The notes: a model not told the origin generated them from the letters alone. A stretch of DNA of 64,000 bases from Alphaproteobacteria bacterium (GCA_017937705.1 JAGBDC010000016.1:27518-91517), one strand, 5' to 3'. Counted from the first letter of the stretch, positions 1 to 64,000 are shown. Numbers and translations are program-made.

Positions 1-3000
1 AGTTTACACTTCCTAAAGTTGATCCTGTTCCTCTTGCCTTTAACTGATCATAGTCATTGTATACCTCATCATAATTAAAGCTACTCCGATCAAAATAACA
101 ATATACTGTTGCATAACCTTCAAGTTCGCGAAAATGAACAGGGAATAAATTCCAGTAAACATCATCTTGTCCAATATCGGTGTCTAAAACTCCCAAGGAT
201 TCTGTCCAATGTGCTGCAGGATAAATGAAGCCAAGAACTGCTCCCCATCCTCCAAAGTTTTCTCTAGTACATCCGGTACTATCTTCTTGAAATTTTCCAC
301 AATAAGGAAGCACCATAGCCCTTAGCCAAGTACTTTTCTGAAATTCTAAAGGATCTATGTACCTCTCTCCTGTTACCGGATCAACATCAGCATAACTATT
401 TATGTTAAGATTTGGAACTATATCTAATTTACCATCTCCCTTGGGTATTGCTCTACCGGCAACTGCCATATTCCATCCGGCAGGTGTCAAAGTTATGGAT
501 TTTGCATATCCCGGAGGACATTGCGGAGTTGGAATAAATCCTGCGTATGGAGAAACTTCATTCCCGGCATTTTCTCCAACTTCTGTAGTAGGTATATCAA
601 CAGTATTAGGTGTCCAAGTAACATTTGGATCATAAGTAGTATCAACTACATAAATACCTTTATTAATAAAGTCAGGCAAAATATCGCTCAAACGTGCACC
701 ACCTCGAGTAGTAAGTTTAATATCATGCATTACTGAAGTATACGCAGGATTAACTTCATATCCGTCGTATGGCACATATTTTTTGGTTCCTCCTCCTAAT
801 GCATATCCTCCCTCATTACCAATATTGCTACTGCTCAATATATCACTCGGTTTATAGTGTGAAATAAATCTATCAGCAGCAATATATCCGACTGCATCAG
901 TTTCGCCATTCTCATATTGAGCATTTATTATAGTATTAGTAAGTTTTCTGTTGTTAGTTTCATCAACATTACTCTCTAATGCCATAGAACCACGGCGAAT
1001 ATAAACCGAACCGTTTTTAGAAAGACGATTTGAATTATTAACTAAGTCTGTTTGATATACCCCTTTACCACTATCAACTGTAAATACTTGAACTTTATCA
1101 GATCTATAATTATTAATTGCATATTCAACAGGGTCGTTTTGACTTGTATAAGTTGCATTAGGAGATCTAATTTGAAAAATACCAGTAGATGCATACACGG
1201 CAGCAGCAGCCCCATAATAGCCTGATCTGTTATTTTCATGATTATATCGTTTATATCCGTCATCATAAGATTTTCTCATATCAAAATTAGAATCATAAAT
1301 AGCCAATCCTCCGACAAAACGAGACGTCAGAGTTTGTGCTGACGGAATAATATCAACAATCGGATTTCCTGATGTTCCTGCAATAATAAAGCTAGAATCC
1401 GCCATATACACTCTTCCCCATGAGGTAGGACCATAGCCACCTCTATAATACTCATGTTTTCCGTCAGTAAAATAATCAGCATTATATCTATACTGATTCC
1501 AAAGCCAATTAGACATAAGATTTACTTGATGAGAAAACATATCTACAGTTTGCCAACCTAAATCGTTTTTATAAACTCTAAGCGTTTGTCCTTGAATAGA
1601 AACAGGAGCATTTGTCATATTTCCATTTTCATCAACAGTAGAAATGTTAACACCTTTTTCAGCACCTATTCTAACAATAGAATCTTCTGGAGAATCGGTA
1701 ACTTTATATGTTCTTGAAGCATCATCATAGTGTACTAAATATGCACTACCTGCGGAAATATCTACACCTCTTGCTCCGTCGAGGGCATCGGCGGTACTGA
1801 TAGAAACACCTCCGGGGATAACTCGTCCGGTATTGTCCGTTGTTTCCGTATCAGAAATAGTCATCATCGGAATTTCATTGGTACCAACAATAAAGCGGCC
1901 ACCATCTTGATCCATTTTCGCAACAGTATAAAAATCTGTATCATTTTCTGCTGTAGCAAAATCTTCAGGAGCAACACCACCACGCAAAGTTGATGCATCA
2001 ACATCAAGAGCTTTCAATTTACCCGTCAATAAAGTATCTTTAACAAAAGCAGCTCCATTAACTGATAATGCATAAAAACTTTCATTCATAGCATCCGGTT
2101 CAGGAGTATCTCCCGTCCATGCATATTCCTTATACTCTCCTTTATGAGCTTTGGCTACCCCATCATCTTTTTTAATAACAGTATACCATCTGTAATCTAC
2201 ATTTCCAGCAGTAGAATCTCTAAAAACATTCAAATGCCCATCACCAGCGCGGAATTTATCTTTATCAGCATACAATGTCTCCCCCTCCGGTTGAGCGGGG
2301 GTTGTCCCATTTGCAGGAACGGCAGATGTTCCAAAAGTCATACTTCCTGCAGATTTTACCGTTAATTTAGTTTTTCCGGCTCCGGGGTCTCCATAAACCA
2401 TCTCATCGGATGCAACTTTGAATACCGGTTTATCCGCACGCTTAGTAGTTATCGGCTTGGTACCTGTAGCAGGATCTAATGGACCTTCCACATTGGTTGT
2501 GGCAAAATATTTGATACCATCATCTTTCACCGTAAACAGAGAGTTCATAGCCTGTAAAGCACCTTCTACATAGGCACCACCACCTTTGGCAATGTATAAA
2601 GCTTTATCCAAGGTATTACCAAAACCGGCAGGATCAAGAGTATCCGCAGGAACATCTTCTTCACGGGTAGATGCAACATCGGCTCCTTTGACCATTCTAT
2701 CAACATTAGGATGCATAATGATTTGGTTTACAAGACGAATGTTTCTTGTATCTCCAACGTTATATCCCATAAATAAATCGGTTTCCATTGTGTTTAACTC
2801 ATCAGCGGCATCAGGTTCGTTTTTACGGTGCAGAACATCTTCATTAGCTAACCCTTGTGAAGAAATCGGCTGAACCGAAGAAACCACAAACGAGTTATCA
2901 ACTAATCCGCCGCCTAATTCAGATGTAGGTACACTCCAAATACCTTGAGCTCCCATAGCAACCTGCTCTGTTCCTTCCGTAGTAACATAACCACCATTAC

Positions 3001-3532
3001 TACCAATCATACTGGCAATACGAGAAGCTCGAACTGATCCTATTTCATCCGGAATTTTAGGAGTTGCGGTAACAAATCCGGTCAAGGTTTGGCTCAACAC
3101 CTTCCCCCCCTGAATATCACTTTCGAGTTTTATTATAACATTATATTCATCATCAAAAATTTTTGTTTCTCTGGGAGTTCCATCTGCTTTCAAAAAACCA
3201 TACGGCAAATAATCGCCAAAGTGAGTAATGCTAACCGGCCCTACTTGTCCTTCTGCAGCATTCTTAAAGCCGGAAAAGTCTAACTCATGTCCTGCACTAT
3301 CCGTTATTTTCTCACCCTTGGTAATGCGAGCAAAATTATCCTTCAAATAGCCATCAATTGCCGTAGACAATGCTCGCATTTGCGCAGAAGCATTAACGTC
3401 TTGCAATTCCACCGTTCTCTCCGATGCCTTTTTGTACAGCACAGGAGTAACCATGGCTATCAAGCCTAACATCGCCATTGCTTCAACCAGCAACGTACCT
3501 GTTTCATTAACCTTTTTAAATATCTTTTTCAT
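1..3532 (-). CDS. Giant protein with a prepilin-type (class III) N-terminal signal. It is 5'-complete, and its 3' end runs past the window edge (more than 1176 aa visible).
   Basis: Hand translation of the minus strand from the ATG at 3532 gives MKKIFKKVNETG|TLLVEAMAMLGLIAMVTPVLY. That is a basic leader, Gly at -1, Glu at +5 and about 20 hydrophobic residues. An AGGAGA RBS lies 6 nt upstream. The frame stays open to position 1. The mature part is rich in Gly, Tyr, Asn and Thr. It is absent from the ORF track because no stop codon falls inside the window. Confidence 0.6.
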   Translation of the reverse strand, partial: MKKIFKKVNETGTLLVEAMAMLGLIAMVTPVLYKKASERTVELQDVNASAQMRALSTAIDGYLKDNFARITKGEKITDSAGHELDFSGFKNAAEGQVGPVSITHFGDYLPYGFLKADGTPRETKIFDDEYNVIIKLESDIQGGKVLSQTLTGFVTATPKIPDEIGSVRASRIASMIGSNGGYVTTEGTEQVAMGAQGIWSVPTSELGGGLVDNSFVVSSVQPISSQGLANEDVLHRKNEPDAADELNTMETDLFMGYNVGDTRNIRLVNQIIMHPNVDRMVKGADVASTREEDVPADTLDPAGFGNTLDKALYIAKGGGAYVEGALQAMNSLFTVKDDGIKYFATTNVEGPLDPATGTKPITTKRADKPVFKVASDEMVYGDPGAGKTKLTVKSAGSMTFGTSAVPANGTTPAQPEGETLYADKDKFRAGDGHLNVFRDSTAGNVDYRWYTVIKKDDGVAKAHKGEYKEYAWTGDTPEPDAMNESFYALSVNGAAFVKDTLLTGKLKALDVDASTLRGGVAPEDFATAENDTDFYTVAKMDQDGGRFIVGTNEIPMMTISDTETTDNTGRVIPGGVSISTADALDGARGVDISAGSAYLVHYDDASRTYKVTDSPEDSIVRIGAEKGVNISTVDENGNMTNAPVSIQGQTLRVYKNDLGWQTVDMFSHQVNLMSNWLWNQYRYNADYFTDGKHEYYRGGYGPTSWGRVYMADSSFIIAGTSGNPIVDIIPSAQTLTSRFVGGLAIYDSNFDMRKSYDDGYKRYNHENNRSGYYGAAAAVYASTGIFQIRSPNATYTSQNDPVEYAINNYRSDKVQVFTVDSGKGVYQTDLVNNSNRLSKNGSVYIRRGSMALESNVDETNNRKLTNTIINAQYENGETDAVGYIAADRFISHYKPSDILSSSNIGNEGGYALGGGTKKYVPYDGYEVNPAYTSVMHDIKLTTRGGARLSDILPDFINKGIYVVDTTYDPNVTWTPNTVDIPTTEVGENAGNEVSPYAGFIPTPQCPPGYAKSITLTPAGWNMAVAGRAIPKGDGKLDIVPNLNINSYADVDPVTGERYIDPLEFQKSTWLRAMVLPYCGKFQEDSTGCTRENFGGWGAVLGFIYPAAHWTESLGVLDTDIGQDDVYWNLFPVHFRELEGYATVYCYFDRSSFNYDEVYNDYDQLKARGTGSTLGSVN

Positions 3533-3547
3533 TTTCAGTCTCCTGCC

Positions 3548-4402
3548 TTAAAGTGCTGACATATAAATTAAACAATATTCACACTGCTTATAATAAGCAT
3601 CGCTACCTTCATCTTCATCTGGATCTATAGCCGATGCATTGATTCCACTTCCGCATACATGATTAAATGACCGGTCTGCAGCAATACCGGATAAATTGTT
3701 ATGGCTCATATATTTCGGAATTGAATAATATCCTCTACTTCCTTGTCCTACAATACCATAGGGGGTACCTAAAGTATTATAATCAACGGCAACTTCATTT
3801 CCGTTTTTATCATGAATAACACCGCCTCCGGTAGTAGGTTTATCTTTTTCCACATTAACCACATAACCGAAGCCGTTAACATAGCCCAAAGTATCTTTCA
3901 TCGCATTTAACAACTCAGCACTGGGCTTACCGGTTTTAATATCACGCCACTTATATGGAACACATCCGTATGTAACCAAATATACGACTCGATTTTTTGC
4001 CGCACAACAATTGTTTGTCACCGCCGGCGTAGGATTAGCCGGATCTCCGCCTCCCGTTTGACAGTCCGTAGGTAAGGCAGAATGCCCTACACTATTCCTA
4101 TCCAGACAATAAATTGCAGTAGTAAACGTTGCTGTTCCGGAAGTTGCATTAAAACCATACGGAGCATATCCTTTCAAGTCATCCATAGTAACTTCGCCGG
4201 CCTCATATCCGACTCCGCCATCTGCTCCGCTTGTCCGATTTTTATGAATATATTTCATTGCGGCACGATGTTGGGTATATATTTTGGTAACAACATTTTG
4301 AGCTTGTGGCTCGACAAACAAATGCTTCATATCCGGCCGCAAAGACGTGGACATAAAAGCTATCGCTGTAATAAACGTTGCAATAATTACCCAAAGATAC
4401 AT
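3548..4402 (-). CDS. Hypothetical exported or membrane-anchored Gly/Thr/Tyr-rich protein with 10 Cys, co-operonic with the giant pilin-like gene
   Basis: Track ORF of 284 aa with a hydrophobic N-terminal segment (YLWVIIATFITAIAFMSTSL). An in-frame stop lies 2 codons upstream of the ATG. Its stop codon is 15 nt from the next gene's start. Confidence 0.5.
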   Translation of the reverse strand: MYLWVIIATFITAIAFMSTSLRPDMKHLFVEPQAQNVVTKIYTQHRAAMKYIHKNRTSGADGGVGYEAGEVTMDDLKGYAPYGFNATSGTATFTTAIYCLDRNSVGHSALPTDCQTGGGDPANPTPAVTNNCCAAKNRVVYLVTYGCVPYKWRDIKTGKPSAELLNAMKDTLGYVNGFGYVVNVEKDKPTTGGGVIHDKNGNEVAVDYNTLGTPYGIVGQGSRGYYSIPKYMSHNNLSGIAADRSFNHVCGSGINASAIDPDEDEGSDAYYKQCEYCLIYMSAL

Positions 4403-4605
4403 GTCTTACCCCAAAAATAAACACTAATCACTATTGTGAGTTTATCATAAATATTTTTCAAATAAAAGCATTGAATCGTTAATATATACTAAAATTCATA
4501 TATCTGTAACAAATTTTTTACATTTTTAAATCATCTCAAAATAAATATTGTGATGTAAGCAAATATTGGATAAAATACTTGAATAAAACAAACACGGATA
4601 CAGAA

Positions 4606-5406
4606 ATGAATAATAAAAGCGATATATCTGTCAGTAACCTACTGTCAACTGAGGAAATAACCGCACTTTTAAGCGGACAGCAAAAAAAAGAAACAAATAA
4701 TATTTTATCCTTTTTTACCTCTTCGGAATATAAGAAACAATCTGATATCTACACACATAGAATCAACAAAAAATTGTTGGAAATATATCGTGTCGATGCA
4801 AACATCATACCGACTATCCCCTCTTTTGACAATAATGACTTTTTTATTGCTTTTTCAATAGAAAACGAAGAGCAATCAGGAAAAATTTTGCTGTCAAAAA
4901 CTTTTTGCTCAAACATAATAAATCTTGTTTTAGGCGGTAAAACACAGGGAAGTGATATAACCAGAACACCGTCTACAATTAAAATAATTGAAAATATTGT
5001 CAAAGTTTTTTGCGAAACATTAATTTCCTCAAATGCAAAAATAATCATGTACGAACAACCGTACAACATTTCCGGTATATGCTCCGAAAATTGCTTTTCA
5101 TTCACACTGTCTGAAGGCGGTATGTTTTGCTTAATATTTCCGGAAATAAAAACAAAAAATGATATACAATACGAGAATAACAATTCATTGAGTGTGGATA
5201 TACCACTAACAATAAGCGCTGTTGTTAAGCAATCTGAAGTATCATTGCAAAATCTGTCAACATGGAAAATCGGAGACTTTTTGCCAATGGGTATTGAAAA
5301 AAACGCAGAAATATCTATACTATGTGAAAACAAGCCGTTATTTAAAGCCGTTATGGGGCAAAAAAACAATAATATTGCAGTTAAAATAACCAAGAAAGAG
5401 AAATAA
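4606..5406 (+). CDS. FliM/FliN-family protein (flagellar switch or T3SS C-ring-like), with an N-terminal CheY-binding-like LSxEEIxALLSG peptide and a C-terminal SpoA (FliN) domain
   Basis: The track ORF starts at 4579 (TTG); an ATG at 4606 gives MNNKSDISVSNLLSTEEITALLSG. The C-terminal 70 aa (VDIPLTISAVVKQ...IAVKITK) match the FliN/SpoA pattern. Confidence 0.55.
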   Translation: MNNKSDISVSNLLSTEEITALLSGQQKKETNNILSFFTSSEYKKQSDIYTHRINKKLLEIYRVDANIIPTIPSFDNNDFFIAFSIENEEQSGKILLSKTFCSNIINLVLGGKTQGSDITRTPSTIKIIENIVKVFCETLISSNAKIIMYEQPYNISGICSENCFSFTLSEGGMFCLIFPEIKTKNDIQYENNNSLSVDIPLTISAVVKQSEVSLQNLSTWKIGDFLPMGIEKNAEISILCENKPLFKAVMGQKNNNIAVKITKKEK

Positions 5407-5407
5407 A

Positions 5408-5845
5408 ATGAACAATATCGAATTAGCAATCAATATAACTGTCATCATCCTTTTAGTTGCGACCATAATTTGCATTTGGCGTTTTAGCCGCAACTTGTCG
5501 GTTTTACGCAACAAACACGACAGTCTGCAAAATTTAGTATTAGCTCTCAACACCGCTGCAGATAAAGCCAACAACGCCATAAACGGATTGAAAGCTACAG
5601 TAAACGAAGCTTCTCTAAACGTTGATATGGCTATTGAAAAGGCCCAAATTGCCGAAGAAAAATTGCTAAAAACCACTCGCAATATTTCAAAAGAAGCCGA
5701 TTTTTCTTACACGCCATCTACTCCGCAAAATCGCTTGGTCAAAAATATTCAACAACAATTTGAGCCAAATTTTGAAGAAGACAACAATGAAGAAAAATCA
5801 GAATCTGAAATAGAATTATTAAAAGTTTTACGTTCCATAAGGTAG
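5408..5845 (+). CDS. Hypothetical single-TM coiled-coil protein with an acidic C-terminus
   Basis: Track ORF of 145 aa. The start overlaps the previous stop codon (TAAAATG). It has an N-terminal TM helix (ITVIILLVATIICIW) followed by heptad-like sequence. Confidence 0.45.
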   Translation: MNNIELAINITVIILLVATIICIWRFSRNLSVLRNKHDSLQNLVLALNTAADKANNAINGLKATVNEASLNVDMAIEKAQIAEEKLLKTTRNISKEADFSYTPSTPQNRLVKNIQQQFEPNFEEDNNEEKSESEIELLKVLRSIR

Positions 5846-5855
5846 GAGAGTAACT

Positions 5856-6248
5856 TTGTCATCAAAACACTTAAAAATATTATTTGTTTTATTAATTTTC
5901 ACCGCCTCACTGCTTGTGGGTATAAAAACTTTTGTCATAATCGCAGATTTATACCACAAAAATCCGAATGTTGCGGCGGATTCTTGCCTTATGCAAAATT
6001 ATGACGAACTAAATCAAATCAGCAATGAATTAGAATCTCGTCGCCTTGAAATAGAAACCAAAACAGATGTATTAAATGCTTTAAGTGCTGAAATTGACGA
6101 TAAATTAGAAATGTTACAACAAGCAGAAAATAATCTTTTGCATTTAATACAAACACACAACAACAGTTTACAAAACAATGTTTCTGTAACTACTGATGCT
6201 GAAACAGAAACGGTTATAATTGAAATCGGCAATACCGATGAACAATAA
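5856..6248 (+). CDS. Hypothetical single-TM coiled-coil protein (TTG start)
   Basis: Track ORF of 130 aa with an AGGAGA RBS 5-6 nt upstream. It has an N-terminal TM helix followed by coiled coil. The 3' end overlaps the uvrB start. Confidence 0.4.
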
Positions 6249-8244
6249 ATTCAAAATAAACAGCCCTTTTGAACCGGCAGGAGATCAACCACAAGCAATA
6301 TCCGAGCTCTGCGCCGGGCTGGAACAAGGATTAAAAAATCAAGTATTATTGGGAGTAACAGGTTCCGGAAAAACATTTACTATGGCCAAAATAATCGAAC
6401 AATGCCAGAGGCCTGCGCTTATAATGGCTCCAAACAAAATTTTGGCAGCTCAGTTATATAGTGAAATGAAAGAGTTTTTTCCTAATAACAACGTTGAATA
6501 TTTTGTTTCATATTACGACTATTATCAACCTGAAGCCTATGTTCCAAAAACCGACACGTATATTGAAAAAGATTCTGCAATTAATGAACAAATTGATCGC
6601 ATGAGAAATGCTGCAACACGTAGCATACTTGAAAACAGAGATGTAATTATCGTTGCATCGGTTTCTTGCATATATGGTTTGGGAGATGTTGCATCATATT
6701 CGGCAATGACTTGTGAATTAAAAGTGGGCGATGAAACAGATACCTCTGATATTTGTCGTCGATTGGCAGAGTTGCAATATGAACGTAATCAACAAAATTT
6801 TGTTCGAACTACTTTCCGAGTGCAAGGTGACACGTTAGATATTTTTCCGGCTCACTACGAAGACAGAGCTTGGAGAGTTTCATTCTTTGGTGATGAAATT
6901 GAAAATATTTATGAATTTGATGCTCTTACCGGTAAAAAAATTGTCGATTTGGAACGTATAGTAGTTTATCCGGCAAGCCATTATGTTACTCCTCGTCCGA
7001 CACTGGCTCAAGCAATAAGCGGCATCAAAAAAGAACTTCAAGAACAGTTACAAATTTATCGAGATAACAACCAGCTTTTAGAAGCCCAAAGATTGGAACA
7101 AAGAACCAGATTCGATTTAGAGATGCTGGAAACTTCCGGACATTGCAAAGGTATTGAAAATTACTCCCGTTATTTGACCGGACGTTCTGCCGGAGAACCA
7201 CCGCCAACTTTATTTGAATATCTTCCGCCCGACGCTCTTTTATTTATTGATGAGAGCCACATATCCGTACCGCAAATCGGAGCAATGTTCAAAGGTGACC
7301 AAAATCGAAAATCGACATTGGCTCAGTATGGTTTTCGCCTACCATCTTGTTTAGATAATCGCCCTCTAAGACTGGAAGAATGGGAAAAAATGCGCCCACA
7401 AACCATTTTTGTTTCAGCAACACCGGGAGATTGGGAACTGGAGCAAAGCCAAGGTTGTTTCGCCGAGCAGGTTATTCGTCCTACCGGTTTGGCAGATCCT
7501 GTTTGTATTGTTCGTCCGGTAGAAAATCAAATTGACGATCTGATGGAAGAATGTCGAAAAACTATTTTGAAAAAAGAGCGTGTTTTAGTAACAACACTGA
7601 CAAAAAAAATGGCAGAAGACTTAACTGAATATCTTAATGAAAATGGTATAAAAGTTCGTTATATGCACTCGGATATAGACACGCTGGAAAGAATAGAAAT
7701 TATTCGAGATTTACGACTTGGAGTTTTTGATGTTTTAGTCGGAATTAACTTATTAAGAGAAGGTCTTGATATTCCGGAATGTTCATTGGTTGCAATTCTT
7801 GATGCTGATAAAGAAGGTTTTTTGCGTTCCGCACGTTCCTTAATTCAAACTATCGGACGCGCAGCAAGAAATGCCGAAAGTAAAGTTATTCTTTATGCCG
7901 ATAAAGTCACAAAATCAATAAAAGAAGCTCTTGATGAAACCTGTCGCAGAAGAGAGAAACAACTCAAATTTAATATAGAGCACGGCATAACACCGCAAAC
8001 AATCAAGAAAAGCATTTCATCAACTCTGCGAGAAATGAGCGAAACCGATTATGCTAAAAATGAACCGATAAATAAAGGTGATGCAAAAGATATTGAAAAA
8101 CAAATAAAAGAATATACAAAACTTATGCGCGAAGCTGCCGCTAATTTAGAGTTTGAACAAGCGGTCATTTATCGTGATAAAATAAAATCATTAAAACATT
8201 TAGCAATGCGAATTTATGATAACAGTATATATGAAAACGGCTAA
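6220..8244 (+). CDS. uvrB: Excinuclease ABC subunit B
   Basis: Protein of 674 aa with Walker [10 protein letters not shown], helicase motifs and a C-terminal UvrB/UvrC interaction coil. The true start may be the ATG at 6238 (MNNKF). Confidence 0.95.
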
Positions 8245-8750
8245 ACTTGGTATAGCCAACTTTTCTTAAGTTCAACTTCATATTTGCTCTTTAAAAATTT
8301 TATTTGTGCATTTGTTATTTTTGCACAAAACATTCTCTTTTTGTTGCCATCTTCAATCAATGTCAACGAAAACAAATCCTCCAAAACTTTAGGACGAATA
8401 TAGGCACAAGTCAGTAAAAACTTCGGCAAAGCAAATGATTTTTCAATAAAAAACCATCCTCCTCTGCAAACCACTCGGCGATTTGTAATCACCACTTCTT
8501 GCCATAAAGCTAACAACAAAGTATAAAAAATTATCGGAAAAAGAAAAATATCGTATATTGCCATCGGGACGAACAACAAAGACACAAAATAATAATACCA
8601 ATGACTTTTTATTCGGCAAATTATCTTTTCATCTTCTCTCAATTTTACGGCTAACAAATTACGCATATTTTGCCATAACTCTTGCTTTTTCCCGATTCCA
8701 ATCTCTTGTTTTTTCGGTTTCTCTTTTATCATAAAGCTTTTTACCCACAC
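8241..8750 (-). CDS. bPH_2/DUF304 (YdbT-like) membrane protein
   Basis: The track ORF overlaps smpB by about 90 nt. The likely true start is MRNLLAVKL at about 8663. It has two TM helices after a KSHWYYYF motif. Confidence 0.5.
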
Positions 8751-9147
8751 CGAGACCGACTTCTAATTTTGCTCGACCTTTCTCATTAAAAAACAGGCGA
8801 ATTGCAACCAATGTTGTACCTTTTTTTGCAATAGAACCGATTATATCATTTATTTCTTTTTTCTTCAGCAAAAGTTTTCTGTCTCGCTTTTCGGCATGAC
8901 TCGAATATCCTTTGTTGGAATATTCCGCAATAAACATATTGGATATATAGACTTCGCCGTTTTTATCAATTCCGAACGCATCAGTAATGTTTGCATGTCC
9001 TAAACGCAAAGATTTAACTTCTGTTCCGGTTAATTCAATTCCGGCAATAAATTTTTCTGATATATGATAATCAAACGAGGCTCGGCGATTTTGAGTCACC
9101 AAGCCCGTTGATATAAAATCAGACATTTTTGTTTTCTTAGCAGACAT
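8659..9147 (-). CDS. smpB: SsrA-binding protein
   Basis: Protein of 162 aa with FDYHISEKFIAGIELTGTEVKSLR and a C-terminal basic tail, typical of SmpB. Confidence 0.9.
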   Translation of the reverse strand: MSAKKTKMSDFISTGLVTQNRRASFDYHISEKFIAGIELTGTEVKSLRLGHANITDAFGIDKNGEVYISNMFIAEYSNKGYSSHAEKRDRKLLLKKKEINDIIGSIAKKGTTLVAIRLFFNEKGRAKLEVGLGVGKKLYDKRETEKTRDWNREKARVMAKYA

Positions 9148-9150
9148 TGG

Positions 9151-9588
9151 CTATTTTGCAACTCGTGCAGAAGCTTTTGTTTCTGTCTTTGTTTCAACAA
9201 CAGATAAAGAAGGCTTGCTTCTGATACAACGACCTTCAATATATGCACCAGGTTCAATAGCAATAGTATTGTGACTTGCATCACCGATTAAACGAGCTGT
9301 TTGTGCAATAAACAAACTGTCTGCATAGGCTTCACCCTGCAAAGCTCCGTATAGGTGCATGCTTTGAGCTCTTACCGTACCGGTAATTGAACCTTTAACC
9401 CCTATTATCAATTCTTCACAAGTAACATCCCCGTCAATAGTTCCGTCAACGTGCAAAATACCAGTCGAATTCATATTGCCTTTTACAATGGTATTTTCAG
9501 CAATAATAGTAGGCACAGAAACACCATTTCTGCCACGCCCTAAAAGTCTTGCAAACTTTAAATAAATAGTTTTTCTTAATTTTTTCAT
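9151..9588 (-). CDS. Bactofilin (DUF583, CcmA family) cytoskeletal protein
   Basis: Protein of 145 aa with repeated beta-helix motifs: GILHVDGTIDGDV...IIGVKGSITGTV...GALQGEAYADSLFI. Confidence 0.8.
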   Translation of the reverse strand: MKKLRKTIYLKFARLLGRGRNGVSVPTIIAENTIVKGNMNSTGILHVDGTIDGDVTCEELIIGVKGSITGTVRAQSMHLYGALQGEAYADSLFIAQTARLIGDASHNTIAIEPGAYIEGRCIRSKPSLSVVETKTETKASARVAK

Positions 9589-9596
9589 TTTTACCT

Positions 9597-10811
9597 CTAT
9601 GACAAACTGGCCTTAACAAAAGGCATTGGATTTACATCTTTACCCTGATATATAATTTCATAATGCAAGTGCGGTCCGGTAGAACGTCCTGTTGAACCCA
9701 ATTCACCGACATCGTCTCCTCGTTCAAGGTATTGTCCTTTTTTCACATAAGATTTATGCAAATGTGCATATTTAGTTATAAAACCATTTCCATGGTCAAC
9801 TTCAACAAGATTTCCGTAGCTTTTGCTATAATAAGACTTCGTAACTTTTCCTTTCGCCATAACCTTAATCTTATTACCGATTCTTCCTGCAAAATCAACT
9901 CCCTTGTGGGTTGCTTTGGTTCTCTTGAACGGGTCTTTTCTGGTTCCGTACTGAGAAGAAATCCAAAAACTTCTTACCGGTTTTCCGATAGGAACATATT
10001 CTAAAACCTCTCGATAGTAAGCAACATCATCAACCGTTTCATACAAACGACTAATTTTATCATTAACCTTTTTTTCTTGTAAAAATTTATTTTCTACCGG
10101 AACATAGGGGCCGCCGCTACGATGCTTTTTATTATTAGCTAGTGCATTAAAATAAAGCCCTTTCTTTTTCAATGGCTCATTAATAGCACTAATGGCACTC
10201 TTAATTTTGCTCATTTCTTCTTCGGCTATCTGCGAAACCTTATCTAAAACATCCATTTCAGCTGCTCGGATATCCTCAACCATATCTTGCATTTCGACCA
10301 ACTTGCGACGCAGTTCATCTCTTTCTGAAACAGCTATATCTCTTTGTAAAGAAACTTCATTAATGCTGGTTTTTTCTTCCAATTTTTCAGTATCAATCCA
10401 CTCCGAATTACTAGTAATTTGTTTTACTTTTTCCTCGACTAAAGATGCTTGTTGTTTATATTGTTCAACATCAAGTTTTTTATCTTCGGTTTCATCAAGA
10501 TTCTTAATCATTTGAGCGATATTACTTTGTAAAGTAACAAAGTCGCCCATCAGATCCATATAAGCATCACGAGTTGCATTAAGCTCAGAGTTTTTGCGAT
10601 TGATAATCAGACCGGAACGATTATACATGTGATGAGAATATCCGCTCCAAGCGGCAACAAATACAACCAATATCAACATTATCAGTTGCATTTTTGACGA
10701 TATATTAAACACTCTTGCTCGTCCATTACTTCTGAAAATAATTTCTTTATTTGAAAAGAACGGTTTTTTTTCAGTATAATTACGAACAATCTTTTTCGGT
10801 AGTTTCTTCAT
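9597..10811 (-). CDS. Membrane-anchored coiled-coil M23 (LytM) metallo-endopeptidase
   Basis: Protein of 404 aa with an N-terminal TM helix and a long coiled coil. The C-terminal LytM domain has HKGVDFAG and GSTGRSTGPHLHYEI motifs. Confidence 0.85.
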   Translation of the reverse strand: MKKLPKKIVRNYTEKKPFFSNKEIIFRSNGRARVFNISSKMQLIMLILVVFVAAWSGYSHHMYNRSGLIINRKNSELNATRDAYMDLMGDFVTLQSNIAQMIKNLDETEDKKLDVEQYKQQASLVEEKVKQITSNSEWIDTEKLEEKTSINEVSLQRDIAVSERDELRRKLVEMQDMVEDIRAAEMDVLDKVSQIAEEEMSKIKSAISAINEPLKKKGLYFNALANNKKHRSGGPYVPVENKFLQEKKVNDKISRLYETVDDVAYYREVLEYVPIGKPVRSFWISSQYGTRKDPFKRTKATHKGVDFAGRIGNKIKVMAKGKVTKSYYSKSYGNLVEVDHGNGFITKYAHLHKSYVKKGQYLERGDDVGELGSTGRSTGPHLHYEIIYQGKDVNPMPFVKASLS

Positions 10812-10914
10812 AATTTCACATGTTCCTTATTCGGAACATATATATCAAAAAAAAACAAAAAAATACAGAACTTTTTTTTATGTATTGAAAAATAAGGAGT
10901 CGCAAGCAATTTAA

Positions 10915-11229
10915 TTATTCTTCATCAAGAATAACGAACTCTCCCTCACCCACAAAATTAAGAACGGTTCTTGCGCGTTCATCAAGCATATCTAAATCTA
11001 AACTTTCTGAAGATAGCAACTTAACCTGTTGATCAAGTGTCTCTTTGTTTCTGCGATAGTGGTCGGCAATGTTGCGGGCGTGGGCGACTTCTTTTTGCAA
11101 ATAAATCAATTTTTGCAGTCCTCTTTCTCCGAATACCGCATTCAAAGTAAAATATATGCCAAGAAGAAAAGTTAATACCCAAAAACCGGTTTTGGTCATT
11201 TTAAGTTTTATATTTTGAAGCCACCCCAT
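10915..11229 (-). CDS. ftsB: Septum formation initiator (FtsB/DivIC family)
   Basis: Protein of 104 aa with an N-terminal TM helix and a coiled coil. Confidence 0.7.
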   Translation of the reverse strand: MGWLQNIKLKMTKTGFWVLTFLLGIYFTLNAVFGERGLQKLIYLQKEVAHARNIADHYRRNKETLDQQVKLLSSESLDLDMLDERARTVLNFVGEGEFVILDEE

Positions 11230-11321
11230 TTTATCAATCCGTTTCTATTTCATAATCAACTATTATTGATTATACGAATTTTTTTATTAAAAATTGGTAA
11301 CTCTTAATGAAATAAATAAAA

Positions 11322-11792
11322 TTATCTTGTTTTCATATCTTTAGGCGGATTCTTTATCATCTTCCACTTACCCGAAGTTCTTCCTTCTCTTATGGCAACA
11401 ATTCGTCCGGCATCAACAGCCTTAAATACCGGAATATAAATTTCCCTGGTTTCTCCCACAGCCATTTCTCCTACATCTTTTAACTGCGGAAAAAACACCT
11501 TTTTATTAATATTTACATGGGTGGTCTTATGTAAAACGGTAAGATTAGAGAAATTATTTACATCTTCACTTTCAGAGCCGGATAAAGGAAAAATATGATG
11601 AATATCCAAATCTTTCGGCAACTTGCCTTCTTTTGCTCGAGCAATTTCTTCTTCGGTAAGCACTCCGTCAAACTGATGAGTATAAGCTAAATATTGAACA
11701 AAGGCTTTTTTAACATGGCGCTCATAAAAACGTCGGTGAGCTTTGCTCACCTCTGGGGAAACTTTTGTAAAAACGACCTTTTTATATTTCAT
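11322..11792 (-). CDS. HNH endonuclease domain protein (orphan)
   Basis: Protein of 156 aa. DIHHIFPLSG followed by NLTVLHKTTHVNIN fits the H-N-H motif. Confidence 0.6.
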   Translation of the reverse strand: MKYKKVVFTKVSPEVSKAHRRFYERHVKKAFVQYLAYTHQFDGVLTEEEIARAKEGKLPKDLDIHHIFPLSGSESEDVNNFSNLTVLHKTTHVNINKKVFFPQLKDVGEMAVGETREIYIPVFKAVDAGRIVAIREGRTSGKWKMIKNPPKDMKTR

Positions 11793-11863
11793 GGCGCCCC
11801 TTTCGGTTTATATTGACATATTATAACTTTCGATTCGAAACACCAATAATTTATTAATATTGT

Positions 11864-12328
11864 CTACAACTTTTTCTGTCGTTTATTTCTGAAAAATATT
11901 TTTAAAATCTCTGAACATTTTTCCTCTAATATTCCGCTTTCAAATTCGGGACGATGATGACAGGTTTTTGCCTCAAAAAATTTAACCCCATTAACAATCG
12001 CTCCACCTTTTTCATCTGCAGCCCCAAAATATACTTTTCTGATTCGCATAAACGAAATTGCGGCAGCACACATCGTGCATGGCTCCAATGTAACATATAA
12101 ATCCATATTCCGCAAACGATTTTGTTTAAGCTTTTTACATGCTTTTTTCATTACTTCCAGTTCGGCATGAGCAAACGCATTTTCTCCATGTTCGCTACGA
12201 TTTCCCGCTTTAGCAATAATTTCGCCTGTTTGAACATCTACAACTATCGCTCCCACGGGAACTTCGTCTTTTTCAAAGGCCTTTTGGGCTTCTTTTAAAG
12301 CTATTTGCATATAATCTTGCGAATTCAT
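11864..12328 (-). CDS. tadA: tRNA-specific adenosine deaminase
   Basis: Protein of 154 aa with HAE...PCTMCAAA zinc-binding CDA-fold motifs. Confidence 0.85.
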   Translation of the reverse strand: MNSQDYMQIALKEAQKAFEKDEVPVGAIVVDVQTGEIIAKAGNRSEHGENAFAHAELEVMKKACKKLKQNRLRNMDLYVTLEPCTMCAAAISFMRIRKVYFGAADEKGGAIVNGVKFFEAKTCHHRPEFESGILEEKCSEILKIFFRNKRQKKL

Positions 12329-12387
12329 CTTTATTTTTCTCCATGTTTAATATATTATAGCTCAAAATTTGTTGAGGATTATTTAAG

Positions 12388-13107
12388 ATGAGTGAAAGAA
12401 TAGCAAAATTTATCGCACGTTCCGGTGTTTGTTCCCGACGAGCTGCAGAAGAATTGATTATGCAAAAAAGAGTTACCGTCAACGGAGAAACCATTAATTC
12501 TCCGGCCTATAATGTTGACGGAAGCGAAAAAATATTGATTGACGGAGAAAAGCTTCCGTCAATAGAACAAACTCGTCTCTGGTTATATTATAAACCGGTT
12601 GGTTTAATTACTTCACACAAAGATGCAAGCAGACCGACAGTTTTTGATAATTTACCCGACAATATGCCTCGAGTTATATCTGTAGGTCGCCTTGATCTTA
12701 ATTCTGAAGGATTGTTACTGCTTACCAATAACGGTGAACTTTCTCGTATGCTTGAACTTCCGCAAAACGGCTGGAGCAGACGATATAAAGTAAAAGTACA
12801 CGGGTTCGTAACTCAACAGAAATTGGATTCGCTCAAAAACGGTGTTACCATCGAGGGAATAAACTATGGTCCGGTAAAAATCAGTATAGAAAGCACGCAA
12901 GGAACAAATACTTGGCTTATGGTAACTCTTAATGAAGGAAAAAATCGAGAAATTCGTCGCCTTATGCAACATATCGGCTTAGATGTTGCTCGTTTGATTC
13001 GTTTATCTTATGGCCCATTCCAACTCGGAAGCCTTAAAAAAGGCGAAGTAAAAGAAGTTCCTCACAAGGTTCTGAAAGAACAACTCGGAGGAAAATTTGA
13101 GTTATGA
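12388..13107 (+). CDS. rRNA pseudouridine synthase (RsuA/RluB family, with S4 domain)
   Basis: Protein of 239 aa with an N-terminal S4 domain and the catalytic motif VGRLDLNSEGLLLLTNNG. Confidence 0.8.
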   Translation: MSERIAKFIARSGVCSRRAAEELIMQKRVTVNGETINSPAYNVDGSEKILIDGEKLPSIEQTRLWLYYKPVGLITSHKDASRPTVFDNLPDNMPRVISVGRLDLNSEGLLLLTNNGELSRMLELPQNGWSRRYKVKVHGFVTQQKLDSLKNGVTIEGINYGPVKISIESTQGTNTWLMVTLNEGKNREIRRLMQHIGLDVARLIRLSYGPFQLGSLKKGEVKEVPHKVLKEQLGGKFEL

Positions 13108-13646
13108 GAATAATCGGCGGACTATATAGAGGTAAAAAACTGCTATCTCCCTCGACAACAGACATCAGACCAACTGCTGATAAAGCCAGAGAGTCGGTTT
13201 TTAATATTTTATATTCAAAACTCGACAAACAATGGCAAGAACTCACTGTTGCAGATATTTTTTGCGGTACCGGAGCTTTTGGTCTTGAAGCCGTTTCACG
13301 AGGGGTAAAACAAGTAACACTGGTTGATATAAACACCAATACTGCAGCAAAAAATGTTGCACTATTCCCACAAGAAAAAAACAAAATAAGTTTAATCAAG
13401 GCAAACGCCATAAATTTACCTTTTTCTGCCAAACAATTTGATATTATTTTTACCGATGCTCCATATCATCAAAATTTAAGTGAAAAATCTCTGGTTTCCA
13501 TAATAGAAAAAAAATGGCTTTCGCCCGATGGAATTTGTATTGTAGAAACTGCCCACGACGAAAAATTACCAATTCCCGAAAATATGGAAATCATCGATAT
13601 TCGCCAATACGGAATAGCCAAATTCCATTTTATCACTTTCAAATAA
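13104..13646 (+). CDS. rsmD: 16S rRNA (guanine966-N2)-methyltransferase
   Basis: Protein of 180 aa with DIFCGTGAFGLEA...IIFTDAPY. It overlaps the upstream gene by 4 nt. Confidence 0.8.
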   Translation: MRIIGGLYRGKKLLSPSTTDIRPTADKARESVFNILYSKLDKQWQELTVADIFCGTGAFGLEAVSRGVKQVTLVDINTNTAAKNVALFPQEKNKISLIKANAINLPFSAKQFDIIFTDAPYHQNLSEKSLVSIIEKKWLSPDGICIVETAHDEKLPIPENMEIIDIRQYGIAKFHFITFK

Positions 13647-13659
13647 AATGTATAAAATC

Positions 13660-13692
13660 AAAAAGGCGAGGAAAAATCCCCGCCTTTTATTT
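13660..13692. terminator. Bidirectional intrinsic terminator between rsmD and plsC
   Basis: GGCGAGG-aaaaatc-CCCGCC hairpin flanked by A and T runs. Confidence 0.5.
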
Positions 13693-13708
13693 TCATTAAT
13701 CAGAACTA

Positions 13709-14533
13709 TTATTTATCACCATGATAATTTGCTTTTGTTTCAGGATAGTTTTTCATTGTTTCTTGATTTAACTCTTCACATTTATCTTCAATGCGTTTTT
13801 GCAACTTTTCGATAAATTCGTTTTTATCTCCCTCAACCGTCATCGGCGACATAAATTCAACAATAATCTTTCCGGAAAGGTGACTGAAAGAACTTCTCGG
13901 CCAAAACATACCACTGTTTAACGCCACTGGAACTATCGGCATCTTCAAATTTTGTGCTAAAAACAAAAATCCGGGTTTATATTTCAAGCTTGTTCCGGCT
14001 TTAACTCTGTGTCCCTCAGGAAAAATAATAATTGAACGACCTTTGGCAACTTCTTTTTTTGCGGAAGCCAACATTTTTTTCATTGCACTGGCTCCGGCTG
14101 AACGGTCAACAGGTATCAAACCATACATAGCTTGTACCCAACCGAAAAGAGGAATATAGGTCAATTCTTTTTTCAATATCATAGAACCTTTTTTTATCAC
14201 TGTCGGCAATGCGTATGTCTCCCAAGCAGATTGGTGTTTAGAAGCATAAATCATACCGTCTTTTACATTTTCCAGCCCTCTAAACTCAACCGAAAGACCG
14301 CCAAAAACTCTCAGTCCCCATAAAACCGCCGGCAACATTTTATTACACCACCAGTCCCAATGCCATTTTTGTGGCATAAACCAACCTATTATACTGCAAA
14401 CTATTACCGAAAAGGCAATAACTCCGTAAGTCCATATATTTCCTAATAACGAGCGTATAAAATTCATTTTAATTCTCCTTTTCGATAACCAAACTGTTTG
14501 ATAACAAAACATATAAAAACTTGTTATATTCAC
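13709..14533 (-). CDS. plsC: 1-acyl-sn-glycerol-3-phosphate acyltransferase family protein
   Basis: Protein of 274 aa with HQSAWE and FPEGHR acyltransferase motifs. The likely start is the internal Met (MNFIRS). Confidence 0.75.
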   Translation of the reverse strand: MNITSFYMFCYQTVWLSKRRIKMNFIRSLLGNIWTYGVIAFSVIVCSIIGWFMPQKWHWDWWCNKMLPAVLWGLRVFGGLSVEFRGLENVKDGMIYASKHQSAWETYALPTVIKKGSMILKKELTYIPLFGWVQAMYGLIPVDRSAGASAMKKMLASAKKEVAKGRSIIIFPEGHRVKAGTSLKYKPGFLFLAQNLKMPIVPVALNSGMFWPRSSFSHLSGKIIVEFMSPMTVEGDKNEFIEKLQKRIEDKCEELNQETMKNYPETKANYHGDK

Positions 14534-15053
14534 CGGCTAACAAAGTAAATGTTCGCCAACTTTTCCACCATTCTTTTGAAACTTTATCAGAATAAACCGG
14601 ATATGAAATAATTTCCAATTTCGGATTACGATAATTAAATTCCGCCATACTGCGAGGCATGTGATAATTTGATGTAACCAAATAAATCGATTTAATTTTA
14701 TTATCCTTAACCCAGCTAGACGCTTCTATCGCATTTTCAACCGTATTTGTGGATTTTTTATCCAAAGTTATATTTTCCGAATTTATAATTTCCACATCTT
14801 TTCTTTTTTGCAATGCCTTTAACGATGTATCCTTAAATACTCCGGAAACAAACATTTTATCGGCTTTTTTATTATTCAGTAATTTTACCGCTTCTTTAAG
14901 ACGATTTCTACCGCCGGTCAAAACCACAATCGCATCAGCTTTTTGTGTATCATCAATTTCAAAATCGTTTATACGATGATTGAACGCAACAAATCCGCTA
15001 AACCAAAGCAAGAACAATATAAATATAAAAATGATTTGTTTTTTTGTTACCAT
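14469..15053 (-). CDS. DUF218 (YdcF/ElyC/SanA-like) protein
   Basis: Protein of 194 aa with a signal anchor followed by the VVLTGG...FVSG pattern. Confidence 0.6.
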   Translation of the reverse strand: MVTKKQIIFIFILFLLWFSGFVAFNHRINDFEIDDTQKADAIVVLTGGRNRLKEAVKLLNNKKADKMFVSGVFKDTSLKALQKRKDVEIINSENITLDKKSTNTVENAIEASSWVKDNKIKSIYLVTSNYHMPRSMAEFNYRNPKLEIISYPVYSDKVSKEWWKSWRTFTLLAGEYNKFLYVLLSNSLVIEKEN

Positions 15054-15968
15054 TTACATCATTCTCTCTAAAGTACGTTTAACCGTATAATATGCCGTTT
15101 GCATTGCAACCAATGATGAAAACAACGGCAAACTCAAAATTATTATCCATGCTCCTGTAGAAAGATTGGCTTCATTAATAATACCACCTTCAATTTGTTG
15201 TGCCAAATGCGCAATCAAAAAGATAACCGGTATGGATATGGCAACTCCGATAACTCCTCCGATACCACCAAGCCATGCCGTTCTGATTGCATATTGTTGG
15301 GCAATATATGTATCTTTTGCGCCCATGAGGTGTAAAATTTCAATCACATCTTTATGCAGACCTAAACTTGTTTGAGTAGTATAGAATATTGCTCCCGAGG
15401 TTACACAAACAACCAACATTAAAACAGCTAAAGCTAACATTTTTAATCCGGCAGCAAAATTTATTAATTTATTGAGCCACAATTTGTGATTATCCAAAGA
15501 TGCCTGTGGTGCAATATGCGCAAGTTTTTGAGCCAAGATATTAAAATCAACATCCGCTCCCGGTTTTAACCTCACATCTATCAGACGAGGAATTGGCAGA
15601 TCTTGAGTTTTTATATCATCTCCCAACCAAGGTTTCAAAAGTCTTTGCAACTGTTCGTCTGTGAGCGGTGTAACTTTTTGAACTTCCGGCATAGCTTCAA
15701 GCATTGCGACCGTTCTTTGCTCTTGAATAATTGTTTCGTTTCTAGCTTTTTCTTTATCTACGCTGTTTTCAGGAATAATTTGAACCGTTAAAGAGCCCAA
15801 AATACTGCTATTCCAATTAACCAACATCGAATTAATCGATAAAACTCCGGCCAAAGTTACCGAAAACAAAAAGACCGAAATAGATATCATAACTTTCAAA
15901 AACAAGTTTGAACTATCTTTTGATAAGGGCAATTCACGGTCACGCAAAGATTTAAATTTCCATATCAT
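15054..15968 (-). CDS. ftsX: Cell division permease
   Basis: Protein of 304 aa with the FtsX topology of four TM helices, adjacent to ftsE. Confidence 0.85.
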   Translation of the reverse strand: MIWKFKSLRDRELPLSKDSSNLFLKVMISISVFLFSVTLAGVLSINSMLVNWNSSILGSLTVQIIPENSVDKEKARNETIIQEQRTVAMLEAMPEVQKVTPLTDEQLQRLLKPWLGDDIKTQDLPIPRLIDVRLKPGADVDFNILAQKLAHIAPQASLDNHKLWLNKLINFAAGLKMLALAVLMLVVCVTSGAIFYTTQTSLGLHKDVIEILHLMGAKDTYIAQQYAIRTAWLGGIGGVIGVAISIPVIFLIAHLAQQIEGGIINEANLSTGAWIIILSLPLFSSLVAMQTAYYTVKRTLERMM

Positions 15969-16668
15969 CTGTGCGCTCCCCCGGTTTTATAATTGAAAGA
16001 CCTTTGTTTTTGAGATGAATACAAGGATATTTGAAATCACGAATGAGATTTTCATTGTGAGTTGCAATGACAACGGTTGTTCCCAAACGATTTAGCTCGA
16101 CGAACAATTTCATCAACTTCGGAGCAATATCATTATCTACGTTTCCGGTCGGTTCGTCGGCAAGCAAAATATCCGGACGATTAATTACGGCTCGTGCAAT
16201 AGCCACACGTTGTTTTTCACCACCTGATAATGTAGATGTCAATGCTGATGTACTTCTGTCTATTTCCACCCAACGCAATAATTCGTTAACACGCTTTTTT
16301 ATCTCTTTTTCGCCCATTCCGCATACTCTCAAAGGCAAGGCGACATTATCAAAAGCCGATGTATGTTCCAACAATCGGAAATCTTGAAAAACAACCCCGA
16401 TTCGACGTCGAAACATTGCTAAAGAATTGCGATTGGTAAAATTAACATTATTACCGAATACGCTCACACGTCCTCTACTCGGTTTTTGTGCCAAATACAT
16501 CATACTTAATAACGATGTCTTTCCGGCTCCGCTTCGTCCGGTTAAAAAATGGAACGAACCTCGCTCCAACGAAAGATTAACATTACTGAGAATTTCCGGT
16601 CCACGTCCGTATCTGATACCGACATTTTCCATCTCAATAATAATATCTTTTTTCGGGTTATTTGCCAT
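15952..16668 (-). CDS. ftsE: Cell division ABC ATPase
   Basis: Protein of 238 aa with Walker A GRSGAGKT, signature LSGGEKQR and Walker B ILLADEP. Confidence 0.9.
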   Translation of the reverse strand: MANNPKKDIIIEMENVGIRYGRGPEILSNVNLSLERGSFHFLTGRSGAGKTSLLSMMYLAQKPSRGRVSVFGNNVNFTNRNSLAMFRRRIGVVFQDFRLLEHTSAFDNVALPLRVCGMGEKEIKKRVNELLRWVEIDRSTSALTSTLSGGEKQRVAIARAVINRPDILLADEPTGNVDNDIAPKLMKLFVELNRLGTTVVIATHNENLIRDFKYPCIHLKNKGLSIIKPGERTDDMEI

Positions 16669-16749
16669 ATATCCTCCTAAAAACTGCCTTTATACTAGTA
16701 TATTATTGCATTTAATAAAGCATTTTTTTGCAGATGTTCCCCATAAAAA

Positions 16750-16777
16750 AAGCCGCAACAGCGACTTTTTTTATTTT
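16750..16777 (-). terminator. argS intrinsic terminator (weak)
   Basis: Hairpin AGUCGC-uguu-GCGGCU followed by a U-run just after the argS stop codon. Confidence 0.4.
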
Positions 16778-18508
16778 TTAAGCTTTCGGCATAACCTCGG
16801 GAGCTTCAATTCCCAACAAATATAACAATGTTGTCAAAACATCTTTGGTTAATTTCGCCAGACCGACACGAGAAGACGCGATTTCAATAGTTTCTGCCCC
16901 TTTAACCGGAGAAGAATTATAAAAACTACTGAACAACTGCGCTAAAGTATAGGCATAATCAGAAATAATACTAGGTTCTTTTTCAGAAACAGAACGCATA
17001 ATAACGTTGCTCATCTGAGCTATTTTTAGCGCTAAATTACGCTCTTCATTATTGGTTATAATGATTTTTCCTGCTGTAATATCCGCATTTTTGCGCATAA
17101 CAGAGTTTATTCGAGCAATTGCATACTGAATATATGGACCGGTTTTTCCTTCAAAATTAGCAAAATCTTCCAAATCAAAAATATATCCTGATGCAATATT
17201 GTTTTTCAAATCCTGAAACTTGATTGCCCCAACCGCAACTTGAGAAATAAGCTTATTTAATTCCTCTTGTGTAAGTCCGCTTTCTCCTCCTGCTTTTGGC
17301 ATAGATTCGGCAACCTTGTCTTTTGACATTTGAATCATGTCACACAAATTCATTACACCGCCGTCACGGGTCTTAAACGGTTTTCCGTCTGCTCCGTTTA
17401 CGGTTCCGAAACCGATATGCTTCATAGTAACATTAGGAGCTATACCAAGCTTATCAACTGCTTCAAAAACTTGTTCAAAATGCAATGATTGACGTTTATC
17501 AACAAAATATATAATTTCATCAGCCTTCAAATCATCAACACGCATTTTAATAGTTGCAATATCCGTTGCATGATATGTAAAACCGCCATCAGATTTTTCG
17601 ATAATTACCGGAGGTTTCGGCTTATTTCCTTCTTCTAAACGAATAATATAGGCTCCGTCATCATATTCTAACAAACCTTTTTCTTCGGCAATTTTTTTTA
17701 CATCAAAACAAGTTTTATGAGCATCGGATTCGCCTAACCATAAATCGAAATGAACACCTAATTCTTTATAATTTTCTTTAACCGCATCAACCGAAACTTT
17801 TCTTATATGTCTCCATGCATTAGTATATTCTTCATCCCCATCTTGAAATTTTGCGGTAATAACACGAGCTTTTTCTTTTGCTTTTTCATCTTCTTTGCAA
17901 CGAATATTAGCTTGTTTGTAAAAAGCTGTAATTTCCGCAATATTATAGTTCTCCATTTTATCCAAATTACCGTCATGCTCAATAACTTCCGCCAAAATCA
18001 TTCCTATAGGAGTTCCCCAATCACCGAAATGGACATCAGAAATCGGTTTATTACCAACAAATTCTTCTATTCTCCTGAACGATTCACCAATAACTCCCGA
18101 ACGCAAATGACCTACATGCATTTCTTTTGCCACATTAGGACCACCATAATCCAAAACCACAGTTTTAGGTTCAGCGACGATTGCGCATCCGAAACGCTTA
18201 TCACTTGCCATTTGATTCATTGTTTCTGCAATTAAATCATCGTTCAGAGTAATATTTAAAAACCCCGGACCATCAACCGATATTTTACTGAAATCCTTAT
18301 CCATATTTAATTTTTCAGCAATCATCTCTGCAATTTGTCGCGGATTCTTTTTCTCGGTTTTAGCCAAAGCTAAAGCCCCGTTACACTGAAAATCACTCAA
18401 ATCCGGACGATCAGAATTTTTTATTATTGCAAATCTTTTATCAAATCCTAATTCCTCAAAAATATTCACCAATTTTTTATTTATTATTTCTTCTAAAATA
18501 TAACTCAT
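16778..18508 (-). CDS. argS: Arginyl-tRNA synthetase
   Basis: Protein of 576 aa with the class I HVGH motif and ArgS add-1 and anticodon-binding domains. Confidence 0.95.
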   Translation of the reverse strand: MSYILEEIINKKLVNIFEELGFDKRFAIIKNSDRPDLSDFQCNGALALAKTEKKNPRQIAEMIAEKLNMDKDFSKISVDGPGFLNITLNDDLIAETMNQMASDKRFGCAIVAEPKTVVLDYGGPNVAKEMHVGHLRSGVIGESFRRIEEFVGNKPISDVHFGDWGTPIGMILAEVIEHDGNLDKMENYNIAEITAFYKQANIRCKEDEKAKEKARVITAKFQDGDEEYTNAWRHIRKVSVDAVKENYKELGVHFDLWLGESDAHKTCFDVKKIAEEKGLLEYDDGAYIIRLEEGNKPKPPVIIEKSDGGFTYHATDIATIKMRVDDLKADEIIYFVDKRQSLHFEQVFEAVDKLGIAPNVTMKHIGFGTVNGADGKPFKTRDGGVMNLCDMIQMSKDKVAESMPKAGGESGLTQEELNKLISQVAVGAIKFQDLKNNIASGYIFDLEDFANFEGKTGPYIQYAIARINSVMRKNADITAGKIIITNNEERNLALKIAQMSNVIMRSVSEKEPSIISDYAYTLAQLFSSFYNSSPVKGAETIEIASSRVGLAKLTKDVLTTLLYLLGIEAPEVMPKA

Positions 18509-18523
18509 TATTCTTTCCTACAA

Positions 18524-18886
18524 TTATCTGACACATTGAAACTTTGCATAAGTGGGAGTAAACAAGCGACACGAAAATCTTTCTTCACCTTCAAATGATG
18601 CGGATGTTCCCGTATTGTGTTTTACACACTCTTCATTTGCCATTTTTTGCACTTCTTCAAAATCGGTAGCCCACCCATTATAGCATACAACCGGAGCATC
18701 TGTCTTTGATGTGCCGACATATAGCCCCGCGCCGGTTCTTCCGGCCTCCCTTCGTCGATCCACAAAAGGCTGTGTAAAAGAACATGCGCTTAAAAACAAA
18801 ACTAATAAAACAGCTTGAGCCATTTTTTTTCTAGACAATTTCAAAATCTCCATTAAAGTAAATATGTGGTACAACAATTTATACAT
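18524..18886 (-). CDS. Small Cys-rich lipoprotein, hypothetical
   Basis: The likely start is MAQAVLLVLFLSAC (lipobox LSAC) at about 18823. Mature protein of about 80 aa with 5 Cys. Confidence 0.4.
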   Translation of the reverse strand: MYKLLYHIFTLMEILKLSRKKMAQAVLLVLFLSACSFTQPFVDRRREAGRTGAGLYVGTSKTDAPVVCYNGWATDFEEVQKMANEECVKHNTGTSASFEGEERFSCRLFTPTYAKFQCVR

Positions 18887-18899
18887 GAAGAAGTAAAAA

Positions 18900-19487
18900 A
18901 TGCAAATTCAAAATAACTATATTGGTGATGATAAATTTACAAAAATGCTGGAACACTACAAATGTCCGGCTCCTTTATCATTGATAAGAATGCGCTTTGC
19001 TGGTGCAATGTGCTCCCCTAACTTAAACTTACGTCCTACCGACGTAATATCGTCATTATGGCCTGACGGCCAAGCTCCACGCCTTCAAACGAAAGAAGAA
19101 GCTGATTTGTTCTTCAAATTTTTCATGGGTTTTTGGGATGAAATTTTCAAACAGGTCACAAGTAGAAAGTTCAAACTTCCGTTACATAAAATCATTACCG
19201 GAAATGATTTGGTTTCAACTTGCAGACAAAGAGCTCTTGATGTTGAAGATGGTTTTTTAGAAGGTTTTTGGGGTGGACTTGAAGATGCAGATCTTCCCGA
19301 AGATATAGCTGAAATTATCGAGTCTGTTTCTGATTTGGTTGAGGCTTATGGATATTTGGGCAACTGCACTTTTACCGAAAATGAGCTTAACGCTTTGAGC
19401 AGAACAGTTACCGAAACAGATGAAATGGTTAATCGTTGTATTGATTATATTATCGAAAACTACGCATTACCACGTTTTAAAAAATAG
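18900..19487 (+). CDS. UPF0149 (YgfB/YecA-like) family protein
   Basis: Protein of 195 aa with AGAMCSP...W and an acidic C-terminal half, resembling E. coli YgfB. Confidence 0.45.
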   Translation: MQIQNNYIGDDKFTKMLEHYKCPAPLSLIRMRFAGAMCSPNLNLRPTDVISSLWPDGQAPRLQTKEEADLFFKFFMGFWDEIFKQVTSRKFKLPLHKIITGNDLVSTCRQRALDVEDGFLEGFWGGLEDADLPEDIAEIIESVSDLVEAYGYLGNCTFTENELNALSRTVTETDEMVNRCIDYIIENYALPRFKK

Positions 19488-19502
19488 TTTCACGAGGCCA
19501 AA

Positions 19503-20036
19503 ATGGATTTATACGAAGGATTGTTAACTCGTCGTTCGATTCGCAAGTATACGGATAAAAAAATTCCACATGACGTTCTGGAAGATATTATAAAAGCCGC
19601 ACAATATGCGCCATCAGCCCACAATAAACAATCATGGGAATTTTTGGTAATTGAAGATAAGGAAACTTTGGCAAGTTTGCGAGTTGTTCAACGTTGGACA
19701 TCTTTTGCTAAAGATGCTTCTTGTGCAATCATCGTGTGTGGCAACTTAAATAATGTTTTTTGTCGCGATAAAGATGGTGAAAAATGGGATTATGCAGATA
19801 TTGATTGTACCTTAGCTTCTCAAAACCTGATGTTAGCTGCTCACGCCAAAGGCATAGGAACTTGTTTTTGCGGAGCATCTCCAATGCCGTTAGTCATTGA
19901 AGGATTGCGAGAAAAATTGAATCTTCCCGAATATATTCGTCCGGTTTCCATTATTGTTATGGGATATCCTGACGAAACACCTGTTCAACCGAACAACAGA
20001 TACGTTGCCGAAAAAATACATTGGGAAAAATGGTAA
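19503..20036 (+). CDS. Nitroreductase family protein
   Basis: Protein of 177 aa with RRSIRKY...PSAHNKQSWEF. Confidence 0.8.
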   Translation: MDLYEGLLTRRSIRKYTDKKIPHDVLEDIIKAAQYAPSAHNKQSWEFLVIEDKETLASLRVVQRWTSFAKDASCAIIVCGNLNNVFCRDKDGEKWDYADIDCTLASQNLMLAAHAKGIGTCFCGASPMPLVIEGLREKLNLPEYIRPVSIIVMGYPDETPVQPNNRYVAEKIHWEKW

Positions 20037-20068
20037 AAAAAAAGAGGAGCATGAGCTCCTCTTTATTC
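20036..20068. terminator. Bidirectional intrinsic terminator
   Basis: AAGAGGAGC-aug-AGCUCCUCUU hairpin flanked by A and T runs, between two convergent genes. Confidence 0.6.
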
Positions 20069-20083
20069 AACTTCTACAATCCC

Positions 20084-20524
20084 TTACTTGCCGTAAATAA
20101 CAATGTAAAGGTCGCCCGATCCGGCTACGCCATCTTTTTTGTCGTAAGCCCAAATCCATTTGTACTTGGTTAACGGGTCTGCCATACCGGCGAACTCCTT
20201 AGCATCAGTAAGGTATTCAGCCTCTCCGACACTTTCAACAACTTCCATCTCACGACCGCTGACTTTAATGTTCATCTCTGTCAACTGTACATAGTAGTTG
20301 CCATCCTTGTCCTTAAGGATATCCGCCCAATCCGAAGTTTGTTTTCCGACAACCTTAAAAGCTTGCAGAAATTTTACTTCGCGAAACTCGTTCATATCGG
20401 TTCTAACCACGGTGTACTCATCATTGACTGTAAGAGTCACTCCGTTAACTTTAATAAAGTCATCAGCAAAAGCTGTTGACACAAAGCTACAAACACAAAC
20501 GATAATTGTAAGAAATTTTTTCAT
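20084..20524 (-). CDS. Secreted hypothetical protein
   Basis: Protein of 146 aa with signal peptide MKKFLTIIVCVCSFVSTAFA. Confidence 0.5.
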   Translation of the reverse strand: MKKFLTIIVCVCSFVSTAFADDFIKVNGVTLTVNDEYTVVRTDMNEFREVKFLQAFKVVGKQTSDWADILKDKDGNYYVQLTEMNIKVSGREMEVVESVGEAEYLTDAKEFAGMADPLTKYKWIWAYDKKDGVAGSGDLYIVIYGK

Positions 20525-20636
20525 AACTTTAATATATAATTATTTGGTTTAGAATGATATTGTACATTAAAAGTCTTTTTTTGTCAATATAGTCTAGCTT
20601 AACAAAGCTTAAAAATAGCTTGAAAAAAAATACTAA

Positions 20637-21716
<1,080 letters not shown>

Positions 21717-21724
21717 TCGTTATA

Positions 21725-21788
21725 CCCCGCAGGTATAAGAGCGGCTTTTGCCGCTCAATTACCGCGGGGATTTTTTATTTTTTTTAAG
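21725..21788 (+). terminator. Nested hairpin plus U-run between gap and pgk (partial terminator or attenuator)
   Basis: The outer stem CCCCGC(a)G/CGCGGGG encloses GCGGC-uuuu-GCCGC and is followed by UUUUUUAUUUUUUUU. Confidence 0.5.
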
Positions 21789-21798
21789 GAAACAATAA

Positions 21799-23007
21799 AT
21801 GAATTATAAAACAATTAATGATTTGGGCGATTTGCATAATAAAGTTGTTATGCTCCGTGCCGATTTAAATGTTCCTATGGACGAAAACTTTAACGTTACA
21901 AATACTGCTCGTATTGACAGAACAGTTCCCACAATCAAAGAACTCATGAGCAAAGGCGCAAAAGTTGTGGTTATTTCCCACTTTGGTCGTCCGGAAGGCA
22001 AAGGCGATATGAAAAACTCTCTCTCTCATATTGTTAGCGATTTGGAAAAAGCTCTCGGTAAAAAAGTTGTTTTTGTAGAAGATTGCATCGGCGAAAAAGT
22101 TGAACAAGCAGTAAAATCTATGAGCAACGACGAAGTTTTATTACTTGAAAATTTACGTTTTTATAACGAAGAAAAGAAAGGTGATGAAACTTTTGCTAAA
22201 GAATTGGTAAAGGTTGCTGATTTTTATGTTTCTGATGCATTCTCAACTGCACATAGAGCTCATGCTTCAATGGTTGCTGCAGCAAAAGAGCGTCCGGCAT
22301 CTATGGGACGTTTAATGGAAGAAGAAGTAAAAGCTCTTGAAGGTGCTTTATCTAACCCGACACGTCCGTTAATCGCTATCGTCGGCGGTTCTAAAGTATC
22401 CACAAAGTTAGACTTATTAAACAACTTGGTAAAGAAAGTTGATAAGTTGGTAATTTCAGGCGGTATGGCTCATACATTTATGAAGGCCAAAGGGATTGAT
22501 ACGGTTAATGAGGCTAACTCATTAGTTCAAATGGATATGATTGAAACCGCAAAAGAAATTATGACTGTTGCACAAGCAAACAACTGTGAAATTGTTTTGC
22601 CGGAAGATGTTGTTGTTTCTAAAGAGTTCAAACCTAATGCAGAGCACAAAACCGTTTCGTTGAACGATATTCCTTCAGAAGGTTGGAGCTTGTTGGATGT
22701 TGGCGAAAAGACAATCGCTGCCATCAGTGAAAAACTTGATGAATGCAAAACTCTGGTCTGGAACGGACCTCTCGGTGTGTTTGAAATGAAACCTTTTGAT
22801 AATGCAACCAACAAAGTTGCAGAACATGCCGCAGAACTTACACAAGCAGGAAAATTAATGTCTGTTGCCGGTGGTGGTGACACTGTTTCTGCTTTAGAAA
22901 ATGCAGGTGTTGCAAATAAGTTTTCTTATATTTCAACAGCCGGTGGTGCTTTTCTTGAATGGATGGAAGGAAAAGAACTTCCCGGTGTAGCTGTTTTGAA
23001 AAAATAA
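21799..23007 (+). CDS. pgk: Phosphoglycerate kinase
   Basis: Protein of 402 aa, conserved across the whole length. Confidence 0.95.
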   Translation: MNYKTINDLGDLHNKVVMLRADLNVPMDENFNVTNTARIDRTVPTIKELMSKGAKVVVISHFGRPEGKGDMKNSLSHIVSDLEKALGKKVVFVEDCIGEKVEQAVKSMSNDEVLLLENLRFYNEEKKGDETFAKELVKVADFYVSDAFSTAHRAHASMVAAAKERPASMGRLMEEEVKALEGALSNPTRPLIAIVGGSKVSTKLDLLNNLVKKVDKLVISGGMAHTFMKAKGIDTVNEANSLVQMDMIETAKEIMTVAQANNCEIVLPEDVVVSKEFKPNAEHKTVSLNDIPSEGWSLLDVGEKTIAAISEKLDECKTLVWNGPLGVFEMKPFDNATNKVAEHAAELTQAGKLMSVAGGGDTVSALENAGVANKFSYISTAGGAFLEWMEGKELPGVAVLKK

Positions 23008-23029
23008 GAAATTTTCATAAAATGCAAAA

Positions 23030-23064
23030 AAAGACATATGGTTTTCCATATGTCTTTTTTTTGT
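23030..23064. terminator. pgk intrinsic terminator (bidirectional)
   Basis: AGACAUAUGG-uuuu-CCAUAUGUCU hairpin with an A-run upstream and a U-run downstream. Confidence 0.65.
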
Positions 23065-23077
23065 TGCGGTGATAAGT

Positions 23078-23539
23078 TTAGTTAGTGTAGCAATCAGCCA
23101 CAATTAACACACTATGGTCGAAAATACGCACCCAATACACGTTCACATACCAAACCCAATAATCGAGTGTTTCTTTCCATACAGGATTATCGTGCTTTGA
23201 CCATGCATCATAAACCTGCTCTGACGGGAACAATTTTTGCAACTCAGCCTTGAGCTTAAATTCATCCGGACGAGCCACACATTCTGAGGCCATTGGAAGA
23301 CGGTGAGCACATTCATCACTGAAGTCTTCAATCACATAATCGTGAGCTTTTACTTCTCGATAACGTCTCATTGCGTTGTCAGCCTCTCTCAACAAATCAA
23401 CAATTTTTCGTTGATTTTCACTTGAGAAGAAACGCGCTAACTCTGGCTCATTTGCAGCCACTAAATGACGATAGGCAACTCTGTTTGCACAAATCTTTCC
23501 CTTTTTTACGAACTTGTAGTTTTGAAAGTTTTTAATCAT
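23078..23539 (-). CDS. Hypothetical protein
   Basis: Track ORF of 153 aa. It has no recognisable domain and is Trp/Tyr-rich at the C-terminus. Confidence 0.4.
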   Translation of the reverse strand: MIKNFQNYKFVKKGKICANRVAYRHLVAANEPELARFFSSENQRKIVDLLREADNAMRRYREVKAHDYVIEDFSDECAHRLPMASECVARPDEFKLKAELQKLFPSEQVYDAWSKHDNPVWKETLDYWVWYVNVYWVRIFDHSVLIVADCYTN

Positions 23540-23640
23540 AAATCAGAATAATATTTTTTAAGTTAGGTTTTAGCGGGATAAATCCCTTTTTTGACTTAAC
23601 ATCTTCGGCTTTCACCGAAGATGTATCTCTGAATAAAGAA

Positions 23641-24042
23641 CTAGAGCTTAAACAGCATTCCGGCAGTCTCTTCATGACATCCCATAAACTGGACTTTGCC
23701 ACTACCAAGCTCATAAGCCTCCATGTTCTCAACTTTGTCGGCAGCTGTCCAGATAACGTTCTTATGAGAAATCTGGAAACCGCAATCACACTTCTTAAGC
23801 ATCATTCGAACACCGCTCAAGCGACTGCTTATAATCTTGATATCTTCAGGACTTAACAGCTTCTTCTCAAATATTTCGGCATAATCAACCGCCATAGAAG
23901 CAGAAAAATCCTCCAACATACCTTCCGTAAGCAAGCAACAATTTTCAGAAATTCGAATTGCTTTTACAACTTTTTCTTCGATAAAATCGACAGACTCTGT
24001 GTTATCCGTATAGACAAACAGAAATTTAAATTTTTCTTTCAT
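23641..24042 (-). CDS. Hypothetical protein
   Basis: Track ORF of 133 aa with no recognisable domain. Confidence 0.4.
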   Translation of the reverse strand: MKEKFKFLFVYTDNTESVDFIEEKVVKAIRISENCCLLTEGMLEDFSASMAVDYAEIFEKKLLSPEDIKIISSRLSGVRMMLKKCDCGFQISHKNVIWTAADKVENMEAYELGSGKVQFMGCHEETAGMLFKL

Positions 24043-24111
24043 AATTGATTCATAATTGATTTGACTTCTGCTAGTATAGACAAAATTTTCACAAAAAGCA
24101 ACAGTGTTTTT

Positions 24112-24146
24112 ACAAAAAAAAGAGGAACATCTCTGCTCCTCTTTTC
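24112..24146 (-). terminator. rplQ intrinsic terminator
   Basis: On the minus strand, AGAGGA-gcagagaugu-UCCUCU followed by UUUUUUUU, just after the rplQ stop codon. Confidence 0.5.
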
Positions 24147-24164
24147 AAATCAAAGATATAAATC

Positions 24165-24602
24165 TTATTCTGCTTTTTCAGCAGCTTCTGCAGCAGCTTT
24201 TTCAGCAGCTACACGAGCTTTATCTTTAGCACCTTTAGCATTAACATCTCTGTCAACCAATTCGATGATTGCCATTGGAGCCGCATCGCCATAGCGGATA
24301 CCTGCTTTTAATACACGTGTATAACCACCATTACGAGAGCTGTAACGTTCTGCCAAAGTAGAAAACAACTTAGAAACAACTTCTTCGTCGCGCAAAAAGG
24401 CCAAAGCCAAACGACGACTATTCAAATCACCTTTTTTAGCAAAGGTAATCATGTTGTCAGCAAAAGTTCTCAATTCTTTAGCACGTGGCAAAGTAATTTT
24501 GATTTGTTCATGATTCAACAATGCGCAAGTCAAGTTAGAGAACAAAGCTCTTCTTTGGCTGGTCGGCATATTAAATTTTCTATGTGCATCACCATGTCTC
24601 AT
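24165..24602 (-). CDS. rplQ: 50S ribosomal protein L17
   Basis: The conserved start is MRHGDAHRKFN. The track ORF carries a spurious 55-aa N-terminal extension up to 24767. Confidence 0.9.
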   Translation of the reverse strand: MRHGDAHRKFNMPTSQRRALFSNLTCALLNHEQIKITLPRAKELRTFADNMITFAKKGDLNSRRLALAFLRDEEVVSKLFSTLAERYSSRNGGYTRVLKAGIRYGDAAPMAIIELVDRDVNAKGAKDKARVAAEKAAAEAAEKAE

Positions 24603-24744
24603 GGCATTTTCCTTTCTTCTATAAACTGTGCTTTGACAGGCAAAGCGGATAAAACACCGGTCTTTACTACGGAGTCGCTTTGCGACCATACATAAAAACC
24701 CACTCTTTCGAAACGGCTTATAACACACAACTTTTTGAAAAGCA

Positions 24745-24776
24745 AGAAAAAACGTCACATTTTTCAATGTGACGCA
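24745..24776 (-). terminator. Intrinsic terminator of the small membrane-protein gene, upstream of the rplQ leader
   Basis: On the minus strand, CGUCACAUU-gaaaa-AUGUGACG followed by UUUUUUCU. Confidence 0.55.
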
Positions 24777-24793
24777 TTAAAGATTGTAAAAGC

Positions 24794-25090
24794 TTATTCT
24801 TTTTCAAGAGCCTCTTTATTAAGCTCATTATATTCTTTTAAGCATTTACGTGACTTTTTATAACAAGACCAAAGGCCTATATCACAAAAGATCATCAACA
24901 GCCCCATAAATCCTATACCCAATTTTGAGTAAAGCGGCATTGTAACCACAGGAGGTGTTACAATAGCATACACAATACCCGCACAACCTATTATGGTTAG
25001 AAGCAGAGCGGTCAAAAACGTTACCTTTTGATTTCTTACATTTGCGGCCATACGAGCGACAATGTTTTTTTCGAAATTTTTCATACGCAA
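24794..25090 (-). CDS. Small two-TM membrane protein, hypothetical
   Basis: Track ORF of 98 aa with two hydrophobic helices. Confidence 0.4.
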   Translation of the reverse strand: MRMKNFEKNIVARMAANVRNQKVTFLTALLLTIIGCAGIVYAIVTPPVVTMPLYSKLGIGFMGLLMIFCDIGLWSCYKKSRKCLKEYNELNKEALEKE

Positions 25091-25173
25091 AATGTTAGTT
25101 AATAATATTCTTTAGTGGACAAATGATAGCAAATTTGATTAAAAAGTCAATAAATCAAATCAGGAGAATACAA

Positions 25174-25611
25174 ATGAAATTGCTGATACAAAGAGTAAAA
25201 AAAGCTTCGGTTAATGTAAATAACGATACTGTCGGAAAAATAGAACAAGGGATTTTAATTTTTATCGGAGTTTGCAAAGAAGATACTAAAGAACAAGCCG
25301 ATTTTCTCGCACGTAAAGCTGCAAACTTACGAATTTTTGAAGATGAAAACGGAAAAATGAATTTGTCTGTTAAAGATATAAAAGGTGAAGCATTGGTTAT
25401 CTCTCAGTTTACTCTTGCCGGAGATTGTACCCGAGGAAACCGTCCCGGATTTGACAAAGCTGCACATCCCGATATTGCCAAACCAATGTATGAATATTTT
25501 TCGGAACAATTACGTAATGAAAATATAAAAGTTGAAAACGGAATTTTTCAAGCAGATATGCAAGTAAGTTTAATTAATGATGGTCCGGTTACTTTCATTT
25601 TGGAAAAATGA
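25174..25611 (+). CDS. dtd: D-aminoacyl-tRNA deacylase
   Basis: Start at MKLLIQRVKKASV. It carries the SQFTL motif and the ...NDGPVTF C-terminus. It is oriented opposite to the flanking genes. Confidence 0.85.
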   Translation: MKLLIQRVKKASVNVNNDTVGKIEQGILIFIGVCKEDTKEQADFLARKAANLRIFEDENGKMNLSVKDIKGEALVISQFTLAGDCTRGNRPGFDKAAHPDIAKPMYEYFSEQLRNENIKVENGIFQADMQVSLINDGPVTFILEK

Positions 25612-25626
25612 TAATCATACTCAAAT

Positions 25627-26043
25627 TTAATTACAAATTTTATACAATGCATTAATTATTGTTTTAACTTTTTTAAGGTTATTCTTGTTTTGCAAAAAAC
25701 AGATGATTTCTTGCCATTTTTCTGTTTCCGAATATATATTTTTGCTAATAACAGAATAGTTATCTCCTCGAGGGCTCATTAATTTTATTTTTTCAGGCAT
25801 ATTTTCATAAAAATAACCGACCGGAACACCTAAAACCACTGAAAAATCATATAATCTACTGGCACTTATTCGATTCGCCCCGTTTTCATATTTTTGTAAT
25901 TGCTGAAAACTAATATTGATATTTTGAGCCAATCTTTCCTGAGTTAATCCTAGTTCCAGTCTTCGCAACTTTATTCTGTTGCCCACATATACATCAATCG
26001 GATTCGGTCTTCCGTCTGCTTGTTTTCCACGATTCTGTTTCAT
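25627..26043 (-). CDS. XRE-family (Cro/C1-type HTH) transcriptional regulator
   Basis: LGLTQERLAQNINISFQQLQKYENGANRIS forms a helix-turn-helix. The likely start is the ATG at 26043, with an AAGAGG RBS 5 nt upstream. The track gives an upstream GTG start. Confidence 0.7.
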   Translation of the reverse strand: MKQNRGKQADGRPNPIDVYVGNRIKLRRLELGLTQERLAQNINISFQQLQKYENGANRISASRLYDFSVVLGVPVGYFYENMPEKIKLMSPRGDNYSVISKNIYSETEKWQEIICFLQNKNNLKKVKTIINALYKICN

Positions 26044-26061
26044 TCCCACCTCTTAAAAAAA

Positions 26062-26290
26062 AAGAAAAGTCACTTGATGAGAGTGACTGGGAGCTGAAAA
26101 CTACACAACAATAGTGCGACTTATTACCGCATGGCTATTAGGTCGCCTCCCAGTCATAAGACCAAAAGGCAACCAAGTTTCGTCTTGATTAGACGTGCTG
26201 TGAAAGGTTTTCAGACCTTAAAACGTTCATCACTCGTTTCAAAAAGAATCTATAAAATAAACTGATAAAAGTAAAGAAAAATAAAAATTG
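26062..26290 (-). ncRNA. Candidate structured leader RNA or sRNA of about 200 nt ending in an intrinsic terminator that abuts the RBS of the XRE gene
   Basis: On the minus strand there are local hairpins AAGGU-cugaaa-ACCUU and CGUCU-aauca-AGACG. A long-range stem CUGGGAGGCGACC...GUCGC...CUCCCAG is also present. The terminator is AGUCACU-cucauca-AGUGACU followed by UUUUCUUUUUUUUU. GC content is higher than the flanking DNA. Confidence 0.35.
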
Positions 26291-26295
26291 CCACC

Positions 26296-26333
26296 AAAAA
26301 AGCCTCTTTTCTAAGGAAAAGAGGCTTTTGCAA
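26296..26333 (-). terminator. rpoA intrinsic terminator (bidirectional)
   Basis: AAGCCUCUUUU-ccuua-GAAAAGAGGCUU, an 11-bp stem plus a U-run, placed 13 nt after the rpoA stop codon. Confidence 0.7.
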
Positions 26334-26345
26334 AAGATATATGTA

Positions 26346-27356
26346 TTAGAAATGATCATCTACTCTTTTAATCAATTCTTCAATATTCTCAGGTGGCCAT
26401 CCCGGGGTATCCATACCAAGGTGAATACCCATCTTAGCCAATACTTCTTTAATTTCATTCAAAGATTTACGACCGAAGTTTGGAGTTCTCAACATTTCAG
26501 CTTCTGTTTTTTGAACCAAATCACCGATATAAACAATATTATCGTTTTTGAGACAATTTGCAGAACGAACTGACAATTCGAGTTCTTCAACCTTTTTCAA
26601 CAAATTCTTGTTGAACGGTAATTCTTCTTTTTCTTCTTCCACTTCATTTTCCGGTTCATCGAAATTAATAAACGGTTTTAATTGATCTTGAAGAATACGA
26701 GCAGAGAAAGCTACTGCATCTTCAGGGGTAACAACACCGTTTGTTTCAACAACCAATGTCAATTTGTCATAGTCTGTAACTTGACCAACACGAGTATTAT
26801 CCACACGATAAGAAACACGTTTTACCGGAGAATAAATAGCATCAACAGCTATCAAACCGATAGGAGCATCTGCTGGCTTGTTCTGACTAGCAGGGACATA
26901 ACCTTTACCTGTGTTAACAGTCAATTCCATATTAATTTTAGCACCTGCATCAAGGTTACAAATAACCAAGTCAGGGTTCATGATTTCAACATCGTGACCG
27001 GTTTCAATCATAGATGCAGTAACCGCACAAGGACCTTCTGCTTTTAATGTCATTGTTCTTGTACCTTCGCTGTGAACAGCAACGGCCAAGCATTTAACAT
27101 TAAGCACAATGTCGGTTACATCTTCTCTAACACCGGGGATAACCGAAAATTCATGTAAAACACCGTCAATCTTAATTGCGGTAACTGCACCGCCTTGTAA
27201 AGAAGACAATAAAATTCTTCTCAATGCATTACCCAGAGTAAGACCGAAGCCTCTCTCCAAAGGTTCAACAACTATTTTAGCTTTGTTGCCGCCTTCGCTG
27301 GGAACAATTTCTAAATTAGTCGGTTTAATAAGTTCTTGCCAATTCTTTTGAATCAC
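26346..27356 (-). CDS. rpoA: DNA-directed RNA polymerase alpha subunit
   Basis: Protein of 336 aa with conserved N-terminal and C-terminal domains. Confidence 0.95.
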
Positions 27357-27447
27357 TGGGATATCCTCTATTTTTTAGTGCATGCTATATTACGAAAATC
27401 AAAAGACGGCGAGGCCGACTCCTGCCAGCCCCACTATCATAAATCTA

Positions 27448-27831
27448 TTATACGCGGCGGCGTTTACGCAAACGACAACCGTTGTGTGGAATCGGAGTTA
27501 CATCACGAATCGTTGTAATTGTAAAACCAATAACTTGCAAAGCTCTGATAGCAGATTCACGACCAGAACCCGGTCCTTTAACTTCTACTTCAAGAGTTTT
27601 CACACCACACTCCATAGCCTTTCTTCCGGCATCTTCAGCAGCTACTTGAGCAGCATAAGGTGTAGACTTACGAGAGCCTTTGAAACCTTGTGCGCCTGCA
27701 GTAGCCCAAGAAACGGTATTGCCTTGAGCGTCTGTAATTGTAATACGAGTATTATTGAAAGTAGAATTCACATGTGCGACACCAGCTGTGATATTCTTCT
27801 TTTCTTTTTTCTTCTGTGTTGCTTTTGCCAT
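27448..27831 (-). CDS. rpsK: 30S ribosomal protein S11
   Basis: Protein of 127 aa, conserved. Confidence 0.95.
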
Positions 27832-27849
27832 TTGGGAACCTACCTCTTA

Positions 27850-28218
27850 TTATTTCTTCTTATTGGCGACAGTTTTACGTTTACCCTTACGAGTACGAGC
27901 ATTTTGTTTTGTACTCTGTCCACGAACAGGTAAACCTTTACGATGTCTCAAACCTCTGTAACAACCAAGATCCATAAGTCTCTTGATGTTAACACCAACT
28001 TCACGACGCAATTCACCTTCTACGAGGTAATCACGGTCAATCACTTCACGTACTTTAGCAACGTCTTCATCAGACATATCGCCAACACGCACGTCTGGGT
28101 TGACTCCCGATTTTGCACAAATATCTTGAGCATTTTTTCTACCGATACCAAATATGTAAGTCAAAGCTATTTCAATCTTTTTGGCAGTCGGAATATTTAC
28201 ACCAGCTATACGAGCCAA
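27850..28218 (-). CDS. rpsM: 30S ribosomal protein S13
   Basis: Protein of 122 aa starting [10 protein letters not shown]. It follows adk directly, with no infA or rpmJ. Confidence 0.95.
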
Positions 28219-28342
28219 ATTTCATCTCCATTAATTAAAATATTAAACTCAAAAAGTTGATCACCACTTTTCAAAAGTTAGCCGGATTATATGCCAATAT
28301 TTGTTAGTGTCAACCATTATCTTTAAGCATTTATTAAAAAAA

Positions 28343-29026
28343 TTACAAATGCTCTTTCAAATTCAGCAGCTTATCGATACGAGCAGCGACCACATCAACC
28401 GTTCCGTTACCGTCTACACTGCGCAAAACCCCTTTATCCCGATAGTACGAAATAGTCGGATATGTAAAATCTCGATATTTCACTAAACGTTTTTCTACGG
28501 TTTCCTTTGTATCATCGAGTCGTTTTGAAAACTTAAAACCGCCACATATATCACATACACCGGCAACTTTAGGTTTATGAAACTTATCACTATAATTCTC
28601 ACCACATGTAACACATGTATAACGGCCCATGATGCGATCAACAATAATTTCATCAGGAACCAATATTTCTAAAACAGCGTCTAATTTGATTCCTTTTTCA
28701 GCGAGCATTCCATCCAAAAATTCTGCCTGCTTGATTGTTCTTGGAAAACCGTCCAAAATAAACCCATTAACACAATCAGGCTCTTCGATTCGACGAGAAA
28801 CCATTTCAATTATCAGTTCGTCGGGAGCAAAATTTCCACCAGCCAATAGCGGTTCTAATTTTTTTCCAACTTCAGAACCTTTTCGAATTTCATCTCTTAA
28901 CATTTCTCCTGCCGACAAATGGCATATACCGAACTCCCTTTTCAAAACACCGGCTTGAGTACCTTTGCCTGTTCCGGGAGCTCCGGTTATAACCAAATGC
29001 AGACCTTTATTTTGGCCTATAAACAT
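28343..29026 (-). CDS. adk: Adenylate kinase (long zinc-lid type)
   Basis: P-loop GAPGTGKGTQ with Cys4 lid CVTCGENY...CDICGG. Confidence 0.9.
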   Translation of the reverse strand: MFIGQNKGLHLVITGAPGTGKGTQAGVLKREFGICHLSAGEMLRDEIRKGSEVGKKLEPLLAGGNFAPDELIIEMVSRRIEEPDCVNGFILDGFPRTIKQAEFLDGMLAEKGIKLDAVLEILVPDEIIVDRIMGRYTCVTCGENYSDKFHKPKVAGVCDICGGFKFSKRLDDTKETVEKRLVKYRDFTYPTISYYRDKGVLRSVDGNGTVDVVAARIDKLLNLKEHL

Positions 29027-30423
29027 TATTTTCTTTTACCTTTCTTATTTACCAATGCAGCCCTTTTCAATAATCCCTCATATTGATAAGCGATAAGATG
29101 GGTTTGAACTTGACCGACAAAATCCATCGTAACCTGAACCACGATAAGTAAAGTGGTACCACCTAATACAAATGGTACAGAAAGTTTAGAAATCAACACT
29201 TCCGGCAAAATACACAAAGCAGTTAAATATGCTGCACCTAAAACTGTTAATCTGGTAATTACATAGTCTAAATATTCAGCAGTGTTTTTACCCGGACGAA
29301 TACCGGCAACAAAACCTCCGTGTTTTTTCAAATTGTCAGCAGTATCTTCAGGATTGAACACTACTGCAGTATAGAAAAATGCGAAGAAAATAATCAATGC
29401 AGAATACAATGCCAAATACAATGGCTGTCCATGACCAAGTAAACGGCTCAATGTCTGAACCCAACTTGGACCGCTATTAGCAGAAAAGTTAGCAATAGTA
29501 ATCGGCAACAACAGCAAAGAGCTTGCAAAAATCGGAGGAATAACACCTGTCGGGTTTATCTTCAAAGGCAAGTGAGAACTTTCTGCTGAAGTCATTTTCA
29601 TACCCATTTGACGCTTTGGATACTGGATAACTATTTTTCTTTGAGCTCTTTCAACCAAAACAATTACATAAACCAAAGCCAAAACCATAGCCATTAACAT
29701 CAAAATAACCCAAATAGACATAGATCCTACACGACCTAACTCAAAAGTTTGAGCCAAAGCTGTAGGAATATTAGCAATGATACCGACGGTAATAATTAAT
29801 GACGAACCATTACCGACACCTCTTGATGTAATCTGATCTCCGAGCCACACAATAAACATTGTACCGCCAACCAAAGAAACGATTGTTGTAAATCTGAACA
29901 CAAAACCCGGCATAACAACAGCTGATGCGCCACTTCCGGCAGTCATACCTTCAAGACCTACAGCAATACCATAACCTTGAATAATGGTAATCAATACTGT
30001 TAAAACTTTTGTATAGTGAACCATTTTACGGTGTCCAGCTTCACCTTCTTTTTTCAAAGCCGCCAAAGATGGAATAATAGACTGTCCGAGTTGCAAAATA
30101 ATAGAAGCCGAAATATAAGGCATAATATTAAGTGCAAAAATAGTCATACGTTCTAACGCACCACCGGCAAACATATTAAACATACCGAGAATACCATTTC
30201 GGTTATTGTCAAATATTTGAGCCAAAATATGCGGATCAATACCCGGCAACGGGATAAAAGTTCCTAAACGAAAAACAATCAAAGCCAAAATTGTAAACCA
30301 CAATCTTTTCTTTAATTCTTCTGCTTTTCCAAAGGCTGACATATCCAAATTTGCAGCCATTTTTTCAGCAAGTGATACCATTTTTATTTCCTTACAATCA
30401 TTTAAAATAAACACACAGGGCAC
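29026..30423 (-). CDS. secY: Preprotein translocase subunit SecY
   Basis: Protein of 465 aa with 10 TM helices and conserved SecY motifs. The true start is probably a downstream Met (MVSLAEK). Confidence 0.95.
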   Translation of the reverse strand: MPCVFILNDCKEIKMVSLAEKMAANLDMSAFGKAEELKKRLWFTILALIVFRLGTFIPLPGIDPHILAQIFDNNRNGILGMFNMFAGGALERMTIFALNIMPYISASIILQLGQSIIPSLAALKKEGEAGHRKMVHYTKVLTVLITIIQGYGIAVGLEGMTAGSGASAVVMPGFVFRFTTIVSLVGGTMFIVWLGDQITSRGVGNGSSLIITVGIIANIPTALAQTFELGRVGSMSIWVILMLMAMVLALVYVIVLVERAQRKIVIQYPKRQMGMKMTSAESSHLPLKINPTGVIPPIFASSLLLLPITIANFSANSGPSWVQTLSRLLGHGQPLYLALYSALIIFFAFFYTAVVFNPEDTADNLKKHGGFVAGIRPGKNTAEYLDYVITRLTVLGAAYLTALCILPEVLISKLSVPFVLGGTTLLIVVQVTMDFVGQVQTHLIAYQYEGLLKRAALVNKKGKRK

Positions 30424-30516
30424 AAAAGCCCTTTTTAGCTATGATATTAATACATCATATTTTTTTTAATTCAACTAAATAATGCCGATATTCAGCTAAT
30501 TTTTTACACATGAAAT

Positions 30517-31083
30517 CTAAAACACCCAACAGATTGTATTATTGCTGTCATGACAAAGCTCAGTTGCTTTACTTATATTTACGGCTCCCTTAAATTCATT
30601 ACCGTTTCCGGACCCTAGTGTAGCCCCCGGAGCGTTTTTATTAATAGTAATTCTTAAAGCACTTTCCGTCACAGGTAAAGATAAGAGATTTACACACATA
30701 TCTTTGGTCAAATCTCCAAAGCGAATAACAAATTCATCTTTTGACGGATCAAGGTTATGCCCCACGGAACATCTGCCGTTCAAAGCGTGATAGCAATGTC
30801 CGTCATGCAACATTTCTGTCGGCAGAACTAACTGATTAATAACTCTTTCGTTATATAAATCATTTTTATTAGGATTGCCTAACATTAATGTATTATAATT
30901 AGATATAATGGTCGATATTTGATTAGCCGCTTCATTAACCTTAAATTTTTCCATCGCTTTGGTATATCCTGCAATTCCGGCAGTAGATAAAACTCCGATA
31001 ATAGCCAACACACCTAGCATCTCAATCATTGAACGGCCTTTTTCATTATTACATTTTGAGCAAACCATATATTTAATCTCCAT
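30517..31083 (-). CDS. Prepilin-type N-terminal domain protein (type IV pilin or pseudopilin-like) inserted between rplO and secY
   Basis: ...NNEKG|RSMIEMLGVLAIIGVLSTAGIAGY has Gly at -1 and Glu at +5. The track start at 31137 lies inside the rplO terminator hairpin, so I used the ATG at 31083. The exact start is uncertain. The mature part of about 160 aa contains 5 Cys. Confidence 0.55.
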   Translation of the reverse strand: MEIKYMVCSKCNNEKGRSMIEMLGVLAIIGVLSTAGIAGYTKAMEKFKVNEAANQISTIISNYNTLMLGNPNKNDLYNERVINQLVLPTEMLHDGHCYHALNGRCSVGHNLDPSKDEFVIRFGDLTKDMCVNLLSLPVTESALRITINKNAPGATLGSGNGNEFKGAVNISKATELCHDSNNTICWVF

Positions 31084-31119
31084 CTTTTTATAAGTATATT
31101 CAAGCCTTATAAAAAAACA

Positions 31120-31160
31120 ACAAAAAAAGCAGGCCATAAGACCTGCTTTAGTTTTTGCTT
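31120..31160 (-). terminator. rplO intrinsic terminator
   Basis: On the minus strand, AGCAGG-ucuuaugg-CCUGCU followed by UUUUUUUGUUGUUUUUUU, placed 10-40 nt after the rplO stop codon. Confidence 0.6.
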
Positions 31161-31166
31161 ATTCAA

Positions 31167-31631
31167 TTAAGCGATAATGTTTACTTTACCGCCAGCTTTT
31201 TCAATTGCAGCAACAGCAGCTTTAGAAGCTGAATTTACTGAAACTGTAACAGCCGATGTAACAGCACCGCGAGCCAACAAACGAACACCATCATAGGTTT
31301 TGTTGATAAGACCTGCATTGCTCAAAGCTTCCAAATCAACGTTATCTGCTTTCAATTTTCCGGCATCAATAGCTGTTTGCAATGTGTCAAGGTTGATAAC
31401 TGCAAAAACTTTAGCAAACGGATTATTGAAACCACGTTTCGGAAGTCTGCGGTAAATAGGCATTTGACCGCCTTCAAATCCATTGATAGCAACACCGCTA
31501 CGTGATTTTTGGCCTTTTTGACCGTGGCTTGAAGTTTTACCTTTGCCACTACCAATACCACGACCAACACGAATACGATTTTTGGTTGCTCCTTGGTTAT
31601 CTTTTAATTCATTAAGTTTCATATCTTTCAC
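31167..31631 (-). CDS. rplO: 50S ribosomal protein L15
   Basis: Protein of 154 aa, conserved. Confidence 0.95.
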
Positions 31632-31687
31632 CTAACATTTTATCTGTCGGAAGGCAAGTCTTGAAGCACAAGACTTGCCCCAACATA

Positions 31688-31870
31688 TTAATCTACGATT
31701 TGAACCAAGTGAGGAATTTTATTAACCATTCCTCTGATTGCTGCAGTATCTTCTAACTCAACAACCTTGTTCATTTTGTTCAATCCAAGTCCGATAAGAA
31801 TAGCTTTTTGCTTTTCCGGGCGACCGATTGGGCTTGCGATTTGTTTAACTTTAATAGTTTTTTTAGTCAT
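31688..31870 (-). CDS. rpmD: 50S ribosomal protein L30
   Basis: Protein of 60 aa starting [16 protein letters not shown]. Confidence 0.9.
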
Positions 31871-31873
31871 CGA

Positions 31874-32434
31874 TTAAGCCTCCTCTTTCTCAACCTTAAC
31901 TGCAGAACCTTCTCTGCGGCTAACGATATCGCCAACTTTCTTACCTCTCTTGGCAGCAACCATTCTCGGAGAATTAATAGCTAACAAAGCGTCAAAAGTA
32001 GCTTTAATCATATTGTATGGATTGTTAGAACCCAAAGATTTAGCAACTACGTCTTGTACACCTAATACTTCGAAGATTGCACGCATCGGACCACCTGCGA
32101 TCACACCGGTACCGGCAGGAGCAGTTCTCAAAATAACTTTACCTGCGCCATAGTGACCGTGAACATCGTGGTGCAATGTTCTACCTTCACGTAAAGGAAT
32201 ACGAACCATATTCTTTTTAGCTTCGTTAGTAGCTTTGGTAATAGCTTCCGGAACTTCGGCAGCTTTACCAGAACCGAAACCTACGCGACCTTTTTGGTCA
32301 CCAACTACTACAACAGCAGCAAATGACATTGTACGGCCGCCTTTAACGGTTTTAGCTACACGATTAATGTGAACCAGTTTTTCAACCAATTCTTCTTTCT
32401 TTTCTGTTTTACGACGATCTACAGCTTGTGACAT
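31874..32434 (-). CDS. rpsE: 30S ribosomal protein S5
   Basis: Protein of 186 aa, conserved. Confidence 0.95.
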
Positions 32435-32445
32435 CTTAACTCTCC

Positions 32446-32808
32446 TTAGAATTTCAAACCAGCTTCACGAGCCGCATCAGCCAAGGCCTTAACACGACCA
32501 TGATAAATGTAACCGCCGCGGTCAAATACCACTTCACTTACACCGGCTTTCAAAGCTCTTTCAGCAACAGTTTTACCAATAACACCAGCTGCTGCAACTG
32601 TAGAAGTCTTTTGAACATTCTCTCTTACTTCTTTATCTAAAGTAGAGGCAGAAGCAACAGTTGCACCTTTAATGTCGTCAATGATTTGTGCGTAGATATG
32701 CTTACCACTGCGGAAAACAGACAATCTCATTTTGCCGTTTGCAGCGTTTTTCAAAGCTGTTCTTACGCGTGCTTGTCTTTTCTTAAACAATTTTCTTGGC
32801 GTATTCAT
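32446..32808 (-). CDS. rplR: 50S ribosomal protein L18
   Basis: Protein of 120 aa. Confidence 0.95.
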
Positions 32809-32819
32809 TAAACTAATCC

Positions 32820-33359
32820 TTACTTTTTCTTGCCTTCTTTACGACGGACATATTCACCGGTATATCTTACACCTTTACCTTTATAAGGTTCAGGCTTTCT
32901 ATATTCGCGAATTTTGTCTGCGACTTGACCAACAAGTTGTTTGTTTGTTCCGAAAACAGTTAATTGTGTCGGAGAAACGCAAGTAATTTTAATGCCTTCA
33001 GGAGCTTCAAAAATCACATCGTGAGAGAAACCCAAAGACAATACCAACTTGTCAGCGCCTTCCATTCTGGCTTTATAACCTACACCAATCAATTCTAATT
33101 GTTTGGTGAAACCTTCGCTCACACCTTTAACGATAGAGTTAATTTGAGCTCTGGTTGTGCCCCATAAAGATCTGGCTTGTTGTGATTGACTCAACGGAGT
33201 AACCACAATTTTATTTTCTTCCAATTTGGTGTCAACATAGCCTTGGTCAAAAGTAAAAGACAGTTCACCAAGTTTACCTTTAACGGTAACAGTGCTGTTT
33301 TCAATAGTAGCACTAACACCTTCAGGGATAATAACTGGATATTTACCAACTCTAGACAT
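32820..33359 (-). CDS. rplF: 50S ribosomal protein L6
   Basis: Protein of 179 aa. Confidence 0.95.
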
Positions 33360-33371
33360 ACCAATTCTCCC

Positions 33372-33770
33372 TTAAAATACCTGACAAAGAATTTCACCGC
33401 CAACATTAGCTTTGCGAGCATCGCTATCGCTCATAACACCTTGCGGAGTTGAAACAATAGAAATACCTAAGCCATTGTACACTCTGGGAAGATCTTTAAC
33501 GCTAGAATAAACGCGACGACCCGGAGTAGAAACACGGTAAATTTCTTTAATTACAGAAGCACCTTCAAAGTACTTCAGTTGAATGCGAAGTTCATCAATA
33601 CCGGCTTTAACGTTATATTTTTCATAACCCAAAATGTAGCCTTCTTTTTTCAAAACTTCTAATACGCTTTCACGCAAGCGAGAAGCAGGAGAGATAACTT
33701 CCTTTTTCTTCGCGCTTTGTGCGTTTCTAATGCGTGTGAGCATATCGCCCAAAGGATCAGACATAGACAT
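33372..33770 (-). CDS. rpsH: 30S ribosomal protein S8
   Basis: Protein of 132 aa. Confidence 0.95.
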
Positions 33771-33785
33771 CTAAATAACCTCCTA

Positions 33786-34091
33786 CTACCAGCTTGATTT
33801 AACCAATCCTGGGATTTCGCCGAAGCTTGCCATTCTTCTCAATTCATTACGGCAAAGCTTAAATTTGCGATAAACCCCACGTGAACGACCGGTGTTCTCA
33901 CAACGATTCTTAATACGAACACGAGAAGAACTACGCGGTAATTCTGCTAATTTTAATACTTTCTTGAAGCGTTCTTCAGGAGAAGTATTTTTATCTTTAA
34001 TCTCTGCAACCAATTTGCTGCGTCTTGCTGCAAATTTTTCGGCTTTAGCGATTCTTTTTAAGTTTCTGTAAACTGAACTTGTTTTAGCCAT
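33786..34091 (-). CDS. rpsN: 30S ribosomal protein S14 (long form)
   Basis: Protein of 101 aa. Confidence 0.95.
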
Positions 34092-34104
34092 AATTTATCT
34101 CCGC

Positions 34105-34644
34105 TTAGTTCTTAATCGGTAAGTTAAAACTGGTCAAAAGCTCTTTAGCTTCTGCATTAGTTTTAGCTGTTGTACAGATAACGATGTCCATTCCACGAAC
34201 TGCATCAACTTTTTCATAGTTGATTTCAGGGAAAATGATTTGTTCTTTGATACCGAAAGCAAAGTTGCCGCGACCATCAAAGTTTTTGCCTTGAATACCA
34301 TGGAAGTCTCTGATTCGTGGCAAAGCCATATTAACCAATCTTTCCAAGAATTCATACATCTTATCGCGTCTCAAAGTAACTTTACATCCTAAAGGCATGC
34401 CTTCTCTAACTTTGAAAGTAGCGATAGATTTACGAGCATGGGTAATTACTGGTTTTTGACCGGCAATTTGTCCCATTTCGTCAGCGGCATTATTCAATTT
34501 CTTTTTATCTGTAACAGCCTCACTAACACCCATGTTCAACACGATTTTAGTCAACTTAGGAACCTCATGTGGATTGGTGTAACCGAATTTTTCCACAAGA
34601 GCTTTCTTAATGACTTCATTATACAATTTTTCAAAATTTGTCAT
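34105..34644 (-). CDS. rplE: 50S ribosomal protein L5
   Basis: Protein of 179 aa. Confidence 0.95.
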
Positions 34645-34655
34645 TTTTCAATCCC

Positions 34656-34976
34656 TTATTTATCGATTACTTCACCGGACTTACGGGCAAAACGTACCTT
34701 GCGTCCATCTACTTCTTTGTATCCAACTTTTGTTCCTTTGCCAGACTTGGAATCTACCAAGGCTACATTAGAAACACTAATCGGTGCTTCTTTAGTAATA
34801 ATTCCGCCGGCAGAAACTTGGCTCGGTTTGGTGTGGCGTTTAACTAAGTTAACGCCTTGAACCACAACCTTACCTTCTTTCGGCATAGCTTTTACTACTT
34901 CACCGGTTTTGCCTTTGTCATCACCTGACAAAACAATAACCTGATCACCTTTTTTAATTTTCAACTTAAGGTTCAT
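34656..34976 (-). CDS. rplX: 50S ribosomal protein L24
   Basis: Protein of 106 aa. ATGA overlap with rplN. Confidence 0.95.
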
Positions 34977-35344
34977 TATAATACCTCCGGTGCTAATGAA
35001 ATTATTTTCATAAATTTCTTTGCACGCAATTCTCTGGTAACAGGGCCAAAAATACGAGTACCGATTGGCTCGCCGTCCTTGTTAATCAGAACTGCAGCAT
35101 TAGAGTCAAAACGGATAACAGAGCCGTCTTTACGTCTAATGTCGCTTGCTGTGCGAACGATAACTGCTTTATGGACGTCACCTTTCTTTACACGTCCTTT
35201 TGGCAATGCATCTTTAATCGATACTACGATTACGTCACCGACGGTTGCATGCATTCTTTTAGAACCGCCCAGAACCTTTATGCACTGCACCTGACGTGCG
35301 CCTGAGTTATCTGCAACATCCAGGTTGGTTTGCATTTGTATCAT
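34976..35344 (-). CDS. rplN: 50S ribosomal protein L14
   Basis: Protein of 122 aa. Confidence 0.95.
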
Positions 35345-35359
35345 TTTCTTATTCCTTCT

Positions 35360-35599
35360 CTATTCGGCGTTATCAACTAACACTGTCCAAGCCTTGGTTT
35401 TAGAATAAGGTTTAGATTCAATGATTTTAACCTCATCACCAATCTTGAACTGGTTGTTCTCATCATGAGCAGCATATTTTTTGCTTCTCTTAATGAATTT
35501 ACGATAAACAGGGTGCATAACCTGACGTTCAACTTTAACGACAACGGTTTTATCCTGTTTGTCACTTACTACAACACCTTGAAGAATTCTTTTAGGCAT
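35360..35599 (-). CDS. rpsQ: 30S ribosomal protein S17
   Basis: Protein of 79 aa. Confidence 0.95.
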
Positions 35600-35609
35600 A
35601 TCTTTTCTC

Positions 35610-35807
35610 CTAACTATTCTTCTTACGCTCGGTTAAAAGCGTATTAATTTTTGCAATATCGCGACGAACTTTGCGAATACCTGCGGTATTTTGCAATTGT
35701 CCGGTAGACTGTTGAACTCTCAAGTTAAATTGTTCTTTTTTAGCTTCGAGCAATTTAGCTTCCAATTCATCAACACTCATACTGCGAAGATCCTTAATTT
35801 TTGCCAT
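35610..35807 (-). CDS. rpmC: 50S ribosomal protein L29
   Basis: Protein of 65 aa. Confidence 0.9.
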
Positions 35808-35808
35808 C

Positions 35809-36237
35809 TTATGCTACTCCTTGGTCAGAATTGAGGCGTTTTACAAACTTTGTTTTGATTGGGAGTTTTGCAGCACCCAAAGCAAATGCATTGCGAGCCA
35901 ATTCTTCAGAAACACCATCAATCTCAAACATAATTCTGCCTGGTTTCACTCTGGCGCACCAATATTCAACAGAACCTTTACCTTTACCCATACGAACTTC
36001 GGCAGGTTTATCAGATACTGGTACATCTGGGAAAATTCGAATCCATACTCTTCCGGCTCTCTTCATTTCACGTGTAATCGCACGACGAGCTGCTTCAATT
36101 TGACGAGCAGTAATACGATCAGGAGTGAGAGCTTTCAATCCATATGTTCCGAAACTTAATTCCGAGCCACCTTTAGCCAAGCCGTGGATACGGCCTTTGT
36201 GCTGCTTGCGGAATTTTAATCTTTTTGGACTTAACAT
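35809..36237 (-). CDS. rplP: 50S ribosomal protein L16
   Basis: Protein of 142 aa starting [15 protein letters not shown]. Confidence 0.95.
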
Positions 36238-36256
36238 TTTCTTATAACCTCAATGT

Positions 36257-36925
36257 TTACTTGTTTTCAGCCAACTTTTTGTCTTGAGCCATTGGATCGT
36301 GAGCCATAATTTCGCCCTTATAGATCCATACTTTTACGCCGCAAGCACCATAAGTTGTGTGAGCAGTTGAAGTTGCATAATCAATGTCAGCACGCAATGT
36401 GTGCAAAGGAACACGACCTTCACGGTATTGTTCTGTTCTTGCGATTTCAGCACCGCCTAAACGGCCACTGCAGCTAACCTTAATGCCTTCTGCACCCAAA
36501 CGAAGAGCTGATTGCATAACGCGTTTCATAGCTCTACGGAAAGCAACACGTCTTTCCAATTGTTGAGCAACACTGTCAGCAACGAGCTGAGCATCCAACT
36601 CAGGTTTTCTAACTTCCAAAATGTTCAATTGAACTTCTGAAGAGGTCAGGTTTTGAATTTCTTTTCTCAAAACTTCAATATCCTGTCCTTTTTTACCAAT
36701 TACTACACCAGGTCTAGCCGAATGAATGGTAACTCTGGCTTTTTTGGCAGGACGTTCAATTACAATCTTGCTGATACCGGCTTGAGCCAATTTATCTTTC
36801 AAGAATTCTTTAATTTTTACGTCTTCATGCAAGTAGCCGGCATAATTGTTGTCAGCATACCAACGAGAGTCCCAAGTGCGGTTAACTCCCAAACGAAGAC
36901 TTGTAGGATTTGCTTTCTGTCCCAT
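36257..36925 (-). CDS. rpsC: 30S ribosomal protein S3
   Basis: Start at [13 protein letters not shown]. The track ORF extends 5 codons further. Confidence 0.95.
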
Positions 36926-36929
36926 AAAC

Positions 36930-37304
36930 TTACTCCCCACGCTCGGTTACAACGATAGTAATATTAGAGAACGGTTTCAAAACACGAGCTCCTCTTCCGC
37001 GACCGCGAGCATGCATACGCTTCATTACCAAACCTTTTCCGCAATAAGCTTCACTAACATAAAGCTTATCAATGTTTAACTGATGATTGTTTTCAGCATT
37101 TGCAATAGCAGATTGCAAAACTTTCAAAACCGACTTTGCAATTCTCTTCTTTGAGAAAGTGAGTTCTGCAACAGCCTTTTCTACACTTAAACCACGGATA
37201 GTTTGAGCAACAAGATTGAGTTTTTGCGGGCTAGTGCGCAATGCGTTGCAAACGGCTTGAGCCTGATTTGCAGCGAGCATTCTAGTATCTTTAGATTTTC
37301 CCAT
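36930..37304 (-). CDS. rplV: 50S ribosomal protein L22
   Basis: Protein of 124 aa. Confidence 0.95.
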
Positions 37305-37306
37305 TA

Positions 37307-37585
37307 CTAACTCCTTTTAGCTTTCTTATCTGCAGCGTGGCCGTAGAATGTACGAGTAGGAGCAAATTCACCGAATTTGTGGCCTACCATATCTTCAGTA
37401 ACCAATACCGGGATAAACTTATGACCATTGTGAACACCAAATGTTAAACCTACAAATTGAGGTAACATTGTTGAACGACGCGACCAAATTTTAATAACTT
37501 CATTACGAGTAGAAGCTCTGGCAGCATCTGCTTTCTTCAGAAGATATCCATCAACGAACGGTCCTTTCCATACTGAACGTGTCAT
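37307..37585 (-). CDS. rpsS: 30S ribosomal protein S19
   Basis: Protein of 92 aa. Confidence 0.95.
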
Positions 37586-37599
37586 TAGCTTATCTCCTT

Positions 37600-38433
37600 T
37601 TATTTCTTATTATCATGACGTGAACGCATAATAAAGCGATCTGTCTTCTTGTTAGAACGAGTTTTACCACCCTTGGTCGGTTTACCCCACGGAGTTGTCG
37701 GATGACGACCACCTGATGTACGGCCTTCACCACCACCCATCGGGTGATCAACCGGGTTCATAGCCACACCACGAGATACAGGACGTAAGCCCAACCAACG
37801 TGCACGACCAGCTTTACCCAAGGATTTATTTTGATTGTCCGGATTTGAAACGGCACCAACGGTAGCCAAACATTCTTCACGAACAATTCTCAATTCTCCA
37901 GAACTCAATTTCAATTGAGCATAACCGGCATCTTTACCAACAACTTGAGCATAGCAACCGGCAGAACGAACTAATTGTCCGCCTTTGCCAGAACGCAACT
38001 CAACATTGTGAACAATAGTACCAACCGGCATATTCTTCAAAGGCATAGCATTACCCGGTTTAATATCAGCTTTTTGAGCAGAAATAACCTTATCACCAGC
38101 CTTTAATCTTTGAGGAGCAAGAATATATGATTTTTCACCATCTTCATAGCTAATCAAAGCAATGAAAGAAGAACGGTTAGGATCATATTCGATTCTCTCT
38201 ACTGTAGCTTCCACATCAAACTTATTACGTCTAAAGTCGATAATTCTGAGTTTGCGTTTGTGTCCGCCACCCTTTCTCCGACTTGTAACATGTCCGAAAT
38301 TATCACGCCCACCGGTCTTAGTAAGACCAATTGTCAAAGACTTCTCAGGAGCGCCTTTATAAAGTTCGCTTCTGTCTACGATAACGAGCTGACGAAGTCC
38401 AGGAGATGTGGGCTTATATGTTTTTAACACCAT
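37600..38433 (-). CDS. rplB: 50S ribosomal protein L2
   Basis: Protein of 277 aa. Confidence 0.95.
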
Positions 38434-38436
38434 CTT

Positions 38437-38754
38437 TTAAATTCCTGTTGTAACATCAATATTTTGACCTTCGGCAAGAGTAACCAAGGCTTTTTTGTAG
38501 TCTGAACGACGACCTTCATAACCTCTGAATCTTTTTACCTTACCAAACTGACGAATAGTATTCACTTTAACGACCTTAACGCTAAAAATAGCTTCAACGG
38601 CAGCTTTAATAGCTTCTTTGCTGGCATCTAAAGGAACACGGAAAACAATTTTTCCGGCTTCAGAAGCGAGCATAGACTTCTCAGTGATTACCGGACGAAC
38701 CAATGTATCATACATAGAAGCAACTACATTGTTGGCTTTAACATTCTTTTTCAT
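38437..38754 (-). CDS. rplW: 50S ribosomal protein L23
   Basis: Protein of 105 aa. Confidence 0.9.
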
Positions 38755-39371
38755 TTCAGTCTTTCCTCCAAGCAGTTAACAGCGTCTTTAGTCAACACTA
38801 ATTTGTCCTTTTTCAAGATGTCATAAACATTAGCACCAATTGTCGGCAAAACATCGATACCGGCAATATTACGAGATGCCAATGCGAAGTTAATATCTAC
38901 TTCTTTACCATCGATAAACAAGCAATTGTTAAATCCGCAAACATTCAATTTAGCTTGTAAATCTTTTGTTTTCGGAGAAGACAATTTAGCTTCATCGATA
39001 ACAACCAAGTTACCCTCTTTAGCTTTTGAAGAGAGAGCAATTTTCAAACCAAGTTGTCTGAATTTCTTGGTCAAGTCATGTGAATGATCACGAACAACCG
39101 GACCAAACACGATACCACCCTTTCTAAACTGTGTACCTTTACGGCTACCTTGACGAGCATTACCAGAACCTTTTTGTTTGAAAGGTTTAGAAGGCGACAA
39201 AGCAACTTCCGAACGGCCTTTAGTTTTGTGAGTGCCGGCTTGCATTCTGGCTAATTGCCATCTTACAACCCTTTGCAAAATGTCAGCTCTAACTTCCAAA
39301 CCAAAGATAGATTCGTTAAGCTCAATAGAACCAACATTTTTATTATCTAAACTTAAGATGTCCTGTTTCAT
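38751..39371 (-). CDS. rplD: 50S ribosomal protein L4
   Basis: Protein of 206 aa. Confidence 0.95.
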
Positions 39372-39389
39372 AACTTTTTATCCTTTATC

Positions 39390-40109
39390 TTATGCATTAT
39401 CAGCTGTTTCAGCTTTAACTGCGACAGGTGCATCAACTTTTTTCAATCCGGCAGGCAAAGGAAGCTCAACATTAGCAGTTTTCTTTACAGCATCGGTAAT
39501 ACGAACCCAAGCGTTTTCACAACCGGGAACACCACCTTTAACCATAATCAAACCTTTGTCAGCATCAACAGCAACAACCTTCAAGTTTTGAACGGTTACA
39601 CGTTCAGCCCCCATGTGGCCGGCCATTTTCTTGCCCTTGAATACTTTACCCGGGTCCTGTCTTTGACCTGTAGAACCATGAGAACGGTGAGAAATAGAAA
39701 CACCGTGTGTAGCTTCTAAACCAGCAAAATTATGACGCTTCATAACACCGGCAAAACCTTTACCGATAGAAGTAGCACATACATCAACATATTGTCCGCA
39801 GACAAAATGTTCTACAGATAATTCAGCACCAACAGAAAGCAGGCAGTCTTCAGATACTCTGAACTCACCTAATTTCTTTTTAGGCTCAACATTAGCCTTT
39901 GCGAAATGCCCCTTAAGAGCTTTTGAAACATTTTTAACCTTAACGGCACCGGTACCGAGTTGAACAGCAGTATATCCATCTTTTTCTTGTGTCTTTACAG
40001 CAACAACTTGAAGATTTTCAACACTCAAAACTGTTACAGGTACATGAGTTCCGTTTGCTTCAAAAATGCGGGACATCCCTATTTTTTTTGCGATCAAACC
40101 AGTACGCAT
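39390..40109 (-). CDS. rplC: 50S ribosomal protein L3
   Basis: Start at [16 protein letters not shown]. The track ORF begins 6 codons upstream. Confidence 0.95.
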
Positions 40110-40198
40110 TTTTATTTTCCTTTTCAATTGGTTGACTAACTTTATTTCACGAAAGCCAACATTGCTTTTTATTACGGGTAATTATTTATAACAAACAA

Positions 40199-40510
40199 TT
40201 ACAGTTTAATTTCAACATTTACACCGGCTGCCAAATCAAGCTTCATCAAAGCATCTACGGTTTGCGGTGTAGGATCTACGATATCGAGAAGTCTCTTGTG
40301 AGTTCTGATTTCGAACTGCTCACGAGATTTTTTATCTACGTGCGGAGAACGGTTAACAGTAAATTTCTCAATTCTTGTAGGCAGAGGAATCGGACCTCTT
40401 ACATTTGCCCCTGTCCTTTTGGCTGTATGAACGATTTCTTTTGTAGATAAATCGAGCAAACGATGATCAAAAGCCTTGAGGCGAATTCTTATATTTTGTG
40501 TATCCATCAT
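40199..40510 (-). CDS. rpsJ: 30S ribosomal protein S10
   Basis: Protein of 103 aa. Confidence 0.95.
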
Positions 40511-40533
40511 TTTTAAATACTTTTCCTATAACT

Positions 40534-40606
40534 AGATGGCACGATTCGGTATGAGCCAAATTTGCCATCTACAAAATTAACCTATGCAAACCCTTGGAAA
40601 CCAAGG
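40534..40606 (-). promoter_or_regulatory. Structured 5' leader of the S10 operon (candidate autoregulatory leader)
   Basis: The 8-bp stem AGAUGGCA...UGCCAUCU (22-nt loop) lies 24-60 nt upstream of rpsJ. It is followed by a second hairpin, CCUUGG-aaa-CCAAGG. The metG terminator further upstream implies an independent S10 promoter. Confidence 0.35.
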
Positions 40607-40842
40607 AACTGCGGGATATTTCATATTACAACCGAGCAGGCATAATCTGCCCAAACCCAGTTAATGTGAGCGCTTTGTAACATATCTGATATTATATTGC
40701 AAGCAAAAAAATCAATTTTCTTCTATTTTTTTACAAACGATGAATCGCTTATCCAGACTCTTATTGAGTCAAATTCCATTATTAACTTTTGACACACTTT
40801 AGACAAAAACGCCTTATAATAGAAATGACATAGTCAAATATA

Positions 40843-40870
40843 AAAAAGGGCTTTTAATAAGCCCTTCTTT
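40843..40870 (-). terminator. metG intrinsic terminator
   Basis: On the minus strand, AAGGGCUUAUUAAAAGCCCUU followed by UUUUUAUAUUU, starting 2 nt after the metG stop codon. Confidence 0.6.
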
Positions 40871-40871
40871 A

Positions 40872-42392
40872 TTATTCAACAATCGGGAATAAAGGATCAC
40901 CGACTTTTATTGTCGAAGCTTCTTTTAGTTCAAACGGTTTAAATTCGGCCTTGAACTCATTCAATTCAACACCCAACGATGTTTCTATTTTTTCCGCAGT
41001 TGACGGAGCTAGCGGATAAAGCGCCAACCCGATTAATCTCAAACATTCCAGAGTGGTATAAACAACCGCATCAAATCTATCTTTTTGTGTCGGATCTTTC
41101 GCTAAAACCCAAGGGGTATTGGCAGCAAAATAAGCATTTGTCGCATCCCCTGCTTTCATAATACTGTCAGCAAGTTCGCTAACTGTTTCCAAACTCATTT
41201 CTTGATTATAAATACGTTCAAAACGACCGGCAATATCGGTAATGAGTTTTTTATCTTCGTCGTTTAATGCTGCTTTTGACGGAACTTTACCATCCAAGCT
41301 TTTTTGCACCATTTTCAAAACTCTCATTTGTAAGTTGCCGATATTGTTAGCCAACAATTTGTACCCTTGTTTTAACAAATCAACGCTGATTTGGCTATCG
41401 CCGGTCATAGTCATATTGTTGATGAGATAGAAGCGCAAAGCATCTACACCCAACAAATTAACAACCTCAACCGGATCAACAACGTTACCTAAAGACTTTG
41501 ACATCTTAACACCGCCTTCTCCAATCCAATAACCGTGGACAAAGCAATGTTTCACCGGATTTAAGCCTAGTGCATGCAACATAATCGGCCAATAAATACA
41601 GTGAGGTTTCAAAATATCTTTTGCAATAAGGTGATTTGAGTTTGCCCAAATATTTTCAAAATCAGGATTATGTCCGTAGTTATGAGTAGAAATGTAGTTA
41701 ACTAAGGCATCGAACCAAATATAAGTTACGTATTCTTTATCAAATGGTAGTTCAACACCAAGCCACACACGAGATTTCGGGCGAGAGATACATAAATCTT
41801 CCAAAGGCTCACGCAACATACCTAATACTTCGTTAGCAAATTTTGCAGGCTGAATCCAATCAGGATTATTTTTGATGTGCTCAATCAACCATTGACGATA
41901 TGGTTCAAGACGGAAGAAATAGTTTTCTTCACTGATTGCTTTCGGTGCAACTTTATGGTCCGGACAACAACCGTTTTCATCTAAATCGGTCTTTTTCTTG
42001 AATTGTTCGCAACCTTCACAATACAAACCCTCATAAGATTTTTTTACAATTAAACCTCTGTCATAAATATTTTGCAAAATTTCTTGCACGATTTTTTTAT
42101 GTTCCGGTTTTGAAGTGCGAACAAAATAGTCAAAATCAATACCTAAATCCACAAACAAATTTTTGAAATTATCACTTTGTTTTTGTAAAAACTCTTCAGC
42201 AGATAATCCGCTTTCTTCAATACTATGCTGATTTTTTTGACCATGTTCGTCGGTTCCGGTAGAATAAAATACATTATTGCCCCGCATTTGCTCAAACTTT
42301 TTCATGACATCGCCCAAAATAGAAGTATATGCGTGTCCGATATGAGGCAAACCGTTAAGATAATAAATCGGGGTAGTAATATATTTTTCCAT
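40872..42392 (-). CDS. metG: Methionyl-tRNA synthetase (short form)
   Basis: Start at MEKYITTPIYYLNGLPHIGHAY (HIGH motif), with KMSKS present (VKMSKSLGN). The track ORF extends upstream to 42458. Confidence 0.9.
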   Translation of the reverse strand: MEKYITTPIYYLNGLPHIGHAYTSILGDVMKKFEQMRGNNVFYSTGTDEHGQKNQHSIEESGLSAEEFLQKQSDNFKNLFVDLGIDFDYFVRTSKPEHKKIVQEILQNIYDRGLIVKKSYEGLYCEGCEQFKKKTDLDENGCCPDHKVAPKAISEENYFFRLEPYRQWLIEHIKNNPDWIQPAKFANEVLGMLREPLEDLCISRPKSRVWLGVELPFDKEYVTYIWFDALVNYISTHNYGHNPDFENIWANSNHLIAKDILKPHCIYWPIMLHALGLNPVKHCFVHGYWIGEGGVKMSKSLGNVVDPVEVVNLLGVDALRFYLINNMTMTGDSQISVDLLKQGYKLLANNIGNLQMRVLKMVQKSLDGKVPSKAALNDEDKKLITDIAGRFERIYNQEMSLETVSELADSIMKAGDATNAYFAANTPWVLAKDPTQKDRFDAVVYTTLECLRLIGLALYPLAPSTAEKIETSLGVELNEFKAEFKPFELKEASTIKVGDPLFPIVE

Positions 42393-42471
42393 TTTTAAAA
42401 CTCCTATAAAACTGTAAAACAACGGGAGATTATACCAACCCCTTGTTAAAATCAACATTTTTTAACAAAAA

Positions 42472-45400
42472 CTATCTACTTTCTCTGTCGGGACGAGATA
42501 ACGGCAATTTAATTTTGTCTGTCGGAATGTCATTTTCAACTTCGTTTATTTGCGGATTTTTAATATCATTACTTATGCAATCGAGAGCGTAGGAACGAAA
42601 TTCTTTTAACTTATCGGCACTACATCCCTTATCCGTAATCAACTCCGCATTTGTTTTGTTTTTATTCCATATTGCAATGGCATAAACTTTTTCTTCATCT
42701 TTCAAAACAATACACCTGTCGCCCTTTAACCAATCTATTTCATCTTTGCTCGAAAATAGTGAAAAAGCTCTTAAGTCTTCATCGTCACCGGCTTTAATAA
42801 CAATTCTCTCTATTGTTTCTTGATTTGCATTAGGGTTGTTTTTTATAATTCTTTGAACCTCGGCATCTGTATAACCTTCATAACCATCGGGAAGAGGATT
42901 AGTCGATGAAATTATTTGCCCCTCTAAATAGATATCATTCCCACTATTACCAACGGTTATATACTTATAATTATCTTTTGAAAACTCTTCAACCATTCCC
43001 AAAAATAAAGTTTCTACCTGTTCTTCACAATGTTCATGTGTATCGACCTCCACATTATCAAAAGTAAGGCCTTTAAAGTTACCGTTTTGGCTCGCATAAA
43101 ACCAACTGCAGGCTACAATTTTCCACGGCTCATCTTCATTTTTTCTACTCTCAAAAATTAAACATCCCGAATTAGGGTTAATAACACTGTCTACGGCACA
43201 AGGGCCACCGACATCTCCATAACTTTGGCAACAGGATGTTTTTTCTCCGACAAACAAAATTCGAACATCATCCTTTTTGGCAACCAAACATCTAAAATTT
43301 TTGTCACTGCTATAAAGAACAGGTTTATCGGCAAAACGTGAGGGAGTTATCATCCCTTTATAATAAATAACTTCTGCTTCATCGTATGTTTCTTGAGAAT
43401 CAACATAAGCAGAATTTTCAATAGCAAATTCTCTGCATGTATAATCAAAATTAATTTTTGATAAACGCTCATATACTTCGCTATATTTCATAGAGCTCAA
43501 TTCTTTATCCGTCAGATATTTCAATCGGGGGATTATTAAACTGAAATCATCTGAAAATTCCAAATCAGTACGTTCTATATCGTTCAAACTTCTTAGTCTT
43601 TTCTCTTCCAAATGAGGAGCATTAACTCGTAAAAAGGGCTGTCCGACAATATTTTTTGCCTTAATATTCTTATCTGCAAATTTTCGGATTCGTTCAAAAT
43701 CTGCTTTTGTGTTTATGGCTTTAACCATCCAACTTGTCGCTCTTTCAAAACCTATCGGTTTGAATTGTTCATCACTTATATAATTAGACGTCGCATAAAT
43801 TGTCCCTAGCAAACCATTTCTTTTGGCTGCAAGTCTGCGTCTTTCTCTTTTTATGTCAAACGACGAAGATGACAACACATTATTTTTCCATTCGTTAATA
43901 TATTTCTTAATATGAGAATCAATCTCATACAGGAACAAATTTTTCTTTAGAGCAACTCGAGCTAACAAAGCACTGTCAGGTAAATTTTCAAGACTCTTGA
44001 GAATAAAATCGGTCGCTAAGTACATAAACTCAAGTTCTTCTTTTTTATCATCATATTCATTTGACTTTTTCCAAAACTCATCTTGTCTTTTGGGAATTTG
44101 CTCATTGTAGTTTTCGATGGTTCGAAAATAATTCATATATTCTTTACCATAAATTTTGGCACACGCTATTGCAGAAGGAATAACCCATTGAGTATTGGCA
44201 TCTTCTTCTTTTTCGAAAATATATTTTTTTATATTCAAATATACACCGATGTTAAAGTCCTTACAAAAACCAGCCCCATTAGTCAGTAATGTCATTTTTT
44301 CATCAAGACTTAATTTTTGCGATGACAATATCCGATTAATATGTATTTTTTCTTCACTGGTTAATGACCGATACTCTTTTTCTATATCGGAATATTTCTT
44401 TTTCCATAATAAATGATTATCCGTCGCATATCTATATCGAGCATCCCATTTATTAAAATATTTCTTTACGGTTTCTGCCAGTTGCAATTCCACAAAAACA
44501 TTCGGCATTTTATCACCGACAGATAACAAAAAGCTTTTATACGCATCAAGCCCTATTCTGATTTCTCTATAATTCCAACGATTATTGCAATATTTTTCGT
44601 CATTCAACCAAAATTCGGGCAAAACTTTTTTATCTTTTGCTAATGCCACGCTTTTATCAGCTTGTTCCGAAAAATGAGAAGCAAACTCATTTAAAAATTT
44701 CAAAGCAGCAATTTGTCCGTCACAATCCATTTTTTGCGGAAGCATTTCAAACATCTTCAAAATACGTTCCGGCTGCACTTTAGATTTAATAGTTATTTGC
44801 TCTAAACAATTCAACATTGATGAGTATTTACATTTTTCAGGTAACACAGAAACGTATATTTTCCATATTTTAATACATTCATCTGATAATTGCGGACAGT
44901 CTTTCAAAATTGTTGCTAAAATTCTATCTATCTGATACGGAGGAATTGTCCCTGTATCATTCATTTTGCAATGATGATGAGCCAGTTTTTTAATATCTGA
45001 CACAATTTGTTTCATCATATCTTCATTATCAGGTTGTGTTGCCACATGTTCAACTATGTCTAAAACAGATTCCCAATACGTGTGAAGAAGCTGGGTTTTA
45101 GGCTCTTTAATCTTTCCAAAATTAGCAATATTTCCTTTAATACATTCAAACGCTTGTTGAAAATATCCTCTTTTTATCAATAAAGGACAAAAATTATTAG
45201 ATGTATTTTGGGCTAATAACAAAATATCCGGTATAATTTTTTCATTAGGATAATCATCCGGTAACATTTCATAAAAATCTAGAACATCACCGATAATATC
45301 GCGGTTATGAGCTACTTTTTTTATCAGTAACGGAATTTCATTGTGAAAGAGTTCAACGGCTTTATCTCTAAACTCATCATGTACAACAAAATCCATACAT

Positions 45401-46401
45401 AGTGAATTAAAATCAGGAATAACTCGTGTTTTATTTTTTTGAACCGATTGAACCAAACTAAACAAAATATTTTTATCAACTCTCGGCTCTTCTGAAAATT
45501 CTTTTGCCAACAACAGAGCATAACAACAAAACTCATCACTTATGTTTTTTTGTTTTAATTGTTTGTCAATTTTGCTTATTTCATCAATATAAATTTGAAT
45601 ACTTCGTTCATTGTGATCAGATTTGAACATATCCCCGCTGATGAAATTACCGTTTAAAGCAGCAACATTAAGAATATCCAAAGTTTTTCTTCTGATATCC
45701 GGTGTAATATTATTGGCCTTGAGAATATTTGCACATACATCAGAAATATTATCTCCGCAATCAATACTGTTTTTTATATTTTTAGCGGCAAAATCAAGAT
45801 GACTAAACAGAATATGTATATGTTCGTTATTGTTCATATCCGAAATACCGGCAAAAGCAACAATAGCATCCGTATATACTTCAGCATCTGTTTCTTCTAT
45901 AACTCTGGATGGAACAGCTCTTAACATTTTGCCGATTAGTTGTGTTTGTTCATCGATTCTGTTATCTTCATCTGCACCATCTCTGATTATATCTTTGGCA
46001 TAATCCAAAATCTCATAATATGCTTCTTTATTTCCGGTGGAGTTTGCTATTGTTTTTTCCAAAATACGTAAAGCTTCCGTAGTCTTTTTTCCCGGCCAGA
46101 CATTTCTAGAAACGCAATTTACAAATTCTCGGCTATATTCATACCCGTTTTTTTGAGAAAATTTTTCAATCAGACCTAATGTGCTATCGCTATGCAATTC
46201 GGTTAAAGTTTTATAAAAAATTTTACAGAGTTTTGAAGATGGTTTTTCAAATTTCGGAGAAGAAACAACTTTTTCCAATAAATTAATTAATTCTGTATTA
46301 CGCAAAATTACGGAAGAACATATATTACCTATAATATTTTCGCAATCTTCATTAGATTGTATCTCTGATATTTGCTGTTCAAAGCTTTTAAAAACGCTCA
46401 T
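42472..46401 (-). CDS. Very large (1309 aa) orphan hypothetical protein with no signal peptide and a Cys/His-rich C-terminal region
   Basis: The track ORF begins with TTG at 46422. A GGAGGT RBS lies 6 nt before the ATG at 46401 (MSVFKSFEQ). There is no TM helix or signal peptide. The gene is markedly AT-rich, at about 25-30% GC by eye. Confidence 0.6.
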   Translation of the reverse strand: MSVFKSFEQQISEIQSNEDCENIIGNICSSVILRNTELINLLEKVVSSPKFEKPSSKLCKIFYKTLTELHSDSTLGLIEKFSQKNGYEYSREFVNCVSRNVWPGKKTTEALRILEKTIANSTGNKEAYYEILDYAKDIIRDGADEDNRIDEQTQLIGKMLRAVPSRVIEETDAEVYTDAIVAFAGISDMNNNEHIHILFSHLDFAAKNIKNSIDCGDNISDVCANILKANNITPDIRRKTLDILNVAALNGNFISGDMFKSDHNERSIQIYIDEISKIDKQLKQKNISDEFCCYALLLAKEFSEEPRVDKNILFSLVQSVQKNKTRVIPDFNSLCMDFVVHDEFRDKAVELFHNEIPLLIKKVAHNRDIIGDVLDFYEMLPDDYPNEKIIPDILLLAQNTSNNFCPLLIKRGYFQQAFECIKGNIANFGKIKEPKTQLLHTYWESVLDIVEHVATQPDNEDMMKQIVSDIKKLAHHHCKMNDTGTIPPYQIDRILATILKDCPQLSDECIKIWKIYVSVLPEKCKYSSMLNCLEQITIKSKVQPERILKMFEMLPQKMDCDGQIAALKFLNEFASHFSEQADKSVALAKDKKVLPEFWLNDEKYCNNRWNYREIRIGLDAYKSFLLSVGDKMPNVFVELQLAETVKKYFNKWDARYRYATDNHLLWKKKYSDIEKEYRSLTSEEKIHINRILSSQKLSLDEKMTLLTNGAGFCKDFNIGVYLNIKKYIFEKEEDANTQWVIPSAIACAKIYGKEYMNYFRTIENYNEQIPKRQDEFWKKSNEYDDKKEELEFMYLATDFILKSLENLPDSALLARVALKKNLFLYEIDSHIKKYINEWKNNVLSSSSFDIKRERRRLAAKRNGLLGTIYATSNYISDEQFKPIGFERATSWMVKAINTKADFERIRKFADKNIKAKNIVGQPFLRVNAPHLEEKRLRSLNDIERTDLEFSDDFSLIIPRLKYLTDKELSSMKYSEVYERLSKINFDYTCREFAIENSAYVDSQETYDEAEVIYYKGMITPSRFADKPVLYSSDKNFRCLVAKKDDVRILFVGEKTSCCQSYGDVGGPCAVDSVINPNSGCLIFESRKNEDEPWKIVACSWFYASQNGNFKGLTFDNVEVDTHEHCEEQVETLFLGMVEEFSKDNYKYITVGNSGNDIYLEGQIISSTNPLPDGYEGYTDAEVQRIIKNNPNANQETIERIVIKAGDDEDLRAFSLFSSKDEIDWLKGDRCIVLKDEEKVYAIAIWNKNKTNAELITDKGCSADKLKEFRSYALDCISNDIKNPQINEVENDIPTDKIKLPLSRPDRESR

Positions 46402-46526
46402 ACATACCTCCGTAACGAGCAAAATGTTACCATATTATAAAAATTTTTGCAAATTATAAAAAAGTTCTTTATTTTTCAAAAAAATATGTTATATGTTGAC
46501 TATTCTTTCATATTAAGTTTTTGAAA

Positions 46527-46552
46527 GTGGGGCCGAAAGCCCCGCTTTTTTG
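46527..46552 (+). terminator. Hairpin plus U-run 20 nt upstream of the rimP start (terminator or attenuator-like)
   Basis: GUGGGGCC-gaaa-GCCCCGC followed by UUUUUUG. Confidence 0.4.
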
Positions 46553-46571
46553 TTAGAAAAAGGAAAAGTTT

Positions 46572-47075
46572 ATGCAAAAAAAACATCATTTGCACGATAT
46601 GCTTGAACCCACAATTAATAATTTAGGGTTTGATTTGGTGCGCATTATGACAATCGGAAACGTTAATCCTACTTTGCAAGTTATGATAGAGAAAAAAGAC
46701 CGCAGTAATATGGTGGTTGACGATTGTGCTACCGTAAGCAGAGCCATATCTGTCATTTTAGATGAAAAAGACCCGATTTCGGGGAGATACACGCTTGAGG
46801 TTTCTTCTCCGGGATTAGACAGACCGTTGGTTGCTCTTGAAAACTTTGTACGTTTTGAAGGTTTTGAAGCTAAAATTGAAACTGATGTGGAAATCGAAAA
46901 ACGCAAAAGATTTAAGGGACGCATCATTCGTGTCGATGGTGAAGATATCATATTTTTAATGGACGATAAGGAATGGACAATTCCTTATGATGCCGTATCA
47001 AAAGCAAAATTATTGCTTACTGACGAACTTTTAGCTATCGCAGAAGCTGAAGCAGCTGCGGAAGACGAAGAATAA
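46572..47075 (+). CDS. rimP: Ribosome maturation factor RimP
   Basis: Protein of 167 aa, DUF150/RimP, with a conserved position upstream of nusA. Confidence 0.85.
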   Translation: MQKKHHLHDMLEPTINNLGFDLVRIMTIGNVNPTLQVMIEKKDRSNMVVDDCATVSRAISVILDEKDPISGRYTLEVSSPGLDRPLVALENFVRFEGFEAKIETDVEIEKRKRFKGRIIRVDGEDIIFLMDDKEWTIPYDAVSKAKLLLTDELLAIAEAEAAAEDEE

Positions 47076-47103
47076 ATTAACCCAACTTTCAATAGAGGAA
47101 AAA

Positions 47104-48660
47104 ATGCAAAATATTGAAAATATGCCCAGACCAGAAATCATTATGGTTGTAAACTCGGTAGCTACCGAAAAAAATATTGATAAAGAAGACGTTTTTACTG
47201 CTCTAGAAGTAGCAATTCAAAAAGCCGGACGTTCTCGTTATGGTTTTGAAAACGACATCAGAGCTCATATTGATCGTAAAAACGGTGCAATTTCATTGGC
47301 TCATTATCTTTTAATTGTCGAAGAATATGACGAAGAAAATAAATGTAACCAAATTTTGCTAAAAGATGCATTGTTAGATGATGAGAATGCCAAAGTAGGT
47401 GATTATGTTATCGACCCGCTTCCTCCGATTGATTTTGGTCGTGTTGCTGCTCAAACCGCAAAACAAGTAATTGTTCAAAAAGTTCGTGAAGCTGAACGCA
47501 ACCGTCAATATGAAGAATATAAAGAAAAAATCGGCACCATTATCAACGGAACAGTTAAGAGAATTGAAGTCGGCTCAAACGGCAACTTAAGAAACGTTAT
47601 TGTTGATATGGGTAAAACCGAAGCTATCTTGCGCTATGATGAAATTATACCAAGAGAAAAATTCAAAAATGGCGACAGAATCAGAGCTTATGTTTTAGAT
47701 GTTCGCCGTGAAAACAAAGGTCCGCAAATTTTCTTATCCCGTACCTGCCCGCAATTTTTGGCTGCATTATTCACTCAAGAAGTTCCTGAAATTTATGATG
47801 GTATCGTTAAAATCATCAGTGTTTCTCGTGATCCGGGTTCAAAAGCAAAAATTTCGGTAAAAGCCAACGATTTAACCATTGATCCGGTTGGAGCTTGTGT
47901 AGGTTTAAGAGGCATCCGTGTTCAAGCCGTAGTTAACGAATTACAAGGCGAAAAAATTGATATTATACCTTATTCTGAAGACAGAGCTCAATATATCGTA
48001 AGTGCTTTAGCTCCGGCTGAAGTTACTAAGGTTGTAATTGATGAAGAAAGCAATCGTATTGAAGCTGTTGTTCCGCAAGAACAATTTTCTATCGCAATCG
48101 GTCGTCGCGGTCAAAATGTTAAGCTCGCATCTCAATTGCTCGGCTGTGATATCGATGTATTGACTGAAGAACAAGAACAAGAACGTCGTGCAAACGAAAA
48201 CAAAGTTCGCTCTCAACGTTTTATGGACGCATTAGATGTGGATGAAATGATTGCTCACTTGCTTATTGCCGAAGGCTTTACAAATGTTGATGAAGTTGCC
48301 GGTGTAGCTTTGAGTGAATTGGCTGAAATTGAAGGTTTTGATGACGATATTGCTACCGAGTTGCAACAAAGAGCAAAAGAATTCATCACCAAACGTAATG
48401 CCGAATTTGCTAAAAAGAGCAAAACTTTGGGTATTGATGAAACAATCAAAACCGTTACCGGTCTTGACCAAGATATGATAATTACTTTGGCTGAAAAAGG
48501 TGTTAAAACTCTTGATGATGTTGCCGATTTAGCCGCTGACGAATTAATCGAAATGCTCGGAGAAAATACCTTATCCGAAGATGAAGCAAATAAAGTAATT
48601 ATGGCTGCTCGTGAGCACTGGTTTGAAAATGAAGGACAAAATTTGGATGACGAAGAATAG
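47104..48660 (+). CDS. nusA: Transcription termination/antitermination factor NusA (long form with a duplicated C-terminal acidic repeat domain)
   Basis: Protein of 518 aa with S1 and KH domains and two HhH acidic repeats. Confidence 0.95.
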   Translation: MQNIENMPRPEIIMVVNSVATEKNIDKEDVFTALEVAIQKAGRSRYGFENDIRAHIDRKNGAISLAHYLLIVEEYDEENKCNQILLKDALLDDENAKVGDYVIDPLPPIDFGRVAAQTAKQVIVQKVREAERNRQYEEYKEKIGTIINGTVKRIEVGSNGNLRNVIVDMGKTEAILRYDEIIPREKFKNGDRIRAYVLDVRRENKGPQIFLSRTCPQFLAALFTQEVPEIYDGIVKIISVSRDPGSKAKISVKANDLTIDPVGACVGLRGIRVQAVVNELQGEKIDIIPYSEDRAQYIVSALAPAEVTKVVIDEESNRIEAVVPQEQFSIAIGRRGQNVKLASQLLGCDIDVLTEEQEQERRANENKVRSQRFMDALDVDEMIAHLLIAEGFTNVDEVAGVALSELAEIEGFDDDIATELQQRAKEFITKRNAEFAKKSKTLGIDETIKTVTGLDQDMIITLAEKGVKTLDDVADLAADELIEMLGENTLSEDEANKVIMAAREHWFENEGQNLDDEE

Positions 48661-49216
48661 TCCAAATCGTAAGTGCTTATTGACAGGCGAGGAAAAACCG
48701 CAGGAAGAACTTCTGCGGTTTACCCTCACTCCTGACAATCAGGTAATACCGGACTTTAAAAAGAAACTGCCCGGAAAAGGTTTTTATGTAACCTGCTCCA
48801 AACAGTCTCTTGAACAAGCGATTGCAAAAAATATTTTCAAAAAGTTAGGTAAAAACGTAAAACCGATATCTAACTTGTTGGAAATTGTAGAAAATATCTT
48901 GAAAAGCCGTGCGTTAGAGGCTATAAACTTGGCTAAAAAGGCAGGCATGTTGGTTTCCGGCTTTGATAAAGTAAAAGAAAAACTGGCAAAAGATAAAGTG
49001 GCCTACGTTATTGATGCAACAGATGCCGGTGAAGACGGCAAAGCAAAAATAAAAGCAGCCGCAAAGAATGTAGAAATTTTGACATTATTTACAGTTGAGG
49101 AGTTAGACAAGGCACTAAACAGAGTTAACACGGTCCACGCCGCTCTACTTAAAAGCGAAATGGCACAAATGGTATATAATCAATTACAAAAATGGCAAAA
49201 TTTTATTAATTCTTAA
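48647..49216 (+). CDS. YlxR (DUF448)-L7Ae-like fusion RNA-binding protein
   Basis: N-terminal RKCLLTGEEKPQEELLRF (YlxR) followed by a C-terminal L7Ae/YlxQ-like region. The start is uncertain: the track gives 48611, with alternative Met codons at 48629 and 48647. Confidence 0.7.
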   Translation: MTKNSPNRKCLLTGEEKPQEELLRFTLTPDNQVIPDFKKKLPGKGFYVTCSKQSLEQAIAKNIFKKLGKNVKPISNLLEIVENILKSRALEAINLAKKAGMLVSGFDKVKEKLAKDKVAYVIDATDAGEDGKAKIKAAAKNVEILTLFTVEELDKALNRVNTVHAALLKSEMAQMVYNQLQKWQNFINS

Positions 49217-49238
49217 AAAATAATGGAGAAAAATTTAT

Positions 49239-51746
49239 ATGACAGAAGATAGTGCAAAAACCAAATTAACCTTATCGGGCAAAAAAACCCTGACATTAAA
49301 AGGTTTGGGAGAAAAAGCATCTTCTCACGACGGTAAAAAAGTTGTGCAAGTAGAAGTTCGCAAAAAAAGAGTTATTGCGACATCCGCACCTGCCGAAAAT
49401 AAAGAAGTACAATTAGACGAAGCTACACAAGCTAAATTGCGTCTTATTGCCGAGGCAAAAGAACACGAAGCAAAGCGTCAACAACAAGAAGAAGAAAAAC
49501 AACTTGCTCGCCAAAAATTAGAAGAAGAAATTAAAGCGGAAAAACAACGCAAAGAAGCTGAAGAAGCAGAGCGTTTGGCTTTGGAAGAACAAAAAATAAA
49601 AGAAGCTAAAGAAGCAGAAGAAAAAGCAGCTAAGGAAAAAGCTGAAAAAGAAAAAGCTGCCGCACAAAAAATGGCTCAATCCTCACCAAAAGAAGAAAAA
49701 ACATTCAAAAATAACGACCGTCACTCGAAAGATTATGATGACGATGATGACGATGAAAAATTTAGCGGAAAAAAACGCAATGTTAATAGAAATGAATCTT
49801 TTGAACAGGATCGTAAAAAAGTTACGAAACGCAGTTTTGAACCGCAACGTCGTAATAACAAGGTAAGCATAAACAGTTTTGGTGGCGATGACGATGATGA
49901 CGATTACGGATTTGGAGCACCTCGCCGTCGTTTCAAAAAGAAACAACCTAAACCGATAGTTGTTGTCCAACCGCAAGAAAAAATCGTTAAAGAAGTTACA
50001 ATTCCTGAAATTATTACTGTTCAAGAATTGGCAAATCGTATGGCAGAAAAAAGTGCCGATGTAATCAAAAAATTGATGTCTTTAGGTGTTATGGCAACAA
50101 TTAACCAAGCCATTGATGCCGATACCGCTCAAATCATCGTAGAAGAAATGGGTCACAAATGGAAACGTGTAGCCGATAGCGATGTAGAAGATGTATTGAA
50201 AAATGACGAGGACAGTTTGCCGGAAAGACAATTACCGAGAGCTCCCGTTGTTACCGTTATGGGACACGTTGACCATGGTAAAACCTCACTTCTTGACGCA
50301 CTGAGAGAAACCAACGTCGTAGCTAAAGAAGCCGGTGGTATTACTCAACATATCGGTGCTTATCAAATTGAAGTAGAAAGCGGAAACAAAATTACATTTA
50401 TTGACACTCCGGGACACGAGGCATTCTCAGAGATGCGTGCTCGCGGTGCAAAAGTTACAGATATTGTGGTTTTGGTTGTTGCCGCAAATGACGGTATCAT
50501 GCCACAAACCGTAGAAGCTATTCGTCACGCACAAGCAGCCGAAGTTCCGATTGTTGTTGCAATCAATAAAATTGATTTACCGGGTGCCGATCCTATGAAA
50601 GTTAAGACAGCGTTATTGCAACATGGTATTGCCGTAGAAGAAATGGGTGGTGAATACTTATGTGCCGAAGTTTCTGCTAAAAAACGCATTAATATTAATA
50701 AGTTGGTAGAAGCTATTTTATTACAGGCAGAAATTTTAGATTTGAAAGCTAACCCGAATTGTAAAGCAAGCGGAACCGTTGTTGAAGCTAAAATGGAAAA
50801 AGGTCGCGGCTCTGTTGCTACTGTTTTAGTTCAACAAGGAACTCTCAATATCGGTGATATTATCATTGCCGGTAAAGAATGGGGACACGTTCGTGCAATG
50901 TTCAACGAACACGGACAAAAACTCCAATCTGCAGGTCCGGCAACTCCGGTAGAAATTTTAGGATTGCAAGGAACTCCTGCTGCCGGTGACAACTTTAACG
51001 TTGTTGAAAGTGAATCTCAAGCAAAAGAAATCGTGAATTATCGTATTCAAAAAGAACGTGATGCGAAATTAGTTAAGAGTGCGAAATCTGCAATGGAACA
51101 AATGCTTGATAAAATTAAATCAGGTGAAGTTAAGCACTTACCAATCGTTATTAAAGCCGATGTTCAAGGCTCTATTGAAGCTATTGAAGGAACGTTGAAC
51201 AAGCTTTCAAACAACGAAGTTAGTGTTCAAATTTTACACTCTGCTGTCGGACCTATTTCTGAGTCTGATGTAACCTTGGCAAAAGCATCTCATGCTTTCA
51301 TTATCGGTTTTAACGTTCGTGCAATTCCGCAAGCTCGTGATATGGCACGTCGTGACGGTATTGATATTCGTTACTACTCCATCATTTATGATGTAGCCGA
51401 CGATGTTAAGAAGGGACTTGAAGGTATGCTCTCTCCTGAACTCAAAGAAAAGATTTTGGGTTATGCTGAAATTCGTAACGTATTCAATATCACCGGAGTA
51501 GGAAGAGTTGCCGGATGTATGATTACCGAAGGTATGGTTAAACGTGGCGCTAAAGTTCGTTTACTCCGTGATAACGTTGTTATTCATGATGGTAGTCTTG
51601 GACAACTTAAACGATACAAAGATGACGTAAAAGAAGTTAAAGAAGGTTATGAATGCGGTATGAGTTTTGAAAACTATAACGATATTCAGGTCGGTGACTT
51701 TATCGAATGTTACGAAATCGAAGCTATTGCCGCTAAACTCGACTAA
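49239..51746 (+). CDS. infB: Translation initiation factor IF-2
   Basis: Protein of 835 aa with the GTPase motifs [13 protein letters not shown] and NKID. The N-terminal region is low-complexity, Lys/Glu-rich, with poly-Asp tracts. Confidence 0.95.
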
Positions 51747-51759
51747 TTGGAGAAAGATA

Positions 51760-52149
51760 ATGGCTTTAAAAGAATTATCCCAAAGACAATTAAGAGTCGG
51801 GCAAGAAATCAAACGAATTATAGCAGAAGAAATCAATCAGGGACGAGTTCGCAATCTTGAACCTATTGATACTTTGGTAACAATTATGGAAACAACAGTT
51901 TCTCCCGATTTAAAATATGCCGATGTGTATTTTGTAACAACAAACGGAGAACTGGATGAAAAAGTTCGTGAAGCACTACAGTTGGCAGCAAACCACTTCC
52001 GCAAAGTGGTGGCTTCAAAAACCATGCTTCGCTATGTTCCGGAAATTCGTTTTTTCATTGATAACACAATGGCAGAAGCTGATAAAATTGAAAAATTGCT
52101 TCATGATCCCAAAGTTCAAGAAGACTTAAAAAAGCAAGATGAAGCATAA
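51760..52149 (+). CDS. rbfA: Ribosome-binding factor A
   Basis: Start at MALKELSQRQLRVGQEIKR. The track ORF begins upstream, inside infB. Confidence 0.85.
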   Translation: MALKELSQRQLRVGQEIKRIIAEEINQGRVRNLEPIDTLVTIMETTVSPDLKYADVYFVTTNGELDEKVREALQLAANHFRKVVASKTMLRYVPEIRFFIDNTMAEADKIEKLLHDPKVQEDLKKQDEA

Positions 52150-53047
52150 AAAAGGCAATAATATAAACGGCTGGTTGATAATTGACAAACCGCAAGGTAT
52201 GGGATCTACCCAAGTTGTCAATTTCACCCGCCGTTTTTTCAATGCTAAAAAAAACGGACACGCAGGAACTCTTGACCCCTTTGCTACTGGTGTTTTACCT
52301 ATTGCATTCGGTGAAGGAACAAAACTTATCGACTTTATAACCGACGGCGATAAAGAATATGAGTTTACTCTTGCTTTCGGTTCGGAAACGGATTCATCCG
52401 ATTGTACGGGAAATATAATTGTCAACGGAGGAAAAACTCCGACAAAAGAAGAAATTATCTCGGTTATTCCTAATTTTATCGGTAAAATAAAACAAACTCC
52501 ACCGGCATTTTCGGCAATAAAAATCAACGGACAACGAGCCTACGATTTAGCCCGAAAAGGAGAAGAAGTTTCGATTCCCGAAAGAGAAATTGAAATTTTC
52601 GGACTGGAGCTTATTGACACAAAAGATAACCTTGCATTTTTTAGAGTTCAATGTTCAAAAGGAACATACGTTCGCAGTTTGGGACGAGATATAGCTCGTT
52701 CTCTAAATACACATGGACATTTGACCGAATTGCGACGTACAAAATGCGGACTTTTTACAATCAACGATACGATTTTACTGGAAAAATTAAAAAATATAGT
52801 ATATGTTGAGCAAGCTAACGAATTTTTGCTTCCGTTAGAAACCTCTCTGCGCGACATCGCGGTTATGGCTGTTTCGGAAGCAGAGGCTGAAAAACTTAAG
52901 CATGGACAAGCTCTGAGCCCAAAAGTATGGGAAGGAAAATTTCCTCCTCAAACAATGGTGGCAACAACTTGTAACGGAGTTTTAACAGCCATGGTACTCG
53001 TCGAAGAAACAAGACTTTCTCCGATTCGGGTTTTTAATTTAACTTAA
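52139..53047 (+). CDS. truB: tRNA pseudouridine55 synthase
   Basis: Protein of 302 aa with [13 protein letters not shown]...[13 protein letters not shown]. Confidence 0.9.
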
Positions 53048-53067
53048 TTAATATAAGGAAAATAAAG

Positions 53068-53337
53068 ATGTCGATTACAAAAGAAGTAAAAGATGAATTA
53101 GTAAAAACTTATGGTTTGAGCGAAGGCGATACAGGTTCTCCTGAAGTTCAAATTGCAATTTGGACAACTCGTATCAATAACTTGATTGAGCACTTCAATA
53201 CTCACCGTAAAGATCTGCACTCTCGTTTAGGTTTGATGAAAATGGTTTCTAAACGTCGTCACTTGTTAGACTATCTCAAAGCTAAAGACGAAAACAGATA
53301 TAAAGAAATCATCAAAAAACTTAACATTCGTAGATAA
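53068..53337 (+). CDS. rpsO: 30S ribosomal protein S15
   Basis: Protein of 89 aa. Confidence 0.95.
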
Positions 53338-53346
53338 GTTTTTGAA

Positions 53347-53382
53347 CATTGCGGGGCGACACAGTCCCGCAATGCTTTTATT
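53347..53382 (+). promoter_or_regulatory. rpsO terminator / pnp leader hairpin (candidate RNase III and PNPase autoregulation site)
   Basis: CAUUGCGGG-gcgacacagu-CCCGCAAUG (9-bp stem) followed by CUUUUAUU, in the 110-nt rpsO-pnp spacer. Confidence 0.55.
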
Positions 53383-53448
53383 AAATCCTTATCTTAATCA
53401 AGGTAAGGTGCTGTTTATAAAGATGTAAAAGATGAAAGGTAATAGAAT

Positions 53449-55578
53449 ATGAATAACTTAAAAGTATCCACTCGTGAAATTGAATGGGGCGGACGCAAAC
53501 TTATCCTCGAAACCGGAAAAGTTGCAAAACAAGCTACCGGTTCAGTAATTGCTACATACGGCGAAACAAAAGTTTTGGCAACCGTATGTGCAGCTAAAGA
53601 AGTTAAAGAAGATCAAGACTTCTTCCCTTTGACTGTAAATTATCAGGAAAAATATTATGCCACAGGTAAAATCCCCGGTGGCTTTATGAAAAGAGAAAGC
53701 AAACCTTCCGAACACGAAGTTTTGGTATCTCGTTTAATCGATCGTCCGATTCGTCCTTTGTTCCCCGATGCTTTTAAGAACGAAGTTCAAATTATCTGTA
53801 CTGTTTTAGGACATGACCAAAAAACAACTTCTGATGTTGTTGCAATGTTAGCCGCTTCTGCAGCTTTAGCTGTTTCCGGAATTCCGTTTTTAGGTCCTAT
53901 CGGAGCAGCAAAAATCGGCTACAAAGATGGTCAATACATCTTAAACCCAACTATTGAAGAACAAAAAGAATCTGATTTGGAATTGACGGTTGCCGGTACC
54001 AAAGAAGGTGTTTTAATGGTTGAATCTGAAGCAAACGAACTCTCTGAAGAAACTATGCTCGGTGCCGTTATGTTCGGCTTTAACAGCTTCCAACCAATCA
54101 TTGACATGATTAATGATTTGGCTAAAGAAGCAGGAAAACCTGCTTGGGAAGCTCCGGTATTTCCGAAAGAATTTGATGAAATGTACGAACGTATCGCCAA
54201 AGATTATCGTGCAAAATATGAAACAGCATTTACAGAAACCAACAAATTGGCTCGCGGAACATTAGTTGGTCAAATTGATGAAGAAATTAAAGCAACCATT
54301 GATCCCGAAAACGAATTTGAAAACAGATATTTGTTAGATGTTTTAGAAAAAATCAAACATGTTGTGGTTAGAGAAAAAGTTCTCAATACAGGTCATCGTA
54401 TTGACGGTCGTGATACAAAAACCGTACGTCCGATTTGGTGTGAAGTTGACACTTTGCCGACATCTCATGGTTCTGCCATTTTTACACGTGGTGAAACACA
54501 AGCTTTGGTTGTCACAACACTTGGAACCGGTGAAGATGCTCAAATTGTTGACGGTTTAATGAACGAATATAAACAAGACTTTATGCTCAACTATAATTTC
54601 CCTCCGTTTTCTGTTGGTGAATGCGGACGTTTAGGCTCTCCCGGACGTCGTGAAATCGGTCACGGTAAATTGGCATGGAGAGCTATTCACCCGATGTTAC
54701 CTAAAGACAAAGATGCTTTTCCTTACACCATTCGTGTGGTTTCTGAAATTATGGAATCAAACGGTTCTTCTTCAATGGCTACCGTTTGCGGAACAACTTT
54801 GTCTTTGATGGCTGCCGGTGTTCCGATGACCAAACCGGTTGCAGGTATTGCTATGGGCTTAATTAAAGAAGACGACGGGCGTGTTGCTATTTTGACAGAT
54901 ATTTTAGGTGACGAAGACCACCTTGGCGATATGGACTTTAAAGTAGCCGGAACAAAAGATGGTGTTACAGCTTTACAAATGGATATCAAAATTACTTCAA
55001 TTACTGAAGAAATTATGAAAAATGCTTTAGCTCAAGCACATGAAGGTCGTATCCATATTTTAGGCGAAATGGCAAAAGCTATTGCAGAACCTCGCAAAGA
55101 AGTTGCACCTACTGCTCCACGCATTATCGCTATTAAAATTCCGGTTGATAAAATTCGTGAAGTTATCGGTTCCGGCGGTAAGGTAATTCGTGAAATCACC
55201 GAAAAAACCAATTCAAAAATTGATATCAGCGAAGACGGAGTTATTCATATTGCGACTGTTAACAGTGCTGACGGGCAAGCTGCTCTTGACTGGATTATGG
55301 GAATTGTTGCCGAACCTGAAGAAGGACATATTTATCACGGAACAATCACTAAAATTATGGACTTTGGTGCATTCGTTCGTTTTATCGGAACAACCGAAGG
55401 ATTAGTTCACATTTCAGAAGTTAAAAATGAGCGTATTGCTTCTGTTTCCGATTTCTACAAAGAAGGTGATAAAATTTGGGTAAAATGCTTGGGTACCGAC
55501 AATCGCGGCAAAATAAAGCTCTCTGCAAAAAGAGTAAACCAAGAAACCGGTGAAGATTTGGAAAAATCCGAACAATAA
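53449..55578 (+). CDS. pnp: Polyribonucleotide nucleotidyltransferase
   Basis: Protein of 709 aa with two RNase PH domains plus KH and S1 domains. Confidence 0.95.
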
Positions 55579-55584
55579 AAAACA

Positions 55585-55615
55585 AAAAGGTGTTTCTTCG
55601 GAAACACCTTTTTTA
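55585..55615. terminator. pnp intrinsic terminator (bidirectional)
   Basis: AAAAAGGUGUUUC-uucg-GAAACACCUUUUUU. Confidence 0.7.
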
Positions 55616-55629
55616 ATACCTGATAGAAT

Positions 55630-55917
55630 TTAGAGCAATACAACCGCTCCTAAAATCAACAGTAAGACTATCGCACCTATAACGAGGATTCTTCTGTCTC
55701 TTTTTCGCATTTTAATCCTTTCCTGCTCCAAATCCGTGCGAGAAATGATGTATTCGTTATTACGGTACACATAAACATAAATCTCGCTTCCTTCTTTGAG
55801 TTCCAAATCATCTTCCCAAAAATCAGCAGACTTAACGGTAATAACCGAACCGTCCTCAAAGGTCAGCTTGTAAGCATAAACAACTTTCTCTACAAACGTA
55901 CCTTCAGCATATTCCAC
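55630..55917 (-). CDS. Small C-terminally anchored membrane protein, hypothetical (GTG start)
   Basis: Track ORF of 95 aa with a C-terminal TM helix (ILVIGAIVLLLILGAVVLL). Weak support. Confidence 0.3.
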   Translation of the reverse strand: MEYAEGTFVEKVVYAYKLTFEDGSVITVKSADFWEDDLELKEGSEIYVYVYRNNEYIISRTDLEQERIKMRKRDRRILVIGAIVLLLILGAVVLL

Positions 55918-56031
55918 AACTTCGGGTTAAAAAAGTTCTTCAAGTTTAATAATTTTTCGTTTCATATCAATAATTTTTAATGTCGCTAACACACTAAAAT
56001 AAATTAATATTTATGTCAATTACATAATAAA

Positions 56032-56120
56032 AAACGAATCCGATTTGCACAATATTCGTTTATTACCTTGAAATAATATTTTTTAAGTTGTAGGTTAAAG
56101 ACATTAAGTTGTTTAACCTA
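56032..56120 (+). promoter_or_regulatory. Two perfect palindromes upstream of hppA (candidate operator or leader hairpins)
   Basis: AAACGAAT-N14-ATTCGTTT spans 56032-56061 and TAGGTTAAA-N12-TTTAACCTA spans 56091-56120. The second ends 23 nt before the hppA ATG. Confidence 0.35.
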
Positions 56121-56142
56121 AAAAATTTTAAGGAAGGAAATT

Positions 56143-58560
56143 ATGCAATTTTTAAAAAAATTATGCTCTGTTGCATCTGCATCAGTGTTGTTTTTATGCA
56201 GCTTTGTCGCTAGTGCAACAGCCTCTGAAATTGATTTAAAAATCCCATCGTTGGATATTGATTATAATTTCTGGGGACACACTATTACCGGTTCGCAAAT
56301 TCTTTTATACGGACTCGCTATTTGCGGATTTGGTTTTGTTTTCGGATTATACGAATTTTTGAAAATAAAAAAAATGCCGGTTCACAAATCTATGGCTAAT
56401 ATGGCTGCTCTCATTTATGAAACCTGCAAAACATATATGAAACAGCAAGCTGTCTTGTTAGTAATATTAGAAGCATTTATTGCTGTTTGCATTTTCTATT
56501 ACTTCTTTGGTTTGAACGGAACTCCGTTACCTATGGTTCTCAACATTTTGCTGTGGTCTGTTTTAGGTATTCTCGGTTCATTTGCCGTTGCATGGTTTGG
56601 AATGCGCATCAATACCTATGCTAACTCTCGCACCGCTTTTGCTTCATTAAAAGGCAAAGCATTTCCGGTTATGGCTCTCCCTCTTCAATCAGGTATGTCT
56701 ATCGGTGTTTTACTCATTTGTGTAGAACTGGTTATGATGATTTTTATTCTCTTGTTTATTCCGAGAGAAAATGCCGGCGCTTGCTTTGTAGGTTTTGCAA
56801 TCGGTGAATCATTAGGCGCTTCTGCCTTGCGTATTTGCGGCGGTATCTTCACCAAAATTGCTGATATCGGCGCCGACTTAATGAAAATTATTTTCAAAAT
56901 TGACGAAGATGATGCTCGTAATCCGGGTGTTATTGCCGACTGTACAGGTGATAACGCAGGCGATTCCGTAGGACCGACCGCTGATGGTTTTGAAACATAC
57001 GGTGTTACCGGTGTTGCTCTTATCAGTTTCATTGTTTTGGCAGCCGGAATGGTATATGCTCCTGACGGAGAACTCTCTTTAATGGCAAACGGTATTGATA
57101 TTCAAGCACGTCTTATCGTATGGATTTTTGCCATGAGATTAATGATGGTTTTAACCTCTATCGTTTCTTATTTAATCAATGGCAAAATTGCTAAACTTTT
57201 ATTTGGCAACAAACAGGATTTTGATTTTGAAACTCCGTTAACATCTTTGGTATGGATTACTTCCGTACTTTCTATTGCCGTTACATTTGCCATTTCATAT
57301 ATTATGATTGGTGATATGGGTGAAGATTTGTGGTGGAAGCTTTCCGTTATTATCAGTTGTGGAACTTTTGCAGCCGCCATAATTCCGGAATTTACCAAAA
57401 TCTTTACTTCGTCAAAATCCGGACATGTTCAAGAAATTGTTAATGCAAGCCGTCAAGCCGGTGCTTCATTGAATATTATATCCGGTATGGTTGCAGGTAA
57501 TTTCTCTGCCTTCTGGAAAGGCTTGGTAATGATTGGCCTTATGGTTGTTGCATATTTTACTGCCGCAAACGGACTTAGCGACTATATGGTTTATCCGACC
57601 GTATTTGCTTTTGGTTTAGTTGCTTTCGGTATGTTAGGAATGGGACCGGTTACAATAGCGGTTGACAGCTATGGACCGGTTACGGATAATGCTCAATCTG
57701 TTTTTGAATTATCACAAATAGAACAATTAAAAGGCATTAAAGCAGAAATCAAAAAAGAATATGATTTTGAGCCTAATTTCAAACTGGGTAAAGAATTGTT
57801 AGAAAAGAACGATTCTGCAGGAAACACCTTTAAAGCAACCGCGAAACCGGTATTAATCGGAACTGCGGTTATCGGTGCGACAACAATGATATTCTCTATC
57901 ATTCTGTTGTTAAATCTTGAACTCAACCTTATGGATCCGATGGTGTTATTCGGACTTTTAATGGGCGGTGCAGTCATTTATTGGTTCTCGGGAGCATCCA
58001 TGCAAGCTGTTTCAACCGGAGCTTATCGTGCTGTTGCATACATCAAAAAGCACATCAATCTCAATACCAAAGAAGCTGCATCTATTGAAGATTCTAAAAA
58101 AGTTGTAAAAATCTGTACAATTTATGCTCAAAAAGGAATGTTCAATATCTTTATGGTTATCTTCTGCATGACTATCGCTCTGGCTTGTTTTGATGCAAAC
58201 CTCTTTGCAAGCTATCTTATCTCCATTGCCGCTTTCGGTTTATTCCAAGCTCTTTATATGGCTAATGCCGGCGGTGCATGGGATAATGCCAAAAAGGTTG
58301 TAGAAGTTGATTTAAAAGAAAAAGGAACGGCTTTACACGATGCCGCCGTTGTTGGTGATACAGTCGGTGACCCGTATAAAGACACCTCTTCCGTTGCATT
58401 AAATCCGATTATTAAGTTCACAACTTTATTCGGTTTATTGGCTGTGGAAATGGCTGTTGCCGCTCCTCGCTGTATTGCTTTAGGTGCGGGTATTACCTTG
58501 TTCCTAATTTCGCTCATTTTTGTATGGCGTTCATTCTACAAAATGAGAATAGATGAATAA
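56143..58560 (+). CDS. hppA: Membrane-bound proton-translocating pyrophosphatase (K+-independent type suggested)
   Basis: Protein of 805 aa with DxxxD and GDTVGDPYKDTS motifs. GNTFKA (Lys present) falls at the K+-dependence position. An N-terminal signal-like extension and a long inserted loop account for the extra length. Confidence 0.9.
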   Translation: MQFLKKLCSVASASVLFLCSFVASATASEIDLKIPSLDIDYNFWGHTITGSQILLYGLAICGFGFVFGLYEFLKIKKMPVHKSMANMAALIYETCKTYMKQQAVLLVILEAFIAVCIFYYFFGLNGTPLPMVLNILLWSVLGILGSFAVAWFGMRINTYANSRTAFASLKGKAFPVMALPLQSGMSIGVLLICVELVMMIFILLFIPRENAGACFVGFAIGESLGASALRICGGIFTKIADIGADLMKIIFKIDEDDARNPGVIADCTGDNAGDSVGPTADGFETYGVTGVALISFIVLAAGMVYAPDGELSLMANGIDIQARLIVWIFAMRLMMVLTSIVSYLINGKIAKLLFGNKQDFDFETPLTSLVWITSVLSIAVTFAISYIMIGDMGEDLWWKLSVIISCGTFAAAIIPEFTKIFTSSKSGHVQEIVNASRQAGASLNIISGMVAGNFSAFWKGLVMIGLMVVAYFTAANGLSDYMVYPTVFAFGLVAFGMLGMGPVTIAVDSYGPVTDNAQSVFELSQIEQLKGIKAEIKKEYDFEPNFKLGKELLEKNDSAGNTFKATAKPVLIGTAVIGATTMIFSIILLLNLELNLMDPMVLFGLLMGGAVIYWFSGASMQAVSTGAYRAVAYIKKHINLNTKEAASIEDSKKVVKICTIYAQKGMFNIFMVIFCMTIALACFDANLFASYLISIAAFGLFQALYMANAGGAWDNAKKVVEVDLKEKGTALHDAAVVGDTVGDPYKDTSSVALNPIIKFTTLFGLLAVEMAVAAPRCIALGAGITLFLISLIFVWRSFYKMRIDE

Positions 58561-58577
58561 GCTCATTTATGATTAAG

Positions 58578-58616
58578 AAAAATCCTCAAAATTGTTACCA
58601 ATTTTGAGGATTTTCT
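58578..58616 (+). terminator. hppA intrinsic terminator
   Basis: Perfect 16-bp stem AAAAUCCUCAAAAUUG-uuacc-AAUUUUGAGGAUUUU followed by CUU. Confidence 0.7.
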
Positions 58617-58651
58617 TGCATAATACAATTTAATCTTATAGTATCGGCCTG

Positions 58652-59776
58652 ATGAAGAAGCTGAATATATATATCGCCAATCAAATATTTATTGGCTTTT
58701 TATTGGTTACATTTTCGTTGATGTCGATTTTGTGGCTTACTCAGTCTTTGCGTTTTATTGAAATGATTACCAACAAAGGCTTGCCTATCAGTTTGTTCAT
58801 TAAAATGACATCTTGCCTCATGCCTCGCTTATATGCAATTTTATCTCCTATTTCATTATTTGTTGCAGTCCTGTTTGTGTATAATCGTATGCTTTCCGAT
58901 AGAGAATTAGTTGTAATTAAATCGGCAGGTATAAGCCCGTGGCAAAGTGCAAAACCCGCTCTTTTTATGGGGATTTTAGTTTCATTGTTTGCTGTGTACG
59001 TAAATAACGTGGCCACGCCATCAGCAGAAAAAAAATTCCAAGATTTAGAATGGCAAGTAAAAAACGATGTATCACACCTTATGTTTAGGGAAGGCGAATT
59101 TACTACACTGAGCAATAACCTTACCGTTTTTATAACATCTCATAAAAAAGATGGCTCGGTAGAAGGAGTTATGATTAATGATGAAAGAAACCCTAAGGTA
59201 AAAGTTACTGTAGCGGCGGAGAGCGGAATTATTATTTATACGGAACAGGGACCTAGAATTGTTCTTATCAACGGGATAAGACAAGAGGTAAACAATCAAA
59301 CATCTCAGTTTTCTTCATTGTCATTTGACAGATATTCTGTTGACTTTGGGGCATCACAAAACAAACGCAGAAAAGCAGCATCTGCTCGCTCTAAAACCTT
59401 AACCGAACTGCTAAACGCCTCATCTAATCCCAATCTTTCACCGGCAGAGGCTCGCCGATACATTGTTGAAGGAAACAGAAGATTGCTTAATCCTTTTTAT
59501 AATTTTGTAATGTCATTATTGGCATGTGTCGGTCTTTTGGTCGGAAACTTCAATCGTCGCGGACAAGGAAAAATTATATCCTTTTCCATCCTGCTTATGG
59601 TAATGATACAAGCAAACGATCTTATTTTTGGAAATTTAAGCACTAAGAACTTATACTTTTTATCGCTCTTTTATGCAAATATCATCTTGCCGACAATATT
59701 CGGTTTTTGGTTCTTGTTTTTCTACAATCCTACATGGCTTGCTCGTTTAGGTAAAAAAGAGGAGTTTCCTAAATGA
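58652..59776 (+). CDS. LPS export ABC permease (LptF/LptG, YjgP/YjgQ family)
   Basis: Protein of 374 aa with 6 TM helices and a periplasmic beta-jellyroll insert. It overlaps lptD by 4 nt. Confidence 0.85.
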   Translation: MKKLNIYIANQIFIGFLLVTFSLMSILWLTQSLRFIEMITNKGLPISLFIKMTSCLMPRLYAILSPISLFVAVLFVYNRMLSDRELVVIKSAGISPWQSAKPALFMGILVSLFAVYVNNVATPSAEKKFQDLEWQVKNDVSHLMFREGEFTTLSNNLTVFITSHKKDGSVEGVMINDERNPKVKVTVAAESGIIIYTEQGPRIVLINGIRQEVNNQTSQFSSLSFDRYSVDFGASQNKRRKAASARSKTLTELLNASSNPNLSPAEARRYIVEGNRRLLNPFYNFVMSLLACVGLLVGNFNRRGQGKIISFSILLMVMIQANDLIFGNLSTKNLYFLSLFYANIILPTIFGFWFLFFYNPTWLARLGKKEEFPK

Positions 59777-61968
59777 CAAAGAAAATATCGTTGATTTGTA
59801 CTACTGTATTAACAATAATATTGTGTATTTTCTCGATTTCTTTTGCCCAAGAAAACGAGAAAAAAGTTCCCATATATTTTAGTGCCGATGAAGTTGAAGA
59901 AAACTCAAAAACAGGGGTTATTATAGCAAAAGGCGATGTCAATATTAACCGCAACGGTGTCACATTAAAAGCTGATAAACTAACCTATGACAGACAAAAT
60001 GATGTTCTTACTGCCGAGGGTAATGTCAGCGTTATGCAACCGGATGGAACGGTTGTATTTTCTGAATATGCACGTTTATCGGATAAGATGTCAAAAGCCA
60101 CCATTACCGAAGTAAAAGCTATTTTAGCAGATAAAAGTCGTGTTGCCGCACAAAGAATAAAACAAACAGCAAACAAGGATAAGCACTTTTTTTATGCAGT
60201 ATATTCTCCTTGTGATGTATGCGAAAACAATCCTAAGCCTCTTTGGTCAATAAAAGCTCGCAAAATAACCCACGATGCAAGCAACAATGATGTATATTAT
60301 CGTAGCGCTTTCTTATCATTTAAGGATATTCCGTTTTTATACACTCCGTTTATGTCGCACCCCGATCCGTCAGTAAAAAGACGTAGCGGTTTTTTAACTC
60401 CGTCATTAGCGAGCAACAACTATTTAGGAACAGCGGTTGAGTTACGTTATTTTATCAACATATCCGACCACGAAGATTTATTATTAACCCCTGTTTTCAG
60501 CAGCGACCAAGATATTGTGTTTGGAGGTCGCTATCGTAAAATGTTATACAATGGAGAACTTGACGTTTCTGGTTCGGTTATGAAAGACAGAGATACCGAT
60601 GAAATCAGAGGACACGTAGTTGCTAAAGGACGATATGAAATAAATGATCTTTGGGTTGCAAAAATGGATATTAATTATGCCTCCGACGGAGCATATTTAA
60701 AAGATTTATCATTACCCGGGAAAACCGAAACATGGTTGACATCTAAAGTATCAGCCGAAAGATTTGATAATCGCAACTATGCCAGCATTGAAGGATATGC
60801 TTATAAACTGGTAAGTCACTCATTGAGAACGTCGGATATAGACACATATAAACAACGAGAATATAGTAAACCATATATATTACCGCTGGCAACTTATGAA
60901 TATATCAGCGACAGCAACTCCATAGGAGCATATTTTAAAAACACTTTTAACATGGCGTCAATATATAGAGAACATGATGAAACACAAACGCAACGGATAA
61001 CAATGATAAACGCTTGGAATTTACCATACACAAGTCCGTTTGGAGAAAAATATCGTTTTACCGCATCATTGAAATCAGATTTATATTATGTTGACGACTA
61101 CTTTAACAGCAAAAACGAAAATTACACCGGTTTTGTCGGTCGAATTTTTCCGCAATTAGGTATGGAATGGAGACTTCCTTTTGTAAAGGCAACCGAAAAT
61201 TCTCGTCAAATTATTGAACCCATAATTGTTGCAGTAGCAGCTCCTAATGGAGGGAACAATACAGACAAAATACCAAATGAAGACAGTCTGAATGCACAAT
61301 TTGATGACAACAATATATTAGATTTGGATAGATATGCCGGATATGACCGAAATGATACAGGAAGCAGAATTAGTTATGGTTTTAATTGGAGTGCCTATGG
61401 CAATATTTTAGGGAGAACTTCTTCATTTTTCGGACAAACTTATTATTTGAAAAAAGATGAAAGCTATGCTCAAACTCTCGGCAACGATTCTCACTTCAGC
61501 GATTATGTCGGAAGGATTTTTTCCGCACCTAATTCTTATCTTGATTTCAATTATCGTTTTCGTCTTGATAAGAACGATTTCAGCATGAAGTATAATGAAA
61601 TAAATACTCGCATCGGAACATCTATGATATCTGCCTACATTTCGTTTATTTCAATAAAAGGACGTGATAAAGACGGAGCAGATTCCAGTTTATATTTCTT
61701 TGATGACTACAAGGAAAGAAAAGAATTATATACTTCTTTGAGAGCAAAATTATCTAAAGATTGGAGTTTCATTATTTATAATCGTCAAGATCTATCGGAT
61801 AGAGATATTTCACTGGAACATGGCGGTAAATTAATTTATGAAGATGAATGCTTTAAATTAATATTCAATACACATAAATATAATTCAACCGACCCTGACT
61901 ACGATGACGGTTATGAATTTTCAGCAACATTCATGCTCAAGACATTGGGCGGTATAGGTTCAGAATAA
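59773..61968 (+). CDS. lptD: LPS-assembly protein LptD
   Basis: Protein of 731 aa with a signal peptide, an N-terminal LptA-like domain and a large beta-barrel. Confidence 0.9.
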   Translation: MTKKISLICTTVLTIILCIFSISFAQENEKKVPIYFSADEVEENSKTGVIIAKGDVNINRNGVTLKADKLTYDRQNDVLTAEGNVSVMQPDGTVVFSEYARLSDKMSKATITEVKAILADKSRVAAQRIKQTANKDKHFFYAVYSPCDVCENNPKPLWSIKARKITHDASNNDVYYRSAFLSFKDIPFLYTPFMSHPDPSVKRRSGFLTPSLASNNYLGTAVELRYFINISDHEDLLLTPVFSSDQDIVFGGRYRKMLYNGELDVSGSVMKDRDTDEIRGHVVAKGRYEINDLWVAKMDINYASDGAYLKDLSLPGKTETWLTSKVSAERFDNRNYASIEGYAYKLVSHSLRTSDIDTYKQREYSKPYILPLATYEYISDSNSIGAYFKNTFNMASIYREHDETQTQRITMINAWNLPYTSPFGEKYRFTASLKSDLYYVDDYFNSKNENYTGFVGRIFPQLGMEWRLPFVKATENSRQIIEPIIVAVAAPNGGNNTDKIPNEDSLNAQFDDNNILDLDRYAGYDRNDTGSRISYGFNWSAYGNILGRTSSFFGQTYYLKKDESYAQTLGNDSHFSDYVGRIFSAPNSYLDFNYRFRLDKNDFSMKYNEINTRIGTSMISAYISFISIKGRDKDGADSSLYFFDDYKERKELYTSLRAKLSKDWSFIIYNRQDLSDRDISLEHGGKLIYEDECFKLIFNTHKYNSTDPDYDDGYEFSATFMLKTLGGIGSE

Positions 61969-61979
61969 AGGAGCTTAAA

Positions 61980-63068
61980 ATGATAAAATTATTTGCATTT
62001 CTTTTCGTATCGGCAATTTCTTTTTCAGCTAATGCACAATTTGCCCCCGGATATGCACCACGATACGATGAGCAGGAAGCAACATCAGAAGAAACAGCTG
62101 CGTACGAACAAGAAGAACAATCCTCTGTTTTTCAATCTGCACCGGCTGTTAGTGTTCCGCAAGCAGAACCTAAACCGGTGATTCCGCAAGCAATAAAAAA
62201 GCCTACTCCTTATGCCGGTAATTTACGAATTTTAGCCACCGTAAACGGAGAAATTATTACAACCGAAGACATAAATCATCGTGTCAGAGCTTTTTGTATG
62301 ACCACAGGAATACCATATAATGAACAAACAAAATTGCTCATCATTAACAAGGTTATGCAAAATACCATTGATGAAAAGTTAAAACTGCAAGATGCAATAA
62401 AAAATAGGATTGATATAACCGAAGAAGAAATAGACAATGCAGTTAGAAATTTTGCTCTAAGTAATAACTCTTCACCGGAAAAGTTAAAACAAGCGTTCAA
62501 AGAATATGGTGTCAGCGAAGAAATATTCCGTGAACAAATGAAAAGCGATTTGAGTTGGGTTCGCTTAGTTCGTAACAGAACATCTTTTGACACCGTTACC
62601 GAAATCGAAATTCAAGATGCTCTTGAATTGGCAAAAAAAGATATTAGCAAAGAAAAATATATGGTATCCGAAATTGTTATCAACAAAAACGATGCCAGAA
62701 ATATTTATGACCTATCCAGAACCTTGCGCCAAGATCCCCGTTTTGAAATGTATGCAGCACAATTTTCACAAAGCCCGAGTGCATCAAGCGGCGGTCGTTT
62801 AGGCTGGATAAATGTAGGACAACTTCCCGAAGAATTAGATAAAAAATTACAAACTATGTCGAGCGGTGATGTATCGGATCCGATTTTATATAATGGCTCA
62901 TATCATATTTTGAAAGTAGAGAAAAAGTTTGATCCCGAAAAAGATAAAATGCCCGATCCGACAGCAGCCGAAATTGAAGATTTACTTCAAGGTCAAAAAA
63001 CCGAACGTTTTGCCTCAAAACACCTTCAATATTTAAGACAAAAGGCTTCCATTGAATTGAAAGAATAA
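61980..63068 (+). CDS. surA: Periplasmic chaperone / parvulin-type PPIase SurA
   Basis: Protein of 362 aa with a signal peptide, a SurA N-terminal domain and one parvulin domain. Confidence 0.85.
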   Translation: MIKLFAFLFVSAISFSANAQFAPGYAPRYDEQEATSEETAAYEQEEQSSVFQSAPAVSVPQAEPKPVIPQAIKKPTPYAGNLRILATVNGEIITTEDINHRVRAFCMTTGIPYNEQTKLLIINKVMQNTIDEKLKLQDAIKNRIDITEEEIDNAVRNFALSNNSSPEKLKQAFKEYGVSEEIFREQMKSDLSWVRLVRNRTSFDTVTEIEIQDALELAKKDISKEKYMVSEIVINKNDARNIYDLSRTLRQDPRFEMYAAQFSQSPSASSGGRLGWINVGQLPEELDKKLQTMSSGDVSDPILYNGSYHILKVEKKFDPEKDKMPDPTAAEIEDLLQGQKTERFASKHLQYLRQKASIELKE

Positions 63069-63070
63069 AA

Positions 63071-63895
63071 ATGCTTCCGACACTGCGAGAAACTGTTGAT
63101 TTTTATGGCCTAATGGCCAACAAAGCATTAGGGCAAAATTTTTTGCTCGACAGTAATATTACCGATAAGATTATACGCCGCAGTCTTGCAAAACAAGAAA
63201 TTTCAAATTTCAACAATTTTAATATTATTGAAGTAGGTCCCGGACCGGGGGGATTGACCCGTTCTATTTTACAAGAAAATCCAAAGTCTTTAACTGTTGT
63301 CGAAATGGATTCTCGTTGTATAAAAATAATGGAAGATTTGCGACCGGAAACGCACTCCCCGATGAACATAATCAACGGTGATGCATTAGAATTTGATATA
63401 AAAGAGATTACATCAGCACCAAGACAAATAATCAGCAATTTGCCTTATAACGTATCTGTTCCGCTGTTGATAAAATGGTTGCAAGAAATAAAAAATATAT
63501 CGGCTATGACTTTGATGTTTCAAAAAGAAGTTGCCGAGAGAATTATGGCACCTACACGTTGCAAAGATTATGGCAGAGTATCGGTTATAGCTCAACTGAC
63601 TTGTCAAATAGATAAACTTATGGACTTAAATCCGGAATGTTTTACACCGGCTCCTAAAATTTGGTCAAGTGTTTTACTGTTTCGTCCGTTAAACAATGCA
63701 ATTAACAAAGAAGAAATTGCCAAGGTTGAAAAAATCACTTCTTTAGCTTTCGGTCAACGTCGTAAAATGTTGCGTCAAAGCTTAAAATCATTATCAGGTA
63801 TAAATGAAAAATTGGAGAAACTTGAAATTTCTTCTACCTGTCGAGCAGAAGAACTTACTCCTCAGCAATTTTTAGATTTGTCACGACTATTTTGA
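63071..63895 (+). CDS. rsmA: 16S rRNA (adenine1518/1519-N6)-dimethyltransferase
   Basis: Protein of 274 aa with GQNFL and EVGPGPGGLT SAM-binding motifs. Confidence 0.9.
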   Translation: MLPTLRETVDFYGLMANKALGQNFLLDSNITDKIIRRSLAKQEISNFNNFNIIEVGPGPGGLTRSILQENPKSLTVVEMDSRCIKIMEDLRPETHSPMNIINGDALEFDIKEITSAPRQIISNLPYNVSVPLLIKWLQEIKNISAMTLMFQKEVAERIMAPTRCKDYGRVSVIAQLTCQIDKLMDLNPECFTPAPKIWSSVLLFRPLNNAINKEEIAKVEKITSLAFGQRRKMLRQSLKSLSGINEKLEKLEISSTCRAEELTPQQFLDLSRLF

Positions 63896-64000
63896 TTTTG
63901 TCAAAATTTTGTTGATTAATAAAAAAAATAGTGATATATAGACGTCGCTATAGATAATTATTAACCAATTAAATACAACTTTCTATGAACCAAAAAGATG

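Follow-up and report, generated by a model that had tools for sequence, protein, structure and literature searches.

A fast-evolving alphaproteobacterial gene upstream of metG predicted to join an α-solenoid to a GNAT-like domain with a conserved CCQ signature

In GNAT acetyltransferases the CoA pyrophosphate is bound by motif A (Q/R-x-x-G-x-G/A), which lies in the β4-α3 loop, and GCN5-type enzymes place their general base at the end of β4. Tandem GNATs, such as VipF (6wqb, 7wx5), GlmA (5kf1/5kf2), the clavulanate protein CBG (2wpw), and MshD, carry two lobes per chain that shape a single cleft, the N-terminal lobe being divergent and the C-terminal one canonical. Only the C-terminal lobe is catalytic in the characterised tandem GNATs, and VipF is a host-directed effector (PMC10936415). 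Here we describe a large protein that resembles these enzymes at its C-terminus. With moderate confidence, we read it as the product of a fast-evolving gene that joins an α-solenoid, a long-helix middle section, a linker, a GNAT-fold domain (D1), the stump of a second such domain (D2), and a tail, with D1 and not a cysteine protease as the active module.

The gene lies in a 64,000-nucleotide stretch of DNA, hereafter the window, in which it is the largest ORF (the runner-up encodes 835 aa). The reading frame at 42472..46422 (−) encodes 1316 aa if read from an in-frame TTG, or 1309 aa if translation starts at the ATG of position 46401. The latter start is preceded at a spacing of 4 nt by a GGAGGT ribosome-binding site at 46406..46411 (−), as the sequence-only reading had it, and the NCBI product is likewise 1309 aa. 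The resulting CDS (42472..46401, −; 1309 aa plus stop) encodes a 151 kDa protein of pI 5.5 that is identical to MBP3546171.1. The predicted lack of a transmembrane helix or signal peptide was borne out (maximum Kyte-Doolittle 19-aa mean of 1.02, hydrophilic N-terminus), as was the helical look of the first ~1000 aa, which are predicted to be all-helical. Two other early impressions, of foreign composition and of an orphan protein, did not survive computation. GC content had been put at 25–30% by eye but is 32.5%, against a mean of 38.2% (SD 2.9) for the window genes (z = −1.9, 5th lowest of 66), and GC3 is 25.6% vs. 30.2% (z = −1.1). Synonymous codon usage is that of the other genes when matched for size (scaled chi-square 0.247 vs. 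0.241 ± 0.099), so the low GC reflects an amino-acid composition rich in K, I, N, D, and E. The composition is thus not foreign and the codon usage is native. Four full-length homologues exist at 66–100% identity, and the C-terminal module is common to 403 cluster representatives at E ≤ 1e-3. The ORF is a genuine gene, resident on the chromosome of an uncultured Alphaproteobacteria lineage.

The gene was correctly placed between metG and rimP. metG (40872..42392, −; 506 aa from M23 of a 528-aa ORF) follows 79 nt downstream as a conserved partner, and rimP (46572..47075, +) heads a divergent rimP-nusA-ylxR-infB operon upstream. The order of ORF then metG is retained in L001 (ORF 69% identical, metG 97%), in L003, and in L047 (ORF 37%, metG 86.5%), and the gap stays at 79–84 nt even as ORF identity falls from 100% to 37%. 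Together with the lack of any terminator-like site seen between the two genes, the divergent rimP-nusA-infB genes, and the presence of FemX among the structural matches described below, this linkage could point to a translation-linked transferase. D1 would then act on Met-tRNA or an initiation component, either as an aminoacyl-tRNA-dependent transferase in the manner of FemX or the L/F-transferase or as an aminoacyl-tRNA acetyltransferase in the manner of AtaT, a GNAT toxin which acetylates Met-tRNAfMet, and the pairing with metG would be functional. We regard this as improbable. The ORF-metG spacer holds a promoter-like TTGATT/TATAAT pair, none of 32 genome loci and 11 viral loci from the wider D1 family adjoins metG or any conserved neighbour, and the closest relative whose D2 is intact, P0006, is located elsewhere. 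Vertical descent alone could explain the linkage to metG.

D1 (residues 1030–1200; 42802..43314, −), here called the "CCQ" domain, defines the family. In the AF2 model of residues 975–1309 (pLDDT 81.9, pTM 0.79) its topology is β1-α1-α2-β2-β3-β4-α3-β5-loop-β6; residues 1036–1188 follow the GNAT order of secondary structure, with a loop in place of the absent α4. Foldseek searches of the PDB with the C-terminal module retrieve VipF, GlmA, B. anthracis 3n7z, FemX, N-myristoyltransferase, and a clavulanate tandem GNAT, the tandem GNATs being the best matches (E 7e-5 to 1e-3, probability 0.9–1.0). Nearly all of the 50 best PDB matches listed belong to the GNAT superfamily (GNAT acetyltransferases, FemX, and N-myristoyltransferase). 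A search of BFVD agrees and adds a phage member of the family (25% identity, TM 0.53, rmsd 3.7 Å). Single-domain GNATs, including PCAF/GCN5 (TM 0.55–0.58), AAC(3) (TM 0.61), SSAT, and NatD, share the core fold and strand order with D1 (target-normalised TM 0.5–0.61, rmsd 4.4–5.8 Å), and the first three are matched at a probability of 0.98–1.0.

D1 has no sequence match in Pfam, NCBIfam, PHROG, or the PDB, and curated GNAT profiles (Acetyltransf_1, Acetyltransf_7, and similar) match neither the solenoid protein nor any of 26 D1 segments. Motif A is absent, and the β4-α3 loop (DTHEHCEE) varies across the family without a conserved Gly. Unlike single-domain GNATs, D1 lacks both a Pfam GNAT match and the pyrophosphate-binding loop, and its conserved residues, including a Cys pair, lie in the α1-α2 loop and not in α4/β5. 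Tandem GNATs show no detectable sequence similarity to the solenoid protein and superpose poorly over the whole module (TM 0.2–0.3, rmsd ~16 Å), although the Foldseek scores do not resolve which residues are superposed. They also differ in having motif A and α4 where D1 has its own CCQ/DNxE/YxDA signature, in keeping a catalytic C-terminal lobe which is here reduced to a stump, and in lacking the extra ~1000-aa solenoid upstream. N-myristoyltransferase and FemX, found in both the PDB and the viral structural matches, have a similar internally duplicated GNAT fold, but at TM 0.18–0.29 and probability 0.4–0.9 and with no common motifs. As motif A, α4, and any profile link to GNATs are missing, the fold is assigned from a single AF2 model together with Foldseek; on these, D1 is predicted with good confidence to have a GNAT-like α/β fold.

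A profile seeded from the solenoid protein (span ~985–1200) retrieves 403 representatives at E ≤ 1e-3, of which 71 reach E ≤ 1e-10, all matching via residues ~955–1220. Judged by these matches, D1 defines an unnamed family that spans more than 400 protein clusters. A search of the literature library used here found no report on the family, none of whose members has a known activity, ligand, or target. Its near-invariant residues are CCQ (1057–1059), C1068, an SW pair, FDNxE (1114–1118), and YxDAxxQ (1177–1183), all of which are kept in the solenoid protein. C1057-C1058-Q1059 (43225..43233, −) lies in the α1-α2 loop and is kept in 142/151, 150/151, and 150/151 relatives, respectively. F1114-D-N-V-E1118 (43048..43062, −) closes β4; its D is invariant (152/152), its E nearly so (151/152), and its N is kept in 123/152 and replaced by S otherwise, while Y1177-T-D-A-E-V-Q1183 (42853..42873, −) is part of the loop replacing α4 (Y 126/136, D 135/136, Q 114/130). 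Members come mainly from MAGs of gut and rumen Alphaproteobacteria and from some phages, and share a layout in which variable solenoid N-termini are joined to an invariant D1 module. Among the 153 best of the 403 representatives, 69 carry D1 and a full D2 and 61 end no more than 40 aa past D1; the phage proteins examined (601–659 aa) stop right after it. As D2 is vestigial in the solenoid protein and phage versions have none, D1 is the functional core of the protein.

The conserved residues are not those that had been highlighted earlier. Three peptides loosely recalling OTU and papain active sites had been quoted, and they are indeed present at residues 1076–1087, 1095–1104, and 1120–1127, where the motifs map to β2, β3, and the variable β4-α3 loop. 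However, C1080 is Cys in only 10/149 relatives and C1098 in 10/152, while H1122 and C1125 are both Tyr in three homologues at 66–70% identity. An OTU/papain-like cysteine protease or deubiquitinase, in which C1080 or C1098 would act with H1122/H1124, has local sequence resemblance in its favour and nothing else. Its candidate residues sit in β-strands and a variable loop of a domain modelled with a GNAT-like fold (pLDDT 81.9), and none of the 50 best PDB matches listed is a protease. The idea fails because the Cys and His residues named for it are not conserved, and OTU/papain activity is ruled out with near certainty. The supposed Cys/His richness of the C-terminus holds for Cys (10 of 31 in the last 272 residues) but not for His (2 of 20). 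What does stand from the sequence-only reading is the picture of a large, lineage-specific, cytosolic-looking protein whose C-terminal domain looks enzymatic and has conserved Cys, although these are C1057, C1058, and C1068.

D2 (residues 1201–1281; 42559..42801, −) is a vestigial second GNAT domain. In the AF2 model β1'-α'-β2'-β3'-β4'-α3' is left and the CoA-binding half is gone. The D2 of relatives, which share the canonical C-terminal lobe of tandem GNATs, is recognisable as a GNAT through weak Pfam Acetyltransf_1/7 matches (17.5–22 bits, E 2e-4 to 5e-3), of which only that in P0017 attains the 20.7-bit cut-off. A D2 profile built from these relatives covers only positions 14–67 of 183 in the solenoid protein, at 8 bits, compared with 202 bits in P0006 and 162 bits in P0008. 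Two complete GNAT lobes are found in P0006 and P0008, whereas the C-terminal lobe of the solenoid protein ends after α3'. The sole approximation to motif A in the vestigial D2 is TDKGCS, which is lost in P0005.

As the lost lobe is the catalytic one of characterised tandem GNATs, the solenoid protein could be catalytically dead. It may be a non-catalytic scaffold or pseudoenzyme, binding a partner or ligand via the solenoid and the D1 cleft and acting as a regulator or adaptor after loss of the GNAT lobe. The vestigial D2, the lack of motif A and α4 in D1, and the non-catalytic N-terminal lobe of characterised tandem GNATs (PMC10936415) are consistent with such a role, which we nonetheless consider unlikely. 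The polar residues of D1 (C, C, Q, S, D, N, E, Y, D, Q) form a dense invariant set, more strongly conserved than D2 across ~150 diverse sequences, in a pattern commonly seen at active sites or ligand-binding sites and not in a passive lobe. D1 also stands alone in phage proteins and has the lowest omega of the gene (0.05), no other part being under stronger constraint.

Upstream of D1, residues 1–590 (44632..46401, −) are predicted by AF2 and Foldseek to form a clade-specific α-solenoid of short paired helices. The N-terminal AF2 model is moderate (pLDDT 72, pTM 0.48, alignment of six sequences), with a pLDDT of ~85–94 at residues 1–360 and 60–85 up to 590. It matches SF3B1, CAND1, importins and other karyopherins, PP2A-A, and a designed ARM protein with a probability of 1.0 but TM of only 0.1–0.26; low TM-scores are usual for flexible solenoids. 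No repeat family of Pfam matches the solenoid protein itself, and relatives match the HEAT-like models INTS1_R4, FANCI, LRV_2, and PDS5. Residues ~1–590 are probably a HEAT/ARM-like α-solenoid, the paired short helices being a resemblance of structural class to these scaffolds and not evidence of homology. The middle section (residues 591–870; 43792..44631, −) is poorly predicted at 592–715 and continues as long helices, including one of 69 residues (737–805); codons 701–800 are among the most constrained of the gene (omega 0.07). A helical linker (residues 871–1029; 43315..43791, −) with the family-conserved pattern FAxEAA...Y...E..Y...P..F leads into D1. The profile matches of distant relatives begin here, and pLDDT is ~90 for residues 990–1017.

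In the favoured reading, with D1 as the active module, the solenoid would bind a macromolecular target and D1 would provide a group-transfer (acyl-transfer-like) or ligand-binding centre. This centre may be built from C1057/C1058/Q1059 and C1068 of the acceptor-side α1-α2 loop, D1115/N1116/E1118 at the end of β4, and Y1177/D1179/Q1183 in the loop standing in for the CoA-binding helix α4. As such a centre would lie elsewhere and a loop replaces α4, D1 would presumably not use the canonical acetyl-CoA site.

The gene is under purifying selection, with a dN/dS of 0.18 over its whole length against the L001 homologue. Its dN of 0.195 compares with 0.002–0.019 for pnp, truB, infB, nusA, rimP, and metG in the same genome pair, so its amino-acid sequence evolves 10–100 times faster than the flanking genes while its position before metG stays fixed, and dS varies along the gene as a mosaic. 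Such rapid change at a fixed locus fits a role in conflict or as an effector. The protein could then be a secreted effector or toxin, exported independently of Sec, for example by a T4SS; its solenoid would imitate eukaryote-like scaffolds, and D1 would modify a protein of a host, protist, or competitor. This is compatible with the proposed architecture since it concerns only the place of action. The effector-like look noted earlier lost its atypical composition and orphan status but keeps circumstantial support in the rate of evolution, the solenoid, the relatives from gut and rumen MAGs and phages, and the Legionella Dot/Icm effector VipF as best structural match. The gene also looks dispensable, as a copy at ≥90% identity in another MAG is split by a frameshift. 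We hold this reading as a tentative possibility. No secretion machinery is visible in the window or within 10-kb flanks of ~45 related loci, no neighbour is conserved across 23 D1-family loci, and the signal peptide, PAAR, LXG, and other trafficking domains are all absent. Native codon usage also speaks against it, and phage homologues argue for action within the bacterial cell. A further likeness is to Rhs-type polymorphic toxins, which also join a variable N-terminal region to a conserved C-terminal module, and one distant relative, P0061, bears an RHS repeat. In contrast to these toxins, the solenoid protein has no RHS, PAAR, or LXG domain in Pfam searches, no conserved neighbourhood, and no adjacent immunity-like gene, being followed by metG.

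The tail (residues 1282–1309; 42475..42558, −) bears on export in both directions. The net charge of the last 30 residues, read from the sequence, is about −1, which is not a clearly positive T4SS signal. Conversely, the tail is disordered (pLDDT <50) yet conserved, as might be expected of an effector, with most columns invariant among the four close homologues. Its end, PLSRPDRESR, is rich in Arg, and Arg is over-represented as the last residue across the family, closing 22 of the 84 members with tails.

The 1309-aa protein encoded between metG and rimP is lineage-specific and multidomain, built around an invariant core domain that has the GNAT fold and a distinctive signature. Its ORF is present at 42472..46422 on the minus strand and is the largest of the window, as the sequence-only reading had described, and is flanked downstream by metG and on the other side by the divergent rimP-nusA-ylxR-infB operon. 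Translation from an in-frame TTG gives 1316 aa and from the ATG at 46401, which has GGAGGT ahead of it at 46406-46411, 1309 aa. The Met of MSV... is the common start of all homologues, and an identical 1309-aa product is annotated by NCBI (MBP3546171.1, J6K16_03450) from an "Alphaproteobacteria bacterium" MAG. The protein has no hydrophobic segment, as claimed (maximum 19-residue Kyte-Doolittle mean 1.02), and three peptides quoted earlier from its C-terminal part were located at residues 1076-1087, 1095-1104, and 1120-1127. No second copy of the ORF was found in the window.

The protein had been regarded as an orphan. This view fails, as four full-length homologues were found by word-indexed search and a large family by profile search. 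Comparison of the full protein with Pfam, NCBIfam, PDB sequences, PHROGs, and PADLOC returned nothing significant, and matches to Elongin_A and terminase (E 0.16-0.29) were dismissed as noise. Word-indexed searches retrieved only four close relatives and nine unnamed proteins. An exhaustive profile search with residues 120-1309 recovered 403 cluster representatives at E <= 1e-3, of which 71 reached E <= 1e-10, and it was only through this exhaustive approach that the family was found, word-indexed searches being insufficient. Essentially all of these matches run through residues ~955-1220, a module that lies mostly near the C-terminus of proteins of 180-3000 aa and contains the domain termed D1 here (residues ~1030-1200). 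A profile of 26 D1 segments gave chance-level matches alone against PDB sequences (Alba and TFIIH Tfb3, E 0.1-1). Pfam searches with these segments produced nothing beyond a match to Pcf11_C, short and weak, in four members, which was judged not meaningful. Nothing relevant to the CCQ motif of D1 or to the phage homologue turned up in the literature library searched. The D1 family is an unnamed, new family inside a known fold class with this protein as its founding example. It spans >400 clusters (50% identity), and none of Pfam, NCBIfam, PHROG, and PDB sequences matches it.

The fold was recognised from predicted structure. AlphaFold2 modelling of residues 975-1309 from an alignment of 26 diverse segments reached a pLDDT of 81.9 and a pTM of 0.79. 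In the model residues 1036-1188 are ordered beta1-alpha1-alpha2-beta2-beta3-beta4-alpha3-beta5-loop-beta6, a predicted GNAT topology with a loop in place of helix alpha4. Among the 50 best PDB matches listed by Foldseek for this model, almost all were GNAT-fold proteins. These included tandem-GNAT-type matches (VipF, GlmA, 3n7z, clavulanate CBG, FemX, and N-myristoyltransferase) and single GNATs (PCAF/GCN5 at TM 0.55-0.58, AAC(3) at 0.61, SSAT, and NatD). Among viral models, the best match was an uncharacterised 656-aa phage member of the family (25% identity, TM 0.53, rmsd 3.7 Å), followed by GNATs and N-myristoyltransferases. The N-terminal 990 residues are modelled as all-helical, with confident short helix pairs in residues 1-360, a poorly predicted region at 592-715, and a 69-residue helix at 737-805. 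In Foldseek searches, the N-terminal model matches the HEAT/ARM solenoids of SF3B1, CAND1, karyopherins, PP2A-A, and a designed ARM protein.

A typical relative consists of a variable N-terminus, a conserved linker with D1, and a complete second GNAT domain, D2. The N-termini match HEAT-like Pfam models, with INTS1_R4 in 6/42 relatives in addition to FANCI, LRV_2, INTS7_N, and PDS5. D2 has the consensus IYDMAVLPEYRKDKNxSSxKLL...GGEWxAELRDxTSLRYM and scores weakly against Pfam Acetyltransf_1 and Acetyltransf_7. Among the 153 best representatives, D1 is followed by a full D2 in 69, by no more than 40 residues in 61, and by other tails in 21. In the protein studied here, residues 1201-1281 are modelled as the first half of a second GNAT only, with the last 28 residues disordered. 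The D2 profile aligns to it over just positions 14-67 of 183 with 8 bits, while the relatives P0006 and P0008 score 202 and 162 bits. Judged from these alignments, the putative CoA-binding half of D2 is lost from this protein. Profile-profile comparison of D1 with D2 by hhalign found no significant similarity (probability 0.8%), so an internal duplication is not demonstrable at the sequence level.

Conservation across ~150 of the best family members defines the signature of D1. The near-invariant positions are G1052, the CCQ motif (C1057 in 142/151, C1058 in 150/151, and Q1059 in 150/151), C1068 (125/151), E1084, S1099 and W1100, D1115 (152/152), N1116, E1118 (151/152), G1151, Y1177, D1179 (135/136), and Q1183, every one of which is retained in this protein. 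In the AlphaFold2 model, CCQ lies in the alpha1-alpha2 loop, SW in strand beta3, FDNxE at the end of beta4, and YxDAxxQ in the loop replacing alpha4. The Cys and His residues previously put forward as candidates for a cysteine protease site do not belong to this set. C1080 is Cys in 10/149 members, where Phe or Leu is usual, and C1098 in 10/152, where Gln or Gly is usual, while H1122 and C1125 are replaced by Tyr even in homologues of 66-70% identity. As both the fold and the conservation stand against it, the protease reading was rejected.

Some of these cysteines mark a clade comprising this protein and its relatives P0005, P0006, and P0008. Its members have gained C1038 in beta1 (43288-43290), C1080 in beta2 (43162-43164), and C1098 in beta3 (43108-43110), where other members have Gly/Phe, Phe/Leu, and Gln/Gly, respectively. 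They also carry Ser or Lys directly after CCQ (residue 1060, 43222-43224), where the family commonly has His (100/151). The gain of Cys and loss of His are a single clade-level event and may represent a remodelled metal or redox site.

In GNAT enzymes the alpha1-alpha2 loop shapes the acceptor site, and GCN5-type enzymes place a general base at the end of beta4. By analogy, the positions of CCQ and DNxE make them plausible active-site elements. With motif A and alpha4 lost, any donor would probably be bound differently from acetyl-CoA in canonical GNATs. If D1 is catalytic, known GNAT-fold chemistry would be extended. Against activity of D1, the C-terminal lobe alone is catalytic in characterised tandem GNATs (PMC10936415), and this is the lobe that has been lost here. 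However, D1 is more conserved than D2, is the most constrained part of the ORF, and occurs independently in phages, where members of 601-659 aa stop directly after it, indicating that D1 works without D2. This persuades us, from sequence comparison, that D1 is likely to be functional in its own right. The occurrence of D1 alone in phages, with a D2 stump in this protein, and with an intact GNAT elsewhere provides natural "experiments" on which lobe is active.

The evolutionary rate of the ORF sets it apart from its surroundings. Another metagenome contig, L001, carries a homologue at the same position, and the flanking pnp, truB, infB, nusA, rimP, and metG products are 96-98% identical, with DNA identity of ~85-98% (mostly 90-95%). 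The ORF homologue shows 69% protein and 64-82% DNA identity. By the Nei-Gojobori method, the ORF has a dN of 0.195, a dS of 1.10, and an omega of 0.18, compared to 0.002-0.019, 0.37-0.60, and 0.005-0.04 for the flanking genes. These omega values indicate that the ORF is truly coding and under purifying selection, with its protein changing 10-100 times faster than those of the flanking genes. The most constrained stretches are codons 1001-1100 (omega 0.05) and 701-800 (omega 0.07). Such an extreme rate at a fixed core-genome locus makes this a candidate conflict or host-interaction gene. Along the alignment with L001 10001-13936, dS is mosaic, equalling that of the flanking genes at codons 401-600 (0.56-0.59) and reaching 0.8-2.3 elsewhere, a pattern that suggests intragenic recombination between divergent alleles. 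Synteny with L001 ends just past metG (window 40837, L001 15569), beyond which lie the S10 ribosomal-protein operon in the window and Amidase_2 and nucleoside-salvage genes in L001.

The order of ORF then metG also occurs at two further loci, L047 and L003. In L047 metG is 86.5% identical and the ORF product (P0005) only 37% identical over its C-terminal half. L003 (ERZ1948696 contig_932) holds a more distant, fragmented copy in which both the ORF and metG are broken into many short ORFs, which looks like an error-rich assembly rather than true gene decay. The conserved pairing is most simply explained by descent. In MAG IJZ59, a copy that shares its >=90%-identity cluster is annotated as two genes (P0160 and P0161) of 812 aa and 517 aa. 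A frameshift in a Lys-rich (A-rich) stretch, near residue 772, separates them, and the split product is found on five contigs. The split reflects either pseudogenisation, which would suggest that the ORF is dispensable, or a sequencing error in a homopolymer.

The composition had been described as clearly different from that of the neighbours, which is not borne out. At 32.5% GC, where the 66 window genes average 38.2% (SD 2.9), the ORF is the fifth lowest (z = -1.9). Its GC3 is 25.6% vs. 30.2% (z = -1.1), and its synonymous codon usage is indistinguishable from that of other genes (0.247 vs. 0.241 ± 0.099, size-matched). The lower GC is due to a protein rich in Lys, Ile, Asn, Asp, and Glu and not to foreign DNA. 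Horizontal transfer was rejected given the native codon usage and syntenic vertical descent.

Scanning GTDB at one genome per species, with a narrower-clade alignment that biases recovery towards the CCQH/GSWxWE subgroup, identified 32 loci. Nearly all are in MAGs of uncultured gut or rumen Alphaproteobacteria, from the RUG, RGIG, UBA, human (Hadza, Nepal), yak, deer, and reindeer sets, with the remainder in one Trueperaceae MAG and a few odd bins. The family ORFs are mostly 776-2004 aa, one being truncated by a contig end. None of the 32 adjoins metG or rimP, and no conserved partner gene was found in the neighbourhoods of 23 family loci. Signal peptides were found in 0/21 family ORFs examined, and only two have a segment hydrophobic enough to exceed the usual TM threshold. 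PLSDB plasmids gave no family match. Viral members were found on eleven IMG/VR contigs and in the Microcystis phages MaMV-DC and MaMV-DH01. Apart from some phages, the family centres on Alphaproteobacteria of the gut and rumen, which are poorly studied. The MaMV-DC member, ORF68L (L002 4708-6801, 697 aa), is annotated as hypothetical; the holin-like ORF70 is two genes away and the endolysin ORF71 three. A similar layout, with a ~1350-aa gene downstream, is kept in related IMG/VR contigs. In MAG UBA3773, a 979-aa member (L004 6252-9191) is followed directly by a 522-aa ORF (9367-10935) that clusters with the family, possibly as a fragment or through tandem duplication. One 2802-aa relative contains an RHS repeat.

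The variable solenoid arms, very high dN, mosaic dS, occurrence in phages, and enrichment of C-terminal Arg are consistent with a part in conflict between organisms or in interaction with a host, with secretion as a candidate only. The earlier observation is partly confirmed and its interpretation partly supported: evolutionary behaviour is effector-like, but the protein is neither a protease, nor foreign, nor an orphan. A more speculative proposal, to which we assign little likelihood, is that D1 represents a new catalytic branch of the GNAT fold that has abandoned the canonical acetyl-CoA site for a Cys-Cys-Gln / Asp-Asn-Glu / Tyr-Asp centre with different group-transfer chemistry. Carried on interchangeable solenoid "targeting" arms, it would act as a weapon or counter-weapon of gut Alphaproteobacteria and phages against the proteins or translation apparatus of another organism. 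The conserved linkage to metG seen in this clade would hint that the target might be Met-tRNA or initiation.

Several minor features of the locus and the family were also observed. The listed metG ORF (528 aa) carries a 22-codon N-terminal extension over a 506-aa homologue beginning MEKYITT, and the start is probably M23, at window 42392. A promoter-like TTGATT/TATAAT pair lies inside the extension (42392-42458); a scan for promoters and terminators yielded no excess of sites over shuffled sequence and was uninformative. GC skew flips sign at ~46000-46600, with a cumulative minimum at the divergent ORF/rimP intergenic region. As skew tracks gene orientation elsewhere in the window, this is probably a coding-strand effect and not a replication origin. 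A terminal Arg is present in 22/84 family members with tails, far above expectation, with "GR" endings nine times, and in 7/21 genome-derived family ORFs. The protein studied here ends in ...SRPDRESR and its tail (window 42475-42558) is disordered yet conserved; such Arg-ending tails might act as a recognition or translocation signal.
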